DNA of 62,019 nucleotides, counting the filler, from Platydemus manokwari (lineage: Eukaryota), in assembly GCA_037951405.1 (NCBI GenBank). It is 6 parts of 6 records of this genome, joined end to end, with 100 filler letters (N's around TTAATTAATTAA, not from the genome) between each part and the next. Parts side by side here need not be neighbours in the genome. Positions count along the whole stretch, not along the records: positions 53,077 to 62,019 come from JBBMOY011325095.1; 5 more parts are not named here. The stretch is one strand, 5' to 3'. Below, piece by piece: positions 1 through 62,019 of this stretch. Positions within the stretch are counted from its first letter, which is position 1. Every line of letters starts with the position of its first letter. The position numbers and the translations under genes are program-made. The notes beneath the pieces are model-generated. The model saw only the letters and a program-made list of their open reading frames with translations, searched no databases and was not told the origin of the DNA.

Positions 1-26900: not shown

Positions 26901-28324
26901 AGTATTTTTAATTAATTTTCACTTAAATCACAGTAATCTAATCAATAATTTAATAAGCTTTTCATTTTGTCAACTTATTTCGAATGAGACGAAATCTTGC
27001 AAAACAAAAACAGTTTTGTACCTTGAAACCCTTGTTTTAGCACTTTAAGCATATGATAATCTGAAAAAAGACCATATTCTGACACACATGGGGATTGACC
27101 AATCCCGCATATACAAAAACTGATAAGCTCGTTACAATCATGAAAGATTAAAGATCAAATCAAAATGTGAAATAAACGTGACACAAAAATTGCACAGGGA
27201 TCTCAGGTAATAATATTGATCTAAAGATGGCCAACTACCAGTTGAAAGCCAAGTTTTGGTTGTGTTTGAGATATTGTTGATTAGTACTTGCAATAAAAAT
27301 AAAGCTTGAAACCTTCGATTTTCGGTGTCAGCAATTATCAGCTCAACCAAAATTTAGTATCAGCACTTACAAAAATTTCAATAAATATATTTTCTATTCA
27401 CATCTCAACTGATAATATTAATAATATATAATATACTATATAATATTATTAATAATAAAGTCATTAATGTCTACTTCTAGTTATAATGCAATTAAGAATA
27501 TGAAAATCCAAGATTAAAATTTATTTCAAAATAATATGTAATGTAATTTCCAAGTGACATACAGTTGTTAAAAAGGTTATCAAAACCTAAACATTTTTGA
27601 TTAGTTTTCCAAAATTAGGTGATAATGATTATTAGAGATATTATAAAATCATAAATTCATTATAAATAATAATGTGAAGAGGTCAAAATATAAAAATAAA
27701 TAAATAAACTACTTGTTGATGAAAATTAGTCCAATTTCAGAACATCGTTGGCAACATGAGTATCTTGTTTAAGAGATATTTAGGAGCCTTCTCAAAGCTT
27801 TCTATAACGATAGTTGCAAATAGTGGTGGTGGTGGTTTTATATCTTATTTTGGCCGTCTTTAGGCCTCATCATGGGCCTCGGATGTGAGACAGATAGGAC
27901 TGAAAGAAAACGAGAAAACAACTATCCGCTTATATACTAATTCAGATATCAATTCATCAAGTAATCTAAAACCCGGCAAAAAATCAGGTAGAACTCGACG
28001 AGATTTTAAACCGCTGACAGGTAATAAATTTTGATGCATTTTAACCTTCAGAACAAATCCCGTTCAAGCACGAAATCTCAAAAAAATTCAATCTTTAATA
28101 GATTACAGACTGTGCTACAAGTTTGATGGATGATTGAGGCTCAGTCTGATAATTAATTAAAAATAATAATTATATTATAATTAATTATATCAATTAGTAT
28201 AATTAGTTGAAAAATTCTTTCACGCTTTAGGTTACCCATTTTAAATAGATTATGTGCTTTAGATTATTTGTTTTAATCAAATAGACATTATTGTTACATG
28301 CTGTTTTAACTCTGTACCCATTAA

Positions 28325-29253
28325 TTGGGTTGGTGCATTAGTTCGTGCGGTGATTCACAATTATGAAAAATCCATACTGATCGAAAATAAAAACCATGCA
28401 AAAGATTCCAGATAACAAAATTAATTTATGAAATTATTACAAAAAACAAATATCTCTGTCTCAATCGGTGAGATATTCACTGCCACAATCGATCACTTTC
28501 TTCCACCATTCTGGCTGTTTGTCAATCCCACGTTTGAAAAAGCTTGGTGATTTTTGGTCGGAAACTTCTTTAATCCACGTTGTTATTGATTCTTAGTTAT
28601 CAAATGTGAGACTAAAAGATGGTTTGATATGGAGCGGAAAAGATGAAAATTTGTTAGGGCTAAGTCGGGGAATATGGAGGATGAGAAAGGACTTCCCAGA
28701 CAAGCTCTTCAATAGCCAACTTTGTCATTGTGACGACATGAGGCTGATCATTGTCTTGCTGTAATATAATCTGTTTCTTATTGGTCCTCTTCACTTTGAT
28801 TGCAGTGTTTACTCGGTTGAGTTGTTCACAATGAGGTTTGGCATTGATTGTTTTTTTTTCTTATCGAGATTTCGTAACGAACAACACCAACTTGGACCTA
28901 AAAAATACACAACAAGGTTTTGCGTTGGTCAACATCGGACTTAGAGAAGAGTTAAAATAATATTTAATAACCTTGAAAATTTTCACTTGCCTTTATAATT
29001 TTAATTATCGGTAGTTCCGGTTGTTAAATTTCGAAATCCATTTATCCGCTGTTCGTTCATTGATTGTCTTTTCTCAATAAACACAACAAATCATTCTAGT
29101 GGCTTCTGTAGCGTTTAAATGTTGATTAAAATAGAAAATGAGTAGTTACCGGAAATGTTCTTTTTCATGTGACTGAGACACCATTAACTATTGGTGTCCT
29201 GGTCCTTTTTCTTTGGAACGAATAAAACCGCATGAATTTATGCACCAACCAAA
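28325..29253 (-). mobile_element. Internally deleted mariner DNA transposon
   Basis: TIRs TTGGGTTGGTGCATTAGTTCGTGCGG / CCGCATGAATTTATGCACCAACCAAA; Mos1-like HTH start (KEHFR*LLIFYFNQHLNATEATRMIC..W..KF), QQDNDQPH, and HPPYSPDLALTNFHLFRS. Confidence 0.9.
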
Positions 29254-29296
29254 TTTTGCACCAAACTAAATATATATCAATTTCAAAATCATGATT

Positions 29297-29425
29297 TTCA
29301 ACTTTAATGTTCAATTCTAGAAACCGGTCCATAAAGTTGAATATAGCTAAGCTAATTAGTTATAAACTAGCATAACTTTGTTATGTATTGACTTTCCAGA
29401 CTCAAGATTGCAATAAATAAAAAAG
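29297..29425 (+). mobile_element. Penelope-type terminal repeat relic with partial hammerhead
   Basis: GAAACCGGTC flanked by complementary TTCAACTTTA(A)TG / CATAAAGTTGAA; downstream sequence recurs inverted at ~24712-24812. Confidence 0.45.
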
Positions 29426-31519
29426 TAAATTGATTATTGGGCATTGAAGTTGTAAATAACTTCATATATCACAACTTATTTCAGACATTGAATTGATTGA
29501 TTTACTTTATTCCATTATTTTCAAAAGAATTCCCCCAATAAATTTCTACTCAATCAATAAATGGTTTTAGTTTTTTTTCTAATAAAAAATTTCACTTTTT
29601 ACTTTTAATAATTTTCTTTTGCGATCAGATTGAAAATGGATTTATTGGTGATAACTAAATCAATTGGTTTGCTTAGATTTGAATTTTTATCCTTCATTTA
29701 TGGAGCTATCGAATTTTATTTATATTTGTTGTTTTTAGTGCCTGGGGTCGCAGATGATTATTAAATTCACTTCTCTAATTTTAAGCTTTTTAATATGATG
29801 ATTGCTATTACATTTTAACTTTACCTCGTACTTGAACTCCAAGACCATAAAAATCGATCTTAATATAACTCAATTATAGCTGGATATTATTCTTGAGTCA
29901 TTACTTCGTTATTAAAGTGACTTGGTGAAACAGCATGTGACACACACAAACAAGCACACACATTCACACACTTATTTAATTTGTTTTTGTGATAATATGA
30001 TTTTTTTTAATTTAGAATAATACTTTTTTTTCAATATGTCACGTATCATAATTAAAATCGTTATTTAAATTTCTTCTTCAAAAGATTTTTTGTTTGAATA
30101 AATCGATTGCAATTTCAAAGATTAAAACCTAGAACGATTCTTTAAATTTAAATTGAAGCGATTTAGTTTTCGAATTCGAAAAATTTATTTCTTTCTCCAT
30201 ACCAATAATTCGTGGGAGTCAAATTTCTTTGGGGAATTCCCACGAAAAAACTAATTTCATTGAGTGACGATAACCCTACTAACTACTTTTAAATTTGATA
30301 AATTGGATTGAATATATTCACAACAGATCATTCGGATGAAATTGAACTGGGTAGATAATTGCTGAAACACAAACGGACATTTTAATGGATAAAATCCGTT
30401 TGATGGTAAATATTAATGATGTTTCCATTAACAAAATTCTTGGATGTATTTATGATTATTCTTGTTGATCTTCTTATCTTATGTTTATGTGTCAGTCTAC
30501 TTATGATCTGTATGTTTACTTTAAGTGCAATTTTGGCAGAGAATGACTATAAAACGGAGGAGGATATTTTGGAGTCCTCTAAGTTTAATAATTTAAATAA
30601 TAATATAAATTTAGAAAATTTAAAACGAAAAAGTTAACCCAATCACAGACGATTTTGTTGAGTCTTCTTCTGGCTAAAATCTATTTATATTGCTCCAGAT
30701 ATTTAACTTAAAAGACTCACACTGAGCCAGATAAAGTTTATTGAAAAGTTTCTCACCAAAATTGTTGGCAACGAAATCTCCTTCTAATAATTTATTACAT
30801 TAAATTTAATATCCTACTTTTTAATACTTTTCATTTCTTCTCTAAGCCACATCTCACTCACTGCATTCAAATCAAACAATCCGAGACAAAAACATTTCAT
30901 CTTTTTTCTTCTTTTGCCTTGAAATATCGAATCGACTTGTTTTTCGATTTATTTTGTTCCATTTTTCTAACAAACTCCAACGGCGTGTCCCTTATTATCT
31001 TTGTTTTATTATTTTCATATTATTTAACAATTTTTTTTATTTAATGATCTCAGCAAATTAAAATCGAGAACTCAACACAGTTTTAGAAATAATTTTATTC
31101 ACTTTCCTCAATTTTTTCATAGATCATGTACTTATTCACTTAGATTTATTCAAATTTTAAAATTTTAATTGATCTTTTTCATCAAAGTAAGTAACACCAA
31201 TGAAATATAAAGCAATTACTTACACAACGGAAACAAAAGTTCGCTCAAACGCACATCACAATGAAGTTAACTTTTGAATAAAGTAAAATCTGTTTCTGTT
31301 TTCTACGAACAAAGACGATTTGGTGACAAAAACTATCATCACAAGGATACATGACGTGTATAATGAGAAATCTGCATTAGAAACACATACAATTTACTCT
31401 CAGGTTACAGCATTTTACTCGATGATCAGAAGTTATTTAGATCATTTTAATTTATTGCTTTGCGATTATATTCAACAAATGACAATCAAACGTTGCCTGT
31501 GACTTTTGGGTTTTAATCA

Positions 31520-31950
31520 ACAATTAAACCTGAAAATTATATTGACCAAAATTGTACAATCTCAATCTCATAACTACAGTTAAAGCATTTTTTATAATCA
31601 ACGATAATTTATCACACAAGATGGGATCAGCACCCAAAAGACAAAGGCAGAACACAAAACAATCAAATAGACTGGTTACTGAAAATCACACAAAGTTAAG
31701 ATTAATACATAAGTTACCGACCGAACAAGGGTGGCAGTTACTCATGGAACTCAATTTCTTTTACAGACCTGTTAGGCGTGTGGGCTTGCTTTAACGAATT
31801 TTCCTTTGCTATTTGCTGAATTTGTTGGTAAATCTGACTGCTTGAAATTTTCCTCGTATCTCTTATGCTATTGACAGATATTGGAGTTTGTTACCATTTG
31901 TAGGTATGTGTCTGTCCATTGTATACTTCTAAATATAGATAAATATTAGA
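31520..31950 (+). repeat. Dispersed repeat, probably an old LTR-element internal region
   Basis: Homologous to the minus strand of ~44540-44910 (TTATCACACAA..AGTTACTCATGGAA..CTTTTA.AGACCT..). Confidence 0.6.
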
Positions 31951-33737
31951 AAGAATCTGATTGCGTATCGCATTTGTTCATGTAGACCCTTCTTAGGATT
32001 ATTTCCTTGGTTGATTTATGCTCTACCCAACATAGCAATGACTTGATCAGTGAATATCAAGCAAACTAGCGGAGATTTTGGCTCATTGGTTTTTGTTATT
32101 GTCACTTAATGCATTGCTGTATAATTGATTCACATATTTAGCCTTTCTCATTGAGTGAAAATGTTGGTCTATAAAAATGCAAGATCATTCGATCGTTTAT
32201 GACTATTCGCCAGCTGAACAGGCAGAACGAATTAAGTCCTTGAAATCAACATTTTAAATTTTGAACTTGCCATACTAATCACTTTCTTCATTCAGAACAC
32301 AAATATCGCGAGCCATGTCTGCAATCTTAGAACTTTGATTAAAAGCAAAAAGTACTAGTTGCTGAAAATGTTCATTTTCTCAATTGAACTCAAACAAAAA
32401 AACCAAACATGATATTCTGAATGATGTAACGAAAACGTTTAACGGTAATTGAAATTTAATAAAACTTTTGCAAGCCCAATGATTTTCCATTATTATTAAA
32501 AGCAACAATACCTAATGATCCATCTAGTCTGAAAAGTAACTTTTGTGATTATGGATTTAATATTTATTTTCTAAGGCTACTTCGTAGTCTAATCAATTTT
32601 AAATAACGAGAACCTTCCTGCCTTTTCGTCTGTAAGGGTTAGTTTTAGTACTTAGAGGACAAACACTATATATTGCCCCACAGCGTATTTCCTTACACAT
32701 TAAGAGCATCTTGCTGTAATAATAATCAACTTCAAGATTCGCCGTAATATATTATAATATCTTCTTATAATAATTGAGATTACCTGTGTTCATTTTCATG
32801 CTTAATAGTGCTTTATTACTGTTTCCTTTTAGTTATAAAAATCTTCAAAATCAATATCAAACTAAAAATTATAATCATTCAAATGCTCCAAAGGAGCGAT
32901 GAATAAACATATCCTGCCTACTTTAATACAGATAGCTCAAGAGTAGTATTTCTTAGAACCTTGATTCATGAGCAAATTGTTAAAGGATCCAAATTTTGAA
33001 GTATTGAATGATCCATTTAATTTTGAAAATCATTAGATTGAGTACCAATTCCGTTTAAATTCGTCGTGTCTTTGAAGTTCATTGAGTTTTAATAAATGAG
33101 TTATAATAGCGAAGAGAGAATTTACTGAAGACTAGCCTGATTAATCTAGTGGACTTGTTCACCATCTTAAGATATCAAAGACGATGGAAAACGGTGTACG
33201 GTAATTTCTGTATTGCATAACGGAATGCGATCAGCATTTGTTTTCGACATTGAGTTATGCACCAATGCCTGGAAAATGTAACAGCTGCTGTATAATAATA
33301 GTCCTTTCCTCTAACTTGCAAGTGTGATCCAATAAAAATATTAATAAGCATTATGTGCAATGAGTGGCCTTTGTGGATTCAAGTTAAGCAATTCAACAAT
33401 AAGTACACGAATCTATACAGCATGGCTCTGTTTATTTTGCTTGATTTGTTAACTAATAATAGTAATGATTATCATTAGAGTAATAACTGAGAGGATTAAT
33501 TTAAATTAACTGATAATAATTTTAAAGTTTTAAAATAATTTTAATAAACATTTTTAATTAAACTTTAAGATAATAAATTTTAAAAATGACAAATAGTGCT
33601 TTAAAATTTATTGTTTAAAGTAAAATTATTAGAAAATTATTTAAATATTTTTATCTATACCTGATTAAGATTGATATTAAAACTCTAGAAAAGAAATTAT
33701 AATTTGTTTAAAAAATTGTATTAAGTCCTGTAAATAA

Positions 33738-33837
33738 NNNNNNNNNNNNNNNNNNNNNNNNNNNNNNNNNNNNNNNNNNNNTTAATTAATTAANNNNNNN
33801 NNNNNNNNNNNNNNNNNNNNNNNNNNNNNNNNNNNNN
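33738..33837. other. Artificial contig linker
   Basis: N44-TTAATTAATTAA-N44. Confidence 0.98.
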
Positions 33838-36800
33838 ACGATTTCTCCAATAGTTCTCTCTTTACGACTAGCAAGGGATAATTTGAGAGCCTCAAATAAA
33901 TAGTTTTATTAAGTGCTTCAATACTATCCTTAATAAATGATAACTAGAATGAAAATTCTAGAATTTTTAAATTAATATGTTATGATTTTAGAAAAAAATG
34001 ATGAAAATAATATTGTATAATAAAATAATAATTATTATATATAGATTTATCTATTTTGTAGTATAATTATGTTTCCAATATTGATATTAATAATAATAAC
34101 ACTGACGCTAAAAATTCAATCGAACTCTTCTATCATGCTTTTACACTTGGTTAATACTTTAGAAAATCTTTTGTCCTGTAACAAAAGAGATGGTTTTGAC
34201 GGGTATTCTTACAAGAATTATGGGTCTAATCATGTTACAGGAGAAAATCCGCCTAGAAATATTCAAAAACCCCTGACCTGGCGGTAAAGCCTAAACAAAT
34301 TCGGTAATTGAGATAACCCAAATGGTAAGACACTGTCGACGAGTCCTTTTAAAACTTTGACGAGACTTAGAATGTCCAAGTTCAGGGATAACCACCTCAC
34401 TACAGTTAAGCCGAAACTGCAAGGCATGGTAGGCAGAATGGTTACAAACAAATAAAGCTATTGGACATAGTATTGGATAAATACTTATCGGATTACGGTG
34501 TTGTGGAATCTGTGAACTGGAGAGTTGGTAATAGCAAAGGAGTTTAAGAAATAGCTTGCGCAACTTGAATTTAAATAAGAAACCAAATTTCATTAAACTC
34601 GAAGATGAAAGTTTCCAAATGATAAACAGGAAGACACGATAAAACTCAGGAAGGCGATCTCGCATGTGAGGTTACATATCTCGGTCTAAATCAAAAAATA
34701 CAAAAACCCATATAAACGTATCACCTACAGATCTTACAAGAAAAATAGAAGAAAATAATGATATGAGTTTTAAAGAAAAACAGAGAACCCTTATTTCTGC
34801 TACAATCAAGTTTAACAAATCATGGTTTCTGTATATTGACGTCAGATCGCTAAAAGTGAAACTACATCTTAAAGCAAGTTTAGATAAATTCAGAAAAATC
34901 ATTGGAAAAGAGCAAAGGGGAGGAGAATGGAGCAAACAAGTGCTAAGGATACTAACTGTAATTCTAATAATATAACAGCATTAAATAATAACTATGCTAT
35001 AATGAAACTCAAAAATAACCTTCCTGCTTACGGAATAGATGATATGGTTAAAGATAAAGTTATGTAAACCATGAAAGATATCGTTTGGCCAACAAATACA
35101 TTGGATAATGATAAAAGAGTTACATTGGGTAATCTAAGCTCTTACAATGTATTTCATTTAGACAATGAAAACTTTGGACCAAACAAAACAATACAGCTAG
35201 ATCTCCTCTATCGTCATGGATGATAAATAATTCAAAATTATTAGATAAGTTCTATTGCAAGTTCCACTATAGGACCTATAATAATAAGGGCCTTCAAATA
35301 ATAGGACCTACCTTCCCGGTTCATGAAAAATCTTGAATTAGAAAAAGAAAAAATGAAAGACGAAATCAACAAAGCTTTGCAAATCAAGAAAAAATACTAC
35401 ATAAATACTACAGGATGACCATATCTTCTTAGCAGAAATATATATGATGGGCTTATGTTAAAAAGAATTTCAATGTCAAAGTTTTCTAGTACTCGTTCAT
35501 TTTATTGACAAAGCAAATGATATAGAGGAAGGACTCAAAGGAATAAGTCCTACTAAGATTAGACTATGGAAGGCAGGCTACTGATTTTTCAATATATGTT
35601 GAACATCAGCTACAACTTTCATTTCCCGAGAATAAAAATAGAGATAATAAAGAAAAAAGCAAATAATGCGATGTTCGAACATGAATGGAAAATCAAGTGT
35701 GCATACCATATAACCGCCAAATAGACATATTTGAAATCGGGAAATCATTAGCAGACGTACTCGTTAGAGCCAATGAGGAAAAAGGAGGTGAAACCGATAT
35801 GAAATTAAGGAGACTTCTGCATGCAAAATACTATATCACTACAATTCGATGTGATGATAAGAAAATATCTGAAAAATCTTTTGGTATACCAAATGCTTCT
35901 AATCGAATTATCATTACTCAAGCAAATCAAACGGTGGCTGTGGACCATGGAATATAGTAGAGGTATATACGATACAATCGATCACCTACATGTATCATAT
36001 ACTAACGAGCAAACATGATATGATTATGATGACGATACCCATTATGCAAAAAGGATGGGATGAATAAAAAATGTCATGTTCGATAACGTTTCCGTAGTAT
36101 TTTCACTCTTTCAGATGCTGAACCCATTTGATTCTGTGTCAACTTTTACTTTTTTGTTATGCTAATTTCTGGGTTCTGGCTATTTCAGGGTTCTATATTT
36201 GTGTAATTAATGATCTCAACGTTAATATTAGTTTAGTATCAATGAAAACATGATATTAAATCTGAATATTGTAATACCTTCTTATAAACGAGTGACATAA
36301 TAACTGTTTTGGCTTTCAAACCCGTTATTGAAGAGTTGTACATGAATTGTTGATTAAGAAAATTTCGGCTCAAAGAAACAATAAAAATGCAAATCATATA
36401 GAAGAATCCTTGCCATGTATATTCGCTTTTACTATCAATAAATACAATAAAGAGACTGAATGAAATAACATCAATATCTTATGTTGATTGAGAAAATCAA
36501 ACTTCAAAATTGCTGCCTGGAGAAAATTTAACTGATCATAGACGATTTTAATAAGACCTGTTAAAACAAAATTGTAACCCATAGTAAAAAATAACGCCCG
36601 TAAAAATGATGGTTTCATTTTATTGTCATTAGCACTACTTTCTTCTGAATTATTACCAATATCGTCATTTTCAAGTCGTTGATAACCTTTATTTGACTGA
36701 TTTTTGGATTTACTTGATAAATTATTTTACATGATCAATCCAAAAGAAAACATAAATTACTAATATATTGTGCCAGTTCTCTTTATTTCACGTTCCCATT

Positions 36801-39800
36801 CTTTATCCATTATCGGTACTATCTTACTAGTTGAAACATTATGGCTTATCTGATACAAATTTTTTGCTTCAATTGGTCTGCGAAATCCTCTTATAATAAA
36901 TCTAACAGATAAAATAAATATTTTCATTCATATTAAGTCCACCATTAAGACACTCACAAGAAAACCCATGAGAATGTTACCTTAGATAGAAATGAAGCTT
37001 TAATTTCAGGACTTATCTGATAGAAAATATAAAGTTAAAAAATTTCCAATCAAACTATACTGGATATTTCGATTTTGGCATCTCAATGGTGTGGTTATTT
37101 AACAGAGGTCTGTTTTCATCATTCTCAGTTAAATATGAATTCTTATTCCCAATATAAACATGTTTCGATACTACAATATCTGCAAAACAATTAGCAATAA
37201 AAATGATCAACACTAATATGAATTCAATGAGGGATGTAACAAATCGCAAATTGTTTCCTTGATCGATCTGAAAAAGGGAAAAACCAGTAAAACAATTAAA
37301 CAAATCAATAATATAATTCAACATTGTATCTTCGAGATCGGGAATACATTAATATGGTACTGGTGATTAATTGTAGGAACCAATAGATAAACAGAACTCC
37401 CGATGAGTGGACACCTTTGAAAAATGTCAATCGATTAATATAAATCAGGAAAAGCTGAAATAATAATTTAATTAAATATTCTGCAGACAATATTTTTTAA
37501 AAATAATATACATCATCAAAAGAATGACAAATAAATAACGACGATATAGAAATGATAAAAGGAGCAATAGGTCGAATGCGAAGTTACCTCATACTCAAAG
37601 GGGATATAATAAAAACTAGAGAAAACGAAATATGAGTATCAGTAGAAAAGATAAGAGAAATGGTAGAATATACTCACAGATCACTGTGTCATGCAGGAAA
37701 GGAGAAGATCACACAATATTTTTAGAAATAATTTCGATATGAAAGACTTGGGAAAGAAAATAAAAGAAGACATAAGCTAGTGTGAAGGCAGAACCAAAAT
37801 CACTGCATACATATACGGATCATAGGAGGAAACGAAAAGAAGAGTAAAATATATACCAGTTCAATAGATTCATAATACCGAAACTCATTATTATAAAAAA
37901 CGAGAAACAAAGTGTGATTCAAAATCAATGGTTTTAAAATATGGTACACCTAAAGAAATACACATAGAGATGATGGGAAATATTTCTAATAATGGTGAAT
38001 AAGGGATATGACTTTCAAAATGGGAACGGAGTTGATCTTCTCGAGTCACTATCATCACAACGATAACTGAATCATTAAACGACAATTTCGAACGATTAGG
38101 AATCACATATACGCAACGATAAGGGAGAGACAAAATACAAATTGGGCAGGAAGATTACCAAAGATCGAATATATGTTGAATTCGACAATGCAAAAACCAT
38201 CAAGGCCTGTCCAACAGAAGTCTTTCTAGAAAAAAGATAGACAGAAAACAGTGACAAGCAAATAGACAAAGAGATGGAAAAGATCATGATAGATGAACAA
38301 CAATTAAACGCAAATTCAAGGAAGGAAGTAGGGCATTAATAAAGAAAGAAAATAGGAATAAAAATCTGGAAAGAAGCTACCAGCTACAAAATGCAAAAGG
38401 AACAGTATTAACAAGAAATATGGAAAAGATCAAGAATTTTAAAAAAGGGAAGATGTGAGGTTAATTTGAAAACAAACAAAATGATCTTTTAAAAATGCTA
38501 TAATTAATTAAAATTTACATACTATCAAAATTATTTAAAAATTATTTTAAAAATAAATAGACCATATTAATTTTCATAAAAGCTAAGCATCTTGCTAAAC
38601 TTCACTGTTAAACTCTTATTAAAAAATGTAGACAAATCTGATTGCATAAATTCTGATTTCGAAATTTTAAAAACGATGTTTTAAATTTAAAAATTTGTTT
38701 GAAAATGGATGTAACGATAAATATATTAATATTCTGTTTTTTGGTTTATTTTTATTTTATATCAAAAAGTCACTCGTAAAATGAAACCAAATATTATTTA
38801 TTATTACTTGAAATTTTTAATATTACTTCTGACTTATATTATTAGAATGTTTTCATTGTCATCGATGAAATGAATTCTAAGGTATTTATTCTGTTAATAT
38901 TAATCGGAATTCATAGAAAAATATTCACTACCTCAAATATAATAACAAACGCTGACAAATCACCTTTTCGTGTATCTTTAATATATTTTATGTTTCGTTA
39001 TGAATGACTAGTTTCAAGTGCATCGAGAAAATCTATCGATTGGTAAATAATCAGAGAAATACACAAGTGAATCATGTACTGTAAAATTTTGAAGGCCACT
39101 GATATAGTAAAAAATGAAAAAATAACACGGTAAATGATGTTTTAAATATTATTTATACATATTAATACGCTGCTCATCATTTTTTATATCCATCAAAACT
39201 ATAAAATATTGAAAATAATAAATATTTTATTATGGGTTTCAGATCCAATTTCATGAATTATTTTATTGTTATCGTCAATATTTCAGTTAAATTGAAGTTT
39301 ATTTAAGACGGAATTTTATCTTTCGTGTTAACAAATCGATATAATATTAAAATTAATTCTGAATTAAGTTAAAAAAAATCAGAAATGTCATTAAATCTAG
39401 TTGATAGAATCGGTTAGACAATTTCAATTTCATTAAATTGTAATTTAAAAAGAATAAAGCACACAATACTCGCTGTAATTTTCAGCGTTTAATGCAAAAG
39501 TATATATCCCAGATAATAAAATGAGGAATTATATCTCCTGATTTTATGAAACTATTTTAATTGTATAAATATTAGAAATAAATAAAATATAAAATATTTT
39601 AAATTGTTATTTCTCAAAACATTCTTTATAAACTAATATTATTATTATTGTGAGAATTTGAAATTGAATTAAAATTTTTAAAGGCTTAGTTTTGTATAAA
39701 ATTAAATTTGATTTTATAAAAAATATATTAATTTGTTTAAATATTTGCATTTAAAGACATTTTTAGTGTCGCTATTTTCAGTTCGTTTAGTAGGCCACGA

Positions 39801-41380
39801 ATCTGGATTCTTAAAATTAGGGAAAAGAAGGATAAAGACGTTGAGATTATATAGAGAAGATATAAAGATGTAGAGAAGTTATAAAGAAGATTTTATAGAA
39901 GATATAAAAATATAGAAGAATTAGATAAATATGTAATATTCTATGTTCCGCCAATTAGGAAAGCAAAGAAAATCAAAGATTTTAAAGAAAGGGGAATGTG
40001 AGAATTACAAATTGAATTAAAATTTTTAAAGGTTTAATTTTGGATAAAATTTGATTTTATATAAAATATGTTATTGTTTAAATAATTGTATTTTAAGACA
40101 TTTTTAGTGTCGTTCTTAGCATTCCGTTTTCTATGCGTATCTTATAAAATATTAGTACCTCACAATTATTATTAGTATTATATTACTCGGATTAGGTAAA
40201 AAAATATTTTCTTTCGCATCAATACTTGATAAAATAGTGCTAATATTATTTATAATAATTATTAATATTTCAATAAATAAAAATATTTGTGTTAAGAAAG
40301 CAGTCCTCTCACTCATTATCATGCATTTTGTTTAAAGTTTAATTTTATAATTAATTAGTATATTTTATAAAATCTCATGACATCATTAATTATATTTTTA
40401 AATTTTCATTTAATTATGAATTAATTTGATTCCTTTATTGATCTGGTTGTGATGTCTTGGATTTCTGGATTGATGAAGCATTTTGTTGGGTTGGCATTGG
40501 CATGTTGATCACAAAATATTTGAAGATCGCTGTAATACACACAATAAAATGTATAAATGCACCTTGTCTTACCCACATTCAATAAAATATTTCATCTTAT
40601 GTTAAATGTTAATTTTATCCTATAATTATTTCTTTAATTGTTCTCACTTCGATTTTCTGTATTGATGAAGCGCTTAGAAAGGTGAACAGTGTTATATTTA
40701 TAACCCATGTAAGACATCCAAATAAACCGTATGAGTGATTTATTTTGGGCTTAAAGAGTTTATTTTATTTTAGAATTCTTTTTTCTTTATTTTTGGCCAA
40801 TAAGAAATGAATATTAATTATTTTTTCAAAAATCTCTATTTTTATTTTTTTCATCAATTATTAAAAATTTAAAAAATTGTGCTAAAATATTTAAAAATAA
40901 AATTATTCACTTACCGAAAATACAATTGATAAAACCGGCTGTAGAAATAATGCGATTGGAATATCTCCATTGTTGCGATTTTCTGTTATTGATTCAGACA
41001 GATTAAGGATTTGTATAAAAACAATGAACGTTATTAATATCTTAATAGATAAATCCGTCATAATTTTTTGGTAATTTTAATTTATTACTGATTTGCAAAT
41101 ATTAAAGGTTCCTCTTTGTGTATATTTGATCGTTTTGGATTTCCATAAAATTGGAATATAAATAATGGAACAGATGAAAATAAAAGCAAGTGGGATCCAA
41201 TTTAAGACAGTATATTGAAAACAAAGAGTGAATTCTGGGTATGCGGTGTCCCATACTTGTTTGGAAGACTAATTAATTGTGATTTTACTTTAATTTTTTT
41301 AAAATAAAAGATAAGCAAACCCAAAATAACCAATCCTTGGATTTATTCGAACATAATGCTTCGAACGTTGATTCGACCAT
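33838..41380 (-). CDS. ABCC1: Multidrug resistance-associated protein (long ABCC/MRP1-like ABC transporter), 5' part: TMD0, L0 and start of TMD1; truncated by contig end
   Basis: Exons 41380-41321, 41268-41089, 41040-40915, 37454-37323, 37267-37061, 37016-36958, 36901-36761, 36712-36503, 36455-36278, 33890-33838 splice in frame: PEFTLCFQYTVLNWIP, KGVHSSGVLFIYW, SPEIKASFLSKVTFSW, RGFRRPIE, KPSFLRAL, WQGFFY..GLKAKTVIMSLVYKK, ALKLSLASRKERTIGEIV, collinear with MRP1. ABCC1 versus ABCC3 orthology is not resolved. Confidence 0.92.
34180..36070 (+). mobile_element. Decayed probable non-LTR retrotransposon in ABCC intron 9
   Basis: A-rich island with broken ORFs; LDKYLSDYGVVESV resembles LINE ORF1 and HAKYYI resembles an L1/Tx1 ORF2 C-terminus; RT motifs not recognisable. 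Confidence 0.3.
37545..38600 (+). mobile_element. Decayed Gypsy integrase + PPT + 3' LTR start in ABCC intron 3
   Basis: HRSLCHAGKEKITQYF (integrase zinc finger), KYGTPKEIH, SSHYHHNDN; PPT AAAAAAGGGAAGA then TGTGAG at 38454. Right boundary uncertain. Confidence 0.7.
39649..40164 (+). mobile_element. TRIM-like mini LTR retroelement (copy 2) in ABCC intron 3
   Basis: 5' repeat from 39649 (its 3' end deleted), PBS remnant GGCCACGAA at 39793, PPT AAAGAAAGGGGAA, 3' LTR 39997-40164 TGTGAG..CTCACA, TSD ATTAT (39644-48, 40165-69); internal region homologous to 3000-3220. Confidence 0.85.
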
Positions 41381-41889
41381 TTATATTAATAATTTTTTCA
41401 AATAAATTTCTTGATTTTTTAATCTATCTTTGGGACATCAAATTACAAGACATTCAAATAATTTAAGCTATAATTGCTCTGAAGTCATTTATTTAAACAA
41501 GTTAAATACTTCATTTAATTGTAAACAAATTAATATACCGTTATGAATATTTAATAATAATAAATGATCATTTTATTTAACTTGTTTTAAATTATTTAAT
41601 GTTAGCGGAAACAAAAACGCATTTTAAATTGAAAATTTAAATGACAAATTCTTATAAATGTAATGATAATATTTTAAGGAGTTGCAGTACCTATTAGTAG
41701 CATTAACACTGTCTTAAATATTATAATTATTCATGAATACTATATTTAATTACTTATAATATCGCATTGGTAAAAACTGTAATATAACATTAATTAACTA
41801 ATAAAATTTTGAAATTTATTAGATTTAGTCATATAGAAATCATTCGAAACTTTAATGCTATACTGATGAAGATCGATATCATTACTTAG

Positions 41890-43787
41890 TGTATCTCCAG
41901 CAACCTTTCAAAAACTAATGTACAAGCTGTTAGATAGATTGATCTTTAAAGGTGTTGTAGTATATTTGGATGATGTGTTAAAATACGGAAAAACTCAGCA
42001 GAAGCATCTACTAAAAGCCGTATTTCGACGAATTGAAGAGTCGGGTTTGAAAGTGAATTCAGAGAAATGTACACTTATCAAAGATGAAGTAATAATTTTA
42101 GATCATACGGTCAGTACCAAGGCCATACAGACTAATTACGACAAAATCGAACAGATACGAGATACCCCAATACCAGTAAACTGCAATCATTTTGAGGGCT
42201 GACAAACTATTACAGGCGATTCATCAAGGATCACGCTTTATTAGTGGATTCACTATACGCAGCAACTGTATGTGGAATCAGGAATTACAATGGTTAGAAT
42301 CGCGTCAAACAAGTTTTTTGAAGCTAAAGTTGGCACTTTGTGAAGCACCAATTTTTGATTACCCACGATAAAATAGGATATTTGTACTCGATACAGACTC
42401 AGGTTTTGGTGCAATAGAGTCTGATCTAAGCCAAGTTACTGAAGAAAGAACAGAAACAGTTATAGACTATGGGTCTCGATTGCTGATTAGTCACGAGAAA
42501 GGGGACTGCGTTACCAAGAAAAAACTGATAGCTATTCACGAGTATGTTATTTACATTAGACAATACTTGTACAGGAAGAAATTCATCGCGAGGAGTGATC
42601 ACAAAGCCCTGGTATTCTTGAACTCGACACGAAAACCGATCAGCCCTCATATTCAAACATGGATGGCGGTGCTGTCAGAATACGCTTTATTTGTCAAGCC
42701 AATTCACGGGGAGCTCTGCCACTTAGGCTCAAAGAAAACTTTCGCCTACTTGGACGACAGTTTTTTGGCCAGACGTGTTCAGGACCATCAAACAGATACT
42801 TAAAAAATGTAATAGATGGGCAAGGAGAAAGGTTGATCAATCCAGAACTAAGGAGTTTCTGATCCCTTGGTTAGGCTGTGAGTTTCAAGAGCAAATCGAG
42901 GTGGACATTGTCCAAATGGACACGGTGCATATTAACAAGAAGTATCTAGTAGTCATTATCGACATATTCAGCAAGCTAGTGAGTCTCACTGCTACATCTT
43001 AGCAAGACGAAAAGACAATCTTCCAAGTCATCTTGAACTCGTGGTTTTATCGTTTTTGAAAGCCAGAGAGCATTCTATCTTATAACTGGAAACAATTTGG
43101 AGGCAAATTTATGAGGGAGACTTATTTAAAGTTGGGTATCAAGCAAGAATTCAGCTCACCATACCAGCATCAATCGGACGGGCTGGGGGAAAGAGTCATC
43201 AGGACGGTACTAGATACTATAACAGCTACTTTAAAGGGTAAGAGTCCCGAGAAAAATAGGTCTGAGTTGCTGCTAAGGATAGAGTTCTGCATCAACGTAA
43301 CACATCAATCAACAACGAAGTTCTTGCCTTTCCAGATAATCTACGGCCAGAAGATCAATGTTCATACAAATGTTAGTCAGAAGACCAAGACTCGAGATAA
43401 TACTGCAGCAGAGGCTAGAGAAAATTCTGTGGTGGCAGCCGACATAATGTCTAACCGAGACAAGAGAAGAAGAATACATCGAGCTTTTCAGGTGAGAGAG
43501 AAAGTGCTAGTTTTCGTAGACCCCCATAAGAGGATGAAGAATGGATACCAGTACGAAACTCCCTACCGAATTACCGGATTCAAGTCATACAAACAAGGGT
43601 TGATTCAATTGCCTCATGCGATAAAATCCAGACGATTAGAGTGGCTGAAACGGTGTAGTGAGCATTAAGAGGACGCGAGTGACATTGATTAAATAAAGAA
43701 ACACGTTGATTTGTTTAAATAGTTAATTGACAGATTAGTGAAGTTTTTTAAATAAATATTATGTCTGAAAGTGTCAATAATGCAACT
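41890..43787 (+). mobile_element. 5'-truncated Ty3/Gypsy element: RT-RNase H-integrase pseudogene, PPT and 110-bp 3' LTR
   Basis: PATFQ..YLDDVL (RT), DTDSG..SDHKAL (RNase H), HGELCHLG, VDIV..VIIDIFSK and FSSPYQHQSDGLGER (integrase) with stops/frameshifts; AAGAGGACGCG then LTR 43678-43787. Confidence 0.92.
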
Positions 43788-43954
43788 TACAACTCACGAT
43801 TAATGTTAAAAATTCATAATAATAATAATAATAACTCAAGTTTTCATTCAATTCTAATATAACCAATATTCATAAACCACATAAAATTAATAAAATATCC
43901 TTCTTAAAATATAATGGCGCATATTTTAGATGAATCTAAGCAAATTTTAAAGAA

Positions 43955-44054
43955 NNNNNNNNNNNNNNNNNNNNNNNNNNNNNNNNNNNNNNNNNNNNTT
44001 AATTAATTAANNNNNNNNNNNNNNNNNNNNNNNNNNNNNNNNNNNNNNNNNNNN
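43955..44054. other. Artificial contig linker
   Basis: N44-TTAATTAATTAA-N44. Confidence 0.98.
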
Positions 44055-44439
44055 ATAATTTCATATAATAATATTACAAGTGCTGTACAAATCAACAGAT
44101 GCAAAAGTCAAAGAGTCAAAATCTTGCTCAAGTTATATAAAAGTTAAATTATCATTATTAGAAATTGTCTGGAATGGGTTGTTGCATTTTCGAATGAATT
44201 GGATTGACAAATATATTCCAAATTCGAATTCTTTCCGACATCAGGCATCCAAATCCACACTCCAGCTTTGGGTGGCCCAAGTTTCTCACTTTGGGTTTGA
44301 CTTTATAGGTTTAATGAAAATTGGTGTAGCGGGTTTCTGTTGTTTTATTGGAGGTGTTCTAAACACGGATTATATGGACTCTTTAGGTGGTTTGATTGTG
44401 GGTTTCTGAGGTGATTGATGTTGTTGTTGTTTTTTCCTC

Positions 44440-44910
44440 CATTTACTATAAGAGCTAATAGTGAATGTTATTTTTTCCTCCTCGCTCTCCTCACTGTTTG
44501 AGTAGAGCACTAATTGTTCTATGCTGTTTTCCCAACAAATCAATATTTAGAAATTATAAATCGGCTGGTGCATATTAACAAATGGCAGCAAACTCAGATG
44601 CCGTACAATAAATATTTATGTGCGAACGAAATTCCGTGACGTCAAGCAGGCACTCTCAATAGGTCTATAAAAGAGATTGGATTCCATGAGTAACTTCCAA
44701 TCTATCTATGATCTATTCGTGACTTTTACTCGATTTTTAGCAGCCAGACTTTTTGGTTGTTTTCTGCTCTCTGCTTGTTTTCGGGTCATGTTCCCACTTT
44801 GTGTGATAATTTGCTATTGAATTGTGACGCGATTTTAATTGAATCTGTTCATGATCGAACTTATGATATTGCAGTTTAAATTATAATTTTCAGATTTTAT
44901 TGTTAATTGC
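44440..44910 (-). repeat. Dispersed repeat related to 31520-31950 and 51945-52050
   Basis: TTGGGAAAACA..TAGTGCTCT.CTCA.A.A.TGAG.AGAGCGAGGA.GAAAAA shared with 51950-52015; upstream part shared with 31600-31940. Confidence 0.6.
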
Positions 44911-45974
44911 TACCCAGCAGAAAAAAATTGAGAAATTCAAATATTATATTTAATGAAAATATTCGAACCAATTATATTGATCCTTTTTTATTTTTATTAT
45001 AATTGTATTTTTCTATCGTCGAATAGGTATCATCATTCTGAACTGCGACAACCAATCAATTTATAATTTCTATTTTTAATAAATTCTGAATGATTAGCTC
45101 ATCGCTCTACAATCCTAAGAGCAATGGTGTTTTTTATTTAGTGCTTTCCAGCAGATTTAATTCCATTTGTTAACAATTTTACCTAAGATGTAATAATTCT
45201 GTATTTTTCAATTATTTTGTTTTATTGTTGGCTAATTTTTTTCAACAGCTATGTAAACAAAAACTTTATTTTACAATTCTCTTTAATTCTGTCGGACTCT
45301 GATCTCAAACTTGAGTAAGTCCTAAGGAAGCCCGGCCAAGAATCATTTTGAAAGTATTTCTTTCTAAAGTGATGTAATTAAGATCTATTCGTGAAATTAT
45401 AAATGAAGTAATTATTAAGCTCATATTTCTAATAACTTTTTATTCCAAACTCTTTATAATGTCATGGTTCAATAGTTTTATAATTAAAATATATTATAAA
45501 TAAATATTTGATTAAAGTCATGAAAACATCTTGTTATCATTTATGTGGTTCTTTAATGAATTGTAAAGTTTTCAACTAAGAAAAACCTAAATAATAGTCT
45601 GTGATATTATAATATAGTAGTAGATATATTTTAAAAAACCATTTTATCAGTGCCTCTAATCAGAGGTAGATAGGACTAAATAGTGTAGTAGAACAGAGAG
45701 AGTTAAAACAATCCAATAATAAAAATAATCTAAAACCAACACTTTGTGATAATGTGCTCAAACATAATCAGTAATTAATAAATCAACAACTAATATTTTA
45801 GGGAATATAATTTTACGAGAAGTCAATAAATTGGGGAGCCGCAACAAAGGATTAAAATAATACTCTACAAATATGTGAACTATATAGGAAATAGAAATAA
45901 AATAAAGACTATAGCATAAAAACACAAAAATTGCACAGAAAAAGAAATCTGCATGGTCAATTAGGGTAGTAACT

Positions 45975-46440
45975 AAAATTTATTGCCCATAAAATTACAA
46001 TTCTTCTCGATGAGGTGGCAAAAGTCCTCACATCATTTATTATATATACAATTCCGAATTATACAGATATTAACTTGTCAAGTTTCCTAATTGGTTACTT
46101 ATGATTCTTATCGATTGCCTTCCAAGTTAGTTGGTACGTCCGGTGAGTTGATTGTAAGCTCTTGTCCACGAGGGAGGCTTGAAGTTTCGCAGATCCGTGT
46201 GAGCCTTGTAGGTCACAAAGGCGTCTTTTAGTAGCGAGATTATCAGGGATCCAGAGATGAAGGTTATTTGGGCTTTGTCAAGTCTAATGTTCGAGAACAC
46301 TCCGTTGTTCTTTGGATCCCAAGATCCTAGAACTCCAAGACAAAGCATATCTAAGCTGGTTTGGTCCTGATTTCGAATACGATCGACTTGTATTTCCTGT
46401 AACAAGAAAGGTACGCGTTGTGTTCAGCGCAACCATCAGA
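45975..46440 (-). mobile_element. 3' fragment of an RLE-bearing (R2/NeSL/R5-type) non-LTR retrotransposon
   Basis: Frameshifted RKYKSI followed by LGVLGSWDPKNNGVF..YKAH (ORF 46127-46405), the typical end of restriction-like endonuclease ORFs; then a short 3' UTR with AATAAA. Confidence 0.7.
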
Positions 46441-47604
46441 GGCAAACATTGCTATATGTTGCTAGAATGTTACATAAGAATTACCACAAACAGAAGATAT
46501 CATCGAAGGACGATTGCACAAATCAATATTAAACTTCAAAAAGAGCATTATATTTCAATAAAAGAGGAATATACTTAATTTAGAATGCAGAGTGTAATTA
46601 AGTCGTGTAATTGAGAATATGAGTGACCAAACAAGGAATTACCTTTTTTAATAGAAATCATAATTTAAAAACTCAACAAATATCAAAAAATTATATAGTA
46701 TAGGACATTTGGGAATAGTAATCCCGATTATAAGTAGAATAAAAAATTGTATTAGATATTCCAGAATAGTTATTCCTAATATCCGTAAGATGCAGATTAA
46801 TAAAACTTATTGAGCGTACATAATAGTATTTACAAACGCTGGTAATATTTGTATCGTAGTAGTATCTACTCTAGTAGTAGTAAGGTCAGGAGCAGATCCT
46901 CGGTCTTTATTATCAAGTGGTTTCCAGACTCGATGCGCTTTTCATTGACGATTTTATTTAAAGGCCCAGACCTTGTGTTTTTTGTTGTACAGAGAGAGTT
47001 TATACATTGTAATAAATCATAAATCTTAGTGATCAACTTGCCTTTTGGAGTCAGATTAACTTAATTATAGTCCGAATATTTTTATGTTCCACACCCAGGT
47101 AGACCCAACAAAATTAATTATTTATACAAATGTTGTCTGTTTAGTTAAATTTATATATATGATAAATATTTTACCGAATTAACAAATACCGAATAATTAT
47201 TGGCTTGACATTTTTTGTTGCTAGTAAAACAAATATTTAAAGTAATGACAGACAGTTAAAAATTTCCACTAAAGAAGAAAGCGAATTCCAGAAGATTATT
47301 GTAACGAAAGTGATTATATGTTATTTAAATTATAACTATATTTATAATTATTTGTTATAAGATATTCGCGATAATGTTTCCAAATACCCGTAATTTAGAA
47401 AGTAATAGAGTAAAAATCGAAAGTAAAAGTATTTGCTATTGCCGCTAACGTTTATCGCTTCGCAATAGTATTTACAAACGCAGTAGTAAGGTCAGAAGTA
47501 AATTCTTGTCCAGTATTCCCAATTTTATGCCCAAAATCGGTTTGCTTTTTATTGACAAATTTATTTAGAAGCTCGGTCTTTGTGATTAAGTTTTGTACAT
47601 TGTA

Positions 47605-48792
47605 TAGGGTCCAGCAAAAAAATTTTATTTTTATCAATAATATCTGAAGATCAAAGTTAAAATTTCTAAATAGATCATTAAAAAACTGGAAAGACCAAGA
47701 TTTAAATTTAAATAAATCAATTAGAGTTGGTTATACGATTTAGCCTGAAAGATGAAGGCGACATAAATTTCTTCGTTGCAAATTTCTCACGAAACAACTT
47801 TTCGGCTACCGAAAACCATCGCTTTCTTGTCAAAAGTTGGGAAGCAGGAACGTCGTCAGCCTTCTGAGAGTACAACAGATTATCAAAGAGTTTGCAGGAG
47901 AACAGCGAACACTTTTTGAGCGAAACGAAGGTTCAGAAAGACCAATAACGAGCACTGCAAAATAGAATGTCATTATTGTGCGCAAAATGATTGAAGAAGA
48001 TTGTCACTTAAGCTGTTCAGCCATTTTAAGAGTCAAGGATACGAGTGTTCGCCACATATTGAAACAAGAACTTGGAAAGAAGTCACTTAGCAACAGATGG
48101 GTTCCTCACAAGAAGTAAAAGATCATTGTGATCGATAAAAAATGGATTTACCTTCGAGACGTACCTCTAAAAAATGCAGCCGTGTTTGAGTGATATTCCA
48201 ACTATTGCTGGGCTGACAATATCTGCTCACAAAGTTCTGATTATTGTTCTTAGCAATTATGGAAAATCATTTACGTATTTCGAAATTCTTCACGATGGTG
48301 GATCTATCAACACTGAGAAATACCTACAATTCCTGTAGAGTGTGATTTTAAAATTTCAAACAAGACTACCTGCTTTGGAAATGGTCATTCAGCATGACAA
48401 TGCTAGATCTCACTCAATTCGACTTTGACTTGAAGAGTATCGCGTGTCTCTATTAAAACAGCCGACCTACTCACCCGACACAAAGCTCATAAATCGCTTT
48501 ATCTTCAGGAACTAAGAGTGCTACCAACGTGGAGAGGTGAGTAACAATTTTCGCCAATATTTGGAGTCAAAATCGGAAGCCAAGCTCACAAAAGAATTTC
48601 AAAAATTTACGCATCACCTCCAGATTGTCATTGAAGCAGATGGAGACTATTTTAAACTCTGTTATAGTTTTCCAATACTTTTAGTTTAATTGCACATGCG
48701 ATTTTCACAAATAAATGTTTTAAATTGTATTTTTTTTAGATTTTAATAAGAATTCATCGGCGTAGAAAAACGAAAATTTTTGCTGGCTCCTA
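47605..48792 (+). mobile_element. Near full-length decayed mariner (DD34D-type) transposon
   Basis: TIRs TAGGGTCCAGCAAAAAAATTTT / AAAATTTTTGCTGGCTCCTA flanked by TA; motifs RWVPH, IDKKWIY, QHDNARSH, QPTYSPDTKLINRF with frameshifts. Confidence 0.9.
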
Positions 48793-49354
48793 TACATTGT
48801 AATGGCAAATGAATCTTAGGACTCAACTTATTTGTCTTTTGTTAACGATGCTGATATTGAAATTGTTAAAGTTATGAAGGTTATACTGAAAAAAGTTAAA
48901 ATAATGATAAAAATATTCAAGTTTTATACACTCTCGATTCTAAAAATGCAAGTTTGTTTAAGATGATGATCTAACGTTTTTTTGGCATCAGTCTATTGAT
49001 AAGGTTATTAAATTGTACTTTATGCTTTAAAGTTCTACTTCGAACGTATTAAACTTTAAAATCAATTAAAAACGTGATTTATAAGGAGCTTGACTTTTTA
49101 CTAGCCCACCTTAGAGTATCCAAAGTTTGTGATATTTAAGTAATAAAGATTCAGATAGTTTAAAATAAATATTTTATTAGCAAACAAATAAACTTTAATT
49201 AAAAATTAAAAACATGTTTATTTATTTAGTTAGAATTTATTTTTTAATTTAGCACATTCCTATCAAATAAATATCTTTTTTTAAAGTTTATCTTGTTTTA
49301 GTGAATCATTCACTAAAAACTAATTAATTTTTTTAAAATTATTCTAAATTAAAT

Positions 49355-50156
49355 ATGGTGGATTTAAAAAGCTTAAGTGATAAAGAATTGCGCGAGTTGT
49401 TATTAAAACATGATGACAGTGCTCCACCGGTAAATGGTATGATTGTTTTATTTATTTTATGCATTTACGTGACTTCAGCCAATACCAGGCCTACGCTAGA
49501 AAAAAGGTTAAAGGCTATTCTTGGTACTTTATAATTTATTTTCGAATTTTTGACTTAAATTTATCTTAGATGAAAACCATGAAATTAGTGGTGAATCCAA
49601 AAGGTTAGTAATTAAATAATATGATTTAGTATTTTTAAAATTAAACCATTTTGATTATTTTTTGTTATTGAAATTTATAAATGATAAATTTCTTTTAGTT
49701 TAGACATTTCAAACGTTATGGAAATTAATGAAGTTTGTACTCCTCCGCGTACACCACCAATAGTACACTTTGAAACGAAGTAATTTTATCTAATTAATGA
49801 TTTATCTTATTAGTTTTAGAGCCGCCATTCGGCACGAATACGAAAGAGAATACACTCCTTCATATTGTCGTAAATCTTTGAGTGAATATAGAGATAAAAC
49901 TTACGATTCACCCAAGTTTAATTTACTAGATCGTCCTGGATGCACGCCCCATATCAATAAACACGAGATTAAAAGTAATTTCAATCTTATTTTGAATATA
50001 TTTTAATGATTTTCAGGAAAATCATCTAAAGATTCAAAGCCATCTGGTTTAACTGGGATTTTAATGGTGATTGCAGTTTTTCTTGCCATCGGTTTGGGTG
50101 TCTATTTAATGCTAACATGGGATCCATCATTTAGTAATCCGTTAGGATCGAAGTAA
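49355..50156 (+). CDS. LEM-domain inner nuclear membrane protein (emerin/LAP2beta/otefin-like), ~180 aa
   Basis: Exons 49355-49436, 49479-49523, 49570-49603, 49699-49779, 49814 or 49820-49974, 50017-50156; N-terminal LEM motif MVDLKSLSDKELRELLLKHDDSAPPVNANTRPTLEKRL; single C-terminal TM ILMVIAVFLAIGLGVYLML. Confidence 0.88.
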
Positions 50157-51399
50157 ATCTACAAAAACAAACGCAGATGCTAATCATCGAATTTGTAATT
50201 ATTTTTCTATGAACATTGTTTGTTTTTGTGTTTACATTTTGACTGCTTTTTAAATTTTTTTTGCTTCAAAACGTTTTTATGAAGTTTAAAAGAATATTGT
50301 TCAATTATTCCAGACAAATGAAGATGCGAATGTCAACTGAATTTCGTAGTTGTAATGGAGGAGTTGTTTGTATAAACGAATGATAACTGTTTATATTTTT
50401 GAATTTATGAGATAAAATTTGATGATGAAGACAAAGGTTGTGTTTAATTTCAATTTGCAGTTCAAAGTTGATTTATGAAAATGTCTTCAGTTTTTTAGGC
50501 CGAATAAAAATAATTTTAATGTTTTTGAGGCTTACCGTAGATGCATTACTTTGTAATTGATAAATCAAATTATAAATGTTGTTAATAGGCAAATTTAAGT
50601 ATAATTGAAGTAAATAAACTGGAATAATTATTTTTAACAATTTTATTAGTTTAGTTGTGTATTGGTGCTGTGAAGAGTGATAAATTGGGATATCTGCGAG
50701 CATTACTTATTCCTTCTGTTTAATAATCGAGATTATATCAACAATTTTTAAACCTTGCAACTTAGGTTCAGACATTTAAGTATTATTTTTCGATTGTTGT
50801 AAATACTCCACAATAAATTTAAATACTATTTCAATACTATAAAAACAGAATGTAGGTGGAGTGAGTTACTTCAGTTAAATTGTTTGTAATTTTAACCCTA
50901 TATTTATATTTTATTATACGTGGTGTGATTTATTTTCCAAACAAAATTCCTATCCATGCTTAAGCATTAAATATTTCCTTAAGAAATGAATATTTACATT
51001 AAGCTGAATGCAAATGTAATTATTTCCAAAAAATTGTCATGTCTGATAATTTATTGTTTTTAAAATATGGACAAAAATATCGAAATGTTTTGAAAAAGTT
51101 TATTGTCAATTATTATTAATTAAATGTGCTATATTTTGGTAGGGTTTTCCACAAATTGCATTTGTTTTAAATATGTTTTGTTACTATTTATATTATGTGA
51201 ATTTTTAACATCCGTAATATTGCAATGAACTTACCTTATATTCATATTTTATAAAAAATATTCTAATTACCTTATAATTTCCTTGACACTATTTTATTTA
51301 CTTATTTTTTCCATTATTTATTTATTTAAATATTCTAAAGCTTTTTACAAGGTTAACAAAATCTAACGGTGATTGAGACTAACCGAGATGAGTAGCTTT

Positions 51400-52370
51400 T
51401 TATTTATTGTTTTTTAATGGGTCTGACCCTCAACATGTTTATTGCAAAGATATTCTACAAAAGTCTTTATTAGTGAATAAGATAATTGTTGAATAAGGGC
51501 GAATGTCATCTTAGAACCATTGTTTTGATCCTTTACAAATACACATGCCTACGGGTATAGTAGTCAGTCAACCAGGGATGTTATTCATTGAAGATTCCAA
51601 TTCAGTGAAAGTACATGACTACACAAAAACTCAGTTTTTTAGAATATTGGGATTTTAAGAATATTGTTAGACCAAATTGGAATTGCAGAAATAAAATGTC
51701 AAATTAAATTGTAACACATGAAACCTCATGCAGGATTCATGTATCTATAACAATGTAAAGATTGCCTATTGCCAGTTAAAACCCGATAAGAGTTGAGTCT
51801 ACTGTAGCAGTTGCTAGTTGAAGTTGTTTACAATTATTTAATGTGAACTAAAGTGCTGAATAGAAGGGTTTTCTTGTGAATATGAATTGCAACCGTCATT
51901 ATTTTGTTATAATATAACTAAATAGAATCAGGGCTTACAGACTGAAGTGTGTTGGGAAAACACTGATCGGCTAGTGCTCTGCTCAGATAATGAGAAGAGC
52001 GAGGAAGAAAAAGCTTAAATTACCATCAGTTCATATGGTAAATGAAAGAGCAGAATTGTGACATTTTTATGATTTTTTATCAGTATAAAGTTGAATTTAA
52101 TTTTGTAAATAAAAAATGTAAATAAAATATATATTATTATTTATAAGTCAAGTAATTATAATAAGAAATAAGAAAAGAATACAAAAGAAATTTAATAATT
52201 AATTTGTAAAACCGATAATTTATATGATAAATTTATAAGGTTAACCAAATTGATAGAATTTTAAAGTTAAGATACTTTTAAAATGATAAATAATTAAAGG
52301 TTAAAGTAATAAAAATGTTTAAAATTTACAATAGTGATGAAAAATCTTAGGAACAAAGTGCCAAGTCTCA
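51400..52370 (+). mobile_element. Old Gypsy-like remnant ending in PPT and possible LTR
   Basis: Shares a segment with 44440-44535; purine tract GAAAGAGCAGAA then TGTGACA at ~52057; coding motifs barely recognisable. Confidence 0.35.
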
Positions 52371-52976
52371 ACATCTATATAAGCTGGTGGATTTCCATCA
52401 CAATCCAGTCTTAAAAATTTGGAGCTTAAAGTTCTTAAGTGAAAATATTTATAAAACGAAAAACATTTCAAAAAACGGTAAAGAAATAATTGTTTAATAA
52501 CTTTAAATATGTAACAAAATAAATACTAACACTTTGAATTCTGAAGGATCTCATCTTAGGAATCAATATTTTAAAATCTATAATAAAATCATTAAGGTAA
52601 CGCAATAAGTTCTCATGTTCCCGGTGAGATCACTAAACCAAATTGTTTGACAAAATTCTTATTCTGAGTTAATAGTTTGAGTCAATATGTAAGCCAATTT
52701 GTCATAATAAATAAAAGAATATTGTACTTGTTGATTATTTAATTTACATAATAATCTTAAAATCATATAGAAGTATTAGATTTTTATATAGTGAGGTTGG
52801 TTAGTATTAGTTGTTTTGTGTTGGTTGCGCTTTATTTATCTAGTGTGCTCGTTGATTCCAATCGGACTCCAAACGATTGGTTACGTTCGATAGAAGTATT
52901 TTATAATGTAAATAGCAATATAATAATAAATAACAATAACGCACTGAAATAAGATATAATTATGAATCAAAATAAT

Positions 52977-53076
52977 NNNNNNNNNNNNNNNNNNNNNNNN
53001 NNNNNNNNNNNNNNNNNNNNTTAATTAATTAANNNNNNNNNNNNNNNNNNNNNNNNNNNNNNNNNNNNNNNNNNNN
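52977..53076. other. Artificial contig linker
   Basis: N44-TTAATTAATTAA-N44. Confidence 0.98.
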
Positions 53077-53525
53077 TTATCTCTGAACATTGGTAGTCTA
53101 ATTCTGTGGCTCACAGATTGATGTGTTCCACCTTGTTGACCTTGCTGCATTCTTCTATCACCACCGTCACCTTGAGTTCCACTGTCTTTTATCTTTAGCT
53201 GCTCCATTTGCAGCTGTAATTCCAATTTCTTTATTTCATTCTCAGCCTTCAGCTTCTCTGCTTCTAATTGCATTCTCATTTGCATTTCCATTTTTATCTT
53301 CTCAAGTTCTCTGTCACCCGCTTCTTTTCTTTGTATCATCTCTCTTTCTTTTTCTTTCTCTCTTTGTAGTGCCTCCTTCTCTTTCTCTTTTTGTAGTGCC
53401 TCTTTCTCCTTCTGTAGAGCTTCTTTCTCTAAACTGTATTGCTGTTCTGACCACTTAATCAACTCGTCACCTGTCTTCCCCAGACTTGTCGCTGTTCTAA
53501 CCCATGCATCAAAAGCCTTTGCCAT
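53077..53525 (-). CDS. N-terminus of the gag-pol polyprotein (coiled-coil Gag region); continues at 62019
   Basis: MAKAFDAW.. with KEKEALQ repeats, ending in MQQGQQGGTHQSVSHRIRLPMFRD, identical to the start of the 57361-62016 ORF. Confidence 0.9.
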
Positions 53526-56410
53526 TTTGAATCACCACTGGATTTTTACAATGTAATGATATAGAGTTAGTTCAGATCACTTATAATCACATTATCTTTT
53601 GTTCCACCAGCTGCTTATTGAAAAATTATATCACCCAACTCCTCTAGTCTCTGTAATAAGTTCCTTGACTTGGCTTATTATAGCTGTTTACCTGGCTGAA
53701 AAATTATCTGCTGTTTAAACAACCTGTAAATGTATCATTAAATAAATTCATACATCACAATGTACAATATTGAAACAGATAATACATATCTTATAATGTT
53801 CCAAGTGTGAATGAGGTTTCTCCAGCCAGTAGGGACCTGACTGATTTAGCCTCCAGCCAGCAATCACCTTGATGCAAACCCAGATATCTGAAAGTTAACC
53901 TGGATTACTTGATTTGGAGCTAGGATTTGGACCAGCTCTTTAGCAGATGAACCACTGGAAAAATAAAACAGTTGAATGTGCTGCTCTTTACTTGCAAGCA
54001 TATAACAGTACAAGCCCTGACGAGAAGTAGTCTTCGAAGAAGGACTCGATAGATGCAAAACCCACAGAATTATGAAGAATTCAGGCCTTGAACAAATCCA
54101 GTTATCCAAACTTGAAATTGTATTTCCACCTAATAATACTGAAGAATTATTCCCACATGCCTGTTAAATCGTAAGCACTTCACATTTATATTCACTGTTA
54201 TGCTGTAGAATATATGCCTTTTGGATGATATCCTAGTTTTACACCAATCCTTATGAATATTGTACGAAGACCATGTTGAATCCTGAGTTGCTTTCGTATA
54301 TAATTTGATTCTTCAATGATGAAATTCAGAATGATATTCCTATATTCACTGTTATTTATTCCAATCAGTCATATGGCTGTGTTTCCTTTGTTTACCGAAG
54401 GAATGACTTGAATGTAAAGTCCATTTGAAGCTCGATGATAATGCTAAATTGCAGAATACTCTCCCAAAAACAGCTGTTTAGCCAGTAGTACGTTGAAAAG
54501 TCGAGGTTAGCCAGTTGTAATGGTATGATGTGTTGTTGTTGATGTAATGTTGACGAATGATGAACCCCCAATATTGTAATGTTTATAAGGGGGATAGATA
54601 GTGTGCGATATTATGTTGTTGAAGTTGTGTTGACTTCCGATGACAGCTCCCACTGTTATTGTCCACATCACCCGATGACCACCCAATAATAGTATATCTT
54701 TGAAGAAGGAACCAACCCTCAGTAGAATGATAGTTACTAGATCAGCCACCAGGCATGGACACTATAAGTCAATGAAATCAACACCCAACTTTGGCCTTCA
54801 CTAAGATGAGGCCTTTGCACTAAATGTCAGCCCAATATTTCTAGGTCGCCATTAATGATAATCTCCCAGTTCACCACCATCAACACCCATAATTATAAAT
54901 TCTCGTCGCCTTGAATTGTTGTAGTTTGGCCTTGATAAAGCTTTGCGAAGTTCGTCAACGCTACTGACTACTAAGCTGAAGATTGTCTCTGTTCTGATAG
55001 AATCTCAGATAGCTTCAGGAATACTTTAAAGATATGTAATCATCAGTTCAGTTGGAATAGATCACAGTTCATCAGCACATTGAGAACAGATTATTATAAA
55101 GTTCAAAGTTGTAGTCTTCACGACCTCAAAAGAGATTCCAGTCTAGAAATCTAGCCCCAAGGCCTCTTTGCTGAAGTGCTCAAGACAGTTGTTATTCAGA
55201 ACACTTGAACAGTAAAGATGAAGCTATCTCTGCCTGATTTTCCCTTTGGGAACTCCGAATAATTTAAAGTCAGACTACTTGAAAGTCTTAGAACATTGAA
55301 GAAGAATTAAAGTCTATCACTTCAATGATATCTTCCAGACCCCTATGCTCCAGCTAATTCAGTGTAAAGTATATCTGTTCACCCAAGCTCACCTTGCTGG
55401 TATGCTCATCTTAATCTGCTTCTTAAATACTGGATACTCAGTTATTTCACCTCTGCAGAACTCTCTTCACCGTTGCACCTTAGTTATTAGATTATTCTTC
55501 TTCTGGCACCAAACTCCCACCATTTGACAATTTCTCATTTATATTCTTTTTCTCTCTTGAATTTTCAGTGTTGATCCTCAGGAACTCTTTATCACTTAGT
55601 GTTGATCATCTGGAACTCTTTTATTACTTTGCCAACTCTGTCCACCATTAGCATCATTGCATCCACTTGTCATTAACTGAAAAACCATCCACCATCTCTT
55701 CTAATCCTCAAGTTAACTCCTAATAATTGTCTTAATATATCCAACATAAATTATTGCACTAGGAAAGCTCGGGAACAATTTAAAAGTTTTAATACTTGAA
55801 CTTAGAAATTCTGGCTCCAAGAGCTGAACAACAGCACATAGTTTGGCGATACGAATAAATGATTTTCTCACAAGTTCCACAGGCAATGAACACAAACAGT
55901 TACTTACATAGGCGATTGATGAGTATGAAAAACTAGTCACTCATAGCTAATAAAACATTGTCTATGACTTCACCCGCTCACTTCTACTCACCACTCATCT
56001 ATTATGTTCACCTCTTTTTGTGCCACTTCTACTCATATTCTTTAAATTCACTTTACTCTCTCCGACCGTGCAGTTTCCTCTCCTTTGCACGTATTTCCAG
56101 TTCTCCTGACTCCTGGACTCCAATATGTCTCCACACAAATAAAAAAACCCTTATCCTGGGTTGCTCCTCTGCTCCTTGCAGGTACACCTTTATCTTCTGC
56201 AATCTTGCAGATGAATAATCTCCACCGAACTCTTGGCTTTCCCTTTTTCCTCCTGGGATTCTGCCGACATAATACTCCTGCTTTACTCTCCCACACAAGC
56301 TGCTTTAAGGCGTCGGGCACTTCACGACAGTTCCTACCTGTCACTTGACAACTCCTACCTAACCTACCACACCGTACAACAAATCCTACCCACACTAGTA
56401 CACTGACATC

Positions 56411-56427
56411 TCCTATCCACTGCTCCA
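56411..56427 (-). promoter_or_regulatory. Primer binding site (tRNA-Ser-like)
   Basis: TGGAGCAGTGGATAGGA one base after the LTR end; resembles the TGGCGCAG..TAGGA Ser-tRNA PBS with a mismatch. Confidence 0.65.
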
Positions 56428-56428
56428 A

Positions 56429-56687
56429 TGTGACTCCTCCAGACATGGCTGCGACTATCCCTTATGAAGGCTTCTTCACGTCTGCTTCTTTCGCGGGGAT
56501 TCAAACTCAAAGATCCCTGGGGATGACGTAAGGCTGTTTGAGCCAAACTACTGGTTAACTTTTCCCCGGGACCCAGCGTCTCTTTGCATCACGGCTATTT
56601 TTAGCCTGTATGCGTTTTTTGCGTGGTGTTCAGCCACGGTTCAATTTGGTGTACTTTGTACACCCGGACCTGACTTGTGGCATCACA
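56429..56687 (-). repeat. 259-bp LTR
   Basis: TGTGA..TCACA inverted termini, bracketed by the PPT and the PBS. Confidence 0.85.
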
Positions 56688-56688
56688 A

Positions 56689-56702
56689 CTCCCCCCTTCC
56701 TC
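56689..56702 (-). promoter_or_regulatory. Polypurine tract
   Basis: GAGGAAGGGGGGAG immediately 5' of the LTR. Confidence 0.85.
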
Positions 56703-57360
56703 GGTTTTTAAATTTACAAATCGTCAGATTTTGTAAATTTACCGTTCGGGTATGTGTGGCCATCAGAATCCATGTATATCAACCTAAGGTTGAAATTTAT
56801 TCATTTTCATGTAACACCATTATTCTACCATATAATACATGATTATATACACATATGCATTATAAATGGTTATGAACATATTATTAGATTAAGATGATAC
56901 TAAGACTAATGATCATCGTAATGAAATATGTTGGGTGACACATGTCAGGTAATTTTTTTCCCATCATTTTCAAATTATTACATTTTTTTTTTCATCATGT
57001 CTCTTTTTTTTTTTTCACATTAATAATATAAAGAGAATTTTATTATTAACTTTCACTCGTCTTTCATGCTTCAATACTTGTTTGTGGCACAAGTATTTTC
57101 CTTAAGAATGTATGGGCTTCAATAGTCTGCTTGTCCCAGTACACCCATCTCATATGGATCAGAACAGACTCCTGCTCGACATAAGCCCTGGATCAAGGTT
57201 AGCCCAGGAAAACACTCCTAGTTTGTACCATGACCCTGATAGAAAAAGATCAATGTGAGTGATCTGTGTGCTTATCTATATACATAAACATCATAAGTAA
57301 GTCATGTCAATAATGAACCGTCACCCAATTCTGTATATTATGATTTAGACAGTACAGAAT

Positions 57361-60300
57361 TTAAGTTCTTGACAAAAAGTCAGCTAATATGTTTTGAGCA
57401 CCAGGAATAGCTTTGACTGTAAAAGAATACTCCTGTAGTATCAATAGCCATCTCATGAGTCTGGCATTAAGGACGTTTTTAGTTGTAAGATACATGATAG
57501 GCTTGTGGTCTACCAATACTTGAAATGGTTTTCCCAACAGAAATCTCTGGAATTTTTGAATACCATTCAGAAGAGCCAATACTTCCCTCTCTATACAACT
57601 GTAACGACATTCCGTTGGTGTTAGTTTTCTAGAACCATATAGAACTGGCAATAATGTGCCTTGGTGTTCTTGTTGTAAAACGTAACCAAGTGCTGTTGAG
57701 GAAGCGTCAGTTGACAATACGAAAGTATTGTTAAGATTTGGAGCTCTAAGAATGGGTGGCGAAGAGAAGATTTCCTTGATTTTCTTTAAAACCTTATCAT
57801 GTTTGTCAGTCCACATAATTTTTCTACCTGTACTTTGCTTTAGCAGTTCAGACAGTGGAGATACAATATCAGCAAAATTCTGAATGTAATGTCCATAAAA
57901 GTTCAGTAACCCCAATATCTGTCTGATTTGTCTCTTTGTCTGAGGTATTCTAATTTGTAGAATTTTGTTAATGTTGCATGGTTCTGGTCTGATTAAACCA
58001 TGACCAACTGTATGACCCAAAAATGATAAACAGTCAAAAGCGATTTCCACTTTTGAAGGTTTAGCTGTGAGTCCATTTGTTTGCAAAATGTTCAAAACAC
58101 ATTCCAAATTTACAACATGATCAGCAAAAGATTGGTTGTATAACAGAATGTCATCGTAATAATGCACCACATTCTTCTGTCCCTTGAATAGACTTCTCAT
58201 AAGTCTAACAAATGTAATTGGAGCATTAGAAAGCCCAAAAGGCAAGCGTAAGAAATGGTATACATTGTCAGACGTTGCAAAGGCAGTAAGTTTTCTTGAA
58301 TCTTTGTGTAAGGGCACTTGATAGTAACCTTTAGTAAGGTCTAATTTAGAGAAATATTTTGCATCAGCAACCTGAGATAATAACTCCTGTGCATTAGGCA
58401 TAGGAAATTTGTCAGGTTTTGTGACAGAATTCAGTCTTCTGTAATCTATGCATAATCTCAGGGAATTGTCCTTTTTCTTGACAATTAAAAGTTGAGAGGA
58501 GAACTCTGCCTCAGACTCCTCTATGATGCCCATCTTTAGCATGTCTTTCACTTCCTGATCTACTTGTTGTCTAAGATGGAAAGGAATAGGAAACAACCTT
58601 TGAGACATGGGTAACTCCGAAGTAAGAGTAATTTTGTGTTCTATTTTGGAAGTTACACCAGGAATGTCTGAAAAGACTTGTTTGAACCTGTTCAAGCACT
58701 CTTTAATCACCTCTACCTGATAGGACTCCAGATGCTCAGAAATCTTGACATCCAGATAGTTTTCTTTCTGAGACAAAGATGGGTAAACTATGTCTTGTAT
58801 CCCATCAGTTCTATTTTCATTGTCTTCAAAAGTAGACAAGACAGCAGAAAAAGATACATTTTCTTTATCATTGTGAACCTTGTCTTCAACTGACCATTCA
58901 GGTCTTCTTTCCTGATACTGCTTCAACATGTTAATGTGTAAGATTTTATTGTTATTGTTAATTCTAACAATGTAGTCCACCTTGGATATTCTTTTGTCCA
59001 CAATGTATGGACCTCTCCAAGAACAAATAAGCTTGTTTTCTTTTTCTGGTAACATGACAAGAACCTTGTCTCCTGGCTTTAATTCTCTCATTTTACTCTT
59101 TACATTAGCATACATTCTTTGTTTTGCTCCAGCCTCTTTTAATGCCTCTGATGCCCACTGGCAAGATTTGATTATCCTCTCCCTCAATTGAAGTACATAT
59201 GTGTATGCCTCTATTTTTTTTTCATCTTCACCTTTCTTTTTAATGAGGTCAGCATATAAACTCAATGGACCATTAGGATTACCCCCAAACATCAACTGAA
59301 ATGGCGACATGCCCGTACTTTCGTGTGCCACCTCTCTAAGGGCGAAAAGTGCAGGTTGTAGAAAGATGTCCCATTTTTCTGGGTAATCTACTGTTATCTT
59401 CCCTAAAAGTGTCTTAAGTACACCGTTTAACTTTTCGCAAAGTCCATTTGATTGTGCGTGATAGATGGAACAAAAGTGTTGTTCTATCCCCAGCATCTCT
59501 GTTACCTGTTTAGTAATCTGGGACACAAATTGTGGCCCATTGTCTGATAGTATAGATTCAGGGAATCCAAACCTAGAAAAAATGTCCAAGAGAGCCTCAC
59601 ATATACTTTCTGCGTCAATTTTTGCTAAGGCCTTGGCCTCAGGCCACCTTGTTGCAAAATCAATCACTGTGAGGATATATTTGTTTCCTTTATCAGAGGT
59701 CACCGGTAAGGGACCTATGATGTCCATAGAAATCCTTTGAAAAGGAATAGCAGTTATATACCCTGTCTGTACAGGTGCATGAGGAATGGCACCTCTCTTT
59801 GCCAATTTCTGACAAATATGGCAACTACTAATATACTCCCTGATATCCCTGGTCATACCAGGCCAAAAGAATTGTTTTTTAATTCTGTTGGTGGTTTTCT
59901 TAACACCCAGGTGTGCAGATAATGGTATGTCATGAGCCAATCTTAATACTTTCAACCTGTGGCTCTTTGGTAAGACAATCTGTTTATAAGATGTGAAAGA
60001 GTCATGAAATATTCTATAAAGAATATTGTTATTGAGAGAAAATTGAACAGTACCTCTCCTGCATAACCTGCAACCGTCTTTAATTTTTTTAAAACACCCA
60101 GATAGTGTTTTATCAGATGCTTGCTCCTCAGCAAGTGAAATTTCACCTTTCTGAACATTCTGTTCATCCAATGTATTCATATTTTGGTTGGTATTTGTAC
60201 CATTTATTGGCTTATCAGTAGACTGAGTGGTATTTACTTTTTGAGAATCATCACCATTGTTGGTTTGGTCTACTGTGCCAGTTTCTGTCAGTTGTGCATC

Positions 60301-62019
60301 ATTTTGCACTACTGAATCTTTTGATTCAACACTCTTTTTCTTTGCCATTGCTCTTGTTGAAACAAGATTTGCTTGAGTATCATTCTTTTTAACAAATCCG
60401 TATTTGAGATCCCACTCTTGTATTTCCTGGTCTGTAGGATTTTTCACTTTGGGCAAGTTACCTATCACCAATTCGCAAATAGAAGAGGGTAATATAAGAG
60501 CCTGAAACGTCCCCTCCAAAAATGGCGTCTTAACATGTATAGTGGCAAGATTAAAATATTCGATTTTGCCACCGAATGTAATACATTGAACTTTTTCTTT
60601 GGAGATCTGGTTTTGTGGCACCAAATCCCTACTCACACCCAAAATGCTGGCACCTGTATCTCTTAAAATTCGAACCGGGTGGTTATTTACCAGTCCATTG
60701 TGGAAGAACAGTGATCCCCTACTGTCCTCCTGTAACATGACAACATTTAACCCTTCTCCACACTTCAAAGTAATATCCTGAGACACCTTGCTCTCCTTTG
60801 ATTCATTACTTCTTTGCATTTCTGTTGCACCATCATCACCATTATTTTCTTTAGCCTTCACCTCATCTGCATGGCTCATTATTTTTTCATGATTTGAACA
60901 GTAACTCTTATTTCTCCCATGACAAGATAAATCATTACTTCTCCACCTCTTTCCTCTACTGATATCTGCACCATACTCATTATTCTGAGTCAACTCATTG
61001 CTATGCATCAACAGATTTGCTGTTACTGGTTGTGTATCTCTTTGATTAACATTGCACCTCTGAGAAGCATTTGCAACATTTGCATATCTACTTCTTGTAA
61101 AATGACCTTGAGGTTGGTGGTAAGCATTTTGTTTTTGGTTCCAGCTTCCCCAATTCCTTTGTGGTCTCCACATTTTCCCTTGATAATTCATTCTTCCATT
61201 GTAGCCATTATTTCCATAGTTTCTGCCTCCATTCCACACATTTTCTCTGATCCTTCTTTCATATTGACCTGTAAATTGTCTGTTGCCTTGAAAGTTCCTT
61301 TTACTCTTATAGATTCCATTACTGTGAAATCCAGAACCTTCACCTTCTTTATACTTTTGTTGGCTTTGAATACTGGACTTATTTTGAATCCTTTGATTGC
61401 TGTTACTCAGTTTGGCTGAAAATGCCACATTTCTATCCAGCTCTGTTGTGACACATTTACCCAATGGTATTTGAGGGTGTGCCTCACAAAAGTCTGAAGT
61501 CATTGTGATGAGAGCCTTGAGATCCTTTGGTTTGTTTTGAATTATGTTACTGTATATCTTACTGTTCACAGATTCCAGTATTTTGCTAATTAGGATCTGC
61601 TGTTTCAGAGATTCAAAGTCCCATTGTATTCCTGTAGCAGTTATCCACTTTGTAAAAAGTCTCTCCAAATTTGAGACGTATTCCAGGAAAGTCTGTTTAT
61701 TTGTGGGAATGCAATCCACAAACTTTCTTCTGTTATTTTCTGTTGTAACCTTATATTTGGCAAGAAGTGCCTCTTTGACTTTCTCATAAGATTTTCTGTC
61801 TTCCTGGTTTAATGCACACACCACTGTCAGTGCCTCACCTGTCAAAAACTCTGTTAACTTAGTTGCATAAAACCTTTTCTCCAGGCCCTCCATTATACAA
61901 ATTTCTTCATACCTGTCCAGAAATTCCTCTATGCCATCCACATTATCTCTGAACATTGGTAGTCTAATTCTGTGGCTCACAGATTGATGTGTTCCACCTT
62001 GTTGACCTTGCTGCATTCT
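57361..62019 (-). CDS. Gag(SCAN-like capsid)-protease-integrase-reverse transcriptase-RNase H polyprotein (1676 aa when joined to 53525-53154)
   Basis: Open frame with LRDTGAS (protease), HDIPLSAHLG..CHIC (integrase zinc finger), MDIIGP/SDNG/SNGLCE (DDE), WRGPY, LPFGLSNAP and YYDD (RT), TDAS..IERE..DHKP..ADFLSR (RNase H). Confidence 0.96.
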   Translation of the reverse strand, partial: RMQQGQQGGTHQSVSHRIRLPMFRDNVDGIEEFLDRYEEICIMEGLEKRFYATKLTEFLTGEALTVVCALNQEDRKSYEKVKEALLAKYKVTTENNRRKFVDCIPTNKQTFLEYVSNLERLFTKWITATGIQWDFESLKQQILISKILESVNSKIYSNIIQNKPKDLKALITMTSDFCEAHPQIPLGKCVTTELDRNVAFSAKLSNSNQRIQNKSSIQSQQKYKEGEGSGFHSNGIYKSKRNFQGNRQFTGQYERRIRENVWNGGRNYGNNGYNGRMNYQGKMWRPQRNWGSWNQKQNAYHQPQGHFTRSRYANVANASQRCNVNQRDTQPVTANLLMHSNELTQNNEYGADISRGKRWRSNDLSCHGRNKSYCSNHEKIMSHADEVKAKENNGDDGATEMQRSNESKESKVSQDITLKCGEGLNVVMLQEDSRGSLFFHNGLVNNHPVRILRDTGASILGVSRDLVPQNQISKEKVQCITFGGKIEYFNLATIHVKTPFLEGTFQALILPSSICELVIGNLPKVKNPTDQEIQEWDLKYGFVKKNDTQANLVSTRAMAKKKSVESKDSVVQNDAQLTETGTVDQTNNGDDSQKVNTTQSTDKPINGTNTNQNMNTLDEQNVQKGEISLAEEQASDKTLSGCFKKIKDGCRLCRRGTVQFSLNNNILYRIFHDSFTSYKQIVLPKSHRLKVLRLAHDIPLSAHLGVKKTTNRIKKQFFWPGMTRDIREYISSCHICQKLAKRGAIPHAPVQTGYITAIPFQRISMDIIGPLPVTSDKGNKYILTVIDFATRWPEAKALAKIDAESICEALLDIFSRFGFPESILSDNGPQFVSQITKQVTEMLGIEQHFCSIYHAQSNGLCEKLNGVLKTLLGKITVDYPEKWDIFLQPALFALREVAHESTGMSPFQLMFGGNPNGPLSLYADLIKKKGEDEKKIEAYTYVLQLRERIIKSCQWASEALKEAGAKQRMYANVKSKMRELKPGDKVLVMLPEKENKLICSWRGPYIVDKRISKVDYIVRINNNNKILHINMLKQYQERRPEWSVEDKVHNDKENVSFSAVLSTFEDNENRTDGIQDIVYPSLSQKENYLDVKISEHLESYQVEVIKECLNRFKQVFSDIPGVTSKIEHKITLTSELPMSQRLFPIPFHLRQQVDQEVKDMLKMGIIEESEAEFSSQLLIVKKKDNSLRLCIDYRRLNSVTKPDKFPMPNAQELLSQVADAKYFSKLDLTKGYYQVPLHKDSRKLTAFATSDNVYHFLRLPFGLSNAPITFVRLMRSLFKGQKNVVHYYDDILLYNQSFADHVVNLECVLNILQTNGLTAKPSKVEIAFDCLSFLGHTVGHGLIRPEPCNINKILQIRIPQTKRQIRQILGLLNFYGHYIQNFADIVSPLSELLKQSTGRKIMWTDKHDKVLKKIKEIFSSPPILRAPNLNNTFVLSTDASSTALGYVLQQEHQGTLLPVLYGSRKLTPTECRYSCIEREVLALLNGIQKFQRFLLGKPFQVLVDHKPIMYLTTKNVLNARLMRWLLILQEYSFTVKAIPGAQNILADFLSRT

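What the first reader, a model, noticed from the sequence alone, without database searches (positions are those of the whole stretch)
53077..62019. Intact Gmr1-type retrotransposon assembled as a one-LTR circle
Seen: the first and last 77 nt of the contig are identical; closing it gives 8866 bp with a single LTR and one stop-free 1676-aa ORF in which integrase precedes RT. It has no lesions, unlike every other TE here, and is less AT-rich. Known: PR-IN-RT-RH order defines the Gmr1 clade, and 77 is a common de Bruijn k-mer. Inference: a young, probably active family whose identical LTRs collapsed in the graph; real 1-LTR circles, a tandem array, recent horizontal arrival or DNA from another organism are alternatives.
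Basis: partly seen in the sequence, partly recalled or inferred. Interest (0 to 1): 0.7.

Follow-up and report, generated by a model that had tools for sequence, protein, structure and literature searches.

The report
Eaten snail's retrotransposon in flatworm assembly
This is an intact jumping gene of a known family whose ring shape is likely an assembly artefact of many chromosomal copies, and it likely comes from a land snail eaten by the sequenced flatworm rather than from the flatworm itself, so it is ordinary.

Summary
In detail: exact 77-nt end repeat, 8866-bp unit, one stop-free 1676-codon gag-PR-IN-RT-RH frame. The single LTR is 54516-56687 (2172 bp). The ring is best read as graph collapse. 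The cut lies inside gag. Seventeen short contigs leave LTR ends into unrelated flanks. Summed depth over the LTR is about 4 times that of the internal non-coding parts. No 2-LTR junction was found. Two other LTR contigs close with the same 77 nt. The main correction is the host. G000 is mixed: land-planarian-type COX1 with nuclear pseudocopies in AT-rich contigs, three land-gastropod COX1s and one arthropod-type COX1. The element's best named relatives are land-snail proteins (60/55/52%; clade 100/98). Its flanks are 41-43% GC against 28% for the window's other stretches; a slug genome averages 42%. Likely prey DNA (about 0.8). Transfer into the flatworm is not excluded (about 0.05). Activity and single-copy depth are unmeasured.

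The parts
53077..53153 (.). 77-nt end repeat, copy 1 (likely assembler k-mer overlap; lies inside gag)
   Evidence: X1 contig runs across it
61943..62019 (.). 77-nt end repeat, copy 2
53077..53525 (-). Start of the polyprotein frame (charged, E/K/Q-rich gag N-terminus; ATG at 53525)
   Evidence: same start in sister families L013, L014; no Pfam hit
53526..54513 (-). 5' internal non-coding region (about 1 kb)
   Evidence: summed depth 19-23 in X1
54500..54515 (-). PBS-like site: 2-nt spacer, then TGG; only ACTGGC is shared by the three families; priming tRNA not identified
54516..56687 (-). Single long terminal repeat, 2172 bp, TGTGAT...ATTACA
   Evidence: 15 host junctions at the start motif (3 carry the sister family's variant) and 2 at the end motif; matching ends in L013 (2215 bp) and L014 (2205 or 2236 bp); depth step
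56688..56702 (-). Polypurine tract directly before the LTR start
   Evidence: nearly the same in L013 and L014
56703..57360 (-). 3' internal non-coding region; no env-sized frame
   Evidence: no frame of 80 aa or more wholly in this region; depth 15-16
57361..62019 (-). Rest of the gag-pol frame, 1552 aa, stop-free
61477..61740 (-). Capsid C-terminal, SCAN-like region (weak)
   Evidence: Pfam SCAN E 0.028 here, E 0.0014 in L013; both under the curated cut-off
60463..60696 (-). Aspartyl protease (LRDTGA)
58915..59970 (-). Integrase (HHCC, DDE core, GPY and SH3-like C-terminus), upstream of RT
58006..58482 (-). Reverse transcriptase (YYDD)
57427..57813 (-). RNase H

Best explanation
The contig holds an intact Gmr1-type LTR retrotransposon unit (one LTR, one gag-PR-IN-RT-RH frame) that likely represents many chromosomal copies collapsed into a loop by the assembler, and these copies likely lie in the genome of a land snail or slug eaten by the sequenced land planarian. 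Shown: anatomy, multiple unrelated junction flanks, depth step over the LTR, mixed-species assembly, snail-like relatives and flank composition. Inferred: an LTR-internal-LTR element (about 11.0 kb) whose 2.2-kb LTRs far exceed k=77 becomes a cycle; prey nuclear DNA is too shallow to give long contigs, so each insertion junction stays a 240-1165-bp fragment and only high-copy families and mitochondria assemble whole. In its own host it would move by the standard route (transcription from the 5' LTR, capsid assembly, priming at the PBS and PPT, integration by IN); this rests on established knowledge and was not tested.
For: Collapse: the cut is in gag and X1 bridges it. 17 of 19 LTR-end junction contigs enter flanks with no blastn hit to each other; of the other two, one has a PPT-like sequence upstream and one a 5-nt flank. 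Summed depth averages about 81 over the 7 LTR bins (25-124) against about 18 over 5 internal non-coding bins. The one hit of the 2-LTR-junction pattern is not LTR sequence. L014 (Gmr1-type, 9085 bp) and L163 (RT-IN gypsy, 9008 bp) also close with exactly 77 nt. Foreign origin: G000 holds COX1 of a triclad (89% to Bipalium adventitium), three land gastropods (94% to Megaustenia, 91% to Deroceras; best 89.5% and 93.5% among fetched proteins), two of them on 14.2- and 14.8-kb contigs, and an arthropod-type COX1 (79% to insects). The five AT-rich stretches match the dinucleotide profile of contigs with triclad-like COX1 pseudocopies (delta* 23-87) and not the element (120-146). The three best RT-RH hits are Bradybaena similaris proteins at 60/55/52%; all others listed are 47% or less. 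The element's clade (100/98) contains only those three and six other G000 rows. Pooled flank GC is 0.429 (0.412 without a microsatellite flank), while 10,000 same-length draws from the AT-rich stretches gave mean 0.282, max 0.346. The three L014 flanks are 0.345-0.429. A slug genome averages 42% GC and is RTE-dominated (PMC12506671, passages). Prey DNA in land-planarian assemblies is reported (PMC8815365, passages). A planarian genome lacks detectable 5mC (PMC3824064, abstract); a snail genome has mosaic methylation (PMC8549274, passages).
Against: No flank was tied to a gastropod by sequence, only by composition. Single flanks do not exclude the flatworm: L032 is 0.335 GC (20% of null draws reach it) and L033, L020, L112 sit at 5-8%. 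The null comes from five long contigs only. Flank CpG o/e is intermediate (0.61-0.71), and flank delta* to the element families (94-108) is only modestly below that to the AT-rich sets (118-162). CpG transitions among copies are barely enriched (11/131 against 87/1349 sites at 90% identity or more), so methylation of these copies is not shown. No hit is named as triclad or isopod, so the snail affinity may partly reflect what the database holds; an arthropod prey is also present. Flatworms do carry Gmr1/Osvaldo families (PMC12801592, passages). X1 depth sums contigs at 85% likeness or more and is no copy number; single-copy depth was not obtained.
Confidence: 0.8

Rival explanations
1. Same collapse, but the family belongs to the arthropod prey or another unlisted organism in the mix.
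For: An arthropod-type COX1 is in G000; flanks are assigned by composition only.
Against: Nearest named relatives are land-snail proteins with a clear gap; two gastropod mitochondrial contigs are near whole length while the arthropod one is 2.8 kb; crustacean rows (Penaeus, Palaemon) fall elsewhere in the tree.
Confidence: 0.08
2. A snail-derived Gmr1 family was horizontally transferred into the predatory flatworm, and at least some copies now sit in its chromosomes.
For: Predator-prey contact; intact frame under purifying selection; a few flanks are low enough in GC to be flatworm (L032 0.335, L165 0.345, L079 0.25 over 20 nt).
Against: All 17 junction contigs are 240-1165 bp, while retroelements related to the window's own remnants sit in 8-13-kb AT-rich contigs (L145, L149); pooled flank GC lies above all 10,000 null draws; at least three unit-length sister families and several more fragments share the snail clade, which would need many transfers.
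Confidence: 0.05
3. A native, vertically inherited flatworm Gmr1 family that prefers GC-richer sites.
For: Gmr1/Osvaldo occurs in a flatworm (PMC12801592, passages); IN-before-RT elements with host-like CpG exist in G000 (L119/L162 CpG o/e 0.97-0.98).
Against: Those host-like elements form a separate clade; the element has CpG o/e 0.19 in its frame in a genome at about 0.9; flank composition.
Confidence: 0.04
4. The contig mainly reflects real extrachromosomal 1-LTR circles (or a head-to-tail array) of an actively replicating element.
For: The unit is exactly what a 1-LTR circle would be; short reads cannot tell them apart; a minor share of circles cannot be excluded.
Against: Circles alone predict LTR:internal depth near 1 and no host flanks; observed about 4:1 and 17 flanks; no 2-LTR junction in the assembly (weak, rare forms are dropped); two other LTR contigs close the same way.
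Confidence: 0.03

Closest known systems
Gmr1 clade of Ty3/gypsy LTR retrotransposons (type element from Atlantic cod; PMC8220671 and PMC6238403, passages)
   Same: Integrase upstream of RT in a gypsy-type pol; SCAN-like capsid C-terminus then PR, IN, RT-RH (10.1101/2025.03.03.638093, passages); TG...CA LTR; PPT.
   Different: LTR of 2.2 kb is long (103-1468 bp across one annelid's elements, PMC8220671 passage; typical Gmr1 LTR length not looked up); no CCHC knuckle in the 1552-aa piece; the type element itself was not in hand for the tree.
Unnamed polyproteins of the land snail Bradybaena similaris (P0001-P0003)
   Same: IN-RT order, RT 58-68% and IN 59-69% identity, one clade at 100/98.
   Different: 48-50% identity over the aligned polyprotein: separate families; their LTRs were not seen.
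Prey ('alien') DNA in short-read assemblies of land planarians (PMC8815365, passages)
   Same: Gastropod high-copy sequences assembled beside the flatworm's own.
   Different: The passages seen concern marker contigs found with rRNA and cox1; here the high-copy passengers are whole retrotransposon units.
1-LTR circles of retroviruses and LTR retrotransposons (recalled)
   Same: Identical sequence layout.
   Different: Here host flanks and excess LTR depth point to integrated copies and solo LTRs.

Membership tests
Gmr1 clade | PR-IN-RT-RH order | tested here: met
   also in L013, L014
Gmr1 clade | RT-RH of Ty3/gypsy type, grouping with other IN-before-RT elements | tested here: met
   107 of the 120 listed RT-RH hits have IN before RT, 5 RT before IN, 8 no IN; the 48-row group holding the element is split from the 14-row RT-IN group at 99/95 (midpoint root; 35 of 120 hits and 26 G000 loci used)
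Gmr1 clade | Clustering with the named reference element Gmr1 | not testable with these tools
   no hit was labelled Gmr1
Gmr1 clade | SCAN-like capsid C-terminal domain | tested here: inconclusive
   E 0.028 here, 0.0014 in L013, none in L014; all under the cut-off; many listed relatives carry PF02023
LTR retrotransposon (integrated) | TG...CA LTR with PPT before it and host junctions at both ends | tested here: met
LTR retrotransposon (integrated) | PBS complementary to a tRNA 3' end | tested here: inconclusive
   TGG two bases after the LTR in all three families, sequence beyond TGGC not conserved; tRNA not searched
LTR retrotransposon (integrated) | Target-site duplication | not testable with these tools
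   no contig holds both flanks of one insertion
Ty1/copia (same domain order) | Copia-type RT | tested here: not met
   Pfam gives RVT_1 and gypsy-type RNase H and integrase models; no RVT_2 hit at E 0.1 (family meaning recalled)
Extrachromosomal LTR circle | No host flanks and LTR:internal depth near 1 | tested here: not met
   (as the main source; a minor share is not excluded)
Extrachromosomal LTR circle | Exonuclease-resistant circular DNA | not testable with these tools
   bench test

The most novel reading that the evidence does not exclude
A land-snail Gmr1 retrotransposon has crossed from prey into the chromosomes of a snail-eating land planarian and is caught while still intact and spreading.
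Probability: 0.05. Interest if true: 0.65.

Novelty: new member of a known kind. Interest (0 to 1): 0.17.

Why it matters
As it stands it is an undescribed family of a known clade and a warning about this assembly. G000 mixes a flatworm with several prey animals, so its cleanest-looking transposons may not be the flatworm's, and 77-nt closed loops are a general feature of its LTR elements. Other findings from this genome should be checked for GC, CpG and flanks. If a copy were shown inside flatworm chromosomes, it would be a predator-prey horizontal transfer between phyla with the donor group in the same sample.

Tried and rejected
2-LTR junction pattern: one hit, not LTR sequence. Hidden genes or RNAs in the 3.8-kb non-coding part: longest frames 82-137 aa; the top 20 tblastx rows against the sister families show short, stop-interrupted matches in several frames, as expected from DNA similarity alone; no Rfam match at E 0.1; no tRNA in the window. 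A PBS candidate near 55510-55530 was dropped: copies run through it and junctions place the LTR end at 54516. Match starts piling up at 54613 are a variable region, not the end. Self-priming as in Tf1 (recalled) was considered from a partial complement inside the LTR seen by eye; it coincides with a CCAAT-like box in the sisters and was not pursued. CpG-transition test: weak, not used as support. No RNA holder listed. Single-copy depth in X1 was not obtained, so copy number stays open. The flank that looks like a LINE (L005) had no meaningful Pfam hit; its likeness to RTE elements, and that of L111 and L112, is recalled only. Paper searches for loop collapse of LTR elements, Gmr1 PBS and snail-planarian transposon transfer were seen as listings and gave nothing direct; I make no claim that these are not in print. 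PMC8556966 (passages) only confirmed that Gmr1 occurs in several phyla. No supplements were read. The two earlier notes on this genome concern other elements.

Full report
Observation. The finding is the whole contig G000:C1325095 (8943 bp). Its ends share exactly 77 nt, against 0-5 nt for the other five stretches. The minus strand carries a frame from ATG 53525 to the left end and a stop-free 1552-aa frame from the right end to 57361; counted across the overlap this is 1676 codons. A contig of run X1 runs through the cut, so the cut is arbitrary. Pfam gives protease, integrase, RT, RNase H in that order, with a weak SCAN hit in gag; catalytic-type motifs are present.

Anatomy. Searching G000 with the suspected LTR start showed many matches ending at 56687. 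Copies either continue into the internal region or leave into other DNA at 54516 (two contigs). The LTR is therefore 54516-56687, 2172 bp, with a polypurine tract before it and a TGG motif two bases after it. Two sister families have the same layout, with LTRs of 2215 and 2205 or 2236 bp. An integrated copy would be about 11.0 kb. No extra gene or RNA was found in the non-coding part.

Why a ring. Of 19 contigs holding an LTR end plus outside sequence, 17 enter flanks unrelated to each other; three of these carry the sister family's start variant. In X1, summed depth averages about 81 over seven LTR bins and about 18 over five internal non-coding bins; this sums contigs at 85% likeness and is no copy number, but circles alone would give no step. 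The only hit for a 2-LTR junction pattern was unrelated DNA. Three unit-length LTR contigs (this one, L014, L163) close with exactly 77 nt. Collapse of integrated copies and solo LTRs in a k=77 graph explains all of this (assembler behaviour from my own knowledge; one search listed nothing direct). A minor share of true circles cannot be excluded.

Age and activity. Against L013 the IN-RH part shows dN 0.067 and dS 0.727 over 892 codons: a lineage under purifying selection. Of 252 X1 contigs laid, 84 are at least 99% alike, 81 at 95-99%, 46 at 90-95% and 41 below. Some short copies carry stops or frame changes (4 of the 7 that matched the frame; 9 checked). The main X1 contig over 53865-54646 differs from the window at 9 letters and 4 gaps, so the window contig need not be one real copy. 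Recent copies are likely; current activity is not shown; no RNA holder was listed.

Whose DNA. The element has GC 0.379 and CpG o/e 0.29, the other stretches 0.26-0.29 and 0.84-0.96. A COX1 search of G000 gave 35 matches. The five best are a table-9 triclad sequence (89% to Bipalium adventitium), three land gastropods, two of them on 14-15-kb contigs, and an arthropod-type sequence. Broken triclad-like COX1 copies lie in AT-rich contigs (5 of 6 tested score best against triclad COX1 by summed bits, the sixth by top identity only), and two such contigs match the window's five AT-rich stretches in dinucleotide profile, unlike the element. So the window's background is likely the flatworm. The element's best named relatives are three Bradybaena similaris proteins at 60, 55 and 52%, all other listed hits 47% or less. 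In a 62-row tree (35 of the 120 listed hits and 26 G000 loci) they form a 10-row clade with the element and six other G000 rows at 100/98. The 17 flanks pool to 0.429 GC, 0.412 without one microsatellite; 10,000 draws from the AT-rich stretches never exceeded 0.346. L014's three flanks are 0.345-0.429. All junction contigs are 240-1165 bp, whereas relatives of the window's own gypsy remnants sit in 8-13-kb AT-rich contigs. A slug genome averages 42% GC and is dominated by RTE LINEs (PMC12506671, passages); gastropod prey DNA is reported from land-planarian assemblies (PMC8815365, passages); a planarian lacks detectable 5mC (PMC3824064, abstract), a snail has mosaic methylation (PMC8549274, passages).

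Against this reading. Flanks were assigned by composition, not by sequence match; a few are individually compatible with the flatworm (L032, L165). Flank CpG o/e is intermediate, and CpG transitions among copies are barely enriched. No listed hit is named as triclad or isopod, which may reflect database content. Flatworms have Gmr1/Osvaldo families (PMC12801592, passages), and G000 holds a separate IN-before-RT clade with host-like CpG. Single-copy depth was not obtained.

Classification. It works like, and by domain order and RT grouping is filed as, a Gmr1-clade Ty3/gypsy element (definition from PMC6238403, PMC8220671 and 10.1101/2025.03.03.638093, passages). The reference element was not available, the SCAN hit is under cut-off, and the priming tRNA and target-site duplication are untested. 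The 2.2-kb LTR is long but shared by the sisters.

Verdict. A real, undescribed family of a known clade; ring by assembly collapse; likely from gastropod prey (0.8). Horizontal transfer into the flatworm is the only exciting reading left open (0.05). The scan's index held no similar note. Interest 0.17.

Noticed in passing
G000:C1514745 (14,162 bp), C1389203 (14,807 bp), C43481, C1344449, C1440324: COX1 of three land gastropods, one arthropod-type animal and one triclad in a single assembly: G000 is a multi-species mix.
   Followed up: yes
L013 (C1328650, 8925 bp) and L014 (C1301873, 9085 bp): Two sister Gmr1-type families, also unit-length with one LTR of about 2.2 kb; L014 has a stop-free 1671-aa frame and two LTR-end/PBS-like motifs 31 nt apart; L013 ends overlap by 86 nt at 94% rather than exactly.
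   Followed up: partly
L163 (C1314872, 9008 bp): A standard RT-before-IN gypsy contig that also closes with a 77-nt overlap.
   Followed up: partly
L160 (C1468085, 14,404 bp), RT near 7530-8123: Gypsy-type RT inside a 3304-aa open frame, unusually long; not examined.
   Followed up: no
L119/L162, L121, L139: A separate IN-before-RT clade with host-like CpG (L162 o/e 0.97), a candidate native flatworm Gmr1 family.
   Followed up: partly
G000:C1120441, C78235, C1124886, C1562679 and others: Many broken triclad-like COX1 copies in AT-rich contigs (nuclear pseudocopies); they appear to derive from a COX1 only about 75-80% like the intact triclad COX1 contig L090, so a second flatworm mitochondrial lineage or old insertions.
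   Followed up: partly
window 13184-13411 (+), 17111-17353 (-), 19828-20064 (-): Three similar short frames with a hydrophobic start and a PAN-like domain (two scanned, under cut-off): a small secreted-protein family.
   Followed up: no
window 36239-37348 (-): Exons resembling an ABCC/MRP transporter with short introns (recalled likeness; no Pfam hit on the pieces).
   Followed up: no
window 41870-43668 (+) and about 15700-17000 (+): Broken RT-before-IN gypsy remnants, 77-87% like copies in other AT-rich contigs (L145, L149).
   Followed up: partly
window 54516-54615: The last 100 bp of the LTR vary strongly among copies while both sides are conserved.
   Followed up: no
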